Below are positions 1-64,000 of a stretch of 64,000 nt of DNA, piece after piece. The notes under the pieces were generated by a model, which was given only the letters and a program-made list of their open reading frames with translations, was not told the origin of the DNA and ran no database searches. The position numbers and the translations under genes are program-made. Numbering within the stretch: the first letter of the stretch is position 1; the number at the start of each line of letters is the position of its first letter. The stretch covers positions 14,418-78,417 of IMG/VR virus record IMGVR_UViG_3300016484_000735; one strand, given 5' to 3'. This stretch comes from a virus.

Positions 1-2473
1 CTTCGTACCCGATCACAGTCCCGCCAACCGACTGACGGATCTTGCGAACGAAGATCACCCACGAGTCTTCCTTCGTTGCAGCTTGAACGCCGAGCGTCGG
101 AGCATCCGTGCTCATCGAGAACACCTGCGCGTCCTTCATGCCGGACGAGTAGTTCGGCATCTGAGTAGCACCCATGACCTCCCAGTACCCATTGAGGTTC
201 ACGAGCCCGTTGAACGAGCTATTCGAGCGAAGCACGAGGTTCCCAGATGAATCTGTGTCAAGGATGAACGCATCACCTGCAGCGAACGAAGTCGTGCCTT
301 GCGTCACGGTGAACATCGGGGCGGAGACCGAGAACCCAGACGGTTGGATGTCGTACTGCGTGCCGATCGTGCCAGTCGGGAACGTGCCGCGGATGTTCGA
401 GCGAACGGCGAGCGTCAGACCATCAGCCTGAACTTCGATCGTGAACACTTCACCGGCGACCCAGTACGACCCAGTGACCCAGAGCCCGTTCACGAGCGAG
501 ATCGTCCCGTTCCCGATCGCCGACATCGCGCGGTTGTACCGAAGACCGAAGTAGTTCTGCTCAGCGACCGGTTGCAGCCCAGAGCCAACGTCGCCCGGAG
601 GGTACTTGTTCACGCCATCGATCGTACGCGGCAGCGTCGCGTCGTAGATCCGCGAGTCGTCCTCTGGGTACAACCCCGGATCCGGGATCACGCCGAGCAG
701 CGTGCCAGAAGCGTCAAGAACTCGTGAGGTCGGTTCGCCGTACCAGTGCCGGTCGATCAGACCCTGCATCGCGGTCTTCTCCTTCAGCGAGCCATCGCCG
801 GTCGAGAGCACAGCAACGTACGTACCGTCGAGGTCCTTGTACCGGTCACCGCGGTTGTCCTCGATGAACACACGACGCGGAGCCGACACGACACCAGCGA
901 ATGCCGGGTCGGCTGCCGAGATGTGCATCATCGTGTTCAGCACGCCCGAGGTGCTCAGGAGCGGCTCGATCACTTCATCGATCAGGGCTCGTCCAGAAGC
1001 CGAGGTCGTGATCGTGTTCAGACCCATGGTGTACCGCATCACGAGGTCATCACCGAAGAGCTTCACGTTCTCGTACGAACCGGACGCGTCGTTCCAGTCG
1101 ATGTACTTCGGTTGCCCGGCGAACGTGCGGTTCACGACTTTCAGGCGGAGGATCGACGGATCCTTCAGCATGAACGTGTTCGCATCCTGCCCGTTCACGA
1201 TCCGGTTCTGAGCGTAGTACGTCGACGGCGCCGAGCGACGGATGTGCTCGATCGATTCGGTTGCGGATCCGTTCTGCAGGGTGCTCGTGAGCGAGAACGT
1301 ACCAGAGAACGTTTCGGCGTTCCCGATCGTGCTCGTGTACCCAAGCGAGATCTGCTCGTTCGCGATCTTGTTCTTCTGAATCACGATCGAGTCGTTCGCA
1401 GACTGTCGCATCCAGAACCGGAACGAACCAACAGGTGCATCCGAGAAGTCGCCATCACCGAACAGGACCGAGATCGCGTCGTTCTCAAGGGTGTCAACCT
1501 CGAACTTCTTTCGCGTGCTTCGAAGATCGTTGAACACAAGGTTCTGCTCGTTCACGGACTCGACCTGCTTCCAACGTTCGGCGATCGTGCCATCGGCGTT
1601 CAGCTTCTGGACCCAGACGTCTGTGTTGTTCACGTTCGACGGGGTGAACTCGATCTTCCGATCTGGGAGCTGCTGCGTGATCTCGTAGTCGATCCGGTTC
1701 AGCACGCCCTGCTTCGTGAACATCAGGAACCCAGTGTAGTCCGAAGAGTCGCCGATCCCGTCGTTCGCGTACAGAATCGAGAGCGATGAGCTCAGGTCCG
1801 GTTCGCGTTCGAATGGTCCGTTCGAATCGACGTCCGCCGGCACGATTTCCATCGAGTACGTGTTCAGTCCAGTCGAAGCGGTGTACGCGAACACACCGTT
1901 CCGCAGGGTGCCGGTGTTGTTCTTCAGCGAGTACAGGTCGAACACGACATCGCCGATCTGCACGGACTTCGATGGTTGACCGAACCGAGTCGCCAGCATC
2001 CGGTTCATCACGAGGAAGAACTGCTCCTTCCAGTTCGGGTTGTTCGCATCGTTCCAGGTGATCGTGATCCCGGAGAGGTTCACACCACGAGAATCGAGGA
2101 CTCGTTCCGATGTCGAGACGGTGTTCAGCTTCACCAGCCCACGGACCGGAATGTTCCGAGTCGCCTTGTAGCTGATCAGCTTCGCCAGACGAAGGATCGA
2201 CTGCTTCCGTTGAGCGGTCGTGATGAAGTTCTCATGGGCGACCATGTCGACTCGGTACGCGAGCTGCTCGGCGATGTACGCGAACATCTCAAGCATCGCG
2301 ATGAACTCGGACGACTGGATGTAGTCGTCGAACGCCTCTGGGTAGTACGTGCGAGTGTAGTCGATCAGCGACTGGCGGATCGTGTTGAAGTCGTACGAAA
2401 CGAACGAGACGGCCGAGAACGCCTGGTAGATCTTGTCCCAGGTCTCGGCTGAGTACGTGGTGCGAAGTGCCAT
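1..2473 (-). CDS. gp6: Baseplate wedge protein, T4 gp6-like (3' part runs off the window start; missing from ORF track)
   Basis: ATG at 2473; manual translation MALRTTYSAETWDKIYQAFSAVSFVSYDFNTIRQSLIDYTRTYYPEAFDDYIQSSEFIAMLEMFAYIAEQLAYRVDMVAHENFITTAQRKQSILRLAKLISYK matches the gp6/baseplate J N-terminus (DF..I...L, E.F..TA.....I..LAK..SY). TAAATA on - strand at 2498-2503. Confidence 0.85.
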   Translation of the reverse strand, partial: MALRTTYSAETWDKIYQAFSAVSFVSYDFNTIRQSLIDYTRTYYPEAFDDYIQSSEFIAMLEMFAYIAEQLAYRVDMVAHENFITTAQRKQSILRLAKLISYKATRNIPVRGLVKLNTVSTSERVLDSRGVNLSGITITWNDANNPNWKEQFFLVMNRMLATRFGQPSKSVQIGDVVFDLYSLKNNTGTLRNGVFAYTASTGLNTYSMEIVPADVDSNGPFEREPDLSSSLSILYANDGIGDSSDYTGFLMFTKQGVLNRIDYEITQQLPDRKIEFTPSNVNNTDVWVQKLNADGTIAERWKQVESVNEQNLVFNDLRSTRKKFEVDTLENDAISVLFGDGDFSDAPVGSFRFWMRQSANDSIVIQKNKIANEQISLGYTSTIGNAETFSGTFSLTSTLQNGSATESIEHIRRSAPSTYYAQNRIVNGQDANTFMLKDPSILRLKVVNRTFAGQPKYIDWNDASGSYENVKLFGDDLVMRYTMGLNTITTSASGRALIDEVIEPLLSTSGVLNTMMHISAADPAFAGVVSAPRRVFIEDNRGDRYKDLDGTYVAVLSTGDGSLKEKTAMQGLIDRHWYGEPTSRVLDASGTLLGVIPDPGLYPEDDSRIYDATLPRTIDGVNKYPPGDVGSGLQPVAEQNYFGLRYNRAMSAIGNGTISLVNGLWVTGSYWVAGEVFTIEVQADGLTLAVRSNIRGTFPTGTIGTQYDIQPSGFSVSAPMFTVTQGTTSFAAGDAFILDTDSSGNLVLRSNSSFNGLVNLNGYWEVMGATQMPNYSSGMKDAQVFSMSTDAPTLGVQAATKEDSWVIFVRKIRQSVGGTVIGYE

Positions 2474-2526
2474 GAGGAACCTTGTGCTGTGATCCAGTAT
2501 TTACACTTAAGGGCGGATCTAGATTT

Positions 2527-2590
2527 TGTAACGACCTGAAGTTCGTTACAACTTCGACCATCAGAACTCCTGCGACCGTGTTATAGTACA
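2527..2590 (+). promoter_or_regulatory. Early cassette promoter with TGTAACGA-N8-TCGTTACA inverted repeat and TATAGT -10
   Basis: Perfect 8-bp IR 2527-2550; gtgttatagt upstream of ORF 2613. Confidence 0.7.
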
Positions 2591-2612
2591 TCTATCGACG
2601 CTGGAGAGCATC

Positions 2613-2849
2613 ATGAACGGTAAGCAAAAATTCCACAAGCCGAACGGCCCGGCCTTCAACTGCTGGGAACAGTGGCATGCCGCCGATGGTTCTGGTCGTG
2701 TCGTGGAGATCGACTCCGTCGTGAAGTTCGGAAACGAGAAGTTCGACTACGACGTCACGTACACGGACATCGCAACTGGCGAAACGCACACGAAGGACGC
2801 CTGGAACTTCCAAGTGAAATACTTCCACAGCGCCGACAAGAGCCTGTGA
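2613..2849 (+). CDS. Early hypothetical protein
   Basis: ORF track, GGAG RBS, own promoter. Confidence 0.7.
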   Translation: MNGKQKFHKPNGPAFNCWEQWHAADGSGRVVEIDSVVKFGNEKFDYDVTYTDIATGETHTKDAWNFQVKYFHSADKSL

Positions 2850-2917
2850 AGTACTTCACACCAGGACCTTGAGTTCTGGTGTTACAATGCATCATCAACG
2901 TTTTAGGGAGAACGAAG

Positions 2918-3154
2918 ATGGCCTCGAAAATGACCGCCGCTGCTGCGCTGACCTCTGCCACCGTGATCATTCGTGCTGAGCTGCAGAAGTGCGCCCGTGA
3001 AGCTCTCGAGCTGGAGCGGACTGGCGTCCTACCGGTCGGGATGATCCGCGAAGCCCAGCTGATCCTGATGGATGGCGGCCTCCCGAAGGATGTCGCGTTC
3101 AGCATCCTGCGGACCGAAGCGCTGCATGCGATCGCGTTCTCAGCTGAGAACTAA
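2918..3154 (+). CDS. Early hypothetical protein (start moved to MASKMTAA)
   Basis: GGGAG RBS before ATG 2918; TACAAT -10 upstream. Confidence 0.7.
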   Translation: MASKMTAAAALTSATVIIRAELQKCAREALELERTGVLPVGMIREAQLILMDGGLPKDVAFSILRTEALHAIAFSAEN

Positions 3155-3211
3155 TTCACACAAGAACCACGAGTTCTGTGGTATAGTTCAACCATCGTCA
3201 AGGAGAACGGC

Positions 3212-3547
3212 ATGTCGAACACCGCCACCGAAATCGAAGTCCTGGAACAGCGACTCGCCGAACTCAGGAAGCAGAAGGCGCAAGAGGAAAAGGCCGAAGT
3301 CAGCCTCACCCCGGCCCAGAAGATCGCGATCCGTCTGCACGATTCGCTCTGCTACCATGACCACTGCGGCCAATGCGGCTGGTTCTACGAGATCAGCGAC
3401 GGCGTGCACTCCTGGGGCCCTGGCACGACCCACGACGACTGGTGGCGCCGTGCGAACCAGTTCAAGAAGTTCGCCGAGGAACGGGAGATCGACGTCGAAG
3501 TCGGTCTGGGTTTCGTTGATGCCTTGCGGAAGGGGCGGGTGCTGTAA
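3212..3547 (+). CDS. Early hypothetical protein (coiled-coil N-terminus, CxHxxCxxCxW motif)
   Basis: AGGAG RBS; stop TAA embedded in TGTAAC repeat arm. Confidence 0.75.
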   Translation: MSNTATEIEVLEQRLAELRKQKAQEEKAEVSLTPAQKIAIRLHDSLCYHDHCGQCGWFYEISDGVHSWGPGTTHDDWWRRANQFKKFAEEREIDVEVGLGFVDALRKGRVL

Positions 3548-3610
3548 CAAGACGGTGGTCGTTACAACTTCGGCGTGTACAAGTTCTGCGAGCAGGATAT
3601 AGTACTACTC

Positions 3611-3844
3611 ATGAACACGAACACCACCTCCATCGAAGTCATGAAGCTCGTCGTGCTGCACGACGGTTGCTACGTTCGCGACTTCGGCAAGATCGCTTCG
3701 AAGAGCGTCCTCGTGCAGTACCTCGCGAACTCGATCCATCGCGATGGGAAGTTCGAACTCGCGATCGCTCGGATGACCGGTGAACTCGTGTCGTACCGTC
3801 TGCCACTCCCGAACGTCCTCCGTCGGACTCGGGTTCAGTTCTGA
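3611..3844 (+). CDS. Early hypothetical protein, probably leaderless (MNTNTT...)
   Basis: TATAGT 3598-3603, ATG 7 nt later, no SD. Confidence 0.7.
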   Translation: MNTNTTSIEVMKLVVLHDGCYVRDFGKIASKSVLVQYLANSIHRDGKFELAIARMTGELVSYRLPLPNVLRRTRVQF

Positions 3845-3855
3845 AAGGATTCAAG

Positions 3856-4119
3856 ATGCGTTGCCTCGTGTGGTTCTCATACGGTCGTCCTCGTGTGTTC
3901 GCCCTCCCGGACCTCCCGTCGTTCCAGAAAATCGTGATCGCCCTGCGCGCCGGCACCGCTGGCTGGGGCATCGAAGAAAAAGCGTTCGTCGCTCTCGAGA
4001 AAGCGATCCTCGGTGGATCGATGGTCGCCGCCGAGCGTCGAATCACCGAGTTCCTGAAGGAGCACGGTCTGAACGAGCATGAGATGTTCGAGGCGGCGCA
4101 GTTCATCCGCCTCGAGTGA
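3856..4119 (+). CDS. Early hypothetical protein
   Basis: ORF track; AAGGA RBS. Confidence 0.7.
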   Translation: MRCLVWFSYGRPRVFALPDLPSFQKIVIALRAGTAGWGIEEKAFVALEKAILGGSMVAAERRITEFLKEHGLNEHEMFEAAQFIRLE

Positions 4120-4123
4120 TCCA

Positions 4124-4159
4124 GTAACAGGACCCTGTTACGTAACAGGGTCCTGTTAC
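4124..4159. repeat. Perfect 36-bp palindrome made of two GTAAC-N8-GTTAC units
   Basis: gtaacaggaccctgttac|gtaacagggtcctgttac; second half is the exact reverse complement of the first. Confidence 0.95.
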
Positions 4160-4203
4160 AACTTCAGAGTGTACAAGTTCTGCAGGCGGGTTATAGTACA
4201 CAC

Positions 4204-4542
4204 ATGGACACGAACATCACCTTCGCCGAGTGGAAGATCCTGGAAGCCGAGCGTGCTCGGGAACTGAAGATCCTTCCGTTCCCGTCGTTCGAGAAGTTCT
4301 GTGAGGAGACCGGACGCACTGAGTACGAGGTCGTGATCCTCTCGGAAGAGCACGTTCGGTACCACCTGCCGCAGGTCCCGAAGCTCTGCACGAACTTCCT
4401 CTGGGAAGCTCACGACTTCGCCTCGAAGCTCTTCGAGTCCGAAGGTGTCCGCTGTGCCGTGTACCACCTCCGCACCGACGGCTACGTCGGAATCTACGAG
4501 CCGAAGCCGAAGCGGGATCGCCTCGGTCGTTTCTCGAAGTAA
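4204..4542 (+). CDS. Early hypothetical protein, probably leaderless
   Basis: TATAGT 4192-4197, ATG 6 nt later. Confidence 0.7.
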   Translation: MDTNITFAEWKILEAERARELKILPFPSFEKFCEETGRTEYEVVILSEEHVRYHLPQVPKLCTNFLWEAHDFASKLFESEGVRCAVYHLRTDGYVGIYEPKPKRDRLGRFSK

Positions 4543-4552
4543 GGAGATCACC

Positions 4553-4831
4553 ATGTACCTGGAAGCCAAGGATCTGAAGGTCGGTACCACGTACGAGTGC
4601 TTCGAGAACTGCACCCAGTGCCCGACGATCACCCTGATCCGTCCGGACCGAATCGAGATCGGTCGTGACAGAGTGACCCTGGTCGCCGGCGGAACCTCGT
4701 ACGAGTACACGACCTCGTACGGTCGGTTCAAGGAAGTTCCTCGGGAGATCCTCGAGGCGCGAATCCGCGGCCATCAACGGGTCATCGAGTCGGCGAAGCG
4801 GGAGATCGAGTTCCTCGAGTCCCTGCTGTAA
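4553..4831 (+). CDS. Early hypothetical protein (MYLEAKDLKVG...)
   Basis: AAGGAG RBS; stop TAA in TGTAAC arm. Confidence 0.75.
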   Translation: MYLEAKDLKVGTTYECFENCTQCPTITLIRPDRIEIGRDRVTLVAGGTSYEYTTSYGRFKEVPREILEARIRGHQRVIESAKREIEFLESLL

Positions 4832-4919
4832 CAAGTTCCGGCGGTTACAAATCGCCGATGCAGATCCTCGACGACCGTGTTATAGTAACACTATCGTCAA
4901 ACGAACTGGAACTACGAAC

Positions 4920-5267
4920 ATGAGCTCTCGTCTGGACCGTGCCTGGGCCGTTCTCCCCTGCGCCTGCATCTTCGGTGATCGCACTGCGGTCCCGATGATC
5001 GAGATCGCGAACGAATGGCCGGAAGGTCAGGTCCTCGTCGTGAAGGATCTGCGCACCGATCGCCTCCGCTTCTTCTGCTCGTGCGGAGACCTGGGTTACA
5101 AGGTCGGGCACCGTCAGGAAGCGTATCACGACCAGACCCTGAAGATCATCGGCGAGTTCGAGGTCCTGAACGTCGTGAACTACCGCACCGTGGACGGGAA
5201 GCCGGTGATGAACTCGGCGAACTCCGTCGGCCTCGACAAGAAGGCCCCGATTTACTGCTTCAAGTGA
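4920..5267 (+). CDS. Early hypothetical protein (FCSCGD motif)
   Basis: Cassette promoter and conserved leader upstream. Confidence 0.7.
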   Translation: MSSRLDRAWAVLPCACIFGDRTAVPMIEIANEWPEGQVLVVKDLRTDRLRFFCSCGDLGYKVGHRQEAYHDQTLKIIGEFEVLNVVNYRTVDGKPVMNSANSVGLDKKAPIYCFK

Positions 5268-5297
5268 TCCTCCGCTGAACCCTCTCGAAAGACGACC

Positions 5298-5510
5298 ATG
5301 GAACAAATCTCTTCGTACCTGATCACCCTGAACGTCGGTGCCGGCATCGCCCTGATGTGTGCCATGATCACCGGGTACGGCCTGGTCCTGGAGGTCGCGT
5401 CCGGCGACCTGAGCTCCCTGAAAGACCTCCGTTCGATGAACTGGTACCAAGCCGTTCTGGTCCTGGTGTTCCTGAGCTCCCTCGGGATCTTGTTCCTCCG
5501 AGTGGCGTAA
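5298..5510 (+). CDS. Small two-TM membrane protein
   Basis: Two hydrophobic stretches; stop TAA in GTAAC arm. Confidence 0.7.
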   Translation: MEQISSYLITLNVGAGIALMCAMITGYGLVLEVASGDLSSLKDLRSMNWYQAVLVLVFLSSLGILFLRVA

Positions 5511-5598
5511 CAAGTTCTTCGGTCGTTACGACTTCGGGGTGTACATCTTCGGCGACCGTGTTATAGTAACACTATCGTCAAACGAACTGGAGATCGAA

Positions 5599-5934
5599 AT
5601 GGGATTCCGTACCGTCGTCGTTCTGAACAATGACTACGCTCACGAGTGGGAGAACGACCCCGAGCTCGGCAAGAAGATCTTCCTGGCTGCCTCGGCTGCT
5701 CAGTTCGGCCGCGACGAGAGTCAGGCCCGTCGGATCCTGCCGTACGGCCAGGCCATCGAGCAGGTCCATGCGGACTGCCAGACCGTGGCGATCCTGGACG
5801 GGTACGGCGGGAAGGCCGTCGCGTACAGCCACGGCCGTCGTGCGCAGACCGACGAGGAACGAGACCTGGCCTGCCTGAAGGCCCTCGCCGAGAAGCTCGG
5901 GTACCGTGTTTCGAAGAAGCCGGTGAAGGGCTGA
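5599..5934 (+). CDS. Early hypothetical protein (MGFRTVVVL...)
   Basis: GGAG RBS in conserved leader; start moved to 5599. Confidence 0.75.
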   Translation: MGFRTVVVLNNDYAHEWENDPELGKKIFLAASAAQFGRDESQARRILPYGQAIEQVHADCQTVAILDGYGGKAVAYSHGRRAQTDEERDLACLKALAEKLGYRVSKKPVKG

Positions 5935-6036
5935 TCGTTACAACTTCGGAGTGTACAAGTTCTGCGAGCAGGATATAGTATACGAGTTCCACCACGACGA
6001 TGGCCTGAAGGTCCTTCGCATCACCCTGGTTCAGCA

Positions 6037-6336
6037 ATGAAAAACGACTTCCTCGGAAATTCCCTCGAGATCGGCGACCTGGTCGTGGTCCCGGCCCCGC
6101 AGTACCACCACCTCACGATCGCTCGTGTGTACGCGTTCACTCCGAAGGGAGCCCGAGTCGAGTTCCTGAACACCTGGAACTTCGATCCGAAGGATCCGCG
6201 GTACACCCAGTACCTCGCCGCCCCGTCGTACCTCACGAAGATCACGACTCCCACGGAAGCCTCGATCGCCGCGGCCGCCGCTCTGGACGCCGCTCGGGTC
6301 AAGAAGAACCTCCCGCCGATCAGCGAACTCTCGTAA
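6037..6336 (+). CDS. Early hypothetical protein (phage D.LG..L.IGD.V SH3-like motif)
   Basis: MKNDFLGNSLEIGDLVV; stop TAA in GTAAC arm. Confidence 0.7.
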   Translation: MKNDFLGNSLEIGDLVVVPAPQYHHLTIARVYAFTPKGARVEFLNTWNFDPKDPRYTQYLAAPSYLTKITTPTEASIAAAAALDAARVKKNLPPISELS

Positions 6337-6426
6337 CAAGTTCTTCGGACGTTACAATTCTCCGATGTACAAGTTCTGAAGGCGTGTTATAGTACACCTA
6401 TCGACACACGAACTGGAATCACGAAC

Positions 6427-6789
6427 ATGGAACAGATCCGCATCGCCCCCGTCGCCAAGGGTTACTTCGCCTCGATGAAGGTCACCCTGGCCGACATCGC
6501 CCGGAAGCGTCGTGCCGGTATCGCCGTGTTCGCTGAGCGTCACAATCCGGACGGCAGCATCACTCAGGTGTTCCTGATTCCGGAAGGCACCTCGATCAAG
6601 ACCAAGGAAGGCGAGTTCCTGGAGGCCGTGAACCTGAAGACGAAGCGCCCGTACGGCCAGCACCAGGTCCTGGCGAAGCTGAAGTTCTCGATGAAGCGAG
6701 GTTTCCTGGAGATCGACGGGATCGCCCCGGCGACCGCCGCGTACGCCGATGCTCTGGACCTGGAAGCCGTCGCGTTCGAAGTCGCTTGA
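6427..6789 (+). CDS. Early hypothetical protein
   Basis: Cassette promoter and leader upstream. Confidence 0.75.
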   Translation: MEQIRIAPVAKGYFASMKVTLADIARKRRAGIAVFAERHNPDGSITQVFLIPEGTSIKTKEGEFLEAVNLKTKRPYGQHQVLAKLKFSMKRGFLEIDGIAPATAAYADALDLEAVAFEVA

Positions 6790-6819
6790 AGAACAGAGAT
6801 CCTCTGAAGGAGTTACGCA

Positions 6820-7008
6820 ATGAAACACTCTGAGCACGAGTTCAAGGTCGATGACGTCGGTGCCCGCGGTCGCGTCACCGGTGACGAGTGGCTCGCTCTG
6901 TCCGCCGTGTTCGAGACGCTGTTCAGCGAAAGCCAGGCGAGCCAGAAGCCGGCTCTTGATCCTCTGACGATCGAGGTCCTTCAAGAGGACGACGGCGAGA
7001 TCGACTGA
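6820..7008 (+). CDS. Early hypothetical protein
   Basis: AAGGAG RBS. Confidence 0.6.
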   Translation: MKHSEHEFKVDDVGARGRVTGDEWLALSAVFETLFSESQASQKPALDPLTIEVLQEDDGEID

Positions 7009-7154
7009 GACGGAACACCAGTCCCAGGCAGTCCGCTCCCTGGCGGCGAACAGGGCGGCCGGTCGTTACAAGTTCTAGGCGTTACAACTTCGGGGTGTAC
7101 ATTCCACGTCGGCAGGTTATTATTCACCTATCGACAACGAACCGGAACATCGAA

Positions 7155-7439
7155 ATGTCCTTCAAGACCTGGTACAAGAAGCAAGTCACGACCTCGACGA
7201 AGTTCCGGAACACCGTGCTGGTCGTGGCAGCTCCCGTGGTGTACGGTGCCGCGATCGTCGCCTGTGTCTGGCACTGCCTGAAGGACATCGGATCGACGAT
7301 CGTCGACTCGGTCGTTCAGACGAAGAACACCGTGAGCGATGTGAACGCGTACTACCGCGCCGTGTTCTCCACGAAGGCCGGTGAGGAATACACCCCGCCG
7401 GCTGCGAACACCGTTCGTCCCGTTCGTTACGAGGACTGA
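7155..7439 (+). CDS. Early membrane-anchored hypothetical protein (MSFKTWY...)
   Basis: Conserved leader; one hydrophobic segment. Confidence 0.7.
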   Translation: MSFKTWYKKQVTTSTKFRNTVLVVAAPVVYGAAIVACVWHCLKDIGSTIVDSVVQTKNTVSDVNAYYRAVFSTKAGEEYTPPAANTVRPVRYED

Positions 7440-7493
7440 ACCGGTTACAACTTCAGAGTGTACAATCCCTAGGATCAGGTTATAGTACTACTC

Positions 7494-7691
7494 ATGAACA
7501 CGAACACGACCTTCACCACCACGTTCCTGACCCGCCACGATGGCATCGGCACGATTCACCAAGGTGTGATTCGCCGCCTGGAACACGGTGAGAACATCGT
7601 GTACGCCGTGATCGAATCGATCGACGAACGCAAGATGAAGCGTGTCGTCGCCAAGGAACTGAAGATCCTGAAAGCCAAGGAACAAGCATGA
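7494..7691 (+). CDS. Early hypothetical protein, probably leaderless (MNTNTT...)
   Basis: TATAGT 7481-7486, ATG 7 nt later. Confidence 0.7.
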   Translation: MNTNTTFTTTFLTRHDGIGTIHQGVIRRLEHGENIVYAVIESIDERKMKRVVAKELKILKAKEQA

Positions 7692-8071
7692 AGCCCCTGA
7701 AATTCTACTCCGGTGCCGATCTGCCCACCGCGAACCCTCGTGACTTCGACACCGTGTACGTGTACCGTCAAGGCATCGTTGAGTTCACCGGCACTCGGGA
7801 CGAGCACGAGCAGTTCGTGAGTGCGAACCCGGGCTCGAAGGACTGGGTCACCGAGTACGTTCGCGACGAGGATGCCCTGAAGGCAGCTCGTCAGAAGTAC
7901 ACGAAGGATCGTGCGACCCGGGCGGCCCAGTTCCTGAACGACCTCTCTCAAGAGAACGGCCTGCCGGTTTCGAAGATCTCGAAGATCCTGGAGCTGGCCG
8001 CGAATCTTGATCTGGACCCAGAACAGAAGGTCGAACTCGTCGAAGGGTTCGCGAAGATCTTCCGGAGCTGA
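7688..8071 (+). CDS. Early hypothetical protein
   Basis: ATGA overlap with upstream stop. Confidence 0.7.
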   Translation: MKPLKFYSGADLPTANPRDFDTVYVYRQGIVEFTGTRDEHEQFVSANPGSKDWVTEYVRDEDALKAARQKYTKDRATRAAQFLNDLSQENGLPVSKISKILELAANLDLDPEQKVELVEGFAKIFRS

Positions 8072-8073
8072 AC

Positions 8074-8244
8074 ATGAACGTGATCTTCCTGACCGAAGAC
8101 CGGATGCCGGAGACGATCTGGGTCGCCGCACCGGAAGTCGGTGATGTCCTGTCGATTCCGAACGATGGCGACGACGAACTGCAGTCGTACGTGATCGATT
8201 CGGTGAACCTCCCTCTGAACACCGTGTACGTGAGGAACCTCTGA
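8074..8244 (+). CDS. Small hypothetical protein, 56 aa, missing from ORF track (MNVIFLTEDRMPETIWVAAPEVGDVL...)
   Basis: Fills the gap exactly; TGA overlaps ATG of the next gene; phage-like codon use. Confidence 0.65.
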   Translation: MNVIFLTEDRMPETIWVAAPEVGDVLSIPNDGDDELQSYVIDSVNLPLNTVYVRNL

Positions 8245-8597
8245 TGAGCCCGACTCCGTCTGAAGTCACTTCCCTGGCCGTGAGCCTGAACCTGAAGATC
8301 GACGAGGTCCTGAAAGCGTTCGAGTTCGAGAAGGTCCGAAAGGTCATGGAATTCCTGGACTGGAAGTGGTCCACGAACTCCGGTTACCAGACTCCGGACG
8401 TCGCCGAACTCCGGAGAACGGCTCGACGTCTCCTGAACTCCACCGTGGAAAGGTGGTTCTTGCAGGGTCGTCCGGCGAGCGGGATGACGGTATCGACCGG
8501 TGGCCTCGTCGCCGAGATCGTCCTGTTCGCCGCCGACGAAGACCGCATGAATCCCAAGGTGGTCCTGACGTTCTACGTCGATCAGCGCGATGCCTGA
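8244..8597 (+). CDS. Early hypothetical protein (F.FEKV.KVM..L.W.W type phage family)
   Basis: Translationally coupled ORF. Confidence 0.7.
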   Translation: MSPTPSEVTSLAVSLNLKIDEVLKAFEFEKVRKVMEFLDWKWSTNSGYQTPDVAELRRTARRLLNSTVERWFLQGRPASGMTVSTGGLVAEIVLFAADEDRMNPKVVLTFYVDQRDA

Positions 8598-8607
8598 AGG
8601 AAACATC

Positions 8608-9075
8608 ATGATCCGCACCCTGTTCCTGATCCTCCTGTCCCTGTTCTCGCTGCCGTCGTTCGCCGGTATCAGTGATGCCGTGAACCTCACGATGTGCGCC
8701 GTCTCGTTCGATGCCGGTGATCCTCGTCGGGTGCAGTTCGCTCAGCGGGCATTCGACGCGATGCCGACCGACGTGTACGCTCAGAACCCGACGCTGCTCC
8801 CGGTCGGTGCCGATCCGAAGACCGCGGCGTACACGGCAGCCGTCGGGGCGAGCCGTCTGGAACTCGAGGAACGAACGGTGCAGTTCCTGAACGTGGAGGC
8901 GAACAAGAGGATCCGTTCGTTCGAGGCGTACAGCACCCTGCTCATGATCTCGAAGAAGGGTGCCTGGATCGTCGCGTACTCCCGGGCCGCCGGTGTCTCG
9001 CCGGCCGAGGCTGAACGAACCTGGGCTGATGGTGAACTCGCCGTTCGTCGTCAGTTCCAGCTGAACTGCAAGTGA
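8608..9075 (+). CDS. Exported hypothetical protein with signal peptide
   Basis: MIRTLFLILLSLFSLPSFA-G signal-peptide pattern. Confidence 0.7.
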   Translation: MIRTLFLILLSLFSLPSFAGISDAVNLTMCAVSFDAGDPRRVQFAQRAFDAMPTDVYAQNPTLLPVGADPKTAAYTAAVGASRLELEERTVQFLNVEANKRIRSFEAYSTLLMISKKGAWIVAYSRAAGVSPAEAERTWADGELAVRRQFQLNCK

Positions 9076-9144
9076 TCTGTGACGTAGTTCACACACGTTC
9101 TCGAAGTTCTGGTGTACAATGTTTCATCGTTACGGGAGAACACT

Positions 9145-9357
9145 ATGGCACTGTCGTTCGTCTCTTTCGTCCTGAAGAACGTCGTGATGCAGAACCTCGT
9201 GGTTCTGTGGATCCTGCTCACGGCGATCCTGTTCCTGGCCCTGGGCCGCGGTGAGACCCTCACGATCAGCGTACTGTTCGCGATGTACCTCAGCGGGGCG
9301 GTGTGTTCCGCTCTGGGCCTGACGAAGCTGTTCATCCGGTGCCTGATGCCAGAGTAA
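9145..9357 (+). CDS. Small multi-TM membrane protein
   Basis: GGGAG RBS; hydrophobic; TACAAT -10 upstream. Confidence 0.65.
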   Translation: MALSFVSFVLKNVVMQNLVVLWILLTAILFLALGRGETLTISVLFAMYLSGAVCSALGLTKLFIRCLMPE

Positions 9358-9411
9358 AAATTCCGAAAGTTTCCGTGCCTGGGCTCGAAGTTCCGGTGTA
9401 TAATGGATCTC

Positions 9412-9594
9412 ATGAACATCCTGAAGTCCTGCCCGGTTCTGTCGTTCATCGCGATCGTCCTGATCTCGACGTTCCTGACCTCGCTGTCCGTGAACCCGGA
9501 AGCCGGTGCCGCCGTGTTCGTGATCGAAGTCATGCTGTCCCTGATCGGCACGATCACGATGATGTTCGTCTCCCTGCTGACCTCGAAGAGCTAA
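9412..9594 (+). CDS. Small two-TM membrane protein, probably leaderless
   Basis: TATAAT 9399-9404, ATG 7 nt later. Confidence 0.65.
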   Translation: MNILKSCPVLSFIAIVLISTFLTSLSVNPEAGAAVFVIEVMLSLIGTITMMFVSLLTSKS

Positions 9595-9597
9595 GCC

Positions 9598-9876
9598 ATG
9601 AACACCCTTGAACAGGTCCGTTCCGCCCTCGTCGCCAAGGCCGTTGATGCCACTGAGCTCCGCCTGGCACCGTTCGAGGAGAAGTTCTACGTTCGACACA
9701 CCTCGGAGACCGGTGAGGGCGTTCTGATCTCGGTCCGGAAGACCGACGGTCTGAATGAACTCCTGGTGTACGGTGTCTCCCTGAAGCAGAACGCTGGGTT
9801 CACGCAGTACCTGAAGTTCGCCGGCACTCCCGAGACCCTGGCTGAAGAACTCGTGGCCTCGTTCGCCGCGTACTAA
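9598..9876 (+). CDS. Early hypothetical protein
   Basis: ORF track; codon bias. Confidence 0.7.
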   Translation: MNTLEQVRSALVAKAVDATELRLAPFEEKFYVRHTSETGEGVLISVRKTDGLNELLVYGVSLKQNAGFTQYLKFAGTPETLAEELVASFAAY

Positions 9877-9954
9877 AAATCCACAAGTTCCGATGTACAA
9901 GTTCTGAGGGCGTGTTATAGTACACCTATCGACACACGAACCGGAACCGCGAAC

Positions 9955-10287
9955 ATGAACATGGACTTCTTCGAACTGCAGGCCCTGTCCCAAATGCAGG
10001 CCTCCTTCAAGAACACGAAGGAGTTCAACGGAGTTCGGGTGGTGATGGTCGATCACGTTGACCAGTACCGTGAAGACTTCAAGGTCACCGTGTACGGTGA
10101 AGGCGAGTACTGGGACCTGGAGATCACGATCCTCGAAGGTCAGATCCTGATCAGCGGGTTCGAGGACGAGTCGGTCGTGGGTTCTGGCACGATCGCTCTG
10201 AAGTACCGTGAAGGCGAGAAGTCCTGTAACACCGTCGCCCGCTGCCTGTCCCGGATCGCCGAAGAGATCGAGTTCCGGTCGAACTGA
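9955..10287 (+). CDS. Early hypothetical protein
   Basis: Cassette promoter and leader upstream. Confidence 0.7.
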   Translation: MNMDFFELQALSQMQASFKNTKEFNGVRVVMVDHVDQYREDFKVTVYGEGEYWDLEITILEGQILISGFEDESVVGSGTIALKYREGEKSCNTVARCLSRIAEEIEFRSN

Positions 10288-10382
10288 TACATCCATCAGA
10301 ACTTCGTTACACTTCACCAGTGTACAAGTTCTGAGGGCATGTTATAGTAACACTATCGACACACGAACCGGAGCTACGAACC

Positions 10383-10628
10383 ATGAACGCCAAGAACCTG
10401 CACGCCGCTCTGTCTGCCCACACCGACACCCGTCACCTGGTTCTGCACGTGCTGCCGCTGCAAGGCGAGAAGTTCTATGTTCGTGTGATCGGCAAGACCG
10501 AAGTGGTTCGTGTGAAGATCACCGTCGGTGACAGCATCCAGTACGTCGCCGAGACCACCAAGAAGGGTGACGTCACCGGCACCGCCAAGGATCTGAACGA
10601 GCTGAAGTCGTTCCTGATGAAGCTCTGA
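10383..10628 (+). CDS. Early hypothetical protein
   Basis: Cassette promoter and leader with GGAG. Confidence 0.7.
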   Translation: MNAKNLHAALSAHTDTRHLVLHVLPLQGEKFYVRVIGKTEVVRVKITVGDSIQYVAETTKKGDVTGTAKDLNELKSFLMKL

Positions 10629-10749
10629 TCGTTACAACCTCCGGAGATCGTTACACTTTCACTGAACCTGAATCCTCGAACCGTGTTATAGTAACACTGT
10701 CGACAACGACATCAACCACCCTCCAGCACTTCGTCAAAGGAACACCACC

Positions 10750-11301
10750 ATGACCGCTACCGCCACCGTCCTGTCCCTGATCCCCAGCACCCGCGCCATG
10801 ATCTCCGGCACGAAGACCACGCTGTTCGACGCCGCTGTGGCCCTCGGCACCGGTCGTGTCACCGTCGCCCTGCGCGACAACGGCGAGAAGATCAACGGTA
10901 CCCTGGTGTTCATCGGCGGTGACGTCGGCGAGGTCGGCAGCACGGTGAACGCCCTGAACGCCCGGAACAAGGCGAAGTACGGCACGCACCTGATCCTGGG
11001 CACCGTGGACCTGGTGGTCCAAGAAACCGAAGGTGATCCCCTGGTCGCGATCTCCGACGTGAACGCCGACATCGACGTCGACCTGAACACCAAGGCCGCT
11101 CTGTTCACCGTCGCCGACACCAGCACCGTGTCCGCCGAGACCGTGACCGTCGTGAAGGCCAAGGACGGCACCGTCGTCGCCGCTGACGTCACCGTCGAGA
11201 CCGCCGAACTCCTGATCGCCAAGGCCAAGGCCGGCAAGCAAGCTGCCCTGAAGATCGCCAGCTCCACCGACCTCCTGATCGCCGAAGCCGTCGAGGCCTG
11301 A
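10750..11301 (+). CDS. Early hypothetical protein, beta-rich, strongly biased codons
   Basis: AAAGGA RBS; followed by a terminator-like hairpin. Confidence 0.75.
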   Translation: MTATATVLSLIPSTRAMISGTKTTLFDAAVALGTGRVTVALRDNGEKINGTLVFIGGDVGEVGSTVNALNARNKAKYGTHLILGTVDLVVQETEGDPLVAISDVNADIDVDLNTKAALFTVADTSTVSAETVTVVKAKDGTVVAADVTVETAELLIAKAKAGKQAALKIASSTDLLIAEAVEA

Positions 11302-11328
11302 TCCCCGACCGCCGGTTACGACCGGCCA

Positions 11329-11366
11329 GAAACACCCAGCGCCGTTACAGGTTCTGGGTGTTTTCG
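11329..11366 (+). terminator. Rho-independent terminator-like hairpin
   Basis: aaacacccag...ctgggtgttt followed by a T-rich tract. Confidence 0.6.
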
Positions 11367-11372
11367 TTTCTG

Positions 11373-11644
11373 AGTTCTTGTGGTACAATGATTCATCATC
11401 TGGAGAACTGAACCATGAAGAACTTCATCAAGGCTCTGATCGAACGTCTGACGAAGATCTCTCCCGCCGTCGGTGCTGCTCGCATCGAGGCTGAACTCGC
11501 TCGCCGTCAGGCAGCGTTCGTTCAAGAACTGCGTTCGAAGGTGCTGTAACGGATCCGTTACGATAAAGGTGCGTCCAAAGAACCTGAACTGAAGTTCTTG
11601 TGGTACAATGATTCATCATCTGGAGAACTGAGCCATGAAGAACT
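11373..11644 (+). repeat. 52-bp direct repeat (11373-11424 / 11593-11644, 1 mismatch) = promoter, RBS and MKN start
   Basis: agttcttgtggtacaatgattcatcatctggagaactga[a/g]ccatgaagaact; 220-bp period. Confidence 0.95.
11415..11549 (+). CDS. 44-aa basic amphipathic peptide missing from ORF track (MKNFIKALIERLTKISPAVGAARIEAELARRQAAFVQELRSKVL)
   Basis: Own promoter and GGAG RBS; stop TAA within perfect palindrome gtaacggatccgttac (11546-11561). Confidence 0.75.
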   Translation: MKNFIKALIERLTKISPAVGAARIEAELARRQAAFVQELRSKVL

Positions 11645-11886
11645 GGAACCTGATTCGCTCGAAGCAGACCTTCAACGAGTTCACCACCGCTCTGCGTCAC
11701 AACATCGAACGCGACGGCCCGGTTCTGGTCGAACTGCGGGATGGCACGAAGGTCGTCGTTCAGAACGGCACGCCCGAAGAACTTCTGGAGAACCAGATCG
11801 CGTTCCGGACCCGGGACTTCCGGCGGATCTGGAATGCCGATGGTTCGTCGGTGACCTCCGAGAACCTCGACATCATCGAGTTCTGA
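11635..11886 (+). CDS. Early hypothetical protein
   Basis: Second copy of the promoter/RBS repeat upstream. Confidence 0.75.
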   Translation: MKNWNLIRSKQTFNEFTTALRHNIERDGPVLVELRDGTKVVVQNGTPEELLENQIAFRTRDFRRIWNADGSSVTSENLDIIEF

Positions 11887-11914
11887 ACACCCACGACGAA
11901 CTAGGAACCACATC

Positions 11915-12316
11915 ATGATCAAGGCGCCTCGCACCGCTCAAGGTTTCACGATGATCGAACTGATCGTCGCGATCGTTCTGATCGGTGTCCTCGCCGCAGT
12001 GTCCGTCCCGCGTTTCCTTGACGCGAAGCCGAACGCGCAGAGCGCCATCAAGAGCCACGTGATCTCGGTGATTCGTACCGGAGACGCGATGAACAACTCG
12101 ATTCGATACGCCACGAACTACACGATGGGCGTTCGAACCTTCGGGATGCCGTGTAACTTCGTGATTCCGAGCGTCGTTCAGTCCGGCAAGCTTCCGCCCG
12201 GCTTCATCATCTACGCCGGCATCATCGTGACCGGGAACGTCGGTGAAACGTTCAACTGCCAGATGCGAGGTCCGGACAACGTGAATTTCACGGTGCCGAT
12301 CACGATCGTGATGTAA
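11915..12316 (+). CDS. Type IV pilin-like protein (prepilin N-terminal cleavage/methylation motif)
   Basis: K..R..QG|FTMIELIVAIVLIGVLAAVSVPRF: G-1/F+1, E+5, P+22 class III signal; two C-terminal Cys. Confidence 0.9.
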   Translation: MIKAPRTAQGFTMIELIVAIVLIGVLAAVSVPRFLDAKPNAQSAIKSHVISVIRTGDAMNNSIRYATNYTMGVRTFGMPCNFVIPSVVQSGKLPPGFIIYAGIIVTGNVGETFNCQMRGPDNVNFTVPITIVM

Positions 12317-12329
12317 CACCACCGCGACG

Positions 12330-12382
12330 AATACAGCATTAGGTGCTGAATAAAAACGAAGGGACTCATCCGAGTCCTTTTT
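12330..12382 (+). terminator. Conserved 3' element copy A (AATACAGCATTAGGTGCT) plus terminator hairpin
   Basis: 18-nt identity to copies at 27129 (+) and 53108 (-); aagggactc-atcc-gagtccttt then T tract. Confidence 0.75.
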
Positions 12383-12597
12383 GGGCTTTCCGCACACCGG
12401 GCTGATACTCTGTTCAGGCCAAGGAATTCCGCCCCAGGGACCGCTCAGAACGCTCCGCTTCCGACACTCGTAGTGTAAGATCCACCCCGCTTTTGACGGT
12501 CCCTGGCGCCGCCCTCCGGACTCTGTAACAGCTCAAAAAGCCGAACACTCGTCGAAGTTCTGGTGTATAATGATTCATCAACGAACTGGAGATCGAG

Positions 12598-12927
12598 ATG
12601 ACCGAAGCGAACCGTGGTACCGAGATCATGAACCTGTTCCCGGCAGCGTTCTACGCCACGAAGTCGACCTCGATGAACAGCGTCGAGTTCAGCACTGTGG
12701 GCGAGAACGAAGTGAGCTTCACCTGCACGTGCTCGAACACCGGACGTCCGCTGATCGTCACCATCAAGATCAACGTCGATAACTTCGCGATCGCCAAGAT
12801 CCAGAACGGCAAGAACATCCACACCGCAGGCTTCGTGCCGGCTCGTGTGATCACTCAAGAAGTCGTTGAAGACCTGGTGATGGCGATCAGCAATCAGATC
12901 GACGAGATGTTCTTCCTGGAGATCTGA
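12598..12927 (+). CDS. Early hypothetical protein, paralogue 1
   Basis: MTEANRGTEIMNLFPAAFYATKSTSMNSVEF; near-identical N-terminus to next gene. Confidence 0.8.
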   Translation: MTEANRGTEIMNLFPAAFYATKSTSMNSVEFSTVGENEVSFTCTCSNTGRPLIVTIKINVDNFAIAKIQNGKNIHTAGFVPARVITQEVVEDLVMAISNQIDEMFFLEI

Positions 12928-12991
12928 TCAAGAGCCGAACACGCGACGAAGTTCTGGTGTATAATGAACCATGAACGAACTGGAGATCGAG

Positions 12992-13315
12992 ATGACTGAA
13001 CAGAACCGCGGCACTGAGTTCATGAACCTGTTCCCGACCGCGTTCTACTCCACGAAGACGACCTCGATGAACAGCGTCGAGTTCCAAGTCACGAACGAGG
13101 ACAAGGTCACGTTCACCTGCACGTCCTCGCACACCGGACGACCGGTCCTCGTCACGATCGAGTTCGGTAAGAACTTCGCCGTCGTCACCGCCTTCGATGG
13201 CACGAACGCCGATCGTGCAGCACCGGTGTTCGCTCCGGTGATCACGCTCGCCTCGGTCGAAATGCTCGTCGAGAGCATCAGCGACCTGATCGAGAACCTG
13301 TTCTACCGGTTCTGA
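12992..13315 (+). CDS. Early hypothetical protein, paralogue 2
   Basis: MTEQNRGTEFMNLFPTAFYSTKTTSMNSVEF; duplicated promoter/RBS; start set by analogy. Confidence 0.8.
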   Translation: MTEQNRGTEFMNLFPTAFYSTKTTSMNSVEFQVTNEDKVTFTCTSSHTGRPVLVTIEFGKNFAVVTAFDGTNADRAAPVFAPVITLASVEMLVESISDLIENLFYRF

Positions 13316-13696
13316 TCAAGAACCGATCGGGAACTCGAGCCGCATCGTCTCGGTCAAGTTCAACCGAAGGTAAGTGAGATCGATGATCGCCACGATCGCG
13401 TTGTTGTCCGGCAGAGCCAGAACGACCAGCTCGTCCAGCTGAACTCGAGGTTCAGCGGCGATCACAGTCCGGAGCTGCGATTCGATCGTCGACACGGTAT
13501 CCTCGTCCAACGGTTCGAACGCCATCATCGGAATCGTCGTGCCGAAGTCCGGGTTCATCGGACGCTCGCCCTTGATCGTCCAGATCGCGTTCAGCAGATC
13601 TCGCTTCACGGTCTCGATTCCAGAAGTTCCGAACGATCGGTCCTTGCGCTCCAGTTGAGAAGCGGTGCTGAACCCACGATAGATCATCTTAGCCAT
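13316..13696 (-). CDS. gp25: Baseplate wedge subunit gp25-like
   Basis: MAKMIYRGFST...VKRDLLNAIWTIKGERPMNPDFGTTI...IAAEPRVQL = GPW/gp25 family signature. Confidence 0.9.
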   Translation of the reverse strand: MAKMIYRGFSTASQLERKDRSFGTSGIETVKRDLLNAIWTIKGERPMNPDFGTTIPMMAFEPLDEDTVSTIESQLRTVIAAEPRVQLDELVVLALPDNNAIVAIIDLTYLRLNLTETMRLEFPIGS

Positions 13697-13703
13697 TTTA
13701 CCC

Positions 13704-14813
13704 TCACTTCTTCCAATGTGCGCCTCGCGGCGAGGACGAGATTGGTCGCTCCCACGGTTCGTGCTGAGGCACGATCGTCGGTGCAGTAGCACACGCCGCC
13801 TCTGCTGCACTCGGTCCGTTCAAGTGAATCGCACTCCCGGTCGCCAACAGGTTCCCACTCGCCAAGAAGTTCATCGCCGCACCTGAAGTGATGTTCACTC
13901 CGGCACCCGTCACTCCCAACGATCCACAAGCAGTCAGTCGAGCGTCACCACCAGCCAGCAGGTTCAGAGTCGTCCCAGCGCTGATGTTCACCGATCCGCT
14001 CGCCGCCAGGTTCAGATTCCCACCAGCAGCGATCGACACGGACTCAGCAGCGAACAGGTGCACGTGCCCGTCCTTGTCGATCTCGAGGTACGCCTGCCCA
14101 CCAGCCACTGACAAGTAGATCCGTTCGTTCGCATCGTCGAAGATGATCTGATGACCCTCTGCCGTCTTGAACCGCAACCGACTGTTCGCTGGGTTATCCT
14201 GCATCAGGATCGCGTGCCGACCAGGAGTCGTGATGCAGAACGTCTGTGACTCCAACTCGCCAACACCCTTCGTCCCTACCGGCACAGTCCGCGTCTGATA
14301 CCCCTCAGTACTGTTCTTCTCATCCGCGGGTTGTGCTGCCTGTCGTTCGTACGCACCACGCGTCTGAGCGATCGACGAACTCAGATCACCGAACTGTGCC
14401 TTCAGGTTCGAAGCAGCAGGTTCCAGAACCCCACCAGAATCAGTCGTCAGATTCCCAGCACCATCGTTCCGACCCACCGGCAACGACCGGTTCCCGTGCT
14501 CTCGGAACACCGACCCGATGTACACCCGCTGGTTGTAGTCACCGTACAGGAACATCACCAGCACCTGCGCACCGATCTTCGGAATCGCCCAGAACCCGTA
14601 CGACACCGGTCCATCAGACACTCCACCGCCACCACCCGGATAACTGTACGCCTGCCCAGCGAACGGCGACATGTACACCGCCCACGGCAACGTCTCAACA
14701 TCAGAGATCACATCACCATCGATCGCCGGACACCACACGCGCAGACGACCCATCTCCTGTGGATCGCTCGTATCGACCACGATCCCTTCAACAACGAACG
14801 GCGCATCAATCAT
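13704..14813 (-). CDS. gp5: Baseplate central spike, gp5/VgrG-like (OB-fold plus beta-helix, no lysozyme)
   Basis: GIVVDTSDPQEMGRLRVWCP, P.IG..V.V.F..GD, TAEGHQIIFDD repeats. Confidence 0.8.
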   Translation of the reverse strand: MIDAPFVVEGIVVDTSDPQEMGRLRVWCPAIDGDVISDVETLPWAVYMSPFAGQAYSYPGGGGGVSDGPVSYGFWAIPKIGAQVLVMFLYGDYNQRVYIGSVFREHGNRSLPVGRNDGAGNLTTDSGGVLEPAASNLKAQFGDLSSSIAQTRGAYERQAAQPADEKNSTEGYQTRTVPVGTKGVGELESQTFCITTPGRHAILMQDNPANSRLRFKTAEGHQIIFDDANERIYLSVAGGQAYLEIDKDGHVHLFAAESVSIAAGGNLNLAASGSVNISAGTTLNLLAGGDARLTACGSLGVTGAGVNITSGAAMNFLASGNLLATGSAIHLNGPSAAEAACATAPTIVPQHEPWERPISSSPRGAHWKK

Positions 14814-16890
14814 TCTTCTTCACCCTATAATCTGCCGAAGCAGCGAACACGTTGTGCGAGTACAACTCCAGATCCTGAGTGAACGCGTGACCACGAATCA
14901 CGTTCGTCAGACGGAACACGGTGTAGTACTGATCGCTCAGAATCGACACGCTGTACGGCGGCGAGTTCTCCTCGTTCGTCCGGAAGTCAACCGCCGGTCC
15001 CGACACGTTCAACTTCACGAACACAGGACTCACTGCGTACGACGCCTCAGACAGGATAGAATCGTTAGCAGTCAAAGAACCATCAGGAGACTTCGTCAGA
15101 CCCTTGTTCAACCCTAGAATCCGATCCTCCAGATCCTTCCGGTACGCCTCCTTCGTCCCAGCAGTGCCAACCCCTCCTGCTGACCCTTCTCCTGCTGGAT
15201 GCAGGAGCGTCATGCCCAGGTTGAACTTGTGCATGATCAGAGGGTTCCCCTTGATCGTGATCGACGTCTGCACTGGTGAGCCGGCCCAGAACATCGAGAG
15301 GTTCTTCTTGTACTGTTGATGCGCGGCAGTGGCATCTTGATCCTTCTTACCCGCGACACCAGCCAGGTTACTGAACGCCTTCAGTGCCGCCTGGGTGTCT
15401 GCAGGCATCAGGATAGGATCGTACTCCCGGGTGCCCAGGGCGTCCCTGGAGGACTGCTTGGTAGCCTGGTCCGGGACGGTTCCTGAGTCCGCCGCAGTGT
15501 TCGTGTATTCCGGACCAATCTTGAGGTTCGACGCCAGCAGAACATTGAAGTCCTGAATCTTCATGTCGAAGTTCAGAACGTCCTTGTTCTTCCCGGTGAA
15601 GATGTAATCGTATTCGAGCAGATCCTTCGGCACCCTTCGCTCGACCCTCTGCGACCCTTGAACAGATTCTGTACGATATGCGCCCGCGTCGCCCGATACT
15701 GCGCTCGAATTCTTCGATCGTGCGATGATGTTCGGCACCTTGAACTCGACGACATTAACGTGAACGCACAGTTCCGTCTTCGAGGAGGTCAATCCCGTAA
15801 AGAACTTGTAGAACGTGATAACGTCGCTGTCGGCTCCGGCCGACTCCTGCGTCTTGAAGTTCCCCATTCTCGCAACGTCGGGAACCTGAGAGAACATAGA
15901 ATCAAGGATATCGGTGATCGCAGCCCCAGGATATGTGCTGAAATTACTATCAACGATCTTCACGGTGTCTACGCCGGCCTTGTTCGTGAACTTCGTCTCT
16001 GTCTTCTTGCCATCTGCTGGACCCTGCACCGTGAACTTCTTCCACTGTTCTGGAATAGTGATCTGGTACTTCACGAGGCGTCCGTACGGTTTCTGCAGTT
16101 CTGCCTTCTGTTCTGCTGCGAGTCCCTGCGTCCCCCGGCCCCCTCCGACGCGTGCGCCGGCAACTGCTCGCTGAACATCGTCATAGAACTTCTTTGAATT
16201 CTCGTTCAACCGGAGCTCGAAGTTCTGAATCAGACCACCGAGTTCGTTACCCTTTCCGGTGCTGTACGTGGTGCTCATGCCTACCGACAGGAACCGACGG
16301 TTCTTACGAACATCGAAGTTCAGGTTCGGCATGAATTCGAGCTTGTAGATACCCTTCGCGTAATTCAGATCGATGTCCATCGAGAGCAGGTGCATCGGAA
16401 TCGTTTCGGTCTGAATCGTCTTCGTGCTCCCGTCTTCGTTCTGACCGACAAAAATAGTCCGAAGCATGAACACGAGACCATCGAAATTCGTCTTCAGCTT
16501 CTGATCCATCAGGTACTGCATGAAGTGCGCGAAGCTGATTCCGACGGAATCGATCACGGTCATCGTGAGATCGGTGGCAAGGTTACTAGTGGAGCCACCC
16601 TTGGTCAGAGCGTTCACGTGAACGTCGTACTTCAGCTCGTCGATCGTGAACTGAGAGAATCGACGAGTATCGATCACCAGGAACACATCGTTCTGACTGT
16701 CACCGAAGACCACGGGATCACCGAGGGCGTGCGTGTTATTCACGGCGTCCAGAGTGCTGTTCGCGTTCTGATCATCGGCGAATTTCGAGGCATCGATCGT
16801 AGTCCGGCACGCAAGGAGTACGTAGTGCACCGAGTACGTGTGGAACTCGTCGAGCGGGTTCTTCAGGACGGATTTATTCAGAACGGTCAT
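14806..16890 (-). CDS. Baseplate hub protein (gp27/GpD-like)
   Basis: Position between spike and gp53-like gene; C-terminal SITIKGNP motif. Confidence 0.55.
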   Translation of the reverse strand: MTVLNKSVLKNPLDEFHTYSVHYVLLACRTTIDASKFADDQNANSTLDAVNNTHALGDPVVFGDSQNDVFLVIDTRRFSQFTIDELKYDVHVNALTKGGSTSNLATDLTMTVIDSVGISFAHFMQYLMDQKLKTNFDGLVFMLRTIFVGQNEDGSTKTIQTETIPMHLLSMDIDLNYAKGIYKLEFMPNLNFDVRKNRRFLSVGMSTTYSTGKGNELGGLIQNFELRLNENSKKFYDDVQRAVAGARVGGGRGTQGLAAEQKAELQKPYGRLVKYQITIPEQWKKFTVQGPADGKKTETKFTNKAGVDTVKIVDSNFSTYPGAAITDILDSMFSQVPDVARMGNFKTQESAGADSDVITFYKFFTGLTSSKTELCVHVNVVEFKVPNIIARSKNSSAVSGDAGAYRTESVQGSQRVERRVPKDLLEYDYIFTGKNKDVLNFDMKIQDFNVLLASNLKIGPEYTNTAADSGTVPDQATKQSSRDALGTREYDPILMPADTQAALKAFSNLAGVAGKKDQDATAAHQQYKKNLSMFWAGSPVQTSITIKGNPLIMHKFNLGMTLLHPAGEGSAGGVGTAGTKEAYRKDLEDRILGLNKGLTKSPDGSLTANDSILSEASYAVSPVFVKLNVSGPAVDFRTNEENSPPYSVSILSDQYYTVFRLTNVIRGHAFTQDLELYSHNVFAASADYRVKKND

Positions 16891-17258
16891 ACGATCGGCA
16901 GGATAGCGAGAGGAACTTCACGGGTGCTCGGAACGCCACCAGTCTTTCCGGTAGTCAGGGTGCTCAGGCGATCGGCGGACGGGATCTGCAGGACGCGACC
17001 TTCGGCGATCTCGTTGTACGGATCCAGAATATTGTTCAGCATCGCGATCACCCACCACAGCGTGCTGTCGCCGAGCTGCGAAGCTGCGATCAGATCGATT
17101 CTATGTGCGAACTTCTTCTCGACGACGTAGAACGTGTCGTCATCAGCCGGCAGCAGAACGTTCCGCTCGAACCATTCAAGGCGGTTCGCGCTCACTTCGG
17201 TGGTCCCACCCGCGACGTACCGGGAGTTCGAGTAACTCACAGAATTCTTATCGGCCAT
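16887..17258 (-). CDS. Baseplate wedge gp53/LysM-like protein
   Basis: RIDLIAASQLGDSTLWWVIAMLNNILDP...GRVLQIP. Confidence 0.75.
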   Translation of the reverse strand: MADKNSVSYSNSRYVAGGTTEVSANRLEWFERNVLLPADDDTFYVVEKKFAHRIDLIAASQLGDSTLWWVIAMLNNILDPYNEIAEGRVLQIPSADRLSTLTTGKTGGVPSTREVPLAILPIV

Positions 17259-17268
17259 CGTTCGTACC

Positions 17269-18813
17269 TCAAGGAATATTCGGGAAATTAGGTTCTGGAA
17301 CGCTTGGTGAGCTCGGCATCAGGGATGCAGCGGCTGAAACACCAGCCGGCAGAGCAGAGAGCGATTCCGAGATCGGTGCTTTCTTCGTAGAGTCCGAGAT
17401 CGCAGCCGAGACAGAAGACACGGAGCCTGTGATCGAACCGGTGACGTTCCCGAACCCAGAGCCGGCTGTCGGCAGAACCGGAGGTGCAGCGACAGATTGT
17501 GCTTCTGGCTTCTTCGTGGCTGCCGGATTCTCAGGAGATTTGAACGCGAACTTCGAAGATGTGCTGAACTTCCCGATGCCGTACTGGCTGTAGCTCATCT
17601 GGTCGAACTGATCAGTGCTGTACGACTCAACGAGCTGCAGACTAACCTGAAGAACGACCGGGAACGGAATCACAGCTTCACCAGGAATCACGGTCTGAAC
17701 GCCGGTCTCGTCATCGATCAGCAGATTCAACCGAGCTGCCGGGATGTAGTCGACATCACGTGGGAACTGCCAGGAGAGCGAGGTCAGAACAGTTGGGACC
17801 GGACCGATCATCGACTCACGGTACCCGTGGAACCGAAGGACCGGCGGAGGCGAGCCGATTCGGGAGCCGTACATCGAGTCGAACGAGTTCGCTTCACCGA
17901 ACACCGGCATCGTCCACTGACGAAGCTTGTTCAGGTACAGGAGGTTCTTCGTCGCCTCATCAGAGGTTCGAGAGATCAGCGAGACGTTCACCGTGTACTG
18001 GACCGAGGACGTGCCCTTGTACTTCTGGAACGCACCAGGGAACTGCGGCGGGGCGACAGCTTCGTACTCGACAGAACGAGACTCCTGAACTTCTGGCATC
18101 ACGTCGAATCGAATCGAGAACCCGTCCGGATCAGTGAGCGACACGAAGTACTTCACATCCTTCGCGCGGGCAGAATCAGCGGCTTCGATCTGAGCTCGAA
18201 GAGCAGCAGCTGAAGCTTGACCTTCGGCGGCGGCCGCCAGAGCGTTAGTCTGCTTCAGCTGCGCAGCGGCATCGAGCTTCTTCAGTTGTTCTGGTGAGGT
18301 GCCGAACAGGAACTCCTTAGCGGAGCCGGCTGCCTTCGAGAACTGACCCTTGATGTCGGTTGCCGAGAACTTCTTCGCGAGCGCGTCGTACCCTTCGTTC
18401 AGGCGTTTCCCGGCATCACCGAGGCTGAATCCGCTAGTGCTTCCAGCCGATCCAGTGTTCTCGCTCTGATTCCCGAACAGGTTCTTCACAGATGCCGTTG
18501 CAGAATCGAGCCAGCTCGAGTACGAGGCCTTGTTCTCGGCGGCGGCCTGCGTCTCGGCCTTCATATCGAAGATCCCAGCAGCTGCTTTATCGCCTGACGC
18601 CCGGGCATCGTCCGCCATCGAGGCGTACAGCGAACTGATCTCGTCGTTCTTCGTGGCTTCAGCAGCTGGGTACGCCTTCAGAATCGCTGCACCGGCTGCC
18701 TCCTGCGACTGGATGCTGCCAGGCGAGACTTCAGAGGTCTTTCCCTTTCCGAACAGGCTGATGTTCGAGGTCGCTGAAGAGATCGATGATGTGAGATTAC
18801 TGAAGAAGCTCAC
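17269..18813 (-). CDS. Tail-tube initiator-like baseplate protein (gp48/CIS tube fold) with low-complexity termini
   Basis: Core PEVQESRSVEYE...PPVLRFHGY...VLTSLSWQFP; context. Confidence 0.5.
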   Translation of the reverse strand: MSFFSNLTSSISSATSNISLFGKGKTSEVSPGSIQSQEAAGAAILKAYPAAEATKNDEISSLYASMADDARASGDKAAAGIFDMKAETQAAAENKASYSSWLDSATASVKNLFGNQSENTGSAGSTSGFSLGDAGKRLNEGYDALAKKFSATDIKGQFSKAAGSAKEFLFGTSPEQLKKLDAAAQLKQTNALAAAAEGQASAAALRAQIEAADSARAKDVKYFVSLTDPDGFSIRFDVMPEVQESRSVEYEAVAPPQFPGAFQKYKGTSSVQYTVNVSLISRTSDEATKNLLYLNKLRQWTMPVFGEANSFDSMYGSRIGSPPPVLRFHGYRESMIGPVPTVLTSLSWQFPRDVDYIPAARLNLLIDDETGVQTVIPGEAVIPFPVVLQVSLQLVESYSTDQFDQMSYSQYGIGKFSTSSKFAFKSPENPAATKKPEAQSVAAPPVLPTAGSGFGNVTGSITGSVSSVSAAISDSTKKAPISESLSALPAGVSAAASLMPSSPSVPEPNFPNIP

Positions 18814-18815
18814 GA

Positions 18816-19490
18816 TTACTCCTTAGTGGAGCCGAGAGCAGCTTCGACCTTCTTGAAGATCAGGTCCGCGAGCTTCTGATCGACGCCGAGGATCTTCGCG
18901 AACGCGACCTTGTACCCGAGCTTCACGGCGAGACGAGCCATCGAGCCTGAGATCAGGTGCAGCGGGATCTCTTCGCCCTTTTCGGCGAGCTCCAGAACTT
19001 CTTCTGACGGTGTCCCTTCGTCGTCTGGATCCTCACGGTCCTTCAGACCCGGCACGATCACGTGCTCGAGCTTCTTGCCATCAGGCCCGGTGAAGTACTT
19101 GTCGAGCATCTCGAGGTACTTCGAAGCACGATCAGAACCAGCGGCGATCGCGTACGGCTCGTACCCGGCCTTTCGGACATCCTCGAACGCAGCGAACGCT
19201 GATCCCGAGATGATGAACTGGATCCCGTTCGCCTTCTTCGAGGCTTGCATGAACTTCACGCGCTCTTCGCCGGTCAACGGGTTCTTCGACTTGTCCTTCG
19301 ACGTCTCCTTGCCGGCTACGACCACGACGACCGGCACGACGCCCTTGTTCTCGCGAGCGAACTTCTTCAGCAGATCAATGACCTTGTAGTGCCCGGCAGT
19401 CGGCGGGTTCATGCGACCTACCATCACGACGGCGCGCTTCGACTGCATCCCGACGGTCTCTTCAAAGAGATCGACAGTGAATTCTTCCAT
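18816..19490 (-). CDS. Cytidylyltransferase-like (HxGH nucleotidyltransferase)
   Basis: GRMNPPTAGHY, NPL..EER..F, AGSDR, SGS.AR motifs; late promoter at 19518-19523. Confidence 0.75.
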   Translation of the reverse strand: MEEFTVDLFEETVGMQSKRAVVMVGRMNPPTAGHYKVIDLLKKFARENKGVVPVVVVVAGKETSKDKSKNPLTGEERVKFMQASKKANGIQFIISGSAFAAFEDVRKAGYEPYAIAAGSDRASKYLEMLDKYFTGPDGKKLEHVIVPGLKDREDPDDEGTPSEEVLELAEKGEEIPLHLISGSMARLAVKLGYKVAFAKILGVDQKLADLIFKKVEAALGSTKE

Positions 19491-19618
19491 AGTTCCTCCT
19501 GAACCTAGATCCGATCGTATTTATGGGTGTTCTAGATCCTGTTTTTTGTGTACTCCCTCGTGGTACCGTGTTACAATGACACTGTGCCGTTACAGTAACC
19601 ACTCCACCGAGAGTTCAG

Positions 19619-20146
19619 ATGGCGGCAAAGAAAACAGCATCAACTTTGACTGAGGCGGCAGCCTCTTCTGTTCCGGCCAAGAAGGCGAAGACCGTGAAGG
19701 TCAAGAAGGAACGGAGCACGAGCACCCGGGGGCACTACGTCACGAACGCTCAACTCCTGCCGGAGATCGCCGCGTGCAAGGCGAACAACAACACGTTGAG
19801 CCCAGCGCTCGCGAAGATGCTCTGGATGATTGCCGAACGGTACTCGTACTCGGCATCGTTCGCGAACTACTCGTTCCGTGAGGACATGGTCTCGATCGCC
19901 GTTCTGAACCTGTGCGCGAACTGGCATAAGTTCGATCTGACGCGTGAGAACCCGAATCCGTTCTCGTTCTACACGACCTCGGCGTACCGCTCGTTCCTGC
20001 AGTACCTCGCTCACGAGAAGGATCATCGCGACATCCGTGATGCTCTGCTCGTCGATGCCGGCGCGAACCCGTCGTTCAACTACGACGGCGGGCGCGGGAT
20101 GTCGCACGATGATACCGCGTTCCGTGGGTCGAACTCTGGAGACTGA
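19619..20146 (+). CDS. gp55: Late transcription sigma factor gp55
   Basis: HYVTNAQLL, FANYSFREDM, NPFSFYT...FLQYLAHEK match gp55 family. Confidence 0.85.
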   Translation: MAAKKTASTLTEAAASSVPAKKAKTVKVKKERSTSTRGHYVTNAQLLPEIAACKANNNTLSPALAKMLWMIAERYSYSASFANYSFREDMVSIAVLNLCANWHKFDLTRENPNPFSFYTTSAYRSFLQYLAHEKDHRDIRDALLVDAGANPSFNYDGGRGMSHDDTAFRGSNSGD

Positions 20147-20148
20147 TC

Positions 20149-21219
20149 GTGATCAGTACGTCGATCAAGGATCGAGTTCGTGGTCCGATCACGAAGCTCG
20201 CGATGTTCACAGACATCCACTTCGGGGCGCGGAATAACTCTGATCAACACAATCTGGACAATCTGGACTACATCGACTGGTTCATCGAGCGAGTGAAGGA
20301 AGAGAACCCGAGCCACATCGCGTTCCTCGGCGACTTCTTCGAGAACCGGAACGCGATCAATGTTCGGACGTTGAACCACGCGATCACGGCGTGCCGTCGT
20401 TTGAACTCGCTCGGGATCCCGGTGATCTGGGTCGTCGGGAACCACGATCTGTACCATCGAAGCACACGGTCGGTGTTCAGTACGAACATGTTCGATGATC
20501 TCGAGAACTTCATCGTGATCTCGGAGACGACTGAGCTCACGAAGGATTTCCTCGTGTGTCCGTTCCTGTTCAAGGACGAGTACGTCGCTCAGGCTGCCCA
20601 GATCAACGCGCACAAGTACGTGCTTGGTCACTTCGAGTTCAAGGACTTCGTTGTGGCTGGAAGCACTCGGACGCTGGATCACGGCCCTGATGGTGGTGCG
20701 TTCACTGGACCGAAGTACATCTTCTCCGGTCACTTCCACAAGCGCCAGTTCAATCGGAACATCGTGTACATCGGGAACACGTTCCCGACGAACTACGGCG
20801 ATGCTGGTGATGCTGAGCGCGGGATGGCAGTGTTCGACGTTCTGAACGACGATGTGTACTTCCATAACTGGGACGATGCTCCGTTGTTCTTCAAGACGAA
20901 GCTCACTCGAGTGATCAACGGCGAGGTCGACTGGCCTCCACGAGCTCGCGTTCGCTGCGTTCTGGACATGGACATCGGGTACAGCGAAGTGCAGACGCTG
21001 CGTGAAGAGATGATCGACACGTTCAGCCTTCGCGAGTTCTCGGTTGAAGAGGACGTTGCACTCCGGAAGGAGATGCTCAGCGAAGGCCTCGAGCTCGAGC
21101 ATGATCTGGATACGAGCTCGTTGGATGCGACTGTTCGTCAACTGATCACCGAAGGCGTTCAAGCTTCAGCCACGATCGATCCTGGAACCCTGGTGAAACT
21201 GTACGAGGAACTTCGATGA
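20149..21219 (+). CDS. gp47: Recombination nuclease gp47 (Mre11/SbcD)
   Basis: TDIHFG, LGDFF, VGNHD, GHFE, SGHFH metallophosphoesterase motifs. Confidence 0.92.
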   Translation: MISTSIKDRVRGPITKLAMFTDIHFGARNNSDQHNLDNLDYIDWFIERVKEENPSHIAFLGDFFENRNAINVRTLNHAITACRRLNSLGIPVIWVVGNHDLYHRSTRSVFSTNMFDDLENFIVISETTELTKDFLVCPFLFKDEYVAQAAQINAHKYVLGHFEFKDFVVAGSTRTLDHGPDGGAFTGPKYIFSGHFHKRQFNRNIVYIGNTFPTNYGDAGDAERGMAVFDVLNDDVYFHNWDDAPLFFKTKLTRVINGEVDWPPRARVRCVLDMDIGYSEVQTLREEMIDTFSLREFSVEEDVALRKEMLSEGLELEHDLDTSSLDATVRQLITEGVQASATIDPGTLVKLYEELR

Positions 21220-21338
21220 ACTGGGAATTCATGGTCACGGCGATCATCGGCTCAGCCTTGATTGGCGCGCACTTCGGGTCTCTGATCCTCGCCATCGGCA
21301 TCTACTTCTGTCTCCTTGCAATCAACAAATCACAATGA
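21216..21338 (+). CDS. 40-aa hydrophobic membrane peptide missing from ORF track
   Basis: MNWEFMVTAIIGSALIGAHFGSLILAIGIYFCLLAINKSQ; ATGA overlap with gp47 stop. Confidence 0.55.
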   Translation: MNWEFMVTAIIGSALIGAHFGSLILAIGIYFCLLAINKSQ

Positions 21339-21346
21339 GTTCAATC

Positions 21347-22054
21347 CTAGTCTAGGTACTTGATTGTCCAACCTTCGACGCGCGAGATACGCTTCTTCGA
21401 TGTGACCACGCCGTTCTCGGTCTTCAGAGCAGCTCTGAATGCCGTGAGCGGGTACTTCGACTCTGCACACCACGCAGTGAGGTCATCAACGATGAAGACC
21501 TTCCCGGACGATGAGGTTACCTCGTACTTTCGATTCTTCGCTGCCCAGGTCTTTGCCATACTTTCCGGTGAGCGGGTACGGTCTTTCTTTGACCAAGTAG
21601 AGCGCCATTTCTGATGTCGTTCTTCGCTCCACTTCTTACCAAAGTTCGGATTGTTCTCACCGCTGTTCAACTCACTCAACAATGCCTTTGTCTCATCAGA
21701 CATCGACCACCCGTCATCACCACCATGACGAGCATTCATCAGAATACCTCCTTCTGGAAGAATACCAAAGTGCTTCGTCAGAATGCGTTCGGTCGCGAAC
21801 GCTGTCACTTCATCGCCTTCATAGACAGTGATCACCGGGAGAGTCCTGTATCCAAGGCTCTTCATCCCAAGCAACCAGCGATCGATGATCTGACCTGAGT
21901 AAGACGAGAGCTCATCATTCAAGAATGATACAATGCCTAGTGGGCGTTCAGGACGCCCCTTCCCAACGTAAGCCGGTTGATGGTCGAATACTCCGAATGG
22001 ATGCTCGAACTTGCCTGGTTTCCGTGGATCAAGTACAACGTATGTGATGAACAT
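21347..22054 (-). mobile_element. Free-standing GIY-YIG (LEM-3-like) homing endonuclease with NUMOD3 repeats
   Basis: YVVLDPRKPG...YVGKGRPER; SDETKALLSELNSGENNPNFGKKWSEE; antisense insertion between gp47 and gp46; TAAATA at 22076-22081 (-). Confidence 0.75.
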
Positions 22055-22099
22055 CAGAACTCCTGTAGTTTCATCTATTTACAGTAAGGAGATGAAGTT

Positions 22100-23839
22100 A
22101 TGTCATCGTTGCTGCGGTTCAAAACACTTGAACTGAGGAATTTTCTTTCGTTCGGCAATCACCCGTCTGTGATCGAACTCGATGGTCAAGGCACGGTCAC
22201 GATCACTGGTGAGAACATCGATCAAGGAGGTTCGAACGGCGCTGGCAAGACCACGTTGATCAATGCGCTGTGTTACGCGCTGTACAACAAGGCGTTCGAC
22301 AACATCACGCTGCAACGTCTCGTGAACACGACGAACGGATTGAAGAACACCTCGATGGAGGTTCGTCTCACGTTCGACAAGGACGGGTGCGAGTACGAGG
22401 TGTTCCGGTCGCGCGGTGCAGCGTACACGGTCGAGATCAAGCGCGATGGTGAAGACATCACGCCAGGCAAGGGTGCCGTCGAGTGCGATGCGCTCCTCGT
22501 CGACATCATCGGGATCAGCTACGAGTTGTTCACGAAGACGATCATCTTCTCTGGGAACTCGCCAGCGTTCTTGCAGCTCCCGTTGTTCCAGCAACGGAAT
22601 CAGATCGAGGAGCTCTTCAACATCACGATGCTCTCTGAGAAGGCGGCACTGCTGAAGGAGCAGATCAAGACGACTGAGCAGGACATCAAGGTCCAAGAGG
22701 CGGTGTGCAAGCAGCAAGAGGGTGCTCTCGAGCTGCACAAGAAGCACGTGCGCGAAGCGAACGATCGTGTATCTCGCTGGGAGAAACAACGTACTGACCA
22801 GATCGCCGATCTGGAAGAGACGCTGCTGATCATCGGACAGGTTGACTTCGACTCTGAGAAGCTCCTGCACGCTGAACGGGCGAAGCTCAAGGAGGAAGGT
22901 GCGTACCTCGCGGCTGCGCTCTCGCCGAAGAAGAAGGACCTCACGACACTCACGAAGAAGGTGAACGAGCTGCTCGCCGAGCACGAACACCTCTCGGATG
23001 CGAAGTGCCCGTACTGCACGCAGTCGTTCGCTGGTGCTGCCGAGAAGCTCGTGAAGGTTGATGCCGACATCGAATCGCGCGGTGCTCGTGTTCTCGAGCT
23101 CGAAAGCGAGGTCGCTGCTCTTGAGGCGAAGCAGGCGGATCAGAAAGCGCGCCTCCGTGAGGTTGAGGGCGCGATTCAGTATCAAGAGCTTGATGAGCTG
23201 TTGGCTGCTCGTGAGAACGCTCAAGGGATGCGGAACAAGATCGCCGAGCTGAAGGTCGCTGTGAACCCGCACATCGAGGCTCGAGATAAGCTCGCGAACG
23301 AATCGCAGAACGCCGTCGACTACCTGAAGGTTGATGAGCTTCGTAAGAAGCTCGATCATCAACAGTTCCTGCTGAAGCTCCTGACCGACAAGAACTCGTT
23401 CCTCCGTCGCCAGATCATCAACCGCACGATTCCGTTCCTGAACGGTCGATTGAACCACTTCACCAGTACGCTCGGCCTGCCGCACGTCGTGAAGTTCGAT
23501 GCCGACATGAGCTGCACGGTTGCTGAGTTCGGTCGTGAGCTCGACTTCGGGAACCTCTCGGCTGGTGAGAAGAAGCGAGTGAACACCGCGATGGCTCTGG
23601 CATTCCGTGATGTTCTGCATCACCTGCACGCGAAGACGAACCTCCTGGTGATCGACGAACTCGACGGTGCTCTGGATCAACAAGGTATCGACAGCATCGT
23701 TCGGATTCTGAAGGACAAGAGCCGTGACGAGGAACTCTCGGTGTTCGTGATCAGCCATCACCCGAGCATCGTGGGTCGCCTCGACAAGAATGTCACGGTT
23801 CGGAAGGAGAACGGGTTCAGCCAGTTCATCGACGAGTAA
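22100..23839 (+). CDS. gp46: Recombination ATPase gp46 (Rad50/SbcC)
   Basis: NFLSFGN, GSNGAGKTT, CPYC zinc hook, LSAGEK signature, IDELDG Walker B. Confidence 0.95.
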   Translation: MSSLLRFKTLELRNFLSFGNHPSVIELDGQGTVTITGENIDQGGSNGAGKTTLINALCYALYNKAFDNITLQRLVNTTNGLKNTSMEVRLTFDKDGCEYEVFRSRGAAYTVEIKRDGEDITPGKGAVECDALLVDIIGISYELFTKTIIFSGNSPAFLQLPLFQQRNQIEELFNITMLSEKAALLKEQIKTTEQDIKVQEAVCKQQEGALELHKKHVREANDRVSRWEKQRTDQIADLEETLLIIGQVDFDSEKLLHAERAKLKEEGAYLAAALSPKKKDLTTLTKKVNELLAEHEHLSDAKCPYCTQSFAGAAEKLVKVDADIESRGARVLELESEVAALEAKQADQKARLREVEGAIQYQELDELLAARENAQGMRNKIAELKVAVNPHIEARDKLANESQNAVDYLKVDELRKKLDHQQFLLKLLTDKNSFLRRQIINRTIPFLNGRLNHFTSTLGLPHVVKFDADMSCTVAEFGRELDFGNLSAGEKKRVNTAMALAFRDVLHHLHAKTNLLVIDELDGALDQQGIDSIVRILKDKSRDEELSVFVISHHPSIVGRLDKNVTVRKENGFSQFIDE

Positions 23840-23878
23840 CGACAGTGGATAAATACGGGATCTGCACAAGGATCCCGT

Positions 23879-24370
23879 ATGTCTAAGCACCTGATCACCC
23901 TCGGACGTTCTCTCCGTGAATCGCACCTCGCCTCCACCTGGCGCGCTCGTCTCGCTGAAGAAGAGATCGAGAACAAGTCGCCTGAATCGGTGTGGGCAGA
24001 GAACAAGGACAACGCCGAGACGTTCATCTCGAACACTGTGTACTACGTGAAGGAGCTTGACGGAGGCGAGAAGTACGAGATCACGACCGTTGACGGCTCT
24101 GAACGGAAGCAGTTCGGCACCGTGTCTCGTGCAGACCTTGACAAGGGGTTCACTCCGATCCGTGCGAACGATGCTGCTGATGCTGAAGGATACAAGCAGT
24201 ACCGGAAGGTCGACGAAGTTCAAGCGTTCAAGTACGACGGCGAGACTGTAAAGGTGAACGGCGTTCTGATCTCGAGCGGTGACTATCTGATCAAGATGCC
24301 GAAGGACGACCAGTTCGTGTACGAAGTGAAGAAGGCGAAGAACTTCGATCTGGCGTACACGAAGAAGTGA
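23879..24370 (+). CDS. Late hypothetical protein (PGDYG-like C-terminus)
   Basis: TAAATA 23850-23855; SGDYLI and F...Y end. Confidence 0.7.
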   Translation: MSKHLITLGRSLRESHLASTWRARLAEEEIENKSPESVWAENKDNAETFISNTVYYVKELDGGEKYEITTVDGSERKQFGTVSRADLDKGFTPIRANDAADAEGYKQYRKVDEVQAFKYDGETVKVNGVLISSGDYLIKMPKDDQFVYEVKKAKNFDLAYTKK

Positions 24371-24394
24371 TGTTCTGAGGGATCTAAATACGGG

Positions 24395-24823
24395 ATGGAC
24401 CAATTCCCGTACCCACCACCGAATCGCACCCAAGAGCCAGTGAAGCTCAAGGGCAAGGATGTCAAAAGCACTCGTCTCTCGTTGCTTGAGCAGCAGGGGT
24501 ACAAGTGCACGTTGTGTCAAGAGCTGTGCTCCGAAGACGAAGCCGTTCTTGACCACTGCCACAAGGGCGGACACGTTCGATCTGTTCTTCATCGCGGCTG
24601 TAATGCCGCTGAAGGGAAGATCATGAACGCGATGCGTCGATACGGTATCACGAATCCGCTCACGTTCCTTGAGCAGATGATCGAGTACCAGAAGACGCAC
24701 TCGACGAATCAGACCGGGCTGATTCATCCGACACACAAGACCCCGGAAGAGAAGGCCGCCGCCGTGAAGGCGCGAGCCAAGAAGAAACGCGAAGCCGCAA
24801 AGAAGGCTAAGCAGCAAGCTTAA
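24395..24823 (+). CDS. gp49: Recombination endonuclease VII (gp49-like)
   Basis: EQQGYKCTLC, VLDHCHKGGHVRSVLHRGCNAAEGKI. Confidence 0.88.
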   Translation: MDQFPYPPPNRTQEPVKLKGKDVKSTRLSLLEQQGYKCTLCQELCSEDEAVLDHCHKGGHVRSVLHRGCNAAEGKIMNAMRRYGITNPLTFLEQMIEYQKTHSTNQTGLIHPTHKTPEEKAAAVKARAKKKREAAKKAKQQA

Positions 24824-24833
24824 GAGAAATCCT

Positions 24834-25427
24834 ATGACAATCGAAACCTCTCTCCCTAGGTGGAGTGTACGCCTTGACGCGTTCCGCCCACACGGGTTCT
24901 CCGACTTGATCCCGATGTTGGATGCGCACTTCCGAGTTCACGAAGACCTCACGAAGTTCCTCGGTCCGTACAATGCCCGCCAACGATCATCGAACCTCCC
25001 GTATCACGCGCCCGACAAGGAAACCCTGCGTCAGCTCGTCCCACAACGGCGGATGAACGACTTCTCGTACAACGCACTCCTGAACAGCACGATCAAATTC
25101 TGCGAGAGCACGAAAGGGATGCGCGCCCTGCCTGAGCCTCATCCTAGCACGATCCATTCGATTCAGCTCCCTCGTCCTGCATTCGAGTTCGCCTCGGTTG
25201 GTGGAGGTAGTACAATGGTGCAGATCATCGGGATTCAGGAACCGATCGAGGTTCGCGGGCTGCGGATGCCGGACGAGGTGAAGTTCATCATCGTTCGCCC
25301 GAAGCTCTCGAAGCTCGGCACAGCCTCGGCGAAGAACTGGGAAGTCTTGTGCTTCCGCCAAGCCCTCGGGTACATCCCAGACTGGGCCGACTCGGATCTG
25401 AACCCACGATACAGCGGACGCTTTTGA
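24834..25427 (+). CDS. Hypothetical protein
   Basis: ORF track; operonic. Confidence 0.7.
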   Translation: MTIETSLPRWSVRLDAFRPHGFSDLIPMLDAHFRVHEDLTKFLGPYNARQRSSNLPYHAPDKETLRQLVPQRRMNDFSYNALLNSTIKFCESTKGMRALPEPHPSTIHSIQLPRPAFEFASVGGGSTMVQIIGIQEPIEVRGLRMPDEVKFIIVRPKLSKLGTASAKNWEVLCFRQALGYIPDWADSDLNPRYSGRF

Positions 25428-25439
25428 TAGGAGAACCGA

Positions 25440-25631
25440 ATGCTCGTTCAGTACACACCAGTGAACTCACTCTCGCTAGAACAGCGCCAGCGCCTTGCTC
25501 AGGCTGCTCGTGTCCTGCTCACGATGAACGAGGCCAGCACCGGTCGAGTGATGTGGGAAGGGAAGTACTTCCAAGTCTCTGAGATTCAGGCTCTCGTGAG
25601 CTCGTCGCGCCAGTTCCTGCAAGAAGGCTGA
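25440..25631 (+). CDS. Hypothetical protein
   Basis: AGGAG RBS. Confidence 0.65.
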   Translation: MLVQYTPVNSLSLEQRQRLAQAARVLLTMNEASTGRVMWEGKYFQVSEIQALVSSSRQFLQEG

Positions 25632-25634
25632 ACG

Positions 25635-25892
25635 ATGAGTGCGAAGCAAGCGAAGCGGTTGCGACAAGCAGCTCGAGGCCTCGTCGTGTCCCTTGACCAG
25701 GCTGGCGTTCAGATCTCCGAGCGGAAGCAGAAGGTGATCGATCACGGTGCCGAGTTCCTGAAGAGCGTGCATCCGAAGGATCGTGTTGATGCTCCAGCCG
25801 AAGGTTCCCTTCAGATCGTGAACGAGGGGAACTCGATGCGCGGTATCATTCGAGCAATGAAGAAAGAACAGAAGCTGCTGAAGTCGCGATGA
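25635..25892 (+). CDS. Hypothetical basic protein
   Basis: Operonic ORF. Confidence 0.65.
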   Translation: MSAKQAKRLRQAARGLVVSLDQAGVQISERKQKVIDHGAEFLKSVHPKDRVDAPAEGSLQIVNEGNSMRGIIRAMKKEQKLLKSR

Positions 25893-27130
25893 CTGAACTG
25901 TACCGAGTGGTGGGTGGAGCTGTCCATCACTCTGATCCTCTGCACGTCGGGAACTTCTTCCCGAACAAGCTCCGTCATCATCGTGGCGTGATGCAGCGTC
26001 GCCAAGACCTGATTCTGTACCTCGCGAACCTGCACGCTGCCGCTGTTGAGACCGGGATGCCGTTGGGCATGATTCACATCCCGATGCGGCTGATGTCGCT
26101 GCGAGCTTGGTGTCAAGACTACCGAGTGATCCTCGATGCGTTCTTCAACGTCGAGCAGCTCGGCTTCAATCTCGGTGATGGTGACTTCGAGATCAGCACC
26201 CTGACGCCGAAGAACGTCACGAACGGGAAGCGAGCAGCATCGAACGCTGCGAAGGAGCTCGTGTACGAGGTGCCAGAACGCCCTGAGAACGGCAGCATCT
26301 CGAAGGTGTACATTCAGCAGCAGAACCGTGAAGCGATCCTGACTCGCCTCACGAACACCTCGCGCCTCGATCTGAAGGCGCCGGTTGAGTGGTTGCTGAA
26401 GCAGAGCGAGGTGAACTTCCACTTCGAGCGAGCTGGGAAGCTTCAACAGCGAGACACGAGCATCTGGCCGGTCCGTGGCGTCGAGACGTGGCCGTCGTGG
26501 CTTCGTGAGATGCTGTTCGGCGAGGGTGTCGACATCGACTCGGCGTACACTCAGTACCTCGTTGGTCGTCTGCGTGATGCATACAAAGGGCGTGAGACGC
26601 TGCTCGAGACGATGTTCCCAGACATTCTTCGGTCGTTGACCGACAAGAAGGCGTGGCGCATCGAACTCTGTGAAGGCGTGCTCGGGCTCGAACCGACCGA
26701 GGAGAACATCGGCGTCGTGAAGCGGCTGTGCATGAGTCTGGCGAACGGGTCCCGGATCAGTCCAGCGATCCTGCTTGGGAACCGATCGTTCAGCGTGACC
26801 GCTGACATCGTGATTCAGAGCACTGAGGACATCCGTCCTGAGAACTTGATCCGAATCGGTGAACGATTGCAGTCGATTGCGAAGCAGTACGTGAACGCTC
26901 GGAAGATGATCTGCACGTCGTCGATGCGAACGCGGGCGACCCGCGAGAATCAGAAGCGGGTGTTCAGCAGTTACTTCGAATGGGAACGTGAAGCACGGTA
27001 CGCGATCTGGGAACAGTGCGACCGACATGGCATCATGGTGCACGACGGCATCGACGGGATCCCAACGGAGTACCTCGATCGGATGCCACAGATCATGGAG
27101 ACGCTGAACATCCGACTCACACGCGGATAA
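25889..27130 (+). CDS. Family-A-related (TV-Pol-like) polymerase domain protein
   Basis: Motif A LR..L....VDIDSAY, motif B K.L..SLANG, motif C MVHDG in correct order. Confidence 0.55.
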   Translation: MTELYRVVGGAVHHSDPLHVGNFFPNKLRHHRGVMQRRQDLILYLANLHAAAVETGMPLGMIHIPMRLMSLRAWCQDYRVILDAFFNVEQLGFNLGDGDFEISTLTPKNVTNGKRAASNAAKELVYEVPERPENGSISKVYIQQQNREAILTRLTNTSRLDLKAPVEWLLKQSEVNFHFERAGKLQQRDTSIWPVRGVETWPSWLREMLFGEGVDIDSAYTQYLVGRLRDAYKGRETLLETMFPDILRSLTDKKAWRIELCEGVLGLEPTEENIGVVKRLCMSLANGSRISPAILLGNRSFSVTADIVIQSTEDIRPENLIRIGERLQSIAKQYVNARKMICTSSMRTRATRENQKRVFSSYFEWEREARYAIWEQCDRHGIMVHDGIDGIPTEYLDRMPQIMETLNIRLTRG

Positions 27131-27178
27131 TACAGCATTAGGTGCTAGATAAAATCGCGGGGACCAATTGGTCCCCGC
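27129..27178 (+). terminator. Conserved 3' element copy B plus palindromic hairpin at convergent junction
   Basis: AATACAGCATTAGGTGCTAGATAAAATC then gcggggacc-aatt-ggtccccgc. Confidence 0.75.
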
Positions 27179-27184
27179 TGTCGT

Positions 27185-27835
27185 TTAGAACTCGTTCTTC
27201 TCGATCGTGTGTGCTAGATCAAGCAGATCAATTCGCATCGCGTCCCACTCGTACGGTCGCATCGGTTGACCGCGGAAATGCACGACGATGTACCCTTGAA
27301 TGTTGCCGAACCCTTGTGGGAACGGCACACGGCACGAAGCCACGAACTTGTTCTTCAAGTCTGGCCACACTCGGCTCAGGCCACCAGCCATGAACGGGTC
27401 GCAGATCTGTTCGCCTTGAACGAGCGAAATCATCTGGGTGTTGTTCGACTCATCACCCTTGATGTACATCGGGAGCGCTCCAGAACCGCCGTTCAACCGC
27501 TTCATGATCTCATCGCGAAGCTCATCGTCGTTGAACGCCCGGTACACCGGAGTCCGGGTGTTCTTTCGGTGCTCAAGTTTCAGGACCGTGAGGTACGCGG
27601 CCGTTGACTGGTACTTCTTCATGAAGGCCAACGCCGCCAGCTTCGACCTGTCGCCGATCGCTGTAAAAGGCTTCTCCTTCTTAGCGAACACGTACTCGGT
27701 GATCGACGCCTGGCTTGTGTACGTGAGGTACGAAAGAACGCAGGTGCCCGAAAGCAGCGCGAACAGAAGAACACGCTTCAACGACAACTTCACGAGGATC
27801 TTGGCGATCGCATCAATGATTCTATCCATGTACAC
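27185..27835 (-). CDS. Single-TM protein with periplasmic GAF-like domain, T4 holin T-like
   Basis: 216 aa, N-terminal TM, SCRVPF...IQGYIVVHF; TAAATA at 27852-27857 (-). Confidence 0.45.
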   Translation of the reverse strand: MYMDRIIDAIAKILVKLSLKRVLLFALLSGTCVLSYLTYTSQASITEYVFAKKEKPFTAIGDRSKLAALAFMKKYQSTAAYLTVLKLEHRKNTRTPVYRAFNDDELRDEIMKRLNGGSGALPMYIKGDESNNTQMISLVQGEQICDPFMAGGLSRVWPDLKNKFVASCRVPFPQGFGNIQGYIVVHFRGQPMRPYEWDAMRIDLLDLAHTIEKNEF

Positions 27836-27859
27836 CCCATTGTTACAGGCATATTTAGG

Positions 27860-28084
27860 TCAGTACACTGGATTCGGGTTCTTCTTCTGGGCTTCCAGAC
27901 GATCGTTCACGAACTGAACAGCAATGTCCCGTTCGAGTGGTGACATCCCGAGCGCAGTCTCGTACTGAATAGATCCACGCGAAAACCAAGCGATCTCAAC
28001 CGCTTGCTTCAGCAGGTTCCGGGTGTCGATAGCTAGAGCGTTGATCATGTCGGAGACCCTGGCTGCGTCTCCGAACATGATCAT
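27860..28084 (-). CDS. Baseplate hub assembly protein gp51-like
   Basis: IAWFSRGSIQYE...MSPLER motif; follows gp26-like gene. Confidence 0.6.
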   Translation of the reverse strand: MIMFGDAARVSDMINALAIDTRNLLKQAVEIAWFSRGSIQYETALGMSPLERDIAVQFVNDRLEAQKKNPNPVY

Positions 28085-28863
28085 TCGGTGAAAAAATTGA
28101 TCGGGTTCAGTGGGAGCTCAACGTCCATGATCTCACCGCAGTCCTTGCACTTCAGCTTCACAGTCTGCGCGGGACCCCAGTCGTTCGTCTTCTCGATCGC
28201 TTCCGAGATCCGATTCTGGTACGGTGTGCTCAGCGCCTTCACCCATTCTTCGATGAACGCCTTGTTCGTGACGTCATCAACCGATTCGATCACGTTCACG
28301 AGGTTGAACACGAGGTTCCGCTTCGTGTCTTCTGGGCTGTACTCAGTCTTTCCGAGGTTCATCTGGAACAGCTTCACCATGTGATCGAACTTCACCGGGT
28401 GTACACGGACGATCTGCCCGTTCGGTAGCACGACCTTGAACTGCTCCTCAATCACGGTCGGATCCAGACGTTTCATCTCTTGGACGATCTTCTCGATGTT
28501 CACCGAGTACGAGTGGCTGTTCGCGTTCTTGCAGGTGTGCTTCACATCGACCACGAACTCCGGTCCGTACGTCACAAGACGCATGAAGTACATTAGCGCG
28601 TCGATGTCACGACCGTACAGTTCATTCGTCTTCTTGATCTCTGGGATACACTCTGCGAACACCTCTTGCAAAGCCTTCCCGTTGAACAGCAGATCAGGGT
28701 TCTTCAGCGTGATCTCGGCAAGTGCCGACAGCGGATGAACGTGCAGTTCACCCTCGGTACCCGAGAGCTCTCCGTTCTTGTACATGGCTCCGCCAGACGG
28801 GAGCTGGAACGTGCGACCTGGCAGCTTGATCTTCCCCATCAGCGGGTTCACTGGTGCTTCCAT
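28081..28863 (-). CDS. gp26: Baseplate hub assembly chaperone gp26-like
   Basis: Start MEAPVNPL at 28863; QLPSGG, D...L...MRLVTYG, C..C near C-terminus. Confidence 0.75.
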   Translation of the reverse strand: MEAPVNPLMGKIKLPGRTFQLPSGGAMYKNGELSGTEGELHVHPLSALAEITLKNPDLLFNGKALQEVFAECIPEIKKTNELYGRDIDALMYFMRLVTYGPEFVVDVKHTCKNANSHSYSVNIEKIVQEMKRLDPTVIEEQFKVVLPNGQIVRVHPVKFDHMVKLFQMNLGKTEYSPEDTKRNLVFNLVNVIESVDDVTNKAFIEEWVKALSTPYQNRISEAIEKTNDWGPAQTVKLKCKDCGEIMDVELPLNPINFFTE

Positions 28864-28881
28864 GTGGTTCTCCGTATGTGT

Positions 28882-28905
28882 GTAAATACCTAACGATGTA
28901 TTTAC
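28882..28905. promoter_or_regulatory. Divergent pair of late promoters (gtaaatac-N8-gtatttac)
   Basis: TAAATA + at 28883-28888 (tape measure) and - at 28899-28904 (gp26). Confidence 0.75.
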
Positions 28906-28939
28906 GGGTTCCTTCAGAGCCCAAAAAATTGGACCTAGG

Positions 28940-31900
28940 ATGGCGCTCCCTAACGATCCAGCTACAGAACTGACGCTCAAGAAGGTACTTGATGCGATCA
29001 ACAAGGCCTTCCCAGCCTCCGCAGGAGTTCAGGGTCGTGGCGGGGCAACCGTGAGGACTTCTGCCGATCGAGCCGAAGAGGCGAATCGGCAGAAGGCAAA
29101 GCGGACGATGGTCGCTACGACGAAGGCCGTCGATGCGCTCGGTACATCTGCGAATCACGCAGCTGGCTCGCTGAAAGAACTTCAAGCTCGGGCAAAGAAC
29201 CTGACAGGCCAGTTCAAGAAGCTTGGCGATGAGACCGACGAAGCATCTGGATCGGTGAAGAATCTCGGGACGAAGAGCGACACCGCAGCTGGTAAGCTCG
29301 GAGATCTCTCAAAGAAGGCTGGCGCCGCCACTGACGGGCTCGGCGAGTTCCGCTCCGGCATCGCCGATACGCTGAAGGCTCTCGCTGCTGCTCAGAAGAC
29401 CCTCGACAAGCTCGACTTCTCTGGGGCGACCGACGAGTTCAGGGCTGCCTTGAAGCAGCTTGACTTCTCGAAGATCCCAGAGGATATCGTTGCACTTCTG
29501 AAGAAGCTCGACTTCACAGAAGTTCCAGAGTCGATTCAAGACGAACTGAAGAAGGTGCTCTCGGCGTATTCGTTCGATCTTGAGTTCGTACCGAAGCAGA
29601 TCGAAGAGGCTCTTCGCAAGGCGCTTGAGAAGCTCAAGGTTCCTGAGTCTGAGCAGGAGAAGATCGACAGCAAGAACATCCTTGGCGTGAACGTCGCGGT
29701 CGCCGGATTCGCGAAACTCATCGAGGGCTCTGTCACTACCCGCTTCAACCGGTTCAATAAGATCCTTCGTGGAACAACGAATGCGCTGAACGGTCTGCGG
29801 CGTGCTGCCCAGAGTGGCGCGGTGCCTGTCCCAGGAATCAGTACGCCAGTCTCACCGGTACATACCAGCGCGCCGACGACATCTGTTGCGCCGGTTCAAG
29901 CCACAGCACCACAACCGGTCGATACTACTCCGGACACAACACCTGCTACGCCGAAGAACAAAGACAAGAAGCCGAAGCAGCCGAAGAAGGAAGAAAAGCC
30001 GAAGACATTTGCCGAAGGGCTGAACAAGGCCGTAGACAAGCGTCTTGCTCATCTTGATGATGCAGCGAAAGCAGAAGCGATCAAGAAAATTGGTCGCCTC
30101 GGGGCTGTGGCAGGCGCAGTGTCGCTTGCCTTCGGCGGCATTCTTCGTGCAAGCGCACGGATCCTCGATGAGATGAAGGGTCTTGCCGCTGCCGGGTACG
30201 GGCTGACCGATTCGTATACAAGCTTGAGCTGGTATGCTGCGCAGAACGGCATGGCGCTCAGCGAGTACACAGACATGATGAAGGAGAGTATGGCCGTCGT
30301 GTCACGCTCGTCTTCATTCGCCGATTTCCAAGCGAAGCTCAAGGTCGGCACTGATGCTCTCGCGAAATTCGGCCAGTTCGGTCCCGGCGCGGCCAAGGCC
30401 GTCGGCGAGATCATGACGACCTCGACACAAGCCGGCATCTCACAAGATCGGATGAATGAGGCCGTGCTCGCGCAGACGAAGGCGTTCGGCGAACTGCAGA
30501 AGACGACCGGCATGACTGTGGAGGAGTTCTCGAAGCTCACCGCCGAGATCATGAGCGATACGCAGGTCCGCACCGACATGCTGTCGTTGTCGCAGACCGA
30601 ACGCATTCGACTTCAGGCACAGCTCACCCAGCAGGGTCTGTATGCTCGCTCGCTGAACTTGAGCACCGCCGAGGTGAACAAGTACACGCAAGCGATCCTC
30701 GAGCAGCGTAAGTCCACGGTGAAGAGCCGGTTCAAGCAGGCAGGCGTCCTTCAACAGATGGCTGGCATGGCCGGCATGGCCCCTGAACAAATCGATGAGC
30801 TCCGTAAGCTCACGATGAAGAAGAACAAGGATCCAGCAGAGCAGAAGCGATACGACGAACTGCTTGGCGAGCTCGGCGCTCGTCAAAGCGAGATGCAACG
30901 GAACTCTGAGGATAACGAGGCATACGGCGGCAGTAACCAAGTAGACATCGCACGCGAGAAGATGGCTGAGGCCGGACTCTCGACAGCGATGGAGGCCGCA
31001 GCAGCTATTCGCTTGGCCAAGGAATCTGGATCGGTCACGAAGGCCGACGGCAGCTCAGTGAACGCCGACATGGGGAAGCAGCTCAGTGAAGGGCAGCAGA
31101 CCCTGCTGAAGGCGACGACTGTCCTTGAAGGGGCAATGAAGAACACGCTGACGCAGATCGCTACTTCGGCCATCGCTGGTATCGCTGCAGCCGCCGCATC
31201 GTACTTCGCCGCAGCCCCGATCATCGGAACGATCATCGGGAAGATCATCGGGCGGCACTACGGCGGCACGCCGCCGGCTGGTCCAAGTGCCGGCTCAGGC
31301 GCTGCTGGCCAGCCGAAGCCGAACACTCCGACTGGTGGTCCGAAGCCTCAAGCTCCTCTGCCTGGTGCTCAGACGCCAGGCGCTGGCGGATCGATTCAAC
31401 ACCAGCCGACAGGTCAGTACGGTCAGAAGACGACGACCCCGGTGAATGCGACGCCGGCCGGCACGAAGCCTGGTTCGGTGATCCCAACGTCTCAACAACC
31501 GATTCAGACGACTGGGACTGGCGCGTACTCGCAGAAGTTTACACCGCTCCAGACAACACCGATTCAAGCGACGCCAGCGAACACAACCGTTGCTACACAA
31601 GCCGCCCCAGTACCTGCAACGCCGGCTGTGAAGCCTGAGGCGCCAAAGGGTAAGTTCGGGAAGTATCTTGGCTCTCTCGGCCAGATCAGCAAGCTCGGTA
31701 TGATCACCGGTGCGGTCACCGCCGGTGCCTCTCTGGTTGGAGCAGTCCAAGACGGGAATGCTGCGGCTGAACAAGCTAAGGCCACAGGCGGTGATGTCGG
31801 CGCCGCCAAGGGTAGTGCCATTGGACAAGGTCTCGGCGGCGCGGTCGGCGCTGTTGGCGGAGTCGTTGCGGGTTCGGCGGCAGGCGCCTGGGTCGGCGGT

Positions 31901-32794
31901 GTACTCGGTTCGATTGCCGGTCCTCTTGGCACCATTGCGGGCGCGACCATCGGACGTGAGCTTGGTGGTCTGGTCGGCCCGATGGTTGTTGCGCCGCTCG
32001 GTGAGTGGGCTGGGAAGATCGTCGGAGCCTGGATGGGATCTGACAAGACAGCTAAGAAGAACACAGAGCAGACGAAGGCGAACACCGCACAAGTGAAGGC
32101 GAATGCTGAAGAACTCAAGAAGACTCGAGATCAGATGATCGCCGAGCGCCGAGCTTCTGCAGGCAGCTCGGTCATCGACGAATCGAATCTCGCTTCGGTG
32201 CAAGGGAACATCCTTCGAACTGGGCGGGCCTATGTGGCGCCGACCGATGCTGAGGTTCAGGCACGCTGGTCTGCTGATCAGAAGGCTAAGGCAACTGCTA
32301 CCAAGACCGTTGAAGAGGTCAAAAACACTGGGGCTAATATCACCCCAGTTGCCAATGCTGCGGCTACAGCCGCTGGAGCTGCAGCGATCGCCCCGTATGT
32401 CCGGAACCCGATGAGTTCTGGATCCCGGACAGCTACCCCGGTTGCGCAACAGCTTCAGTCAGTTGTTTCACCTGCGCCGGCGAATGCGGCTTCGATTGCA
32501 GTTCCTGCGGCGGTTGCACAGAAAACCGTCAATCCTCCGGCCGTAAATACCCCTGCACCAGCGGCGCCTGCCAAGGAATCGGCACCTTCGAACGCTCTTC
32601 AACCTGGTCAAGCCGGCTCTGCCGCTACACCAAATGCCGACGTGATGAAGCAGATGCTTGATGTCCTGAAGCAGATGCTGGCGACAGAGAACCAGCAACT
32701 TGAACTTTCGAACATGATGCTGCGCGCTCGGAACTCGTCGATGTACGTCCCGGGTAAAGACGTCATGGTGAGCCGAGTGCTGGCGCAGAACTAA
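28940..32794 (+). CDS. Tape measure protein
   Basis: 1284 aa Ala/Gly-rich helical protein with GxxxG TM clusters and Pro/Thr linkers; divergent from hub chaperones. Confidence 0.75.
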   Translation: MALPNDPATELTLKKVLDAINKAFPASAGVQGRGGATVRTSADRAEEANRQKAKRTMVATTKAVDALGTSANHAAGSLKELQARAKNLTGQFKKLGDETDEASGSVKNLGTKSDTAAGKLGDLSKKAGAATDGLGEFRSGIADTLKALAAAQKTLDKLDFSGATDEFRAALKQLDFSKIPEDIVALLKKLDFTEVPESIQDELKKVLSAYSFDLEFVPKQIEEALRKALEKLKVPESEQEKIDSKNILGVNVAVAGFAKLIEGSVTTRFNRFNKILRGTTNALNGLRRAAQSGAVPVPGISTPVSPVHTSAPTTSVAPVQATAPQPVDTTPDTTPATPKNKDKKPKQPKKEEKPKTFAEGLNKAVDKRLAHLDDAAKAEAIKKIGRLGAVAGAVSLAFGGILRASARILDEMKGLAAAGYGLTDSYTSLSWYAAQNGMALSEYTDMMKESMAVVSRSSSFADFQAKLKVGTDALAKFGQFGPGAAKAVGEIMTTSTQAGISQDRMNEAVLAQTKAFGELQKTTGMTVEEFSKLTAEIMSDTQVRTDMLSLSQTERIRLQAQLTQQGLYARSLNLSTAEVNKYTQAILEQRKSTVKSRFKQAGVLQQMAGMAGMAPEQIDELRKLTMKKNKDPAEQKRYDELLGELGARQSEMQRNSEDNEAYGGSNQVDIAREKMAEAGLSTAMEAAAAIRLAKESGSVTKADGSSVNADMGKQLSEGQQTLLKATTVLEGAMKNTLTQIATSAIAGIAAAAASYFAAAPIIGTIIGKIIGRHYGGTPPAGPSAGSGAAGQPKPNTPTGGPKPQAPLPGAQTPGAGGSIQHQPTGQYGQKTTTPVNATPAGTKPGSVIPTSQQPIQTTGTGAYSQKFTPLQTTPIQATPANTTVATQAAPVPATPAVKPEAPKGKFGKYLGSLGQISKLGMITGAVTAGASLVGAVQDGNAAAEQAKATGGDVGAAKGSAIGQGLGGAVGAVGGVVAGSAAGAWVGGVLGSIAGPLGTIAGATIGRELGGLVGPMVVAPLGEWAGKIVGAWMGSDKTAKKNTEQTKANTAQVKANAEELKKTRDQMIAERRASAGSSVIDESNLASVQGNILRTGRAYVAPTDAEVQARWSADQKAKATATKTVEEVKNTGANITPVANAAATAAGAAAIAPYVRNPMSSGSRTATPVAQQLQSVVSPAPANAASIAVPAAVAQKTVNPPAVNTPAPAAPAKESAPSNALQPGQAGSAATPNADVMKQMLDVLKQMLATENQQLELSNMMLRARNSSMYVPGKDVMVSRVLAQN

Positions 32795-32803
32795 GGAGAC
32801 AAT

Positions 32804-34495
32804 GTGAGTTCGATTCAAAACTACTGGCGGATCGTGTCGCCGGCGTCGCGTAAGCAATTGTACACGACGCTGTCGACGGACGCCTACGATCCGCGGAAGA
32901 CTGACGTCTCGTCGATGTCTTCGATCCAGTGGTACTCGCAGGTCCTGCGCGGTCCTGGTTCTCGGAACGCGTCGTATAAGCAGTACGACGCGATGGACAC
33001 CGACATCGACATCGCTCGTTCGCTCGACATCATCGCTGAAGAGATGTCCACGAAGGACGAGAAGACGAAGCTGCCGTTCGAAGTGGACTGGCAGAAGGAA
33101 GACAACCAAGACATCTCTGATGCGACCACTGTGACACTGCGACAGGCTGTTCGCCAGTGGACTGAGATTCAAGACCTGAACAAGCGTCTGTTCCAGATCG
33201 CGCGATGCCTAGTGAAGTACGGTGACTGCTTCTTCCGCAAGACGTCGGATACAAAGAAGTGGAAGTACGTTGACCCATCGCTCGTGTACGGCATCGAGAT
33301 CGACGAGAACGGTGAGAAGATCTCGTACCATCTGAAGAAGCCATCTCAGAACAACGGCAGCGTGTACGGCGCTAGGAACGAAGAAGTTGAAGTCGTGCCG
33401 GCGGCGGCGATGATCCACTTCACGATGTCGGACGACATGGGCGCATCCGCCCCGTTCGGCGCCTCGATTTTGCAGCCGATCTACCGTGTGTATCGTCAGC
33501 TCGCGATGATCGAAGACGCGGTGATCATCTACCGTATCGTTCGCGCCCCGGAGCGTCGTGTGTTCTACATCGATACCGGGAACATGCCTCCGCAGCGTGT
33601 GAAGCAGTACCTCGAGCAGATCAAGAATGAGATGCGTCAGAAGCGTGCTCCGAGCACCTCGACCACTGGAAAGGACACCGTTGACGGCGCGTACGACGCA
33701 ACGTCGATTCAGGAAGACATGTTCTTCCCAGTGACTGCGTCCGGCCGTGGATCGCGCGTTGAGACGCTGCCGGGAGGTACTGAAGACTTCGGTACGAATC
33801 TGCTGAAGTACTTCCAAGATAAGGTGTTCCGTGGTCTGCGGATCCCGACCTCGTACATGGGCGGTGCTGATGCGCAAGGCGCTCAGACGAATGATGGCAA
33901 GGTCGGTATCGCGTACATCGAAGAACTGCGATTCGCGAACTTCATTCGTCGTCTGCAAGACCGGATCGACGAGATCATGGATCAAGAGTTCAAGGTGTAC
34001 TTGAAGGTCTGCGGCCTGAAGATCGACGATGAGATCTTCAAGATCAAGCTGCCGGATCCAGCGAACTTCGCACTGTACCGTCAAGCTGCTCTGGACGCTG
34101 ACCTGATCGGCTCGTTCAACAACATCGAAGGCAGCAAGTACCTCAGCCGCCGATTCATCCTGAAGCGTTACCTCGGTCTGACCGATGACGAAATCCAGAT
34201 GAACGAAGTGATGTTGAAGGAAGAGCGGAACATCAGCGACACCGCAACGGTCTCAGCTCTGCAGCAGATGTACGACCCGGCCGTGTACGAGAACCGTGAG
34301 TCGGTGTCTGTTGACGCTGACGACTCGGGTGGTGACCTTGGCGGTGGCGGGGATGAAGATCTCGGCGGCATCGACGGCATGAGCGACGGCGCGTTCGGAG
34401 GCGACATCGGCGGCGACGAAGACTTCGGTGATCTTGGCGGCGAAACACCGCCTGAAGAAGCCGGAGCCGGAGTTGAGCCTCCTCCGGCCGCTTGA
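32804..34495 (+). CDS. gp20: Portal protein gp20
   Basis: MIEDAVIIYRIVRAPERRVFYIDTGNMP, EDMFFP, GRGSRVETLPGG, ELRFANFIRRLQ. Confidence 0.97.
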   Translation: MSSIQNYWRIVSPASRKQLYTTLSTDAYDPRKTDVSSMSSIQWYSQVLRGPGSRNASYKQYDAMDTDIDIARSLDIIAEEMSTKDEKTKLPFEVDWQKEDNQDISDATTVTLRQAVRQWTEIQDLNKRLFQIARCLVKYGDCFFRKTSDTKKWKYVDPSLVYGIEIDENGEKISYHLKKPSQNNGSVYGARNEEVEVVPAAAMIHFTMSDDMGASAPFGASILQPIYRVYRQLAMIEDAVIIYRIVRAPERRVFYIDTGNMPPQRVKQYLEQIKNEMRQKRAPSTSTTGKDTVDGAYDATSIQEDMFFPVTASGRGSRVETLPGGTEDFGTNLLKYFQDKVFRGLRIPTSYMGGADAQGAQTNDGKVGIAYIEELRFANFIRRLQDRIDEIMDQEFKVYLKVCGLKIDDEIFKIKLPDPANFALYRQAALDADLIGSFNNIEGSKYLSRRFILKRYLGLTDDEIQMNEVMLKEERNISDTATVSALQQMYDPAVYENRESVSVDADDSGGDLGGGGDEDLGGIDGMSDGAFGGDIGGDEDFGDLGGETPPEEAGAGVEPPPAA

Positions 34496-34530
34496 GGTAA
34501 ATAGAACACTGGCATCTCGAAGGAAGAACA

Positions 34531-35139
34531 ATGCGCCTCCTCACTGAAAACCTCTCCCCGATCGCAGCCTCTCTGACTGAGATGAAGCGCGGGAACGATC
34601 TGTACCTGAACGGCATCATGATGCAGGCCGAGCTCAAGAACGGCAACGGCCGTTGCTACCCGCTCGCTGAGATCGCACGTGCCGTTGATGTCGCTCAGAA
34701 GCGCATCAGCGAAGGTCACTACATCCTGGGCGAACTGAATCACCCAGACGTCCTGTCGATCAACCTCGCGAACGTGTCGCACGCGATCACTGAGTGCCGT
34801 ATGGACGGGAACAACGCCGTCGGCAAGATGAAGCTGCTGAACACGCCGTCCGGGAACATCGCCAAGGGTCTGATCGAAGGCGGCATCCGTCTCGGCGTCT
34901 CCTCGCGTGGCACTGGGAACGTGAACGAAGCCGCGATCGTCTCGGACTTCTCGTTCGTGACCGTCGACATCGTGTACCAGCCGTCCGCACCGGACGCGTA
35001 CCCGAACGTCGTTCAAGAAGCTCTGCAGAACACGAAGGTGCTCTCGCTGGCTGAATCGCTCGTGCACGATCCGAAGGCGCAGAAGCACTTCGCCAAGGAA
35101 ATCAAGTCGTTCCTCGAGTCGCTGAAGCTCTCGAAGTAA
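34531..35139 (+). CDS. gp21: Prohead protease gp21
   Basis: NGNGRCYP, LGELNHP, GVSSRGTG, DIVYQPSAPDA. Confidence 0.96.
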   Translation: MRLLTENLSPIAASLTEMKRGNDLYLNGIMMQAELKNGNGRCYPLAEIARAVDVAQKRISEGHYILGELNHPDVLSINLANVSHAITECRMDGNNAVGKMKLLNTPSGNIAKGLIEGGIRLGVSSRGTGNVNEAAIVSDFSFVTVDIVYQPSAPDAYPNVVQEALQNTKVLSLAESLVHDPKAQKHFAKEIKSFLESLKLSK

Positions 35140-35195
35140 GAAGTTCGCGGATTCCTGACTGTAAATACGTCGTCTCAAACACAGAAGGAGTCCGA

Positions 35196-35390
35196 ATGAC
35201 TGCTCACGCTGAAACCCTGAAGTCGATGCTGCAAAGCATCATCAACGATCGCCACGAAGAAGCGGCTGTCACGATGCACGATTACTTCGTCGCGAAGACG
35301 AAGGAAGTCGCTGGTCTGGGTGCGCCGTCCGAAGTCGAGCCTGAGATCGTTGACGTCGAGACCGACGAGACTGATACTGACGAAGAATAA
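35196..35390 (+). CDS. Small prohead core protein (gp67/68-like position)
   Basis: Acidic small ORF between gp21 and gp22; late promoter 35162-35167. Confidence 0.6.
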   Translation: MTAHAETLKSMLQSIINDRHEEAAVTMHDYFVAKTKEVAGLGAPSEVEPEIVDVETDETDTDEE

Positions 35391-35408
35391 GCCCCGAGAG
35401 GGGCGAAG

Positions 35409-35443
35409 CGGGGTGAAAACACTTGGATTTTCACCCCGTTTTT
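35409..35443 (+). terminator. Terminator hairpin
   Basis: cggggtgaaaa...ttttcaccccg followed by a T tract. Confidence 0.7.
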
Positions 35444-35579
35444 GCGCACTTCGCTAAATAAGAAATGCGATTCAGGATGTGGTAAAGAGCTCTGCTCGCT
35501 TGCCTCGTCCGTCCAATCCAAGTGTAGGTTAGCTGTGTAGGCGATCTACGTCCCAATCAACCACACCAAGGAGAAAGCA

Positions 35580-36458
35580 ATGGATGAGATCCTGAACAAG
35601 CTTCTGCAATCCGAGCTCCTCAGCGAAGAAACGAAGGCTGAAATCTCCGAGCAGTGGACGACCTCCGTCGAAGCCTTCAAGTCGCAAGTTCGCGAAGAAG
35701 TCTCTGGCCAAGTCCGTCTCGAGCTCGCAGAACAGTGGGCCGGCGAACGTGATGAACTGATCACGAAGGTCGACCAATTCGTGGCTGAAGCTCTGACCAA
35801 GGAAGTTTCGGAACTGCGCGGTGACATCGATCGCTTCCGCGACCTCGAAGCAGAATACGCTGAGAAGCTCGTCGAAGAGAAGCATCGCCTCGCTGCTGAA
35901 GTCGCCGACGAACTCGACGGTCTCGTGGACAAGATCGACTCGTTCTTCGAGATGCGTCTGTCCGCTGAGATGGAAGAGCTCAAGGAAGACCTCGAGATCG
36001 TGAAGCAGAACGACTTCGGTCGCAAGATCTTCGAAGCGTTCGCAGCCACCTTCGGCGAATCGTATGTCGACGAAGACGCAGTGCAGTCGAAGCTCGCAAT
36101 CGCCGAGCAGAAGCTGTCTGCAGCACAAGCTGCCCTGGCTGATCGTGAAGAGAAGCTGAACAAGATGGTCCGTGAAGCCAAGCTGGAACAAGTTCTGGCC
36201 CCGCTGACCGGCAAGAAGCGTGAACAGATGGCGATGGTGCTCCGCAACATCGAAACGTCGCGCCTCGAAGAGTCGTACAAGTTCTTCATCGGCCGCGTGC
36301 TGAAGGAAGACACCGAAGCAACTGCAAAGCCACTGAGCGAAGCAGCTGCTCCATCCAAGACCACTGTTGTGACTGGTGAGCCAGCCGCAACGATCGTGGA
36401 ATCGCAAGGCTCCAAGTCCTCGGACCTGGCTGCCCTTCGTCGCCTCGCAGGCCTCTAA
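35580..36458 (+). CDS. gp22: Prohead scaffold gp22
   Basis: Acidic coiled coil before MCP; GRKIFEAF motif. Confidence 0.88.
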   Translation: MDEILNKLLQSELLSEETKAEISEQWTTSVEAFKSQVREEVSGQVRLELAEQWAGERDELITKVDQFVAEALTKEVSELRGDIDRFRDLEAEYAEKLVEEKHRLAAEVADELDGLVDKIDSFFEMRLSAEMEELKEDLEIVKQNDFGRKIFEAFAATFGESYVDEDAVQSKLAIAEQKLSAAQAALADREEKLNKMVREAKLEQVLAPLTGKKREQMAMVLRNIETSRLEESYKFFIGRVLKEDTEATAKPLSEAAAPSKTTVVTGEPAATIVESQGSKSSDLAALRRLAGL

Positions 36459-36487
36459 GCAAATCCTGCCACAACTAGGAGAATCTC

Positions 36488-37801
36488 ATGCAACTGATTG
36501 AAAACTGGCAAGAAACCAAGGATGCCCTGCTCGAAGGCCTCCAGGGTTCCAAGAAGACCGTCATGTCCACTCTTCTGGAGAACCAGAAGAAGCACCTCAT
36601 GGAAACTGCAGGCTCGACCTCGGTGAACATGGGTTCCGTCGCGAACTTCCAGAAGATCACGATCCCGATGATCCGCCGTATCGTTCCGGGCACCATCAGC
36701 TCCGACCTCGTTGGCGTTCAGCCGATGTCTGGTCCGGTTGGCCTGGCGTACTCGCTGCGCTTCGCGTTCGCTGAAGACGCTGATTCGGCTGGCACTGGCA
36801 ACGACATCGCCGCCGGCGACGAAGTGTACGCCAACAACAGCAAGATGAAGCGCTTCTACTCGACTTCGTCGGCTGGCGCTACCACTGGCTATCCGCCGGC
36901 TCTCGCTTCGGCAGCTTCGTCCGGCTTCGCCGTGGCTGATGCTTCGACCGCGAACCCGCTGCTGAACGCTTCTGGTGACTACGAAGGCTTCGGCGGCAAG
37001 GCAATGCGCCTGTCGGTCCTGAAGCAGACGATCACTGCTGGTTCCCGCAAGCTGCAAGCTCGCTGGACCATGGAAGCTGAGCAGGACATGCACTCCCAGC
37101 ACGGCATCGACATCCAGTCGGAACTGACCGCTGCTCTGTCGACCCAGATCGCTCACGAAATCGACAACGAAATCCTGACCGACCTCCTGTCGCTGGCTTC
37201 GACCGTCGCAACGTACGACTTCGCTGCTCCGCCGGCTGGCTTCGCTCCGAACTACCTCGGCGATCGCTACGCTCACCTGGGTATCCTCGTGAACAAGATG
37301 GCGAACGAAATCGGTGCCAAGACCCGTCGTGGTCCAGGCAACTGGCTCGTTGGCGGTCACCTGATCACCTCGATGCTGCAGTCCGCTGCCAAGTCGGTGT
37401 TCGCACCGGCCGTCTCTGGTTCGTTCGCTGACCCGGTCGGCAACAAGCTGGTTGGCACGCTGAACGGCTCGATGAAGGTGTACTCGTACAACTGGGGTCT
37501 GCAAGACGCATGGCAGCTGACCGGTTCCGGCGCTGGTGTCGTGAACGCCTCCGGTGACGTTGGCGAAGAGATCCTCATGGGTTACAAGGGTGGCTCGTCC
37601 GAACTGGACACCGGCTACTTCTACTGCCCGTACATCCCGCTGGTCTCGACCGGTGTCGTCACCGACGCGAACACCTTCATGCCAGCTGTGTCGCTCTCGA
37701 CCCGCTACGGCAAGTGCACGTTCACGAACGCTGCAACCAGCCTCGGGAATAGCGCTGATTACTACGCTCGCATTCTGGTGAAGAACGTCGCGTTCTCCTG
37801 A
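36488..37801 (+). CDS. gp23: Major capsid protein gp23
   Basis: GVQPMSGPVGL, SRKLQARWTMEAEQD, EIDNEIL, GYFYCPYIPL, TRYG. Confidence 0.98.
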   Translation: MQLIENWQETKDALLEGLQGSKKTVMSTLLENQKKHLMETAGSTSVNMGSVANFQKITIPMIRRIVPGTISSDLVGVQPMSGPVGLAYSLRFAFAEDADSAGTGNDIAAGDEVYANNSKMKRFYSTSSAGATTGYPPALASAASSGFAVADASTANPLLNASGDYEGFGGKAMRLSVLKQTITAGSRKLQARWTMEAEQDMHSQHGIDIQSELTAALSTQIAHEIDNEILTDLLSLASTVATYDFAAPPAGFAPNYLGDRYAHLGILVNKMANEIGAKTRRGPGNWLVGGHLITSMLQSAAKSVFAPAVSGSFADPVGNKLVGTLNGSMKVYSYNWGLQDAWQLTGSGAGVVNASGDVGEEILMGYKGGSSELDTGYFYCPYIPLVSTGVVTDANTFMPAVSLSTRYGKCTFTNAATSLGNSADYYARILVKNVAFS

Positions 37802-37841
37802 TCTTATCACGAGCCGATAGGCTCGTGTTGATCTGATCCTT

Positions 37842-37873
37842 GAAGAGGCAACCTAGAAATAGGTTGCCTCTTC
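37842..37873 (+). terminator. 14-bp stem with GAAA loop after capsid gene
   Basis: gaagaggcaaccta-gaaa-taggttgcctcttc. Confidence 0.8.
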
Positions 37874-37899
37874 TGCTTTCTACGTGGTATAGTTCGTGT

Positions 37900-38181
37900 A
37901 TGACTACCACACAGTTCGACGCAAAGCGTAACGAAGCCAAGGCTCTGATGGAGGCCGTGGGCCTCACCGACATCTCGTTCCCAGGCATCGACAAGTTCGG
38001 CAAGGCCCTTGTGACGTTCACCCACACCGAGTGCGGGACTACACAGACTTGGCAGTTGGGCAACGTCAAGAAGCGCCTGAAGGCCGATGCGAATACTGCG
38101 CCGTGTTCTCACTGCGGGGCGAAGCGGCGCACAATGAACGCCACCCTGAAGTCAGCGGAAGTTCGTGGCAAAAAGGCTTGA
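37900..38181 (+). CDS. Zinc-ribbon protein (H..CG...C..C), probably leaderless
   Basis: TGTGG/TATAGT 37888-37893 six nt before ATG; TFTHTECGTTQTW...PCSHC. Confidence 0.7.
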   Translation: MTTTQFDAKRNEAKALMEAVGLTDISFPGIDKFGKALVTFTHTECGTTQTWQLGNVKKRLKADANTAPCSHCGAKRRTMNATLKSAEVRGKKA

Positions 38182-38773
38182 GCTGACCTGTGTCGACTGT
38201 GGCCTCAAGAGGTTCTCCTTCGGGCGACACGAACGTTGTAACCCGTGTGCGACGCTGAAGAAGTACAAGACGCTCCGTGATGAGCGTGAGGCTTTACTGA
38301 ACACGATGTACATCGGTGTTTCAAGAAGCGAGCCGACCCACTACGGCAAAACTGCCTGGACATTCACACACGTCGAGTGCGGCACCACACAAACCTGGTC
38401 CGACAGCAATCTGACAAAGCAGCTAGATCTTCGTCCCAACAGCACCCCGTGTAAGAAGTGTGGAGCCAAAGAACGAACAGACATCGCAAGAGCTGCGTTC
38501 GTAGCGAAATACGGTCTTGATCCGGCTCGGATCGACGAGTGGGAGATCTACCTGAAGACAACTAGGCGACTGACTGAGAAGAACTACCACCTTCACAAGG
38601 CGACGATCAACCCACTGAACCTTGATCGAGGGATGGATACCTATCACCTCGACCACAAGTTCCCGATCATCGAAGGGTTCCTTCAAGGTCATCCACCAGA
38701 GTTCATCGCTCGACCTGAGAACCTTCAGATGCTGACAGCAACGGCGAACCTATCTAAGGGACGAACAACTTGA
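38165..38773 (+). CDS. HNH endonuclease with N-terminal zinc ribbons (homing-endonuclease-like)
   Basis: TFTHVECGTTQTW...PCKKC; C-terminal YHLDHKFP...NLQMLTATANLSKG. Confidence 0.7.
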   Translation: MAKRLELTCVDCGLKRFSFGRHERCNPCATLKKYKTLRDEREALLNTMYIGVSRSEPTHYGKTAWTFTHVECGTTQTWSDSNLTKQLDLRPNSTPCKKCGAKERTDIARAAFVAKYGLDPARIDEWEIYLKTTRRLTEKNYHLHKATINPLNLDRGMDTYHLDHKFPIIEGFLQGHPPEFIARPENLQMLTATANLSKGRTT

Positions 38774-39033
38774 ACAACGACTTCATTCAATCTTCGAAAC
38801 TGTACGGCACCGCTCCGAAGGACATGATGGGACGAGAGTTCCGTGTCGGCGATCGTGCGGTTCGGGCACGCGTCGGTCTGAACACCATCGAGATCGTTCA
38901 GATCACTGAGATCCGTGACGGCAAGGTGTACTGTGCTGAGTCGAAGGTCCCGCTGAACTACCCCGGTCGCCTGCTGATCGTGAACGAAACGATCGACGCG
39001 AACCCGAATTCAGGATGGAGCAGCATCGCCTGA
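38770..39033 (+). CDS. Hypothetical protein (DMMGREFRVGD SH3-like)
   Basis: Overlapping operonic ORF. Confidence 0.6.
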   Translation: MNNDFIQSSKLYGTAPKDMMGREFRVGDRAVRARVGLNTIEIVQITEIRDGKVYCAESKVPLNYPGRLLIVNETIDANPNSGWSSIA

Positions 39034-39074
39034 TGTTACAATGTCATTCTGGCCTCATCAACCAAGGAGCCAAG

Positions 39075-39518
39075 ATGACTTTGAAGAACCCTGACCTGAT
39101 CCAAGACATCGCCGACATGCACGCGAAGTTCGGCGTGAACCCAGTGATCCGTGGCCTCGACCCGGAGAAGCTGAAGATGTTCCTGAAGTTCCGCATCGAC
39201 TTCCTGAACGAAGAGTACACCGAGCTCGTCGATGAGTTCGAGGGGAACCTCGGCCACAGCGCCACGAAGCGTGCTGACAACACCGTCGATGCGCTGATCG
39301 ATCTGATCGTGGTCGCGATCGGCACGCTGGACGCGATGGACGTGGACATCGGTGAAGCCTGGAACCGTGTGCACACTGCGAACATGGCGAAGGATCCGGG
39401 TGTGAACCCGAAGCGTCCGAACCCGCTGGGCCTGCCAGACATGATCAAGCCGGAAGGCTGGACCGCGCCGACGCACGCCGACAACGTCGGTCTGATCGCG
39501 AAGGTCTTCGTCGACTAA
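39075..39518 (+). CDS. MazG/PRA-PH-like nucleoside triphosphate pyrophosphohydrolase
   Basis: FL.EEY.EL, VDALIDLIVVAIG, RVH.ANM.K, KP.GW.AP; AAGGAG RBS. Confidence 0.8.
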   Translation: MTLKNPDLIQDIADMHAKFGVNPVIRGLDPEKLKMFLKFRIDFLNEEYTELVDEFEGNLGHSATKRADNTVDALIDLIVVAIGTLDAMDVDIGEAWNRVHTANMAKDPGVNPKRPNPLGLPDMIKPEGWTAPTHADNVGLIAKVFVD

Positions 39519-39566
39519 GCGAATCCCTGCGAGTCATAAATACCTGATCGAACAATCAGGTACGTT

Positions 39567-40445
39567 ATGGCTCGCACATACTCAATCGCACAGGTCCAAC
39601 AGTCCGGCGCCGCTGGCGTGCCGGGCCGCATCATTCTGGATGCCTCAGCCGGTGACCTCGTCTCCTCGTTTCAAGGGAAGTTCTATCGTAACGAAGCCGG
39701 CGCGACGCTTCCGTTCAACACCGCGCTGTCGACGACCGGGTACACGCTGATTCAGGCGACGACGTTCACCGTAATCGGGAACACATCGTACAACGGCACG
39801 TACACCGTGTACACCGCCGCAACATCGATCGACCTGAACCCGTCGTCGGAGTTCAATGGCACCCAGACCGAGATCCTGGTGAACGAGCTGATCTCGGCTC
39901 CGTCAGTCGTGGGTGATGATGTTGGCGTCGGTTCGGTCACGAATATCTCCACGTACCTGCTGAAGATCACTGGTGAGAGCGATCTCCTCGTTCCACCGGC
40001 GGTGACGTTCACGAACCGCCCGATGGACGTGATCGGGCGGAACGGTTCGCCATGGGGTGAGTCGTTCATGCAGAACTTTCTCGAGCTCGCTCAGAACTCG
40101 GCTGGTACTGCTGCTCCGGTGAACCCGTACCTTGGGCAAACCTGGTACGACAACGGCACGAACGCACTGAAGCTGAACAGCACTGCTGGCTGGGTCACGA
40201 TCGCCTCTGGTGTGCCGAACTCGAACACCACGTACCGCTCGGCTGTTCAGACCGGGAATTCGTGGGTGATCAACCACAACATGGGGCTGCCGGCTCCGTA
40301 CGTGGCTCTGATCCAAGTGTTCGTGGATGTTGGCGGCGGTTCGTACAAGATGATCATCCCAAGCGACATCACGTTCGTCTCTGCGAACCAGACCGTGATC
40401 ACGTTCACTTCCTCCGTCACGGGGATCGTCCTGATGCGAATGTAA
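39567..40445 (+). CDS. Virion structural protein (fibre/baseplate-associated)
   Basis: Late promoter 39537-39542; WGE..MQNFL.L..N, P..PYLGQTWYD, W.INHN.G motifs. Confidence 0.65.
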   Translation: MARTYSIAQVQQSGAAGVPGRIILDASAGDLVSSFQGKFYRNEAGATLPFNTALSTTGYTLIQATTFTVIGNTSYNGTYTVYTAATSIDLNPSSEFNGTQTEILVNELISAPSVVGDDVGVGSVTNISTYLLKITGESDLLVPPAVTFTNRPMDVIGRNGSPWGESFMQNFLELAQNSAGTAAPVNPYLGQTWYDNGTNALKLNSTAGWVTIASGVPNSNTTYRSAVQTGNSWVINHNMGLPAPYVALIQVFVDVGGGSYKMIIPSDITFVSANQTVITFTSSVTGIVLMRM

Positions 40446-40509
40446 CGAAGAACCGTTCGTTACACTTTAGCTGTTTACAGTCGCCTAGGTTGTGGTATAG
40501 TACAACCTA
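40441..40509 (+). promoter_or_regulatory. Early-type promoter with TGTAACGAA-N6-TTCGTTACA repeat, TTTACA -35 and TGTGG-TATAGT -10
   Basis: Same inverted repeat as the early cassettes; ATG 7 nt after -10. Confidence 0.75.
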
Positions 40510-41711
40510 TGCGTACACTTGTCTGGATCACGAATTCGTTCCGCCTGGACTCTCGTCTCACGGCGGCCCTCCATGGTGAAGTCACGTTCGTGTACTACTC
40601 GCCGTACTACTTCGCCGGCGAACGCGAACGAGCGATGTACAAGCGCTGCTCGCAAGCGAACCTCGATGCGTTCTACGAATCGCTGCACGCCTTCGACTTC
40701 GAGCTTCAAGCCGAGCACGACTGCCGTCTGCACGTGTTCAAGGAAGCTGATCCCGTCTCGCACCTGAACAAGCTGATCGACGAGCACAAGTACGATGAGG
40801 TGATCATCGACATGCCGCTGTTCGGTCTGTGGCACAACGTCCCGTTCCAGGACATCAAGGCCAAGGTCAGTGTGATCGACTCGGCACTGGTCGACGACGA
40901 ATGCCTGAAGCTCACGGCGAAGTCGCGCTGGATGTCGCACGTGAAGCAGCTCGACTCGTTCAAGCCGTTCAAGTTCTCGAAGACCGTCACGCCGTACAAC
41001 CTGCCGTCGACCGGCTGCACGTACCCGAAGCCGACCGTGAACCCGTTGCTCGACCGTGAGTCGGCGATGAAGCGTGCCCGCAAGATGGCGCCGCGGTACC
41101 ACGTCACTCGTGATCGCCACGACGGCCAGACGCAGCTCTCCACGATCCTGCACAACGGTCGCCTCGATCCGCGCACGGTGTTCTTCACCCTGGCGAAGGA
41201 CTTCAAGGCTGCAGGCGAGGACCTCACCGTGAACGAAGGCCCGGCTGCCGGGATGCTGCGACAGCTCGCGTTCCGCGAGATCTCGATCATCCGCGCTCGT
41301 CGCGTTCAGCTCACCCTCGAGGACGACCCTCTGACCTGGGCGAAGGCTCTGATGCCGACCGCATCGTACGAGAACCTGATCACTCAGAAGCCCGGCGGCA
41401 CCCTCACGTTCGACAAGATCAAGGCCGGGAACACCGGTGTTCATGCCCTCGACGTTCTGCTGAAGCCGTTCCTGAAGACCGGCATCATGCCGAACCGGGC
41501 GCGGATGCTGTTCGCTTCGCTCGTGTTCTACAACTCGCCGACCGGCATCGATGCGCTGAACATCCTGATCGACACGTTCGACCTGATCGGTCTCGACGGC
41601 CAAAGCCCGAACAACTACACGCAGTGCCTCGGTGCTCTGGAACTCAGCTACGGCAAGGTTCTGCAGATGAACATCGACACGGCGTTCAAGAAGCTGTACG
41701 ACAAGGCCTGA
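40509..41711 (+). CDS. Divergent photolyase/cryptochrome-family protein
   Basis: LVWITNSFRL (cf. WFRRDLRL), TQLS..LHNG.L.PR, RQL.FRE, G.TG...D, TG.M.NR.RM..AS, D...NN. Confidence 0.75.
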   Translation: MRTLVWITNSFRLDSRLTAALHGEVTFVYYSPYYFAGERERAMYKRCSQANLDAFYESLHAFDFELQAEHDCRLHVFKEADPVSHLNKLIDEHKYDEVIIDMPLFGLWHNVPFQDIKAKVSVIDSALVDDECLKLTAKSRWMSHVKQLDSFKPFKFSKTVTPYNLPSTGCTYPKPTVNPLLDRESAMKRARKMAPRYHVTRDRHDGQTQLSTILHNGRLDPRTVFFTLAKDFKAAGEDLTVNEGPAAGMLRQLAFREISIIRARRVQLTLEDDPLTWAKALMPTASYENLITQKPGGTLTFDKIKAGNTGVHALDVLLKPFLKTGIMPNRARMLFASLVFYNSPTGIDALNILIDTFDLIGLDGQSPNNYTQCLGALELSYGKVLQMNIDTAFKKLYDKA

Positions 41712-41760
41712 ACCTGCATCTCGCGAACCTGTCGATCCTCTCTCAAGATACAATCGCTGT

Positions 41761-42438
41761 ATGAACATCTTCGTTCTCTCTCAAGACCCTCGCGAAGCGG
41801 CTCGGATGCATCTCGATAAGCATGTCGTGAAGATGATCATCGAGTACGCCCAGCTTCTGTCGACGGCGCACCGCCTGCTCGATGGTCGCTTCGAGGTTCA
41901 TCAAGGGCCGAACACGAAGCCGAAGAAATTCTGGCTGCTCGAGGGCGAAAGCGTTCGCGAGGAACAGACCATCGTGATGGTGCAGTCGGATGTCACCGAG
42001 TTCCTCGTCGAACAAGCCGTGTACAAGCTCGTGGTTCAGAATCCGCAGTGCTACTCGCTGTCGCACCAGAACCACCCGTGTGCCGTCTGGGCTCGCGAGT
42101 CCGACACGAACTACCGCTGGCTGTACTCGCTGTTCGAAGCGACCTCGCTCGAGTACACGCACCGATACGGCAAGACCCACAAGACATGGGCCGACCTGAA
42201 GGACTTCCTCCGGAACCCGCCGAAGAACATCGCTGCCGGCGATCTCACGACGTTCCCACAAGCGATGGGCGACGAATTCAAGGTGACCAATGATCCAGTC
42301 GCTGCGTACCGCAATTACTACCTGGGCCCGAAGGCTGAGTTCGCCCGCTGGACGAACCGTGCAGTCCCAACCTGGTTCTCCACCTCGTACAAGGATTACG
42401 ATGCATCCGCTTTCTCAAGAACGACTGCTCTGGGTTGA
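41761..42438 (+). CDS. Pyrimidine-dimer DNA glycosylase / endonuclease V family
   Basis: MNIFVL...DKHVVKM..E.AQLLST, H.NHPCAVWARES..NY.WL, AYR.YY. Confidence 0.78.
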   Translation: MNIFVLSQDPREAARMHLDKHVVKMIIEYAQLLSTAHRLLDGRFEVHQGPNTKPKKFWLLEGESVREEQTIVMVQSDVTEFLVEQAVYKLVVQNPQCYSLSHQNHPCAVWARESDTNYRWLYSLFEATSLEYTHRYGKTHKTWADLKDFLRNPPKNIAAGDLTTFPQAMGDEFKVTNDPVAAYRNYYLGPKAEFARWTNRAVPTWFSTSYKDYDASAFSRTTALG

Positions 42439-42670
42439 GGCCCGGATCTTCACGCTGGGCCGCATGATCCAGGAGCTCACGCTGCGCCAGACTCGGTACC
42501 AGCAAAACCAGCGGTACGGTCGCTTGCACCCGCACGTGATGGACACGATGCTGGCTGAACAACTCCAGCTGAACATCGAACGGAACGTGATCGAGGAGTA
42601 CCTCGAGGCCGAGCGTGAAGCGAAGGTCGCACGTGCGCAAGCGCTGCTTGATGCTGGGGATCACAACTGA
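42401..42670 (+). CDS. Hypothetical protein (MHPLSQERLL...)
   Basis: AAGGA RBS before ATG 42401. Confidence 0.6.
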   Translation: MHPLSQERLLWVEARIFTLGRMIQELTLRQTRYQQNQRYGRLHPHVMDTMLAEQLQLNIERNVIEEYLEAEREAKVARAQALLDAGDHN

Positions 42671-43257
42671 TGGGAGCGAACCTCACGAAGATCTTCGTCG
42701 TCGACATCGAAGCGACCTGCTGGCGGACGCCTGAAGAGCAGGGCGACCTGCCGAACGAGGTGATCGAGATCGGGATCTGCGAGCTGCGAACGAAGTCTCG
42801 TGAGATCGTGAACAAGCGTTCGTTCGTCGTTCGTCCCGAGGTCACGCGGGTGAACGAGTTCTGCACTGAGCTCACTGGCTGGACGCAGGATCAGATCGAC
42901 GCACAAGGGAAGCCGATCGCTGATGTTCTGTTGGACATCGAGCGAGAGATGGGTACCTCGCGTCACCATGTGTGGTGCTCATTCGGCGAGTACGATCGGG
43001 TGAAGCTCTCTTCCGATCCGTACGAAAAGGGAGGGTTGTATTCGCTGTATGGTATCGAGCGGGCACGGAACCCGTTCGCCTACATGCGAGCTCACTACAA
43101 CATCAAGACGCTAATGGCGTTCAAGGAAAGGTTGCCGAAAGAGCTCGGCATGGCGAGGGCATTGCAGTTCTATGGACTCGAACTTCTTGGCAGGCACCAC
43201 AACGGCGCGGACGATGCTTTCAACATCGCTCGTATTGCTGATCGCGTTCTCTCATAA
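42670..43257 (+). CDS. DEDDh 3'-5' exonuclease (ERI-1/KapD-like)
   Basis: VVDIEATCW, EVIEIG, FCTELTG, GEYD, GRHHNGADDA.NIA. Confidence 0.88.
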   Translation: MGANLTKIFVVDIEATCWRTPEEQGDLPNEVIEIGICELRTKSREIVNKRSFVVRPEVTRVNEFCTELTGWTQDQIDAQGKPIADVLLDIEREMGTSRHHVWCSFGEYDRVKLSSDPYEKGGLYSLYGIERARNPFAYMRAHYNIKTLMAFKERLPKELGMARALQFYGLELLGRHHNGADDAFNIARIADRVLS

Positions 43258-43477
43258 CGCTTTCGCCGAGCCGATCGACGAATACCGCTCGTGCATGATC
43301 TTGGGGCACGCCGCGACGAAAAGCATTGAGCCAACTCGTGTCGGGGTCGCTATGCACGTCATGGCGCTTGACGCGAAGTGTTCGAAGCCTCACACTAGAA
43401 CCGAAGCTTTCGAAATCGAACGAAAGAAGTTCAAGCTTGCGTTCTTGGCGAAGTGCCAAGCTGAAGCGCTGCTTTAG
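43214..43477 (+). CDS. Small exported Cys-containing protein
   Basis: Signal-like MLSTSLVLLIAFSHNAFA; three Cys. Confidence 0.5.
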   Translation: MLSTSLVLLIAFSHNAFAEPIDEYRSCMILGHAATKSIEPTRVGVAMHVMALDAKCSKPHTRTEAFEIERKKFKLAFLAKCQAEALL

Positions 43478-43689
43478 AACCCGTACCCGTTGTCGTCATC
43501 GTCAACATCCTTCGGGAGAGGGATCTTGAACGAAGCTCCTGGGCGCGGCAGAACACCGCCGTTCATCTCGTTGAACTTCTCTCGCAGCTCTTGAAGTTGC
43601 GGTGGCGAAAGGCTGTACACGCCGTGCATCTTGATCACAGCGTCAATCGTTTCGCCTGGACGGAAGCAGTGTAGAACGTATCTGGTCAT
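43474..43689 (-). CDS. Small LysM-like protein
   Basis: H.F.PGETIDAVIK...MNG..LP.PG..FKIP. Confidence 0.55.
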   Translation of the reverse strand: MTRYVLHCFRPGETIDAVIKMHGVYSLSPPQLQELREKFNEMNGGVLPRPGASFKIPLPKDVDDDDNGYGF

Positions 43690-43742
43690 ACGGATATGTA
43701 TCGGTAGGGTCGTAAATAGGAGAACACTCCTAGGATCCTGCA

Positions 43743-45623
43743 ATGAGCTCTTCAGATCTTTCGTCGAAGACAACCCACGACCTGTGGGTCGAATCTCGCC
43801 AGCTCACCCTGTCGATTGCTCGGGGCACGCCCGGAACGATTCAGCTCACCGTTTCGTACCCAACGACCACAACGGTCATCGATGGGCTTCTGATCACCCT
43901 GCACGACAAGGTGATCACCGCCTCACATTACCCGACTGACGGCACGAAGTACATTGCTTCTACCGATTACTCGTCGCCGGCATCTCGCATCGAAGGTGCC
44001 GACGGCGCAGTAGTTGTCGGGTTCTACTCGAACATCCTGAACCAGACGATCCCATCGGGCACTCTGAGCACCGATGGGACGATGTCTTCGTTCACGATCA
44101 CAGTCACCGGCACTGACGACAGCGTCGTGTACTATGCTTCGGTTCACGGGGTCTCGAACGTCCTTCAGTACTACCCGATCGGCGTGCAGTCATACCCGCT
44201 TGAAGGTGCTCGGGCGGAGAAGGGTGTCTCTGCATTCACTGGCTCGATCCCATCGTTCCCGTCTGCCCCAACCGACCCGACGGTCGGGATGGTGTACAAC
44301 GACGAGCAGATCGATGCCGTGATGTACTGGACCGGGAGCGCTTGGATCCCGACTCGTGCTGATTCGATCGCGTCTGGCGCTACGAACCCAGGCACTCAAG
44401 GGCAGGCGTACGTGAAGAACGCCGGCGGTCTCTGGGTGTTCAGCGGTTCGAAGTGGATGCAGGCTTCAGCCACGACCCTTCAGGTGAAGGTGCCTGGTCC
44501 AGCTTGGGTTCCGTTCGTGAAGATCTCTGCGAACACGAAGCTCCCGGCTGCACCGGCGGCGGGTGAGTTCGCGTGGGATTACACTCAAGAACGCCTGCAG
44601 TACTTCGACGGCACAGCCTGGCAGTTCCCAACAGCCTCGAACACCTTGTTCGATGCCGGCGCTGGCCCGTTCCCAGCGTTCGTGAAGCCTGTGACGTACG
44701 AATTCGACGCACTGCCAGATCCATACGTCGGGCAGTTGTTCTACAACACGACGTCGAAGCTCCTGAATGTCTGGACTGGCGTTGAGTGGGTCCAAGCGAA
44801 CACCGATCAAGAAGGCACTCCGTCTACAGACAAGATCGCCATCGGGAACGACGGGTCATACGATGAACGCGTTCGTCTGATCACTGTGCTGAAGAACCAA
44901 CTCGGCTGGCCAGTGCAGTGTGTTGAGCTCACGGAAGAACAATTCAACGTTGCCGTCGATAACGCACTCGACAACTTCCGGATGTGGACTGATCAGGCGT
45001 ACTCGCATCGGTTCATCATGTTCCAACTGAACCCGAATCAGCAGACGTACTACCTGAACTCGCCGACGAACGGCACTACCAAGGTCGTCGACGTGTTGAA
45101 GGTTCATCGCTTGAACATCCTCGGCATCGAACAGGCTGTCGGCCAAGATGCGATCTGGTCGTCTGGTATCCTGACCTCGTACTACTCGGCGGCTACGGTT
45201 GATGTGCTCTCGCTGCACCTGCTCTCGAGCCTCTCTAAAGACTTCACCCGCGTGTTCGCCGGTGACTTCACGTTCCTCTGGGATGAACCGACACGTGAGC
45301 TGATGCTGACACGTAAGGTCACTCGGTCCGAGAAGGTGATCCTCGAAGTCTCGATGGAGAAGACTGAACAAGAGCTCATGGTCGATCGGTGGTCGAAGCA
45401 GTTCATTCAGAACTGGGCACTGGCTGAGTGCAAGGAGATGCTCGGTCTGATTCGTTCGAAGTTCAGCTCCGGCACACCAGGCGCAGCTGGCACGATCTCG
45501 TTGAATGGTGAGATGCTGATCTCCGAGGCTCGTCAAGACATGGCAGAGCTGAAGCAATCGGTGCTTGACTACGAGTGGGGCGGTCACAACAACTGGGGCA
45601 ACGTCTCCTTCCTGATCGGTTGA
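43743..45623 (+). CDS. gp13: Neck protein gp13-like with long N-terminal extension
   Basis: C-terminal LGWPVQCVELTEEQF..AVDNAL..F, W...WALAECKEMLGLIRSKF, LNGE.L..EA; late promoter 43713-43718. Confidence 0.8.
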   Translation: MSSSDLSSKTTHDLWVESRQLTLSIARGTPGTIQLTVSYPTTTTVIDGLLITLHDKVITASHYPTDGTKYIASTDYSSPASRIEGADGAVVVGFYSNILNQTIPSGTLSTDGTMSSFTITVTGTDDSVVYYASVHGVSNVLQYYPIGVQSYPLEGARAEKGVSAFTGSIPSFPSAPTDPTVGMVYNDEQIDAVMYWTGSAWIPTRADSIASGATNPGTQGQAYVKNAGGLWVFSGSKWMQASATTLQVKVPGPAWVPFVKISANTKLPAAPAAGEFAWDYTQERLQYFDGTAWQFPTASNTLFDAGAGPFPAFVKPVTYEFDALPDPYVGQLFYNTTSKLLNVWTGVEWVQANTDQEGTPSTDKIAIGNDGSYDERVRLITVLKNQLGWPVQCVELTEEQFNVAVDNALDNFRMWTDQAYSHRFIMFQLNPNQQTYYLNSPTNGTTKVVDVLKVHRLNILGIEQAVGQDAIWSSGILTSYYSAATVDVLSLHLLSSLSKDFTRVFAGDFTFLWDEPTRELMLTRKVTRSEKVILEVSMEKTEQELMVDRWSKQFIQNWALAECKEMLGLIRSKFSSGTPGAAGTISLNGEMLISEARQDMAELKQSVLDYEWGGHNNWGNVSFLIG

Positions 45624-45624
45624 T

Positions 45625-47493
45625 ATGGCAACGAATCTGAACGACTGCCCAGACGCAGCTGGCTCGCTGAACAATCCGAACCTCGCGAACGGCGGGATCC
45701 CTGGCGCGCAACCATCGAATCCGTACGTCGCACCAGAGCTCTGCCTAGGCACCTGGTCGCTCACTGACTCATCGAATGCGAACTCGTCAGCTTACCAAGA
45801 GCAGCTCGCAGCCGAGAACTTGAACATCTCTGGCGCAACAGTGAACGTGTTCAAGCTTCTTGGCGTGCACGAGCAAGGGCGGCTCGTTGACCTCACGGGG
45901 CTCGGGAACGCACTCTCATCTTCTGGGAACGGTGCACTCGCGTTCGATGCGCTCGCTGCCCCGTGGGTATCTGGCGAGGCCGGCATCGACGTCGTTCAGA
46001 CACCGTCGTTCATCGGGTACGACTTCGGCATCCGCCGGACATCGTTCAATGACACCGAGACGCTGCCTGAAACGAACAACACGCTGCACGTGACCTCGTT
46101 CCGAATCACTCAACCAGTCGATGGCGCACGTGCGCTGCAAGTCCGTGTTGATCGTTCGAACGGCGGGTACAAGGTGAACCCGTTGAACGTGCACTTCACC
46201 GGCGTCGGCGATGGTGCAGTCGGCGACTTCATCTCAGGCACGACGCCAGTTCCAGGCACGTTCATGCTCGTCGCTGCTTCGGCAACGACGTTCTCAGTGA
46301 TGTTCATCGGGCCGTCCGGCTCGTCATCGATCGGGATCGCCACGGTCGGGAAGCGATTCGCCTGCACGATCGGTTCGTTCTTGATCACAGAAGGCACGAC
46401 ACCGTTCGCTGCCGGTGACATGTTCACGATGCCGATCGAACTCGAATGGCACCGTGTTGACGTAGTGAACCTGCCGAACATCGGCACCCCAGCGATCGTT
46501 CGCATCCGTCAGTCGGCACCGGCACGGTACTGGCGCCTCGTCCCGCTCTCGTACTCTGGTGTTCTCGGCACGCTGCCGTGGTCAGTCGACAAGCTCGAGC
46601 TGTTCGACTATCAGCAGACTCGTCTCGATGACATCCAAGACTCGCTGTACCTCGAGAACCGTGATCGCGATTACGCGAAGATGGCGATCAGCGTGAAGGC
46701 AGCGTACACGCCATTCGATGCGGTCTCAGACCTTTCGAAGTTCGGGTTCTCGATCGCGGATGTGTACACGTTCAACACTTCGTTCGCGATGATGGTGAAG
46801 GCGCTCGGGCGCCCGATCGTGGTCGGCGATGTGCTCGAGCTTCCAGCAGAGATGCAGTACGATCACAACCTGCGTCCGGTCCGGAAGTTCCTCGAGGTCT
46901 CGGATGTGAGCTGGGCCGCTGACGGGTTCACGACCGACTACCGCCCGATCATGTACCGGTTCCAGGCGCAGTCGCTGATCCCGTCAGCCGAGCATCGAGA
47001 CATCCTCGGCACAGTCGATACGCAACACTCGGTCGTCGACGACGGTACGTTCTTCGAAGGCATCGAGCAAATCGAGACCGCAGCGTTGGTCGTTTCGGAG
47101 CGGAACGAACAGGAGGCGATCTCCGCTGTTCCGGAGAAGGGTACGAACATCCGAGAACAAGCTTCTGGGACGAATCGGTTCTCGGAACCAGCTACATATG
47201 AAGGTACGGGCGTGTTCGTGGAAGATGGTCTTCCGCCAGACGGCAAGCCGTACAAAACTGGGTTCGGTAAGCTTCCTGACGTATCAAGTGCAATTGACGG
47301 TGAATTCTACCGTCTCGAATATGACCCGAAGCTCAAGATCCCAGCACGGTTGTACAAGTTCTCTTCAATGAAGAACAAGTGGATCTATGTTGAGACTGAT
47401 CGTCGTACCGAGCGCTCGGCACATCGTCCGTCTCAACTTGAGATCCTCGATAGAACAGAGACAATGTCTCTCACATCAAAGAGGATTGTATGA
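45625..47493 (+). CDS. gp14: Neck/head-closure protein gp14-like with inserted beta-domains
   Basis: Follows gp13; D.LYLENRDRDY, LSKFG..I, LGRPIVVGDVLELP. Confidence 0.65.
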   Translation: MATNLNDCPDAAGSLNNPNLANGGIPGAQPSNPYVAPELCLGTWSLTDSSNANSSAYQEQLAAENLNISGATVNVFKLLGVHEQGRLVDLTGLGNALSSSGNGALAFDALAAPWVSGEAGIDVVQTPSFIGYDFGIRRTSFNDTETLPETNNTLHVTSFRITQPVDGARALQVRVDRSNGGYKVNPLNVHFTGVGDGAVGDFISGTTPVPGTFMLVAASATTFSVMFIGPSGSSSIGIATVGKRFACTIGSFLITEGTTPFAAGDMFTMPIELEWHRVDVVNLPNIGTPAIVRIRQSAPARYWRLVPLSYSGVLGTLPWSVDKLELFDYQQTRLDDIQDSLYLENRDRDYAKMAISVKAAYTPFDAVSDLSKFGFSIADVYTFNTSFAMMVKALGRPIVVGDVLELPAEMQYDHNLRPVRKFLEVSDVSWAADGFTTDYRPIMYRFQAQSLIPSAEHRDILGTVDTQHSVVDDGTFFEGIEQIETAALVVSERNEQEAISAVPEKGTNIREQASGTNRFSEPATYEGTGVFVEDGLPPDGKPYKTGFGKLPDVSSAIDGEFYRLEYDPKLKIPARLYKFSSMKNKWIYVETDRRTERSAHRPSQLEILDRTETMSLTSKRIV

Positions 47494-48095
47494 AGCTTCC
47501 GGTTTCAACATTCATGAAGTTGCTGATCTGGTTCGCGCCGATGGTGATCTCGCTGTCGGCGATGTACTTCGTCGTGAAGGCTGAGTCGCCGCGCCTGCCG
47601 AATCTTGTTCGAGTATCGACCGAGATCGAGGAGAAGGTTGACGCACTGGCAGCGCTACCGAACATCCAAGCAGCGGGCGTCGTGTTCGTTGATACGCAGA
47701 AGAACGAACGCATGATGCTCACGTACCGAGTGAATGACACTGATCTCGCATGGCTTCTGCGGAAGTACATCGTGATGTACGGGTTCAAGGTCCCGCTGTT
47801 CGAATCTGAACACGGGTACGAAGACATGGTGAAGATCGTTGAGGTGTTGAACGGCGGCAGCGTCTGCGTCCCGTCAATGAACCTCGTGATGTTCCGCAAG
47901 ATGCCTGACCTGGCGAAGCATGTCGGATCGGCCTGCTTCTTCGGTATGGCATACATTGATCCTCGGTACCGCCACTACATCCTCGTGTTCACCAAGGAAC
48001 CGATGTCGATCAAGGACTTCGATGAACATGGCTTCCTGATCGACTCAACTCGCCAGAAGCTGTTCCTCTCTTGGATTCAAGACATTCAAGGCTAA
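47490..48095 (+). CDS. Single-TM protein with GAF-like domain (second holin-T-like architecture)
   Basis: N-terminal TM; spacing of VC and SAC similar to 27185-27835. Confidence 0.5.
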   Translation: MKLPVSTFMKLLIWFAPMVISLSAMYFVVKAESPRLPNLVRVSTEIEEKVDALAALPNIQAAGVVFVDTQKNERMMLTYRVNDTDLAWLLRKYIVMYGFKVPLFESEHGYEDMVKIVEVLNGGSVCVPSMNLVMFRKMPDLAKHVGSACFFGMAYIDPRYRHYILVFTKEPMSIKDFDEHGFLIDSTRQKLFLSWIQDIQG

Positions 48096-48098
48096 CCC

Positions 48099-48917
48099 GT
48101 GATCCAGCATTACTTCTTCGACAATCAGATCCGTCAGTACCTTCTGCAGTTCGTCTCGATCTTCTACGGGATGCAAGTACAGACAGGCAAGGGTGAGTGC
48201 GGTGAAGCCGAGATGATCTCGGTGCCGATCATGTTCGGGAACAAGGATCGTGTCGTTGCTGCGATCATGTCTGGGAACACATCGAACCGTTCATTCAGTC
48301 TGCCGGCGCTCGCCGCGCACCTCGTGTCTCTCACCCCGGCGCCAGAGCGTCGGAAGGTTCAAGCGTACGTTGACCAGCGTGTCACGCTGCCGGTCGGTGG
48401 TGTGTTCCCGAACGACCTCACCGTTGTGAAGCGGGCGATGCCGGTTCCGTACAATGCGACGATCGAGCTCTCGATGTACGTGTCGAACATGAATCAGCGT
48501 GATCAGATCCTCGAGCAGATCCTGACGATCTTCAACCCAGACCTCCAGATCCAGAAGTCGGATGGACCGTTCGACTGGACGAAGATCACGAAGGTCGAAC
48601 TCACCGACATCAGCAACGAAGAGAACTACCCGGTGAGCACCGATCGACGGATCATCGTGTGGACCCTCACGTTCGAGGTGCCGATCTTCCTGTCGATCCC
48701 GATGGGTGTGAAGGACGATCTGGTCCGTAAGGTCATCGTTCGGATCTCGAACCTGAACTCGATGGTCGTGAACGAAGTGGATGAAGACGGATTGCCTACA
48801 TATGGAGAGGAGCTCACACGGATGACGTTCGATACGACCGTTGATCCGAGCGACCCGAACTACTACATGCCTCCACCGAAGGGTGAAGACCCGTTCCCAC
48901 CGACCGAGCTGCCATGA
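48099..48917 (+). CDS. gp15: Tail terminator / sheath stabiliser gp15
   Basis: HYFFDNQIRQY..QF..IF, VPIMFG, LP, AMPVPYN..IEL, QILEQILTIFNP, IVWTLTFE. Confidence 0.88.
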   Translation: MIQHYFFDNQIRQYLLQFVSIFYGMQVQTGKGECGEAEMISVPIMFGNKDRVVAAIMSGNTSNRSFSLPALAAHLVSLTPAPERRKVQAYVDQRVTLPVGGVFPNDLTVVKRAMPVPYNATIELSMYVSNMNQRDQILEQILTIFNPDLQIQKSDGPFDWTKITKVELTDISNEENYPVSTDRRIIVWTLTFEVPIFLSIPMGVKDDLVRKVIVRISNLNSMVVNEVDEDGLPTYGEELTRMTFDTTVDPSDPNYYMPPPKGEDPFPPTELP

Positions 48918-50470
48918 TCTCATTCAAGCAATACCTTCAAGAGCGCGCTATGAACCAGCGCGAGTTCGCACGCACACTCTCGAATCATGGTGACACGGCG
49001 AAGGTCGGGTTCGAGTTCGAGATGGCGATCCCGAGTGATTCGGAGCTGTATAGAGGGCTTAACCTCGAGGCTGCGGCCCCAGATGTGTTCATGCTTCGAG
49101 ACCTTGATCACATCGATGAGGTCTCGGAGTACTTCGATGCTAATCGACGGAAGCTTCAAGACATCGATTCGGACTACGGGGAATGGGTGAACGATGCTCG
49201 CGAGAAGTACGTGTATGACAATCGGGATGATGATCACGAAGATCTAGATGCTCATGAAGAAGAGCTTCGTGACGAATGGAACGACCGGTATCGTCACAAG
49301 TACGACTTCAAAGACTGGGTGAGCTCTGAGTTCGCGTCTGTGTACACGTTCTTGCAGGATTACGGCCTCGACCCACGCTTCGGTTGGGACGACGATACAG
49401 GCAATGACTACTCGACAGTGTTCGTCGCAGCTGCTGAAGAGAGCGACGAAGATCATCACGAGGAAGTAGTGTTCAAGAAGATCGCCGCGGAGCTCACTAA
49501 GTTCATGAATGAACCTGTGAAGATCCCGAGGTTCGATTCTGTAGACAAGTCGAAAGAGTGGATGATCGTGCCAGATGGTTCGATCGAGATCTCGGGCGCC
49601 AAGAGTGGTATGACGGCAGAAGTGGTATCGCCGCCGCACGACCTGAAGACAGCTCTCACGAAGCTGAACACGATGTTCAAGTGGATGTCGGCAAACGACT
49701 GCGAGACGAACAGCACGACCGGTCTACACATCAACATCTCTGTGCCGAACATCAAGGACTGCGACCCGGTGAAGCTCGTGTTGTTCATGGGCGATCGGCA
49801 CGTGCTGAAGCAGTTCGAACGTCTTGGGAACACGTACACACGGTCGCAAATCACCGCAATCGAAAAAGAAATTCAAGCCAGCGGCACGCTGAAGCGCACA
49901 GACAAGGCCCAAGACCTTATTGACGCCGCGTACTCTGGTCTGAATCAAGCGAAGTACGCGTCGGTGAACCTGAAGAAGCTTCAAGACGGGTACCTTGAGT
50001 TCCGAGTCGCTGGGAATACCGACTACCACAAGAAGTTCGACCTCGTTCGAGACACTGTCCTGCGATTCGTGACCGCTCTCACAATCGCCTGTGATCGTGA
50101 TGCTGAACGTGACCTGTACGTGAAGAAGCTTGTGCGGCTGTTCGGCGAGAACACCACGAAGATCGTTGATGCTGAAGAACCGTCGCTCTTCGATGTCTTG
50201 GAAAACGGCACCGCGACCTCGATGGCTGAACGCTGGCAGGCGTACAACGAGACCCTGAAGTCTGGTGGAACGCTGGACGACGAAGCGATCGACGACCTTC
50301 GCCGTAAGATCATCCCTCGGATCATGATCGAGCTGAACAACAACGACAAGCGGCCTAGCTCGAAGCTTCGTGCCGAAATGAAACTGTTCATGAAGCGGGC
50401 GAAGAAGAGCATGCAAGATCTGGTAGTTGATGACTGGAAGAACGAATTCCGAGAGTTCTTCCAGATCTAA
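48914..50470 (+). CDS. Putative amidoligase (COOH-NH2 ligase type 2)
   Basis: KVGFEFE, PDGSI, EVVSP, TTGLHINIS, KY.SVN, YLEFRVAG. Confidence 0.78.
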   Translation: MISFKQYLQERAMNQREFARTLSNHGDTAKVGFEFEMAIPSDSELYRGLNLEAAAPDVFMLRDLDHIDEVSEYFDANRRKLQDIDSDYGEWVNDAREKYVYDNRDDDHEDLDAHEEELRDEWNDRYRHKYDFKDWVSSEFASVYTFLQDYGLDPRFGWDDDTGNDYSTVFVAAAEESDEDHHEEVVFKKIAAELTKFMNEPVKIPRFDSVDKSKEWMIVPDGSIEISGAKSGMTAEVVSPPHDLKTALTKLNTMFKWMSANDCETNSTTGLHINISVPNIKDCDPVKLVLFMGDRHVLKQFERLGNTYTRSQITAIEKEIQASGTLKRTDKAQDLIDAAYSGLNQAKYASVNLKKLQDGYLEFRVAGNTDYHKKFDLVRDTVLRFVTALTIACDRDAERDLYVKKLVRLFGENTTKIVDAEEPSLFDVLENGTATSMAERWQAYNETLKSGGTLDDEAIDDLRRKIIPRIMIELNNNDKRPSSKLRAEMKLFMKRAKKSMQDLVVDDWKNEFREFFQI

Positions 50471-50566
50471 AGTGGGGTGAGAACAGAGGTCAAAAACCAG
50501 CACTTCCATAAATACATCCTGAACAACCAGAGCAGCACCGCTGTCACCCCTTAGGAGAAAACTCAA

Positions 50567-52405
50567 ATGGCTACACTCATCTCTCCAGGCGTTAGCGTTA
50601 CCGTCGAAGACCAGAGCTTCTTCTTCCCGGTTTCGGCGACGACTGTCCCACTGTTCTTCGTCGCTACCCGTTCGGGCAAGACACAGACTGATGGCGTTAC
50701 CGCTGCTGCTGGTACGCTCGAGTCTGGTGTCGTCCGTACCGTGACTTCGCAGACTCAGTCCCTGCAGCTGTACGGTGTTCCGTACTTCGTGAACGACGTG
50801 TCTGGCCAAGAGTTCCACGGCGACGCCCGGAACGAATATGGCCTGCTGGCTCTGAACAGCTTCCTCGGCATCGGGAACCGTGCATACGTCGTCCGCGCTG
50901 ACGTGAACCTGAACGACACTCCAGAGACGTTCATCTCCCTCGGCACCCCGACCGCTGGCACCGCCTCGTTCGTTGGTATCGGCAACGGCACGATCTCCGG
51001 CATCAGCGCCGCTTCGTCGCAGGTGAAGCCGCAGACGATCGTTGTGTCGTTCACCTCGAACACGAACTTCAGCGTCACCGGCTCCGTCACCGGCCACATC
51101 GGCTCGGGCGTGGTTGGCACCGCATTCAACTCGACTGTCGTGTCGTTCAACATCGCTGCTGGCTCGGTGAACTTCGTGAACGGTGACAAGTTCACGTTCG
51201 CTCTGTCGTACGCGGCTGTTCCGACCGTCGGCAACACCGGCAACGGTACCGTCGTTGGTCTGAAGCCGGACACCCTCGCTGTTCCAGAAGCGATCACGAT
51301 CACGTTCGTCTCGCCGACGAACTACACCGTGTCGAACCTGTTCGGTCCAGCTGGTTCCGGTGTTGTTGGCTCGCCATTCGATGACAACCGTCTGAACTTC
51401 ACGATCGTTGCTGGCTCGACTCCGTTCGTGGCTGGTGACGAGTTCACCGTGACCGCTGCGACCGTCACGATCTCCTCACCGCTTGGTGCATCGGACGCAC
51501 AGCGTCGCGTCGCGATCGTGACCGCTCTGCAAGCTGCGATCAACAGCAACGTTGATGTTCGTTCGGAACTGTACGAGTACAACCTGATCCTGTGCCCAGG
51601 GTACCACGAAGTCGTTGACGAACTCGTCACGCTGTCGAACGATGTGTACGGCGAAGCATTCGTGATCGCTGACACTCCGTGCAACCTGAACCCAGACCAA
51701 GTCGCTCAGTGGGGCCTGACCTCCGCTCGCCAGTCGAAGTCGGAAGTTGCGTACTACTACCCATGGGCAATGGTTTCGAACCTCGATGGTCGGAACGTTC
51801 TGGCTGCTCCGTCGGGTGTCGCCCTCCGTACGATCGCGTACAGCGACGACCAAGCATACGTGTGGGAAGCACCGGCTGGTGTCTCTCGTGGTCTGACATT
51901 CGGTCCGACGCAAGTCGGTTACGTCACTGGCGATCTGGGTACCGCAACGACATTCGTCGAAGCGAACCTGAACGCTGGTCAGCGCGACAACCTGTACGAG
52001 TACTACAAGAACATCAACCCGATCGTGTTCTTCCCGGGTCGTGGCATCCTGATCTGGGGTCAGAAGACTTCGTCTCCGGCGGCTTCGGCAATGGACCGCA
52101 TCAACGTCGTCCGTCTGGTGATGTACCTCCGTCGTACGCTTCGCAAGGGTGCGATGCCGTTCGTGTTCGAACCGAACGACCAGATCACTCGCGACAACCT
52201 GAAGGCTGCCGCTGATGCAGTGATGAACGACATCATGGTGAAGCGTGGTCTGTCCGACTTCGCATCGTACTGCGATGACACGAACAACACTGCGGCTCGC
52301 ATCGATGCGAACGAGCTGTGGCTCGACATCGCGATCAAGCCAACGCGTGCGGCAGAATTCATCTACATCCCGATCCGCGTGGTGGCAACGTCCGCTTCGA
52401 TCTGA
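50567..52405 (+). CDS. gp18: Tail sheath protein gp18
   Basis: LISPGVSVTVED, YYYPW, APAG.SRG, RDNLY...INPI, WGQKT, DRINVVRL, FVFEPND. Confidence 0.97.
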   Translation: MATLISPGVSVTVEDQSFFFPVSATTVPLFFVATRSGKTQTDGVTAAAGTLESGVVRTVTSQTQSLQLYGVPYFVNDVSGQEFHGDARNEYGLLALNSFLGIGNRAYVVRADVNLNDTPETFISLGTPTAGTASFVGIGNGTISGISAASSQVKPQTIVVSFTSNTNFSVTGSVTGHIGSGVVGTAFNSTVVSFNIAAGSVNFVNGDKFTFALSYAAVPTVGNTGNGTVVGLKPDTLAVPEAITITFVSPTNYTVSNLFGPAGSGVVGSPFDDNRLNFTIVAGSTPFVAGDEFTVTAATVTISSPLGASDAQRRVAIVTALQAAINSNVDVRSELYEYNLILCPGYHEVVDELVTLSNDVYGEAFVIADTPCNLNPDQVAQWGLTSARQSKSEVAYYYPWAMVSNLDGRNVLAAPSGVALRTIAYSDDQAYVWEAPAGVSRGLTFGPTQVGYVTGDLGTATTFVEANLNAGQRDNLYEYYKNINPIVFFPGRGILIWGQKTSSPAASAMDRINVVRLVMYLRRTLRKGAMPFVFEPNDQITRDNLKAAADAVMNDIMVKRGLSDFASYCDDTNNTAARIDANELWLDIAIKPTRAAEFIYIPIRVVATSASI

Positions 52406-52424
52406 TCTATCAGATGAGCTGAAC

Positions 52425-52448
52425 AAAAGGACCTTCGGGTCCTTTTTT
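52425..52448 (+). terminator. C(UUCG)G terminator
   Basis: aaaaggacc-ttcg-ggtcctttttt. Confidence 0.9.
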
Positions 52449-52483
52449 CGCATAAGTATAGAATGTTCAAGAAGAGCCTATCG

Positions 52484-53053
52484 ATGATCACGTTCAAGCA
52501 GTTCCTCGCAGAGTCCGAGCGTAAGATCTACGCAAAGAAGCTTGGCGATGTTGGCGCATTCACACCGGCGAAGGCTGAGGACAGTTACACGGTCGGTAAT
52601 GTCACGTTCAGTGCGAAGGACGGTCTCGGCTCAGTGCCGCACAATCAAGAGGTGTGGTACATGGGGTTCGTCGCCACGATGAAACCAAGCATGTTCTTGA
52701 AGATCGCGCTCGACGATGAAGGCTCACAAGTACCGACGTCGAAGGAGCTCGCGAAGCTCGTTCAAGACGGGTACGCCGTTGGGATTCCGTTCCTCGAGAT
52801 CGAGTTCGATCCGGATGGGAACGACCTCCCGAAGATCAAGGGTCACGAGGGTCGTGGTCGGATGCGCATGGTGCAGGATCTGAATGGTGATGAACCGATT
52901 CCAGTGCACTTCTTCCTGCGCGGTGGTCTGCGAGCTCGGAACGTCACTCGTGAGATGATCGACGAGGTGAAGCAAGGTGTGTACGCCGAGAAGTCATCTC
53001 GATTGGTGAAGAACCCTGTTGAACGGATCTGGCTCGACTACAGCGAGATGTAA
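52484..53053 (+). CDS. Hypothetical protein with capsid-targeting-like N-terminus; possible ParB/Srx fold
   Basis: MITFKQFLAE; IPFL...IKGHEGRGRM. Confidence 0.65.
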   Translation: MITFKQFLAESERKIYAKKLGDVGAFTPAKAEDSYTVGNVTFSAKDGLGSVPHNQEVWYMGFVATMKPSMFLKIALDDEGSQVPTSKELAKLVQDGYAVGIPFLEIEFDPDGNDLPKIKGHEGRGRMRMVQDLNGDEPIPVHFFLRGGLRARNVTREMIDEVKQGVYAEKSSRLVKNPVERIWLDYSEM

Positions 53054-53108
53054 ACAAAAACGGGAGCCATTGGCTCCCGTGATTTTATCTAGCACCTAAT
53101 GCTGTATT
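53053..53108 (-). terminator. Conserved 3' element copy C plus terminator
   Basis: Reverse complement AATACAGCATTAGGTGCTAGATAAAATC (53108-53081), acgggagcc-aat-ggctcccgt, T tract. Confidence 0.75.
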
Positions 53109-53122
53109 TGCGTTGAGTGGTG

Positions 53123-53665
53123 TTAAGACCTGATGAACTCGCAGCACGTGCGGTACAACACATCACGTGCGGCTGTCGGTTCGAATGGACGATCTTGTTC
53201 GTCACGCGTCATGATCAGGTGGTTCGTGCCGTACTTCTTGTATTCTTCGATACCGGCGTTGAACTGGTCCACCGTGATCTTGATGCGATCGTCTACGAAC
53301 TCAGCACGAATCGGCGGGCGAGTGACGAACACTTCCATCACATTGAACCGGCGCTTGAACTCTGCGTAGTACTGACGCGAGAGCGCGGTGTCTTCGCCAC
53401 GCAGGATCTTGTCGTATACGAGGTTCGAGACGATGAACCTATCGAGCAGGTACGTCTTGCTCTTGTCGAGTAGGTCGAACATCGTGAACAGGATCTCGAA
53501 GTCCTTCTCTGTGTTCATGCGAAGCAGGGCACCCGACGGCATCGTTTTCGGGAACTTCACCTCGACCGCATGCGGCCACATGTCACGGGCAACGTCAGCG
53601 AGCAGTGTGCTCTTGCCGCAGTTGTCCATGCCGTCGAACACGATGAACTTAGTTTGATTTGACAC
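53123..53665 (-). CDS. dNMP kinase (thymidylate kinase-like P-loop)
   Basis: GTG start 53665; FIVFDGMDNCGKSTL, LLDRF..S..VY. Confidence 0.8.
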   Translation of the reverse strand: MSNQTKFIVFDGMDNCGKSTLLADVARDMWPHAVEVKFPKTMPSGALLRMNTEKDFEILFTMFDLLDKSKTYLLDRFIVSNLVYDKILRGEDTALSRQYYAEFKRRFNVMEVFVTRPPIRAEFVDDRIKITVDQFNAGIEEYKKYGTNHLIMTRDEQDRPFEPTAARDVLYRTCCEFIRS

Positions 53666-54698
53666 GGCAGAAAACCTTGTTGTAGAAAGCGTCAGTCTCG
53701 CCTTCCGCGAAACGGAAGCGTCCGATCTCCACTTCATTATAACTCAGCGAGTTCAACCGGGCGCCGATCTCGCTTAGGTGCACGATCGTGTTCGGATTCC
53801 GGATCAGATCAGCATTGTACGTGACCACTGGGCAACCGTAGTGAAAGAACTCGATCGTGCCAGGATGCAGGACCGTGTCGATGTCATCGAGCATCACGAC
53901 CACCGGACGCTTCGCGAGAAGCTCGTAGTACTCAGACTTCGTCGGCTTCATCTTCCCGATGTACGCCCGCTCATGCTTCATCGAATCGTTCGGGTCAGTG
54001 GTCTCGATCGTCCAGCCGCGACCCGACAAGTTCAGCTCGTCGAACACGTCGATGAACTGATCGAACTTGTACGCCTTGTCGCTGATGCGGAACGGCCAGA
54101 AGATCTTCTGACGCTCAGCTTCGGTCTTGTGCGGTGGGTCGATCTTCGGCAGCATCGAGGCATGCACGCACTTCGTGTTCACGAAGACCTTGTCGACCAG
54201 GTCAGGACGAACCTCGAGAATGTACTCGCGCTGACGAGGGTTCAGCACTGTCGTGAACGCGCCGCGTTCGATCGAATTGAGATCGCTCTCAAAGAACCGG
54301 TCGATGTACGGGCGATCGAGCTCGGGAAGCTTCGTGATGTTGAAGTTGTTCGCGAACGGCTTCTCTCCGTTGTACCCAGTGATGTCGGTGATCACGAAGT
54401 CAGACAGACGATCAAGCGCCCAGATCATATCGGCGTTCAGCTCCCAGAAACGCTCTCGCGTCTCCACAGCATTCAGGCCGTACTCGAGGCACACGAACGA
54501 AACTCGTGTATGGTCTTTGAACCGCTCGAGAACTTCGTCGAAGTCGGCGGCACCGACCGGCACAGCCACGACCACCTGATCGAAGTTGGATGCCAATACT
54601 CGCGCCATCGTGAGCTGGAAGTTCCCATCCTTCAGGATCGAGTACTTCCCAGTCTCGTGGCTCCGCATGCTGAAGATGGGAATCCAGAGAACCCTCAC
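53649..54698 (-). CDS. GT-B glycosyltransferase, putative DNA-modifying
   Basis: GTG start overlapping upstream TGA (MRVLWIPIFS); IFWPFRISDKAYKF, EYYELL, PGTIEFFHYGCPVV resemble GT-B C-domain motifs. Confidence 0.65.
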   Translation of the reverse strand: MRVLWIPIFSMRSHETGKYSILKDGNFQLTMARVLASNFDQVVVAVPVGAADFDEVLERFKDHTRVSFVCLEYGLNAVETRERFWELNADMIWALDRLSDFVITDITGYNGEKPFANNFNITKLPELDRPYIDRFFESDLNSIERGAFTTVLNPRQREYILEVRPDLVDKVFVNTKCVHASMLPKIDPPHKTEAERQKIFWPFRISDKAYKFDQFIDVFDELNLSGRGWTIETTDPNDSMKHERAYIGKMKPTKSEYYELLAKRPVVVMLDDIDTVLHPGTIEFFHYGCPVVTYNADLIRNPNTIVHLSEIGARLNSLSYNEVEIGRFRFAEGETDAFYNKVFCRVKSN

Positions 54699-55396
54699 GA
54701 CAGGAAGCCTCGCACGTAGTTGAAGTCGCGCTCGAACACGTGGCCGTTGATCAGGTGGCAGTGGTACTCGCAGTCCTTGACGTCGATGCCGAGCTGACCA
54801 GCGACCATGTGCAGCAGACGCATCTGCAGGTAGAAGTCGAGCTGCATCACGACCGCGATGTTCTGCGAGCGCATCACCGTGCTCAGGATGAGCTTCCCGT
54901 TCCGACGGGTCAGGTGGTACGCGATCGTGCACGGGAACTCGAGCGTCTCGTCCTTGTCGAGGAGCTGCAGATCGTCCTCGTTCAGGATCATCAGCGAGCA
55001 CCGACGCGAGTTCGGGTGATCAATGAGTTCTTGCAGGATTGCCGGGAGCTGCTTCGCGATCCGTGGACCGTAGAACGTGTTGAAGTTCGCCGGCAGCGCA
55101 TCGCTCTTAGGCTTTGAGACGAATTGCGCGACTTGCGGGTACTTCTCGAAGGCAGCTTGGGCGTCGGTGCCACCGCTGATCATGAAGTCCCAGAACGTTG
55201 CTGCGTACTCGTAGCTGATGCGGTTGATGCGCGGGTCGGTGAGTACGAAGTCGCGAGTGTCAGCGACACGGAACGTGACATCGATCAGCTCGTTCGCTTT
55301 GCCGATCCGGGTGTCTTCGACGTATTCAGGGGTGTCGAGTGCCGCACGGCACAGACCCTTGAAAGCATCGGTCATTGTTGCGAAGTGCAGTTCCAA
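54695..55396 (-). CDS. Thymidylate-synthase / dCMP-hydroxymethylase homologue, dCMP-type
   Basis: TTG start after AAGGAG; YGPRI, NSRR, FPC (catalytic Cys), MRSQN..., Asp at the TS N177 position. Confidence 0.85.
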   Translation of the reverse strand: MELHFATMTDAFKGLCRAALDTPEYVEDTRIGKANELIDVTFRVADTRDFVLTDPRINRISYEYAATFWDFMISGGTDAQAAFEKYPQVAQFVSKPKSDALPANFNTFYGPRIAKQLPAILQELIDHPNSRRCSLMILNEDDLQLLDKDETLEFPCTIAYHLTRRNGKLILSTVMRSQNIAVVMQLDFYLQMRLLHMVAGQLGIDVKDCEYHCHLINGHVFERDFNYVRGFLS

Positions 55397-55406
55397 GTAG
55401 TTCTCC

Positions 55407-55901
55407 TTATTGGTGTTTGCCGAGGCGGTGTGCGAGATCAAGGTACGCTTCAGCTTGATCAGGCGTGAGGCGCGGTCCGACGTTCTGGAAGACAGCGATT
55501 TTCGGATGCAGACCGCAGTACTTCATTGCATCCTCGAGGTACGAGGTGTTGTGGGTCTTCTGCTGTCCCATGCTGATCAGCACCGTCGTCGGGATGTCGA
55601 TCTTGGGCACCATTCTATCGCCCTTGAGCTCGAACGCGAACCCGAACACGAATGTGGTCTGAAGGAACTCGACCATCTTCGCCGGCGGCATCTCCCACCA
55701 CAGCGGGTACACGAGGCACATCGCATCGGTTTCTAGGACGAGTTGACGAAGATCGACATCCTCGATGTCTTCGTCGTACAGGTTCAACCACGTAACCTGG
55801 TGCTCTGCTTCGTTCGCACCCTTGCGGTACTGCTGCGCGAGCTGCCCAGTGAACGACTTCTCGGAGGTGTCCGGATGCGCGATGATCTGAAGGATTTTCA
55901 T
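55407..55901 (-). CDS. Flavodoxin-like-fold NAD(P)H oxidoreductase (Flavodoxin_2 / KefF-MdaB type)
   Basis: MKILQIIAHP...SFT, V..LNLY, D...LVYPLWW.MPP......F...GFAF; TACAAT -10 at 55928-55933 (-). Confidence 0.85.
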   Translation of the reverse strand: MKILQIIAHPDTSEKSFTGQLAQQYRKGANEAEHQVTWLNLYDEDIEDVDLRQLVLETDAMCLVYPLWWEMPPAKMVEFLQTTFVFGFAFELKGDRMVPKIDIPTTVLISMGQQKTHNTSYLEDAMKYCGLHPKIAVFQNVGPRLTPDQAEAYLDLAHRLGKHQ

Positions 55902-56072
55902 GGCGAGTAAATAGCTTCTACATGCCTATTGTATCAAGCTCGGACCACCGCTGAACCTGTGCCTAGGATCTACAGAGCACCCGCCCCAGGATGCCACTGG
56001 AAATCGACCCAGGACATAAATAGGTTCTGATCAACTCAGCTCTAGAGTGTTGAGCTAACTGGAGAACATCAC

Positions 56073-56666
56073 ATGGCAACTCTGTCGAACTTCGGGATCC
56101 CGGGCGCTGGCGCTGGTATCCTGCACCCACGCCTGAAGAACAAGTTCCGGATCACGTTCCAGAACATGGGTCAGCTCGTTGCGGGTACGAACACCCGTAA
56201 CCTGACGATGCAGGTCACGAACATCACCCTGCCGAACCTGACCTTTGAAGAAGTCACGCTGCATCGGTACAACTCGACCGCGTACGTTGCCGGCAAGCAC
56301 TCGTGGGAACCGATCTCCGTCACTGTTGAAGACGACATCGGCGGCCTCGCTGCTACCGTGGTGAAGGCTCAGCTCGAGACTCAAGGCCGCATCATCGGCG
56401 TTGACCTCGACGGCCGTTGGCTGAACACTGCCGCAACCGGTACCGACTACAAGTTCGGTGCGAAGATCGAACAACTTGATGGCGACGAAGGTGTCGTTCA
56501 GACCTGGATCCTTGAAGGCTGCATGATCACTGGCGCTGACTTCGGTGACCGTGACTACTCGGCTTCGGAAGCTGCAACGATCACGATGCAGGTTCGCTTC
56601 GACCACGCTCGTCACGTCGAATCTGGCGGCGGGTACGGCACTGCTCTGGGCGGTAACGTCGCCTAA
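56073..56666 (+). CDS. gp19: Tail tube protein gp19
   Basis: P.LKNKFRITF, LPNL.FEE, YVAGKHSWEPISVT, W.LEGC; late promoter 56017-56022. Confidence 0.88.
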   Translation: MATLSNFGIPGAGAGILHPRLKNKFRITFQNMGQLVAGTNTRNLTMQVTNITLPNLTFEEVTLHRYNSTAYVAGKHSWEPISVTVEDDIGGLAATVVKAQLETQGRIIGVDLDGRWLNTAATGTDYKFGAKIEQLDGDEGVVQTWILEGCMITGADFGDRDYSASEAATITMQVRFDHARHVESGGGYGTALGGNVA

Positions 56667-56690
56667 TCGTTCTTCGACACTCTGGCACTC

Positions 56691-56714
56691 AGAAAGGTCC
56701 TTCGGGACCTTTCT
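56691..56714 (+). terminator. C(UUCG)G terminator
   Basis: agaaaggtcc-ttcg-ggacctttct. Confidence 0.9.
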
Positions 56715-56759
56715 TCGCTTCTGCGTTCTCGTAAATACACGATCTAGCAGAAGGTCAGT

Positions 56760-58094
56760 ATGGCGTCGTTCAACATCTCTAGTCTCCTCAGCGATACCAA
56801 GACGCAGCTTCAGAAGGCGTCTCTTGATAAGTTCGGGGCGGCTGTCGAGGACTTCAGCAAGGGCAAGCTCACTGAGCTCTTGAAGAAGGGTTCTAGCACT
56901 GGCACTGCCACGTCGAACCGTGACGATCAGAACACGATGTACGCGCAGTCGTACGCCGCGGCCCTCTCTGGTCAGTCAGACTATCGCCCGAAGCTGAAGT
57001 TCCTGTTCAAGGTCGAGTTCGGGTTCTCTGCGAACACAAGGGCCGCCATCAAGCAGATCGCTGGCAGTGATCCGCAGCTCCAAGCGGCAATGAGCCGGAT
57101 GCTTGCGAACGAGTTCACGTTCATGGTGAAGTCTGTCGAGCGTCCGAAGGTTGACTTCGAATACGACGAAGACAACAACATGTACAACTTCCGGACGAAG
57201 GCGCTGAAGCGAATCGTTCACCGCGATCTGACGATCCAGTTCATGGACGACGTTGGGAACCGCGTGTTCGACTTCTTCCGGATTCTGATGGCTGTGCACT
57301 CGCCGATCACCCGTAGTCAGTTCATTCGCGATGGCGGTGCTGCTATTCCGTCTTCATCCAAGCTCAAAACCGGATCCGGCATGTCTTGGATTCTCGGTCA
57401 GGGCGCTGGTGCGAACAACGCTAACCGCGCGGTGGTGAACAGTGACTTCGGGCAGTCGATCGACTACATCCGTGTGAAGCAGATGTTCGCAGACCCTAAC
57501 CAAGGCATCTCCGAAGCGGCGCAGATGGTCGCGTTCGACTTCGTGAACCCGCGCATCGTCTCGTTCGATCTTGATGAACTCTCACACGAAGCAAACGATG
57601 TGAACACGCTCACGATGGTGTTCGGGTACGACTGGATGGAAATGGTGAAGATGGGTTCGCTGAACCAGTTCCGCAAGGACTACACCGAGTCGATGTACAA
57701 GATCCGCGCGAACAACATTCAGACCGTTCCACTTGACGTGATGCCTGGGAAGCCTGGGATGTCGAATTCGAAGAACGCACAAGGTAAGCAAGGTCTGCTC
57801 TCGAAGGTTCTCGGGCAACAGACAGACAAGTACACAGAGAAGCTCACTTCCGATGTGCTCTCGCGCGGCGTCACATCAGTGTTCGGGAACGGCACCGTTG
57901 GTAAGCAGCTATCTGGTCAAGTTACCTCTGGCCTCTCGAAGCAGCTTGGCGGTTTTGTCAGCGGTGGCCTCAAGGAACGATCAAGCGGGTTGTTCAACTC
58001 GTTCTTCAGCCCCGGCTCGAAGGTCGCTTCGTCCGGTACGACTGAAGGCGGCACAATCACAGCATCCGCCGCATCCACCGATGGGAGTGCATGA
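56760..58094 (+). CDS. Tube-fold baseplate protein (gp54/gp48-like)
   Basis: PKLKFLFKVEF, VK.VERPK..F, LTIQFMDD, F.NPRI.SF; late promoter 56732-56737. Confidence 0.6.
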   Translation: MASFNISSLLSDTKTQLQKASLDKFGAAVEDFSKGKLTELLKKGSSTGTATSNRDDQNTMYAQSYAAALSGQSDYRPKLKFLFKVEFGFSANTRAAIKQIAGSDPQLQAAMSRMLANEFTFMVKSVERPKVDFEYDEDNNMYNFRTKALKRIVHRDLTIQFMDDVGNRVFDFFRILMAVHSPITRSQFIRDGGAAIPSSSKLKTGSGMSWILGQGAGANNANRAVVNSDFGQSIDYIRVKQMFADPNQGISEAAQMVAFDFVNPRIVSFDLDELSHEANDVNTLTMVFGYDWMEMVKMGSLNQFRKDYTESMYKIRANNIQTVPLDVMPGKPGMSNSKNAQGKQGLLSKVLGQQTDKYTEKLTSDVLSRGVTSVFGNGTVGKQLSGQVTSGLSKQLGGFVSGGLKERSSGLFNSFFSPGSKVASSGTTEGGTITASAASTDGSA

Positions 58095-58546
58095 TGGCTG
58101 GGCAAGGTCGATTCATTCCTAAGAACCCACAGAAGTACGTGGGGAAGTCGATCAATCGGATCTTCTTCCGTTCATCGTGGGAGCTCGCGTTCATGAAGTG
58201 GCTTGACAGCACCGATGCCGTTCTGCGCTGGGGTGCTGAAGAGCTCGCGATTCCCTACGTGCATCCGCTCGACGGGAAGATGCACCGGTACTTTCCAGAC
58301 ATGATCGTGATGTACATCGACGCGACTGGGCAAGTGAAGAAAGAGATCATCGAGATCAAGCCGTACAAGGAGTCCGTGCTCACGCCGAAGGCGACACCAC
58401 GCGACCAACAAGCGTTCTTGATCAATCAAGCAAAGTGGGCATCTGCTCGTGAGTACGCAAGTCGGAACGGCGCTACGTTCCGGGTGCTGACCGAGAAGAC
58501 CCTGTTCAAGCAGAAGGCCAAGAAGCCTGTAGGGAGTGCCGTATGA
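58091..58546 (+). CDS. gp4: Head completion nuclease gp4 (TnsA-like)
   Basis: GRFIPKNPQKYVG, RSSWEL.FM.WLD, W..EE..IPY, HRYFPD, IEIKP, NQAKW..A, F.VLTEK. Confidence 0.92.
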   Translation: MMAGQGRFIPKNPQKYVGKSINRIFFRSSWELAFMKWLDSTDAVLRWGAEELAIPYVHPLDGKMHRYFPDMIVMYIDATGQVKKEIIEIKPYKESVLTPKATPRDQQAFLINQAKWASAREYASRNGATFRVLTEKTLFKQKAKKPVGSAV

Positions 58547-59007
58547 GCGTACTGAACACCAAGATCACGAACCCGTTGGACGAACTGTTCAACACGCTCC
58601 CTGGCGACCTCGAGCAGGAAGGCGAGTACATCCCAACGACTGAAGGCACTGTCGCCGAGCTGAACGGCACCGCTGATGCTCAAGTCCCGAAGGACGAAGA
58701 GGACGTCGAGATCGATGCGAAGATCGATACAGTGTACACAGCCGCGATGGACGCATTCAACAACCAGACTGCGTACATGGAGATGATCGAACCTCGGTAC
58801 GCAGCTCGGAACGCCGAAGTTGCAGCGAATTACTTGAACATCGCTCTGAACGCTGCTTCAGTCCGGGCTCGAGTGAAGGGTGATCGTCGGAAGCAGGCGA
58901 CGTTCGTTCCGTTCACGAACAACAAGACGAACGGCGCCGTCGTGGCATCTCGCGAAGACATCATGAAGATGCTCGCTGTTGATGCCGAGATGAAGAAGGG
59001 TGAATGA
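58543..59007 (+). CDS. Hypothetical protein, possible small terminase subunit
   Basis: Helical D.E...ID..Y..A...PR...EVA...L..A pattern; late-gene context. Confidence 0.4.
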   Translation: MSVLNTKITNPLDELFNTLPGDLEQEGEYIPTTEGTVAELNGTADAQVPKDEEDVEIDAKIDTVYTAAMDAFNNQTAYMEMIEPRYAARNAEVAANYLNIALNAASVRARVKGDRRKQATFVPFTNNKTNGAVVASREDIMKMLAVDAEMKKGE

Positions 59008-59387
59008 TGTCGTTGCTTGCTGAGCTCCTGGAGAGCGTGAATGAGAAGGTGTTCAAACCTGGGTTCGAGCAGGTAAAGGAGCTGCCTGGCGATAAGTACA
59101 AGTTGGTTGCGAAGCCAGGGTACGTGAAGATCGACCAGAAGCAGAGCGAGCAGTTCCGGATCGAGTTCCAAACGAAGCGCGGCACCGTTCTTGGGTGGGT
59201 GAACTTCGTTGTGAACGGAGACGATCTGGAGGCACTTGATCTGCATGTGGATAAGAACTTCCGTCGTCGCGGGTTCGCAACAGAGATGTACAAGTTCGCT
59301 CGAGAACTCGGCAACAGTATCGCACAATCGAAAAAGCAGACCGCCCTTGGGAAGGCGTTCTGGTCAGTCAAGGACCATTCGCAATGA
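59004..59387 (+). CDS. GNAT acetyltransferase
   Basis: LHVDKNFRRRGFATEMY (motif A), QT..GKAFW. Confidence 0.75.
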   Translation: MMSLLAELLESVNEKVFKPGFEQVKELPGDKYKLVAKPGYVKIDQKQSEQFRIEFQTKRGTVLGWVNFVVNGDDLEALDLHVDKNFRRRGFATEMYKFARELGNSIAQSKKQTALGKAFWSVKDHSQ

Positions 59388-60526
59388 TCACCTTCAAACA
59401 GTTCCTGTTCGAAGCGTCAAACGGCAAGGACAAGTGGGAGAAGTACTTTTCCTCTGGTGACGTTGAGACGATCGCAAAGAATGACTCGGGGCTCTTCGAC
59501 GTCTTCGGTAAGGCATCGAAGAAGTCGGTGAAGAAGGGCGACAAGATCACTGTTCTTGCCTCCGATAAGTACGAGTCGAAGCTCCGCGTTCGCGTTGGCG
59601 ATGGCGAGTACCTGATGAAGCTCGCTGACATCGACAAGCCGTTCAAGATGGAGCGCACAGTCGGTATCGATCTGAAGCCGGACCAGCTCGGCCTGTTCGG
59701 TCCGAAGTTCATCTCGAAGTACCCAGCCGAGGTGAAGAAGCTTCTCGACAAGCACAAAGAGATTCCAGAAGAGCAGACGAAGTACTTGAAGGCGCTGGTC
59801 GATCTGGCTGAGAAGCCGAATGACAAGAAGCGCCAGCAAGCAGCGAAGGATCTGTACGTCTCGTCTGGCACGAAGGAAGACAGTGCATTCAAGAACACGA
59901 TCAACAACGACTTCATGGAAGTCCTCGGTCCGCTGTTCGTTGTGAATGAGAAGCCTGAGTACTCAGCCGGTGGCGTTCGATTCCCAGAGCTTGGGAACGA
60001 GCCGCTGTACGACTTCACGATGAAGGCAAAGCAGGGTGCTGATGAGAAGATCGACTCGTTCAGCTCGAAGCGATCTGGCGGGAACACGAACACGCTGAAG
60101 GTCACCGAGGTTCTGAAGGCAATTGAAGCATCGCCAGCAGCGATGAAGCGGAAGTACAAGAAGGAGATCGAGCTCATGAAGCTGATCTCGGAGAACTCCG
60201 TGAAGACCGCTCCACAGAAGATCAATGCATGGCTTGCTGCGAACTACCCGACGTACGAAGAAGCGCCGGATCCAGGCACCGACAACACCGGCATCGCTCG
60301 TCTTGAGGCAGCGGTCGTGAAGTGGATCACGAATGAGTCCGGCATGAACTTCATCCCGCTCGTTCAACAGGCCGTTCCGGATCTGTGGTACGTGAAGTCT
60401 CGTCTGGCTACAGATGGTACGATCAAGGTCGAACCGCTGAAGTCTGGTCGTGAGATTTCGAAGGCGAACCTCCGATCGAAGTCGTCGCCAGGTCACCTGT
60501 CCGACAAGATCGGTTTTGCAATGTAA
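59384..60526 (+). CDS. Hypothetical protein with capsid-targeting-like N-terminus
   Basis: MITFKQFLFE. Confidence 0.75.
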   Translation: MITFKQFLFEASNGKDKWEKYFSSGDVETIAKNDSGLFDVFGKASKKSVKKGDKITVLASDKYESKLRVRVGDGEYLMKLADIDKPFKMERTVGIDLKPDQLGLFGPKFISKYPAEVKKLLDKHKEIPEEQTKYLKALVDLAEKPNDKKRQQAAKDLYVSSGTKEDSAFKNTINNDFMEVLGPLFVVNEKPEYSAGGVRFPELGNEPLYDFTMKAKQGADEKIDSFSSKRSGGNTNTLKVTEVLKAIEASPAAMKRKYKKEIELMKLISENSVKTAPQKINAWLAANYPTYEEAPDPGTDNTGIARLEAAVVKWITNESGMNFIPLVQQAVPDLWYVKSRLATDGTIKVEPLKSGREISKANLRSKSSPGHLSDKIGFAM

Positions 60527-60570
60527 GCTGTCGGTGACCCATAAATACTAGAACACTCAACGGAGACACT

Positions 60571-61680
60571 ATGTCACTCCTCTCTCAAATCACATCGCTG
60601 GTTGAAGGCGCCCCTCTCGACAGCAAGCGTAAAGAGATCAAGGCCGGCGATCGCCTGCTCTGGGTCGACGAGAACGGCGAACACACCGGTAGGGTTGAAG
60701 CCGATCCGAAGTACAACGGCGGCCTGCGCGTCGGTGGTCGTTCGGTGAAGAACATCATCGACGATTCTGAGAAGGTCACCGTGCTTGAAGGTGACATCTC
60801 GAAGACCGTCGCGGCAGCCGCAACCGGCCGGCGCGGTAAGGCGCCGTATTTGAAGGCGAAGGCTGGAGAGAAGTCATTCGACACCTTCGCCGATTGGAAG
60901 GCCGGAGTGAAGAAGGAATGCCCAGACGCGTTGTTCTATGGGAACTCGAAGAGCGCATCAGCACACGATCCAGAGTCCGAAGGACAGATCGCAGAGTGGG
61001 ATGGTTCACTTGGTGTGATCTTCAAGGGCTGGAACAACTACATGAAGGAAGACGCTGCCCTTCAAGGCCTCGGCAAGGGTCTCGCTGGCAAGTCGGCTCC
61101 AGCTCAGAAGGCTTCGGCCCCGGCGAAGGTCCCAGCTGAAGATGCTTCGGCTGAACCAGAAGATGACACCGCTCCATCGGACACCCCAGTGAAGGCCGAT
61201 CCGGATGAACAAGCCACGACCGCCGAGTTCAAGGTTGGCGACGTTGTGAAGCCGCTCGTTGGTCCGCACAAGGGTGAGAAGCACGACGTCTCGCAGGTTC
61301 TGCCGGACGGTCGTCTCGTGATCTCACCGCAGGCCGTTGATGGTCAAGCCGTGAAGTACCGGAACGGCAAGGTGTACGCGAAGCCAGATCAGGTCGTTCT
61401 ATCGGAAGGTCTGCGTGTTACCAAGGGCCCGCTGTTCAAGAGCATCGCGAACGCAGAACCGATCGTTGAAGCTGCTCCGAAAGACGGCATCATGCCGCTC
61501 TCATACAAGGCTGGCAAGGGTCACACGATCGAAGCATACGGTCGCAAGGGCATGAAGAACTCCCAGTGGCGGAAGTGCTTCAAGGATCAAGCTGCTCTCG
61601 AGAAGTGGTGCGAGATCCACGATGCTACTGTCGAAGGCACTCGCGAGCTGGACGCCGATGAGATCCGGAGTGCACGATGA
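60571..61680 (+). CDS. Multi-domain protein with KOW/SH3-like modules, probable internal head protein
   Basis: Late promoter 60542-60547; IKAGDRL and FKVGDVVKPLVGPHKGE; several L/I/V-x-E sites. Confidence 0.7.
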   Translation: MSLLSQITSLVEGAPLDSKRKEIKAGDRLLWVDENGEHTGRVEADPKYNGGLRVGGRSVKNIIDDSEKVTVLEGDISKTVAAAATGRRGKAPYLKAKAGEKSFDTFADWKAGVKKECPDALFYGNSKSASAHDPESEGQIAEWDGSLGVIFKGWNNYMKEDAALQGLGKGLAGKSAPAQKASAPAKVPAEDASAEPEDDTAPSDTPVKADPDEQATTAEFKVGDVVKPLVGPHKGEKHDVSQVLPDGRLVISPQAVDGQAVKYRNGKVYAKPDQVVLSEGLRVTKGPLFKSIANAEPIVEAAPKDGIMPLSYKAGKGHTIEAYGRKGMKNSQWRKCFKDQAALEKWCEIHDATVEGTRELDADEIRSAR

Positions 61681-62027
61681 TTCTCCAAGAGCTCTTTGGT
61701 AAAAAGACTTCGCCCACGAAGCGCGCCGACATCACTGCCGAAGAGCGAGCGATGATCAAGAAGGTGTTCCAGAAAGGCTCGAACGCGGACATGAAAATGG
61801 GGAACGGCGAGTACGTTCTCCCGCAGAACATCCACGTCACGCTTGATCACACGCGCGTGAACTTCTACAAGGATAGCGACCAGCTCATGGCGAGCATCGA
61901 ATGGTACTCGAGCGATCAAAGTCCGGGAGACCCGAAGGCCCGCCCACTCACCCATACGGAAGAGAAGATCGGCAATGAGCATGATCTTCAAGCCTTGAAG
62001 AAGAAACTTGAAGGGGATTACAAGTGA
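61677..62027 (+). CDS. Hypothetical protein
   Basis: MILQELF; coupled ORF. Confidence 0.7.
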   Translation: MILQELFGKKTSPTKRADITAEERAMIKKVFQKGSNADMKMGNGEYVLPQNIHVTLDHTRVNFYKDSDQLMASIEWYSSDQSPGDPKARPLTHTEEKIGNEHDLQALKKKLEGDYK

Positions 62028-62515
62028 AGGTATCAGAACTGTTTGAAGTCAAGAAGCCGAACATGCGTGGTGTTGAGGCCGAATTGAAGGCACACGCCGA
62101 TAGCAAGATCGCACACGAGAAGAAGTACGGCCCGATGTCTGGTGCCGATCTTCATTCTCACGAAGTTCGACGGAAGGCGCTGTTGAAGAAGCTCGACCGT
62201 GAGCGTAGCAAGGCGAATCTGGCTGAAGGCGCGGACAACACGTACATGCAGCCTGAGCTTCAAGAGGGCTGGAAGGGTGCCGTAGCTGGTGCGGCCGTTG
62301 TTGGTGCGGTGGCGGCCGGCATTGGCGCATCGCCGAAGGTTGAAATTAACGGTCACACGTACGACAAAGCCGTCTCATCGGCACCGACCACGGCGAAGTC
62401 CGCGACAGTGAGCATCAACGGCAAGAAGAAGTCGGTGAAGTACTGGGACGCAGCTGGACCGAAGGGTCGTGTGTCTCGTGTGTATGCTATCGACGAAGAG
62501 GGCAAGAAGAAGTGA
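62024..62515 (+). CDS. Hypothetical protein with internal hydrophobic helix
   Basis: MKVSELFE; LAE and LQE sites before GWKGAVAGAAVVGAVAAG. Confidence 0.7.
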   Translation: MKVSELFEVKKPNMRGVEAELKAHADSKIAHEKKYGPMSGADLHSHEVRRKALLKKLDRERSKANLAEGADNTYMQPELQEGWKGAVAGAAVVGAVAAGIGASPKVEINGHTYDKAVSSAPTTAKSATVSINGKKKSVKYWDAAGPKGRVSRVYAIDEEGKKK

Positions 62516-63222
62516 AGCTCGCGGAACTCCTCGAAGCACGAAAGAAGTCAGAGCCTTCTTGGGCTGATGACTACGCTTCGGGGTACGAGGGCCTCCGCGG
62601 GATGCAGCAACACCTCGGAAAGCATGAGCCGAAGCTCCAACTGTTCGTCCCGAAGAATCGAGATCCGAAGCTTGAGCGTGAGCTTGACACTCGACTGCGC
62701 CTGCAGCAGGTTCGTCGTGAGATTCAAGAATCAGCGACGACACCGGTGCTCACAGCGTTCCGTGAATCGCCTGTGAACGGCACGAACAAACCAAGTGGTG
62801 CGTTCTGGACTTCGACGGCGATCCGTCGCAAGGACGGATACACATCCGATTGGTACCAGTATGTTCTGCAGAATCACAGGACTTGGCAGACTGACTACGG
62901 GTTCCTGTTTGAAGTGAAGCCGGATACACTGGTTCTTCCAACGTTGTACCTCGAACAGTTCTACGAGTGGGCAGAGCGTGTCGGGCGGACTGAAGAGAAA
63001 GAATGGATGAGCTCGTCGTACGGACGAGACAAGATGCGCTTGAACTATCCGTGGAAGGAACTCGCGAAGGCATTCGACGGCGTTCACCATGGTGGTCATG
63101 CATACGATGACTTCACATACGGTTGGGACGTCGAGTCCACAGCGTGGTTCAACACCTCGCGTCTGAAGTTCAAGGGCGCTGTGAAGCTTGTGAAGTACCA
63201 CGAAGACGAGGATGAAGAATGA
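62512..63222 (+). CDS. Hypothetical protein, possible ADP-ribosyltransferase fold
   Basis: MKLAELLE; F-R, KP.G.FWTS, WDVES pattern. Confidence 0.55.
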   Translation: MKLAELLEARKKSEPSWADDYASGYEGLRGMQQHLGKHEPKLQLFVPKNRDPKLERELDTRLRLQQVRREIQESATTPVLTAFRESPVNGTNKPSGAFWTSTAIRRKDGYTSDWYQYVLQNHRTWQTDYGFLFEVKPDTLVLPTLYLEQFYEWAERVGRTEEKEWMSSSYGRDKMRLNYPWKELAKAFDGVHHGGHAYDDFTYGWDVESTAWFNTSRLKFKGAVKLVKYHEDEDEE

Positions 63223-63578
63223 TCACGTTCAAACAGTACCTCGTGAAGCTGAAAGAAGAAGTGAAGGGTCGACACGGAGAATATGTCGGCGACGTAGCCG
63301 AGAAGACGATGATCCACGCGATCATCAACATCCTGATGAAGGGTGATAAGACGGACGAGAACTACGACAAGGCGTACTCGTTCATTGAACACAAAGACCA
63401 AGAAGGATTCTACGATCGGTTCTACGATGCGTTCGCTGAGAAGGCAGCATCGAACGAGGCACGTCGAAAGGGTACGCCTGATCCTGGGGTCTCGAAGGCA
63501 TCGAAGCAGAAGCTCGGCGACTTCAAGAACCAATTGAAGCAAGCATACAACCGCTGGAAGAAACATGCTGGTCAGTGA
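63219..63578 (+). CDS. Hypothetical protein with capsid-targeting-like N-terminus
   Basis: MITFKQYL. Confidence 0.7.
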   Translation: MITFKQYLVKLKEEVKGRHGEYVGDVAEKTMIHAIINILMKGDKTDENYDKAYSFIEHKDQEGFYDRFYDAFAEKAASNEARRKGTPDPGVSKASKQKLGDFKNQLKQAYNRWKKHAGQ

Positions 63579-64000
63579 ACTTCTTGAAGGTCTTACCTCT
63601 AGTACAAAGAACGGTAAGAGGGCGTACAAAGACTACACGAACTTCAAAGGCGTGAGCGCTGAAGAAAAGCGTGAGTTGAAGAAGGAAATGGATCGCGAGC
63701 TCAAGAAGTTCAAGAGCAGCGATCACAAAGATCCTGATTCGTATCCTAAGATCAACGGCAAGACCGATTGGCCTGCTGACAAGAAGTACCGTGAGAAGCT
63801 GAAAGCGCGCGGCAAGACGCTTCCAAAGTCCGCGAGCACCGATGCATACCATCGAATGTATGGTGAGAGCCTGATTCTCGAAGACGGGAACGTCGAGAAG
63901 GCCCTGAAGAACAAGGCTGAGAAGACCGGCATCGCGTACGGAATTCTGAAGCAAGTATTCAATCGCGGCGCAGCTGCTTGGCGTCAACATCACCGTCCTG
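63565..64000 (+). CDS. Conserved T4-like phage protein (KALKNKAEKTGI.YGILKQV..RG.AAW...HRP), partial; missing from ORF track
   Basis: Manual translation MLVSELLEG...; open to the window end. Confidence 0.7.
   Translation, partial: MLVSELLEGLTSSTKNGKRAYKDYTNFKGVSAEEKRELKKEMDRELKKFKSSDHKDPDSYPKINGKTDWPADKKYREKLKARGKTLPKSASTDAYHRMYGESLILEDGNVEKALKNKAEKTGIAYGILKQVFNRGAAAWRQHHRP

Follow-up and report, generated by a model that had tools for sequence, protein, structure and literature searches.

Organization of the locus

The analysed stretch of 64,000 nucleotides (the window) belongs to an IMG/VR contig of 135 kb, about 43% complete, derived from an uncultivated jumbo myovirus with a G+C content of about 57%. 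A cassette of four genes (53123-55901), all on the minus strand, lies antisense between the genes for tail sheath and tail tube, within the tail gene block. The features of the locus are as follows.

50567-52405: tail sheath gene
52463-53053, plus strand: open reading frame (ORF) convergent with the cassette
53060-53080, both strands: bidirectional intrinsic terminator hairpin (stem of 9 bp with 7 G-C pairs, T-runs on both strands)
53081-53108, minus strand: 28-nt 3'-end element, just upstream of the terminator hairpin
53123-53665, minus strand: gene 4, thymidylate-kinase-like P-loop nucleotide kinase (RB69 gp45 / DLP3 gp78 type), 180 aa, GTG start at 53665
53649-54698, minus strand: gene 3, GT-B DNA glycosyltransferase (RB69 gp46:47 / DLP3 gp79 type), 349 aa, GTG start
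54695-55396, minus strand: gene 2, predicted 5-hydroxy-dCMP synthase (thymidylate synthase (TS) homologue, RB69 gp48 type), 233 aa, TTG start at 55396, TGA stop at 54695
55403-55408, minus strand: AAGGAG ribosome-binding site of gene 2, overlapping the stop of gene 1, 6 nt before the TTG
55407-55901, minus strand: gene 1, Flavodoxin_2 NAD(P)H-dependent flavin oxidoreductase, 164 aa, ATG start at 55901, TAA stop at 55407
55928-55936, minus strand: extended -10 promoter-like box TGATACAAT, 27 nt 5' of the ATG of gene 1
56016-56022, plus strand: ATAAATA box resembling T4 late promoters, 5' of the tail tube gene in the intergenic region that separates it from the divergent cassette
56073-56666: tail tube gene

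The original prediction described four tightly coupled genes placed antisense in the structural region, and every one of the described features was found in its place. The GTG of gene 3 at 54698 overlaps the stop codon of gene 2 as GTGA, and genes 3 and 4 overlap by 17 nt, an arrangement also seen in three of the related loci (L009, L013 and L015). Homologues of gene 2 in related loci carry an ATG at the aligned position of the TTG. A clear ribosome-binding site is lacking for gene 1 in the window.

In megablast searches the 3-kb region had no match among phage records, and protein-level searches alone were informative. In Ralstonia phage RsoM2USA, the closest relative in culture, all genes between sheath and tube are co-directional. 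A recent foreign insertion of the cassette was considered and rejected, because it uses the promoter class of the phage itself and a 3'-end element common to other genes of the phage, its G+C content (0.55-0.57) matches that of the surroundings, and it is retained across relatives that show just 77-84% identity in their sheath proteins.

Transcription signals

The hexamer TA(C/T)AAT is present at the same aligned position in all of 11 related loci (about 7 distinct sequences), and the TG of the extended element in 8 of them. The motif TGNTACAAT occurs 7 times in the window, compared to 0.47 occurrences expected, and none of 100 shuffled sequences reached this number. Five of the six other sites are located 26-42 nt 5' of a start codon with a ribosome-binding site. 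A strict sigma-70 scan missed the TACAAT box, and the promoter call is based on position conservation and motif enrichment. With this qualification the predicted TACAAT promoter is well supported: the cassette appears to possess its own conserved TGnTACAAT promoter of a host-type extended -10 class.

The ATAAATA box occurs 6 times in the window (0.32 expected), including a site at 50508 upstream of the sheath gene, and the copy upstream of the tail tube gene is kept in the aligned loci. It marks the neighbours of the cassette as putative late genes with a different promoter class.

At the other end, the hairpin scores as a terminator on both strands and also closes the plus-strand ORF ending at 53053; the terminator is shared between the cassette and the convergent gene. 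The 28-nt element preceding it has an identical copy at 27129-27156 (plus strand) and a similar one at 12330-12356 (plus strand), and each copy runs into a different G+C hairpin.

Gene 2 encodes a putative 5-hydroxy-dCMP synthase

The product of gene 2 matches Pfam PF00303 (33.7 bits, cut-off 24.3) and phrog_160 (E 3e-30), and is 59.9% identical to RB69 gp48 (ORF048c) over 97% of its length, which confirms the assignment as a TS homologue. PDB entries 9iqu/9iqc are matched with E 1.7e-84. Alignment with E. coli ThyA displays the conserved C146 along with the exchanges L143E, D169N and N177D, and the segments FPCT and MQLD align with APCH and PFN of ThyA. The motif at position 169 reads RSQN in the window and in all members of the clade, RSCD in ThyA and RSND in T4 gp42. 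The signature positions of this enzyme group are the catalytic C146, an acidic residue at 143, Asp177 conferring cytosine specificity, and the diagnostic D169N (Lee et al., NAR 2026, PMC13326640). By the combination of these four residues, we assign the gene 2 product as a 5-hydroxy-dCMP synthase, with its chemistry taken from the literature on homologues. Homologous synthases are FMN-binding and derive the oxygen atom from O2 (PMC13326640).

Genes 3 and 4 encode a glycosyltransferase and a nucleotide kinase

The product of gene 3 matches phrog_3891 (E 4e-74) and displays 39-42% identity to the synthase-adjacent gene in 354 phage records, where the flanking genes carry TS or kinase annotations. 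The protein can be aligned first to RB69 gp47 and then to gp46. By sequence it matches no Pfam glycosyltransferase family. Its AF2 model (pLDDT 93.7) consists of two Rossmann-like halves, and Foldseek places GT-B enzymes at the top, including MshA (3c4q) and the HY126 glycosyltransferase (9iqz). The former is also the top match listed for RB69 gp46:47 by Lee et al. (PMC13326640). The phrog and Foldseek matches bear out the GT-B assignment made from the DNA, and the enzyme is predicted to add the base-proximal sugar to 5-hydroxycytosine (5hoC) in DNA.

The gene 4 product matches phrog_761 (E 3.5e-16), is matched by 344 phage records, and shares 30% identity with RB69 gp45. Among solved structures YorR (2axp/3kb2) comes closest, which is also the entry given for DLP3 gp78 (PMC13326640). 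The score against Pfam Thymidylate_kin (PF02223) is 17.3 bits and thus below the cut-off of 27, which is why we use the term thymidylate-kinase-like rather than thymidylate kinase. The suggested dNMP kinase is hence retained as a nucleotide kinase, but of the thymidylate-kinase-like RB69 gp45 type and not of the T4 gp1 type.

Comparison with known 5-hydroxycytosine systems

In RB69, DLP3 and HY126 a TS homologue performs a flavin-dependent, non-folate C5 hydroxylation of dCMP, followed by kinase and glycosylation steps (PMC13326640). This is the reaction sequence that had been envisaged from the DNA, and it has since been published for these phages. The clusters of these Straboviridae (RB69 gp48-gp47:46-gp45, DLP3 gp80-79-78, and the Afh cluster of HY126) contain the same three genes in the same order as the window, with 60% identity and the full signature for the synthase, 39-42% for the GT-B enzyme and 30-39% for the kinase. 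The similarity to RB69-like systems, flagged at the outset as requiring a check, is therefore real. Genes 2-4 are, as far as sequence and gene order can tell, the known glycosyl-5-hydroxycytosine core. Since the trio matches a characterised pathway, the claim of a new DNA-modification operon is withdrawn for these three genes. The proper parallel is RB69 5-hydroxycytosine, not hydroxymethylcytosine chemistry. The glycosyl-5-hydroxycytosine core, or arabinosyl-5-hydroxycytosine pathway, is reportedly also the subject of He et al., Nat Chem Biol 2026.

The window differs from the Straboviridae clusters in several respects. Its cassette includes the extra flavoprotein gene, and it is carried by a jumbo myovirus of about 57% G+C inside a tail gene block. 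In the 135 kb, which represent less than half of the genome, there are no genes for the activation of arabinose (isomerase, kinase/uridylyltransferase, phosphatase) or of other sugars, no U32-family gene, no second glycosyltransferase, no T4 gp1-type kinase and no dCTPase. Searches of the contig by tblastn with T4 gp1, T4 gp56, T4 beta-glucosyltransferase and RB69 gp50-55 returned nothing. Complete replacement of cytosine can therefore not be claimed.

Rhizobium phage RL38J1 (Pootjesviridae) carries the synthase/transferase/kinase trio as gp216-215-214 and contains hexosyl-5-hydroxycytosine (PMC13326640). Compared by description, this phage shares with the window the trio and a non-T4-like background; its own sugars are derived from UDP-hexoses rather than arabinose. 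In contrast to the window, a flavoprotein is not reported for RL38J1, and later sugars are added via two further transferases encoded elsewhere in its genome.

Gene 1 belongs to a phage-specific flavoprotein subfamily

The first gene had been predicted as a flavodoxin-like NAD(P)H oxidoreductase, and three lines of evidence agree on this. The product matches Pfam PF02525 (70.6 bits, cut-off 27), its AF2 model displays a flavodoxin-like fold (pLDDT 95.3), and the top Foldseek hits are NAD(P)H:quinone oxidoreductases (3lcm, 4r81) and FMN azoreductases, with a TM-score by query of about 0.8. The profile matches include PDB 5lva, titled 'NAD(P)H-FMN oxidoreductase' (174 aa). There were no matches to the protein among 50,697 phage records, and 42 homologues were found in metagenomic data. 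The exact protein is also encoded on a contig of 201 kb, and relatives of 351 kb and 383 kb are known. In 28 homologues the N-terminal segment AHP..SFT and the segment PxWWxMPPA are invariant or nearly so, and both align to 4r81 and 3lcm.

The phage protein shares the fold with cellular Flavodoxin_2 enzymes (3lcm, 4r81, AzoR, NQO1/NQO2) and resembles them in the N-terminal and central segments of the putative flavin site. However, it is only 13-22% identical to these enzymes and shorter (164 aa compared to about 190-230 aa), missing some 15-25 internal residues and part of the C-terminus, and it falls into a clade of its own. Members of Flavodoxin_2 typically hold their flavin tightly and reduce quinones or azo compounds; they are not proven reductases of free flavin.

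Co-conservation of the flavoprotein with the TS and glycosyltransferase genes, proposed as a check, was found: a gene 1 homologue is located directly upstream of the synthase gene in 11 of 11 related cassette loci, overlapping it in some, although these adjacent loci form one phage clade and largely reflect a single inheritance. The dN/dS ratio of gene 1 is about 0.26, similar to that of the other three cassette genes, a value that is only rough because dS is saturated. Two further loci were inspected for divergent flavoproteins. In L017, an ORF of 171 aa preceding the synthase gene was rejected as HAD-phosphatase-like and without a match to the flavoprotein profile; of the 200-aa and 207-aa ORFs flanking the synthase in L016, neither is a flavoprotein, one being HAD-like and the other belonging to no family.

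Distant relatives of gene 1 (34% identity) are found in a second, differently arranged 5hoC cluster. On one contig of 356 kb a distance of about 6 kb separates the flavoprotein gene from a D169N synthase gene downstream of it, and on three further contigs it adjoins a gene for a SIS sugar isomerase or is one short ORF away from it. In this second architecture the flavoprotein is positioned beside a block of NAD salvage (NAMPT), NAD kinase and thioredoxin genes, and forms one co-directional cluster with the synthase. No counterparts of its NAMPT, NAD kinase and SIS genes were detected by tblastn in the contig studied here. A quick tree unites proteins from both contexts in one clade, separate from cellular-like proteins (SH-aLRT 96). 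Judged by this tree and by gene context, gene 1 is a member of a phage-specific subfamily, found in company with genes for 5-hydroxy-dCMP synthase in two arrangements. A description of such a flavoprotein was not found in the literature consulted. The flavoprotein is the only candidate novelty of the operon.

Proposed mechanism and alternative explanations

The observed gene identities, signature residues, folds, synteny and conservation are best explained, with fair probability, by a compact operon for glycosylated 5hoC in which gene 1 provides a dedicated flavin reductase. Gene 2 would hydroxylate dCMP at C5 with reduced flavin and O2, yielding 5-hydroxy-dCMP. Gene 1 would regenerate the reduced flavin from NAD(P)H, so that the pair would act as a two-component flavin monooxygenase independent of the flavin reductase of the host. 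Gene 4 is expected to phosphorylate the modified nucleotide as its substrate, host nucleoside diphosphate kinase would complete the triphosphate, and the phage polymerase would place it into DNA. There gene 3 would glycosylate 5hoC with the base-proximal sugar; a UDP-sugar of the host is the probable donor, since the cassette is devoid of sugar-activation genes. The operon would be transcribed from its host-type extended -10 promoter at a time different from the surrounding late structural genes, which fits the need for modified precursor before and during replication. A benefit of the modification against restriction may be presumed.

These parts differ in strength. That the core makes glycosyl-5hoC DNA is very probable, whereas the role of gene 1 as flavin reductase of the synthase is only somewhat favoured. 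Flavin reductase of E. coli limits two-component flavin enzymes (PMC11015028), and for this reason a phage would want a reductase of its own. The arrangement in the window resembles such systems, in which an oxygenase using loosely bound reduced flavin and O2 is encoded adjacent to a small flavodoxin-fold NAD(P)H oxidoreductase. Examples of flavin-dependent monooxygenases and halogenases in which the NAD(P)H:flavin reductase is a separate component are SsuE/SsuD and tryptophan halogenase with its flavin reductase. Different from these, the putative oxygenase of the window has a thymidylate synthase fold, and the reductase, which would have to hand over its flavin, belongs to Flavodoxin_2, a family mostly of bound-flavin reducers of quinones and azo dyes.

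Alternatively, the core trio may produce glycosyl-5hoC DNA while the flavoprotein is a general redox gene that shares the transcript but is uncoupled from the hydroxylase, be it as quinone or azo reductase, as NAD(P)H sink, or in protection from oxidants. The nearest structures, being quinone reductases and azoreductases, are in line with this. RB69-type phages manage without such a gene, so a flavoprotein of this type is not essential to the pathway, and the neighbouring NAMPT, thioredoxin and NAD kinase genes in the second architecture, along with the distance of about 6 kb from the synthase, would fit a connection with redox or NAD metabolism. However, the phage subfamily was seen exclusively with 5hoC genes, and this in two arrangements; in the lineage of the window there is no NAD module near the flavoprotein, whose gene is translationally close to or overlaps that of the synthase. 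Moreover, the synthase is known to need flavin (PMC13326640). We thus consider an uncoupled redox gene unlikely. Still less probable is a service to another step of the modification, in which the flavoprotein would clear H2O2 or oxidised by-products left by uncoupled turnover of the hydroxylase, or would act as a reductase on a sugar or base intermediate, much as RB69 gp50 has been suggested to be a 'sugar or heterocycle reductase'. In favour of this, the flavoprotein is co-conserved with the cluster but has no assigned chemistry, and on three contigs its gene is found by the SIS sugar isomerase gene instead of the synthase gene; yet in the window the cassette has no sugar-synthesis genes and the flavoprotein gene stays directly before the synthase gene, and no precedent was found for such a role.

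A different objection concerns the TS homologue itself, which could be a dCMP hydroxymethylase of the T4 type or an ordinary dTMP synthase, the operon then yielding glycosyl-hydroxymethylcytosine or serving nucleotide supply only. The Pfam family is common to all these enzymes, and many database records label the homologues accordingly. But T4 gp42 and ThyA both keep D169, where the gene 2 product has N169 in addition to E143 and D177, and the identity of about 60% to a verified hydroxylase compares with 26% to T4 gp42 over a partial alignment of 150 residues, which makes this explanation very improbable.

Implications

Returning to the flavin reductase model, we regard it as an even chance that the shortened phage Flavodoxin_2 subfamily represents an NAD(P)H:flavin reductase dedicated to the TS-fold dCMP 5-hydroxylase. 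If true, DNA hypermodification would gain its first two-component flavin monooxygenase encoded by a virus, with the reductase being kept by high-G+C jumbo phages because the flavin reductase of the host falls short of demand. Descriptions of the 5-hydroxycytosine pathway date only from 2025-2026, and their authors left open how a folate-type enzyme switched to flavin and did not state the source of the reduced flavin. A hydroxylase together with its own putative reductase in a natural operon would offer a ready-made two-protein system for reconstitution and a handle on the question of flavin supply, and gene 1 could increase the yields of 5hoC DNA in heterologous hosts.

The likely range of the pathway, previously made up of T4-like and Rhizobium phages, now also takes in a clade of uncultivated jumbo phages, where it has the form of a four-gene unit that is compact enough to be moved or engineered. 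This minimal cassette without sugar-activation genes may attach a host UDP-sugar and thereby create a glycosyl-5hoC base that is not yet described. Such a further sugar variant of modified cytosine, as suggested by the cassette, would bear on the evasion of restriction, CRISPR and type IV defence.

Genomic context of the cassette

The source contig of the window comprises 135,176 bases and is about 43% complete (IMG/VR), which suggests a genome size of about 300 kb; the G+C content of the virus is about 57%. It is assigned by sequence to the uncultivated jumbo myoviruses on the strength of its tail sheath protein, which shares 56% identity with the counterpart in the 344-kb Ralstonia phage RsoM2USA and 45-53% with sheath proteins from jumbo phages of Xanthomonas, Stenotrophomonas and Pseudomonas. 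The cassette (53123-55901, minus strand) is located between the tail sheath and tail tube genes.

Features of the cassette and its flanks
50567-52405, plus strand: tail sheath gene, left flank
52463-53053, plus strand: ORF of 196 aa between sheath gene and cassette, convergent to the operon
53060-53080, both strands: terminator hairpin, 9 bp, G+C-rich, T-runs on both strands
53665-53123, minus strand: gene 4 (kinase), 180 aa, GTG start, 17-nt overlap with the preceding gene
54698-53649, minus strand: gene 3 (GT-B transferase), 349 aa, GTG start, GTGA overlap with the preceding stop
55396-54695, minus strand: gene 2 (thymidylate synthase (TS) homologue), 233 aa, TTG start 6 nt past an AAGGAG that overlaps the preceding stop codon
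55901-55407, minus strand: gene 1 (flavoprotein), 164 aa, ATG start
55936-55928, minus strand: promoter-like box TGATACAAT, 27 nt ahead of the gene 1 ATG
56073-56666, plus strand: tail tube gene, right flank

All checkable details of the operon anatomy described in the original prediction (four coupled minus-strand genes, TTG start, GTGA and 17-nt overlaps, shared terminator) are correct. The hairpin is predicted to end both the operon and the convergent ORF. In RsoM2USA the interval from sheath to tube holds co-directional genes only, hence the cassette is an insertion relative to this phage. The 196-aa ORF has no Pfam or PHROG match and is kept at the equivalent place, with 50-62% identity, in those related cassette loci that reach it. 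The consecutive plus-strand genes at 56073-56666 and 56760-58094 both match tail tube PHROG 4542 (E 7e-44 and 3.6e-10) and may be tube paralogues.

Synthase, transferase and kinase

Gene 2 matches Pfam Thymidylat_synt and PHROG 160, is 59.9% identical to RB69 ORF048c over 97% of its length, and matches the solved structures 9iqu, 9iqc and 9ir2 (E 1.7e-84). The enzymes RB69 gp48 and DLP3 gp80 convert dCMP to 5-hydroxy-dCMP with oxygen from O2, and bind FMN loosely (Lee et al., NAR 2026, PMC13326640); a flavin-containing crystal structure for the HY126 homologue is attributed there to He et al. (Nat Chem Biol 2026). Numbered as in E. coli ThyA, the features that define the 5-hydroxy-dCMP synthase branch are N177D, an acidic residue at 143 and, as diagnostic, D169N (PMC13326640). 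Aligned with E. coli ThyA, T4 gp42, RB69 gp48 and eight relatives, gene 2 displays C146, E143, N169 and D177; D169 is retained in ThyA and T4 gp42. Based on these four residues, gene 2 is filed as a predicted 5-hydroxy-dCMP synthase.

Gene 3 has no Pfam family match, yet matches PHROG 3891 (E 4e-74) and shares 39-42% identity with the gene that 354 phage records carry downstream of the synthase. Its alignment runs over RB69 gp47 and then gp46, which are one gene split by a sequencing error and predicted to be arabinosyltransferase 1 (PMC13326640). The expected GT-B fold was recovered in an AlphaFold2 model (32 homologues, pLDDT 93.7), whose Foldseek matches include the HY126 glycosyltransferase 9iqz and MshA 3c4q, the latter being the top hit listed for RB69 gp46:47 (PMC13326640).

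Gene 4 matches PHROG 761 and is 30% identical to RB69 gp45; its matches in 344 phage records cover the same T4-like genera as those of the transferase, in nearly equal numbers. The nearest solved structure is YorR (2axp/3kb2), also listed for DLP3 gp78 (PMC13326640). As its score lies below the Pfam threshold for thymidylate kinase, we label it thymidylate-kinase-like by sequence, not thymidylate kinase. In the literature its orthologues are listed as "nucleotide kinase" without test. The tested 5-hydroxy-dCMP kinase of RB69 is a gp1-type enzyme (PMC13326640), of which none was found within the 135 kb of contig. The earlier assignment as dNMP kinase holds for the nucleotide-kinase family, the type being that of gp45 and not of T4 gp1.

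Synthase, transferase and kinase are a member of the published glycosyl-5-hydroxycytosine (5hoC) system. The operon had been put forward as a candidate new DNA-modification system; this trio matches an already characterised pathway, and by the standard set in that prediction itself the complete operon does not count as new. The candidate novelty is a minimal form of the pathway in jumbo phages, made up of four genes, one of them for a candidate dedicated reductase. In the accessible literature, He et al. (2026) excepted, no phage-encoded flavin reductase linked to DNA hypermodification was found. The main chemistry is already known, and the cassette offers a direct way to address where a TS-fold hydroxylase obtains its reduced flavin.

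The flavoprotein

Against the Flavodoxin_2 family gene 1 reaches 70.6 bits (cut-off 27), and its model (28 homologues, pLDDT 95.3) matches the NAD(P)H:quinone oxidoreductases 3lcm and 4r81, FMN-dependent azoreductases and NQO2 (TM by query about 0.8), all of which bears out its description as a flavodoxin-like NAD(P)H oxidoreductase. Two segments, AHP..SFT near the N terminus and PxWWxMPPA in the centre, vary little or not at all and line up with the equivalent regions of 4r81 and 3lcm. With 164 aa the protein is shorter than usual family members (about 190-230 aa).

A search of 50,697 phage records gave no match to gene 1 at E 1e-3, and predicted viral proteins gave only two weak structural matches. 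Metagenomes yielded 42 homologues of 46-63% identity, all of about 164 aa. The proposed synteny with TS homologues was recovered in all related cassette loci with sufficient DNA on that side (11/11; L004-L009, L012-L015, L022): the flavoprotein gene lies directly upstream of synthase, transferase and kinase, between sheath and tube, and in some loci overlaps the synthase gene. A second, differently arranged context is described below. Its dN/dS of about 0.26 is similar to that of the other three genes (0.20-0.32), the values being rough as dS is saturated.

Some loci carry additional ORFs. In one relative (L006:1964-2828) an insertion of about 860 bp separates the synthase gene from the transferase gene. 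It contains an ORF of 61 aa and, on the minus strand, one of 238 aa that has an HNH-like "HHIVP...N..N" motif and probably encodes a homing endonuclease. At the same junction L022 carries two small ORFs on the minus strand, and L015 has an extra 107-aa ORF between flavoprotein and synthase.

A second architecture

Profile search of 1.84 billion representative proteins returned a graded series of further short flavoprotein relatives. One relative, which shares 34% identity with the window flavoprotein, is located on a 356-kb contig inside a co-directional block with, in order, a UDG-like gene, the flavoprotein, a SIS sugar isomerase, several ORFs, an APH/nucleotidyltransferase fusion, a HAD phosphatase, a 346-aa D169N synthase, an ORF, a transferase and a kinase. 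Identity to the window is 31% for the synthase, 50% for the transferase and 51% for the kinase. This block is the arabinose-type cluster of RB69/HY126, present here in a different lineage of jumbo phages and once more accompanied by a flavoprotein. The 346-aa D169N synthase of this second lineage (L016:4304-5344) has an acidic, Cys-containing N-terminal extension of about 75 residues, absent from other homologues.

On three more contigs the flavoprotein gene adjoins the SIS gene or lies one short ORF away; NAMPT, thioredoxin and NAD kinase genes are found upstream in two of these three and in the 356-kb contig. At L023:1-4273, L025:793-3593 and L026:1-3616, these genes stand just upstream of flavoprotein and arabinose-type 5hoC cluster, with a further NUDIX/nucleotidyltransferase gene in L026; the block constitutes a phage NAD(P) supply module beside an NAD(P)H-consuming pathway. 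A relative at E 4e-21 adjoins a ribosomal protein gene and is probably cellular.

In a quick maximum-likelihood tree the flavoproteins of both phage contexts fall into one clade (47 rows; SH-aLRT 96 against 35 cellular-like rows), within which those of the cassette context form one subgroup. RB69-type phages and locus L017 have the trio without any flavoprotein.

Proposed pathway

Most likely, gene 2 hydroxylates dCMP at C5 using reduced flavin and O2, a step supported by literature homologues and signature residues, and gene 1 would regenerate the reduced flavin from NAD(P)H. The triphosphate would then be made by gene 4 together with host nucleoside diphosphate kinase, the phage polymerase would incorporate it, and gene 3 would attach a first sugar to the 5hoC of the DNA. 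The cassette and the 135 kb of contig yielded no nucleotidyltransferase, GT1-family gene, second TS homologue or arabinose-pathway homologue, so a host UDP-sugar would be the simplest donor. No dCTPase was found within the 135 kb either; as over half of the genome lies outside, complete cytosine replacement is not claimed.

On balance, fold, synteny in two architectures and conservation incline us slightly towards gene 1 as the dedicated flavin reductase of the synthase. That it is instead a general redox gene, the main alternative, would fit its structural neighbours, quinone and azo reductases that mostly keep flavin bound, its position beside an NAD salvage and thioredoxin block in the second architecture, and the fact that RB69-type phages manage without it. 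However, the 5hoC pathway is the only feature common to both architectures and the synthase is known to need flavin, and we consider a general role unlikely. Another role of the flavoprotein within the 5hoC pathway seems more doubtful still. N169 and the 60% identity to a verified hydroxylase make it very unlikely that gene 2 is a T4-type hydroxymethylase or an ordinary dTMP synthase.

Flavin supply is a plausible reason for the phage to carry a dedicated reductase, by analogy with two-component flavin halogenases, for which the native flavin reductase of E. coli is reported to be expressed at too low a level (PMC11015028). By our own reasoning, a phage of about 300 kb and 57% G+C would also consume much more modified dCTP for each particle than a 170-kb phage whose G+C is lower.

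Transcription signals

The cassette had been credited with its own TACAAT promoter. A strict sigma-70 scan called none; position conservation and motif excess do support it. When the upstream region in the window is aligned with those of ten related loci, the hexamer TA(C/T)AAT is position-conserved in 11/11 and the TG of an extended -10 box is present in 8, while flanking sequence varies. The window holds 7 copies of TGNTACAAT (0.47 expected; 7 reached in 0/100 shuffles) and 6 of ATAAATA (0.32 expected).

Motif sites in the window
2880, 11381, 11601, 19569, 21926, 39034, plus strand: TGNTACAAT
55928, minus strand: TGNTACAAT
50508, 56016, 60541, 39536, 23849, plus strand: ATAAATA
19518, minus strand: ATAAATA

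Five of the six other TGNTACAAT copies stand 26-42 nt ahead of a start codon with a ribosome-binding site, mostly within a small-gene block labelled early in the sequence-only reading, and the motif is likely the phage's host-polymerase promoter class. ATAAATA, which we take to resemble the T4 late promoter, precedes the tail tube and sheath genes, unlike the cassette. Judging from these promoter signals, the cassette is probably transcribed on a schedule other than that of the surrounding late genes.

The 28 nt before the terminator hairpin (53108-53081, minus strand) are identical to 27129-27156 (plus strand), and a third copy lies at 12330-12356 (plus strand); the element starts with AATACAGCATTAGGTGCT, and two of the three copies are identical. 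As each copy is followed by a different G+C hairpin, at three gene ends, the element looks like a modular 3'-end signal. Sharing both promoter box and 28-nt element, the cassette appears to use the phage's own promoter and 3'-end grammar. An AGTTCT box often precedes TGNTACAAT.

Follow-up and report, generated by a model that had tools for sequence, protein, structure and literature searches.

The gene on the minus strand between positions 54695 and 55396 of the window (the whole 64,000-nucleotide stretch of viral DNA analyzed here) very likely encodes a flavin- and O2-dependent dCMP 5-hydroxylase built on a thymidylate-synthase fold, and its product is a further member of the published RB69 gp48/AfhB family of dCMP hydroxylases (5hodCMP synthases). 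An earlier note on this DNA had proposed that the protein activates C5 of dCMP but probably does not transfer a methylene group from CH2-THF, leaving the replacement chemistry unnamed; judging from the relatives, it is most likely flavin- and O2-dependent hydroxylation, a reaction published in 2025-2026 for RB69-like phages. The assignment draws on the sequence, fold, residue pattern, clade, and gene order of the window protein, with the product, the oxygen source, and the flavin taken from its relatives. The enzyme chemistry is already known, and what differs here is the setting, an uncultured giant phage in which a flavin-reductase-like gene of its own adjoins the hydroxylase.

Gene structure and start codon

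The open reading frame is intact, running from a TTG at 55396 to a stop codon at 54697-54695 as read from the sequence, and encodes 233 aa. The database call is 226 aa, from an ATG at 55375; we prefer the TTG because most homologues are also 233 aa long and because residues 2 to 7 form a confidently predicted strand in the AF2 model. A Shine-Dalgarno sequence, AAGGAG (55403..55408, minus strand), lies 6 nt 5' of the TTG and shares nucleotides with the TAA stop codon (55409-55407) that ends the flavodoxin-like gene upstream, an overlap that suggests translational coupling. The frame contains MRSQNIAVVMQLD, FPC, and AATFWDFMISG, and the protein matches Pfam PF00303 (thymidylate synthase; 33.7 bits, cut-off 24.3) and phrog_160 (3e-30).

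Membership in the RB69 gp48/AfhB family

Identity is 57 to 60% to RB69 gp48, 57 to 58% to AfhB of phage HY126 (PDB 9IQC), and 56.7% over 99% of the length to Mosigvirus proteins. A phmmer search of the PDB retrieved 9IQC, 9IR2, and 9IQU at an E value of 1e-84, the next match being MilA at 1e-6. Foldseek and VIA-align both placed 9IQC first for the AF2 model (pLDDT 90.3), with a TM of 0.93, a Z of 31.9, and an rmsd of 1.6 Å over 231 residues, and the VIA-align Z values for 9IQU, MilA, and ThyA were 30.3, 23.7, and about 21 (20.7), respectively. The AlphaFold-type comparison suggested in the earlier note yields a model that superposes on the ThyA core but is closest to the dCMP hydroxylase structures, of which 9IQC is titled “Monooxygenase dependent on riboflavin with dCMP and FAD” and 9IQU “phage HY126 dCMP hydroxylase-AfhB.” Family membership also corrects the annotation, as relatives are widely labeled “thymidylate synthase” or “dCMP hydroxymethylase.”

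Among 100 family sequences, the Cys, the Asn at the D169 position (ThyA numbering), the Asp at N177, and the Glu at L143 are each present in all 100, and the window protein keeps the 49 invariant positions without exception, together with 88 of the 89 whose conservation is 90% or more. A quick IQ-TREE phylogeny split the family from an outgroup of T4 gp42 and ThyA with 100% SH-aLRT. RB69 gp48 and the window protein both fell inside the family, the latter in a distinct and well-supported clade made up of sequences from uncultured jumbo phages, and the root within the family is unsure because the outgroup branches are very long. An inactive or regulatory protein of the thymidylate-synthase fold, encoded by a decayed gene, might be read into the loss of Asp169, the lack of Glu at the E58 position, and the absence of the ThyA C terminus. 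We consider this hardly credible, given the intact frame and strong Shine-Dalgarno sequence, the full complement of invariant residues, the 57 to 79% identity to many relatives under evident constraint, and the activity of members with the same residue pattern (PMC13326640).

Active-site residues and substrate

Residue equivalences were taken from a MAFFT alignment with E. coli ThyA and T4 gp42, with the ThyA numbering checked. Cys156 (codon at 54929-54931; all codons on the minus strand) aligns with ThyA C146, so the FPC motif does keep the nucleophile that had been recognized in it, and Arg176-Ser177 (Arg176 at 54869-54871) aligns with R166-S167. Asp187 (54836-54838), nine residues past the Arg-Ser pair, falls on N177, the dUMP-specifying Asn, whereas Asn179 (54860-54862), within RSQN, falls on D169, where T4 gp42 has Asp (MRSND). 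Both assignments had been made by eye in the earlier note, and both are borne out by the alignment. Glu153 (54938-54940) corresponds to ThyA L143; the remaining key codons are those of Ala66 (55199-55201), Tyr109 (55070-55072), and His219 (54740-54742).

The equivalent of the catalytic Glu58 depends on the anchor chosen. With E-x-x-W as anchor (MAFFT, and phmmer against MilA) it is Ala66, and with G-x-T (hhalign -glob) it is Phe68; local and glocal HMM alignment fails over the N-terminal half, and the hhalign -glob register differs from those of MAFFT and phmmer. Since both residues are non-acidic, the reading of AATFWDFMISG as a helix without Glu stands for the window protein in either register. 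It does not extend to the family, because the E-x-x-W-anchored position is Glu in 61 of the 100 members, including RB69 gp48 and the crystallized AfhB, and Ser, Asp, Ala, Gln, Lys, or Asn in the other 39. Judged from the aligned sequences, the diagnostic change of the family is the Asn at D169, and the loss of Glu58 is not a family property. If a Glu at position 66 matters for hydroxylation, the activity of the Ala66 enzyme could differ from that of AfhB and RB69 gp48; a natural Ala where the solved enzyme has Glu helps to separate essential from relic residues.

Within a low-confidence region of the alignment, the position of ThyA I79-W80, the pair that packs against the pterin, is Ala-Gln in the hydroxylase (MAFFT) and Ile-Trp in T4 gp42 and ThyA, and the Trp80 position is Lys in 88 of the 100 family members. 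The chain stops where ThyA has residue 221, VIA-align matching residues 9-233 of the model to residues 1-221 of the 264 in ThyA, and the C-terminal segment of ThyA (E. coli 222-264, 43 residues), which closes over the folate, is absent.

These residues bear on whether the enzyme could instead be a folate-dependent dCMP hydroxymethylase like T4 gp42, making 5-hydroxymethyl-dCMP for later glycosylation. The two have in common the fold, the Cys, the Asp at N177, and an acidic residue at L143; several phage records name relatives “dCMP hydroxymethylase,” and a glycosyltransferase gene adjoins, as in T4. However, Asn replaces Asp169 in 100/100 family members while T4 gp42 keeps the Asp, and the corresponding mutant of thymidylate synthase fails to open the cofactor ring (PDB 1BJG, by its title a D221(169)N mutant that “does not promote opening of the cofactor imidazolidine ring”). 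Identity to gp42 is only 24%, and the family HMM covers gp42 and ThyA over the C-terminal half only. RB69 gp48, DLP3 gp80, and nine more Asp169-to-Asn homologues make 5-hydroxy-dCMP from dCMP, with 5hodC found in vivo (Lee et al., NAR 2026, PMC13326640), and side by side with T4 gp42 the tested relatives yield 5hodC and not 5hmdC (PMC13326640). Asp169-to-Asn was proposed there as the diagnostic residue of 5hodCMP synthases (PMC13326640). A hydroxymethylase is therefore highly improbable, and the product of the relatives, the 9IQC and 9IQU matches, and the 1BJG title all favor, by analogy, the predicted activation of C5 without methylene transfer from CH2-THF.

The dCMP specificity that the earlier note had deduced from the Asp likewise finds support, by analogy, in Asp187 and in the tested Asp169-to-Asn relatives, which use dCMP (RB69 gp48 among them, at the identity given above). 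Another substrate or C5 group, be it CMP as in MilA, dUMP, or a different group installed by flavin, could be argued from MilA being the second-best structural match (Z 23.7) and from Phe221 standing at the position of ThyA Tyr209, which contacts the sugar 3'-OH. We find this very unlikely: the cytosine-specifying Asp187 is invariant, 9IQC and 9IQU show dCMP bound to an enzyme with 58% identity to this one, Phe221 is common to RB69 gp48, itself a dCMP user, and the genomic context is a DNA-modification triad.

Proposed mechanism

From thymidylate-synthase chemistry and the relatives, we infer the following course for dCMP 5-hydroxylation. Conserved residues that contact phosphate and sugar (Arg30, Arg131-Arg132, Arg176-Ser177, and His219) would hold the nucleotide, with Asp187 reading the N3/N4 face of the cytosine. 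Addition of Cys156 to C6 would render C5 nucleophilic, and C5 would then attack a flavin C4a-hydroperoxide lodged in the former cofactor site, and not a folate-derived iminium ion. That site would be one in which Asn179 stands in for the CH2-THF-activating Asp, Lys or Gln occupies the Trp80 position, and the 43 C-terminal ThyA residues are gone. Once C5 had lost its proton and the cysteine had been eliminated, 5-hydroxy-dCMP would be released. In relatives, the oxygen of this product comes from 18O2 and FMN co-purifies with the enzyme (PMC13326640); the flavin species differs by source, being FMN in that study and FAD and riboflavin in the PDB titles. The passage from folate one-carbon transfer to flavin hydroxylation on the thymidylate-synthase scaffold is recent biochemistry, and how the cofactor switch evolved was left open by the authors of the NAR 2026 study (PMC13326640).

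Homology and synteny suggest the subsequent steps. The co-transcribed kinase together with host kinases would raise 5-hydroxy-dCMP to the triphosphate, the phage polymerase would incorporate the hydroxylated nucleotide, and the GT-B enzyme would glycosylate the 5-hydroxyl, the predicted end product being sugar-decorated, restriction-resistant phage DNA.

The operon and its partner genes

The hydroxylase is the second gene of a four-gene operon (Flavodoxin_2 gene, hydroxylase, glycosyltransferase, kinase), the order of which is kept in every related locus checked that has the upstream region. The part from hydroxylase to kinase recurs in RB69 (gp48, gp46:47, gp45) and phage 55, as well as in every metagenomic locus that reaches far enough downstream.

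Downstream of the hydroxylase, a GT-B-like glycosyltransferase of 339 aa (53649..54668, minus strand; phrog_3891, 4.8e-70) is 38 to 40% identical to RB69 gp46/47 and Phage55_072 and has about 55 extra C-terminal residues. Its Atlas features point to glycosyltransferase clusters, and its matches, in 354 phage records, span a taxonomic range like that of the hydroxylase. On sequence grounds its orthologues are RB69 gp46:47 and DLP3 gp79, which are predicted to transfer the first sugar to 5-hydroxycytosine (PMC13326640). The last gene encodes a thymidylate-kinase-like nucleotide kinase (53123..53665, minus strand; 181 aa; phrog_761, 3.5e-16; weak matches to PF02223 and TIGR00041) which, at 30% identity to RB69 gp45, appears as the orthologue of that protein. 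Its longest open reading frame starts at 53737, and a GTG at 53665 overlaps the end of the glycosyltransferase gene; this GTG is the likely start, as orthologues are 180 to 183 aa long with a 17-nt overlap on the glycosyltransferase gene. A hairpin resembling a bidirectional intrinsic terminator (53060..53080; 9-bp stem with seven GC pairs and T runs on both sides) was picked up in a consensus scan, and would close both the operon and the convergent gene at 52463-53053.

The first gene of the operon (55407..55901, minus strand; 164 aa) encodes an NAD(P)H oxidoreductase-like protein of the Flavodoxin_2 family (PF02525, 70.6 bits, cut-off 27). Its sequence matches in the PDB are NAD(P)H quinone/FMN oxidoreductases, the top Foldseek matches of its AF2 model (pLDDT 95.5) are FMN-dependent quinone reductases and azoreductases (TM about 0.8), and the motifs AHP..SFT and P.WW.MPPA are invariant in 41 sequences. 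Fold and synteny indicate that it is probably a dedicated flavin reductase regenerating reduced flavin from NAD(P)H, and by their strict synteny it and the hydroxylase would make up a candidate phage-encoded two-component monooxygenase. Such a reductase would answer where the reduced flavin originates, and the pair would give a compact two-gene cassette for 5-hydroxy-dC nucleotides. The fuller proposal, that the jumbo-phage hydroxylase and this minimal NQO/AzoR-like reductase form a two-component flavin monooxygenase independent of host flavin reductases, with a sugar other than arabinose attached to the product, has in our view nearly an even chance of being right. Its second part follows from the arabinose-activation genes of T4-like phages being missing from the window operon and replaced by the reductase gene; if true, a new glycosyl-5-hydroxycytosine base would be added to the known set.

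It is also possible, although we think it somewhat doubtful, that the Flavodoxin_2 gene is an unrelated auxiliary redox gene (quinone or azo reductase, stress protection) linked by chance, and that the hydroxylase uses flavin reduced by the host, as it must in RB69. No PF02525 gene occurs anywhere in RB69 or Escherichia phage 55, and RB69 gp48 works in E. coli. The reductases of classical two-component monooxygenases come from families other than Flavodoxin_2, and in one locus (L017) a 107-aa open reading frame splits the two genes. Against chance linkage speak the adjacency of the genes on the same strand in the 11 jumbo-clade loci that cover this side (6/6 from IMG/VR and five further metagenomic ones), the overlap of stop codon and Shine-Dalgarno sequence, and the hydroxylase tree, in which the neighbor trait needs a single change. 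The distribution of the gene points the same way: none of the 50,697 deposited phage genomes has a match, and 43/43 close homologues are metagenomic, at least 18 of them with a longest contig equal in size to that of hydroxylase matches.

Genome setting

The source contig comes from an uncultured jumbo myovirus whose closest cultured relatives, by tail sheath, are RsoM2USA and XacN1. The same hydroxylase is also encoded on a 201-kb contig of the collection. XacN1 has no hydroxylase homologue, and RsoM2USA has one distant homologue only, with Asp169 retained. The module of hydroxylase, glycosyltransferase, and kinase is now found in RsoM2USA/XacN1-like jumbo phages, beyond Straboviridae and Pootjesviridae. 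Megablast found no near-identical DNA for the operon in the phage collection, and a GTDB genome scan gave two relatives only, both in T4-like arabinose-type clusters on MAG contigs, with no host clue for the jumbo clade. Thirty other open reading frames of the window mostly matched baseplate or virion proteins or had no match in PHROG and Pfam scans, and none was tied to the pathway. In the 135-kb contig, RB69 gp49-gp55 had no tblastn match; PF00534 and PF03819 had no matches, PF01380 was absent in a search covering a small related contig only, and a dCTPase, a second glycosyltransferase, and an NDP-sugar pathway were not found. These absences prove nothing, since the contig is only 43% complete.

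Comparison with known systems

Like RB69 gp48, DLP3 gp80, and AfhB of HY126 (9IQC, 9IQU, 9IR2), the window protein combines the thymidylate-synthase fold and its Cys with Asn at D169, Asp at N177, and Glu at L143. It also has the conserved loop KPKSDxLPANFNTFYGPR of the AfhB family and the same end at the ThyA-221 equivalent, with glycosyltransferase and kinase orthologues following. It differs from AfhB and RB69 gp48 in having Ala66 where they have Glu. Its gene is preceded by the Flavodoxin_2 gene and not, as in the RB69 and AfhB clusters, by arabinose-5-P isomerase, AfhE, and AfhF, and the operon lies between the tail-tube and tail-sheath genes, unlike RB69-type clusters, which are beside the DNA polymerase.

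With T4 gp42 it shares the fold, the Cys nucleophile, the cytosine-specifying Asp, the acidic L143 position, and N-x-x-Y-G, and, like the T4 product, its own would be the point at which sugar is attached to the DNA. T4 gp42, however, keeps Asp169, Glu60, and Ile-Trp82, its N-terminal half is not alignable by HMM, and it installs a hydroxymethyl group from CH2-THF, whereas the hydroxylase family installs a hydroxyl group with flavin and O2. The core of E. coli ThyA (residues 1-221) superposes (Z about 20.7), with Arg166-Ser167, Cys146, Tyr94, His207, and Arg126-Arg127 conserved; the differences are N177D, D169N, L143E, the missing C terminus, and, in the MAFFT register, W80 to Lys/Gln and E58 to Ala. 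MilA, a CMP 5-hydroxymethylase (5JNH, 5B6D), is also a cytosine-nucleotide-specific thymidylate-synthase homologue, yet it is 316 to 318 aa long, folate dependent, acts on a ribonucleotide, and is about 22% identical to the window protein.

Some two-component flavin monooxygenases, SsuE/SsuD for example, use an NAD(P)H:FMN reductase of the flavodoxin fold. The window operon resembles them in that the gene of a small NAD(P)H oxidoreductase with this fold would be co-transcribed with that of a loosely flavin-binding monooxygenase. It differs in that the oxygenase is built on the thymidylate-synthase fold and not on a TIM-barrel or acyl-CoA-dehydrogenase one, and the putatively coupled reductase is of the Flavodoxin_2 (NQO/AzoR-like) family, not FMN_red or Flavin_Reduct.

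Gene model, relatives, and fold of the predicted dCMP 5-hydroxylase

The thymidylate synthase homologue at window positions 54695-55396 (minus strand) was read as an ORF of 233 aa, from a TTG at 55396 to the stop at 54697-54695, with a Shine-Dalgarno sequence (AAGGAG) 6 nt 5' of the TTG that overlaps the TAA of the upstream gene. Most homologues are also 233 aa long and the AF2 model (pLDDT 90.3) shows residues 2-7 as a confidently predicted first strand, both of which favor this start, as placed in the earlier note, over the 226-aa database call (ATG at 55375); the maximal ORF of 248 aa was too long. The protein matches Pfam Thymidylat_synt (33.7 bits, cut-off 24.3) and PHROG 160 (3e-30). Of the 89 positions conserved at ≥90% in a 100-sequence family alignment, it agrees at 88, N16C being the sole departure, and none of the 49 invariant positions is changed, which indicates at the sequence level that the gene is intact and encodes a constrained enzyme.

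A tblastn search of 50,697 phage genomes gave 410 matching records. The best matches, full length and 56 to 58% identical, belong to Mosigvirus and other Straboviridae, in which the homologues occupy the genome place that T4 gives to gene 42, whereas T4 gp42 itself is 24% identical to the window protein. Among PDB sequences, 9IQC, 9IR2, and 9IQU came first (1e-84), followed by the CMP 5-hydroxymethylase MilA (1e-6) and thymidylate synthases (1e-4 or weaker). In structural comparison, of the kind suggested in the earlier note, the model was closest to 9IQC ("Monooxygenase dependent on riboflavin with dCMP and FAD"; TM 0.93, Z 31.9) and 9IQU ("phage HY126 dCMP hydroxylase-AfhB"; Z 30.3), with lower values for MilA (Z 23.7) and thymidylate synthases (Z about 21). 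Escherichia coli ThyA superposes over its residues 1-221 only, so that the folate-closing C terminus is absent from the hydroxylase. Maximum-likelihood analysis placed the window protein in a clade of 53 to 55 uncultured sequences (98 to 99% SH-aLRT) that excludes the cultured Straboviridae enzymes; very long outgroup branches make the rooting of this tree unsure.

Catalytic residues and predicted chemistry

We aligned the window protein with E. coli ThyA, T4 gp42, RB69 gp48, and nine relatives, checking the ThyA numbering separately. The claims that the nucleophile is kept, that Asp replaces N177, and that D169 has become Asn were all borne out (Cys156, Asp187, and Asn179 for ThyA C146, N177, and D169, respectively); none of the 100 family sequences lacks any of these three residues or Glu153 (L143). 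Further equivalences are Arg176-Ser177 (R166-S167), Tyr109 (Y94), His219 (H207), and Arg131-Arg132 (R126-R127).

The position of the catalytic Glu58 depends on the register. An E-x-x-W motif is common to ThyA (HELLW), T4 gp42 (RELEW), MilA (AEALW), and RB69 gp48 (AEDFW), and anchoring on it (MAFFT; phmmer against MilA) places Glu58 on Ala66, a column with 61 Glu, 22 Ser, 7 Asp, 5 Ala, 3 Gln, 1 Lys, and 1 Asn among the 100 sequences. The global mode of hhalign anchors instead on the next motif, G-x-T, and places Glu58 on an invariant Phe68, but this register is unreliable in the N-terminal half, where the N-x-x-Y-G motif shared with T4 gp42 is broken as well. The Ala66 register thus appears the better supported, and in it the crystallized AfhB and RB69 gp48 carry Glu. 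The earlier statement that Glu58 is missing therefore holds for the window protein, which is non-acidic in both registers, but not as a family trait, given the 61 sequences with Glu; as the alignment reads, and since AfhB and RB69 gp48 have it, the loss is peculiar to the window protein and a minority of relatives. Alignment of the family HMM with ThyA, T4 gp42, and the homologue from jumbo phage RsoM2USA is confined to the catalytic C-terminal half (residues about 113-232), and by this comparison the N-terminal half of the hydroxylase is diverged beyond recognition from all three.

Failure to open the cofactor ring is the classical reason why D169N abolishes methylene transfer. The title of PDB 1BJG states that thymidylate synthase D221(169)N fails to promote opening of the cofactor imidazolidine ring. 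RB69 gp48 and DLP3 gp80 convert dCMP to 5-hydroxy-dCMP, with the oxygen derived from 18O2 and FMN copurifying with the enzyme, and all nine further Asp169-to-Asn homologues make 5hodC (Lee et al., NAR 2026, PMC13326640); these authors put forward Asp169-to-Asn as a predictive signature and attribute a flavin-containing crystal structure to He et al. (Nat Chem Biol 2026). Together with 1BJG, this supports the proposal that the enzyme activates C5 of dCMP without transferring a methylene, and, by analogy, a replacement chemistry of flavin- and O2-dependent hydroxylation is predicted.

A four-gene operon in a jumbo-phage contig

The window lies within a 135-kb IMG/VR contig, 43% complete according to CheckV, whose tail sheath is nearest to those of jumbo phages RsoM2USA (56%), XacN1, Xoo-sp13, Stenotrophomonas phages CM1 and RAS14, and PA5oct. 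No hydroxylase homologue was found in XacN1, and the one in RsoM2USA is distant and retains both Asp169 and Glu58 (MG752970.1, about 7766-8107, minus strand; RSQD, Asp at the N177 position, KREFLW). From these residues, the latter is a predicted folate-type, cytosine-specific enzyme, and RsoM2USA would then probably make 5-hydroxymethyl- or 5-methyl-dCMP rather than 5-hydroxy-dCMP.

Four minus-strand genes make up the operon, the hydroxylase coming second, after a Flavodoxin_2 gene (55901-55407, PF02525) and before a GT-B-like glycosyltransferase (339 aa, 54668-53649) with 38 to 40% identity to RB69 gp46:47, which is predicted to transfer the first arabinose, and a kinase resembling thymidylate kinases (identity to RB69 gp45, about 30%). 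The glycosyltransferase C terminus is about 55 residues longer than in T4-like orthologues (matches span residues 1-281 of 339), an extension also present in the jumbo-clade loci. Between the convergent kinase and a 196-aa gene, a GC-rich hairpin (53060-53080), its 9-bp stem perfect and each strand carrying a T run, looks like a bidirectional terminator closing the operon, which is flanked by a divergent tail-tube gene and convergent genes leading to the tail sheath. Elsewhere in the window, a 224-aa cytidylyltransferase-like protein (18816-19490, minus strand; PF01467, 4e-6; phrog_3041) amid baseplate and virion genes may be a nucleotidyltransferase, and a 235-aa ORF (21347-22054, minus strand) has a NUMOD3 motif (2e-10), typical of homing endonucleases.

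The Flavodoxin_2 protein (70.6 bits on PF02525) matches NAD(P)H quinone and FMN oxidoreductases in sequence, and the best folds for its AF2 model (pLDDT 95.5) are FMN-dependent quinone reductases and azoreductases (TM about 0.8). Across 41 sequences there is no variation in its AHP..SFT motif at the N terminus or in its central P.WW.MPPA motif. All 43 close homologues are metagenomic, at least 18 of them equaling hydroxylase matches in the size of the longest contig, and tblastn gave no match in the 50,697 phage records. Since the hydroxylase family binds flavin loosely (PMC13326640) and reaction with O2 requires reduced flavin, synteny and fold are most simply read as a putative dedicated NAD(P)H:flavin reductase, which would form with the hydroxylase a two-component monooxygenase.

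Comparison with T4-like loci

The four-gene order and its structural-gene setting are repeated in related IMG/VR loci and five further metagenomic loci, including contigs of 383, 168, and 87 kb, with hydroxylases 61 to 78% identical to the window protein. All 19 tree rows with a known Flavodoxin_2 neighbor sit inside the window-protein clade, so this trait requires one change. In the 383-kb contig, a 107-aa ORF without Pfam match (7668-7991, plus strand) lies between the Flavodoxin_2 and hydroxylase genes. In a related jumbo-phage contig (loci L019 and L020), the gene directly upstream of the Flavodoxin_2 gene (534 aa; 5825-7429, plus strand) carries DUF7487 and faintly matches Mom, with a second DUF7487 gene nearby; the DUF7487/Mom-like gene may represent one more DNA-modification activity tied to the cassette.

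The only two matches among GTDB species-representative genomes, L023 (CAVJPU010000002.1) and L024 (JASFZA010000007.1, labeled Candidatus Izemoplasma sp. MAG), are contigs of 120 to 167 kb, probably of phages binned into MAGs, with a complete T4-like arabinosyl-5hoC cluster (gp55, gp52:53, and gp51 homologues, hydroxylase, glycosyltransferase, and kinase). On our 135-kb contig (43% complete, with over half of the genome missing), tblastn gave no match to RB69 gp49-gp55 (arabinose pathway) and no GT1 or MazG gene was found, nor was SIS on the small related contig searched. In RB69 and the T4-like loci L022, L023, and L024, homologues of gp55 (arabinose-5-P isomerase), gp52:53, and gp51 (the latter two being AfhE- and AfhF-type arabinose-activation genes in RB69) stand directly upstream of the hydroxylase, and none of these loci has a Flavodoxin_2 gene, which RB69 manages without. 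The unusual chemistry of the hydroxylase family has already been published (2025-2026), and what deserves experiment is the cassette of the jumbo phages, in which a reductase-like partner is present and the arabinose genes are not.
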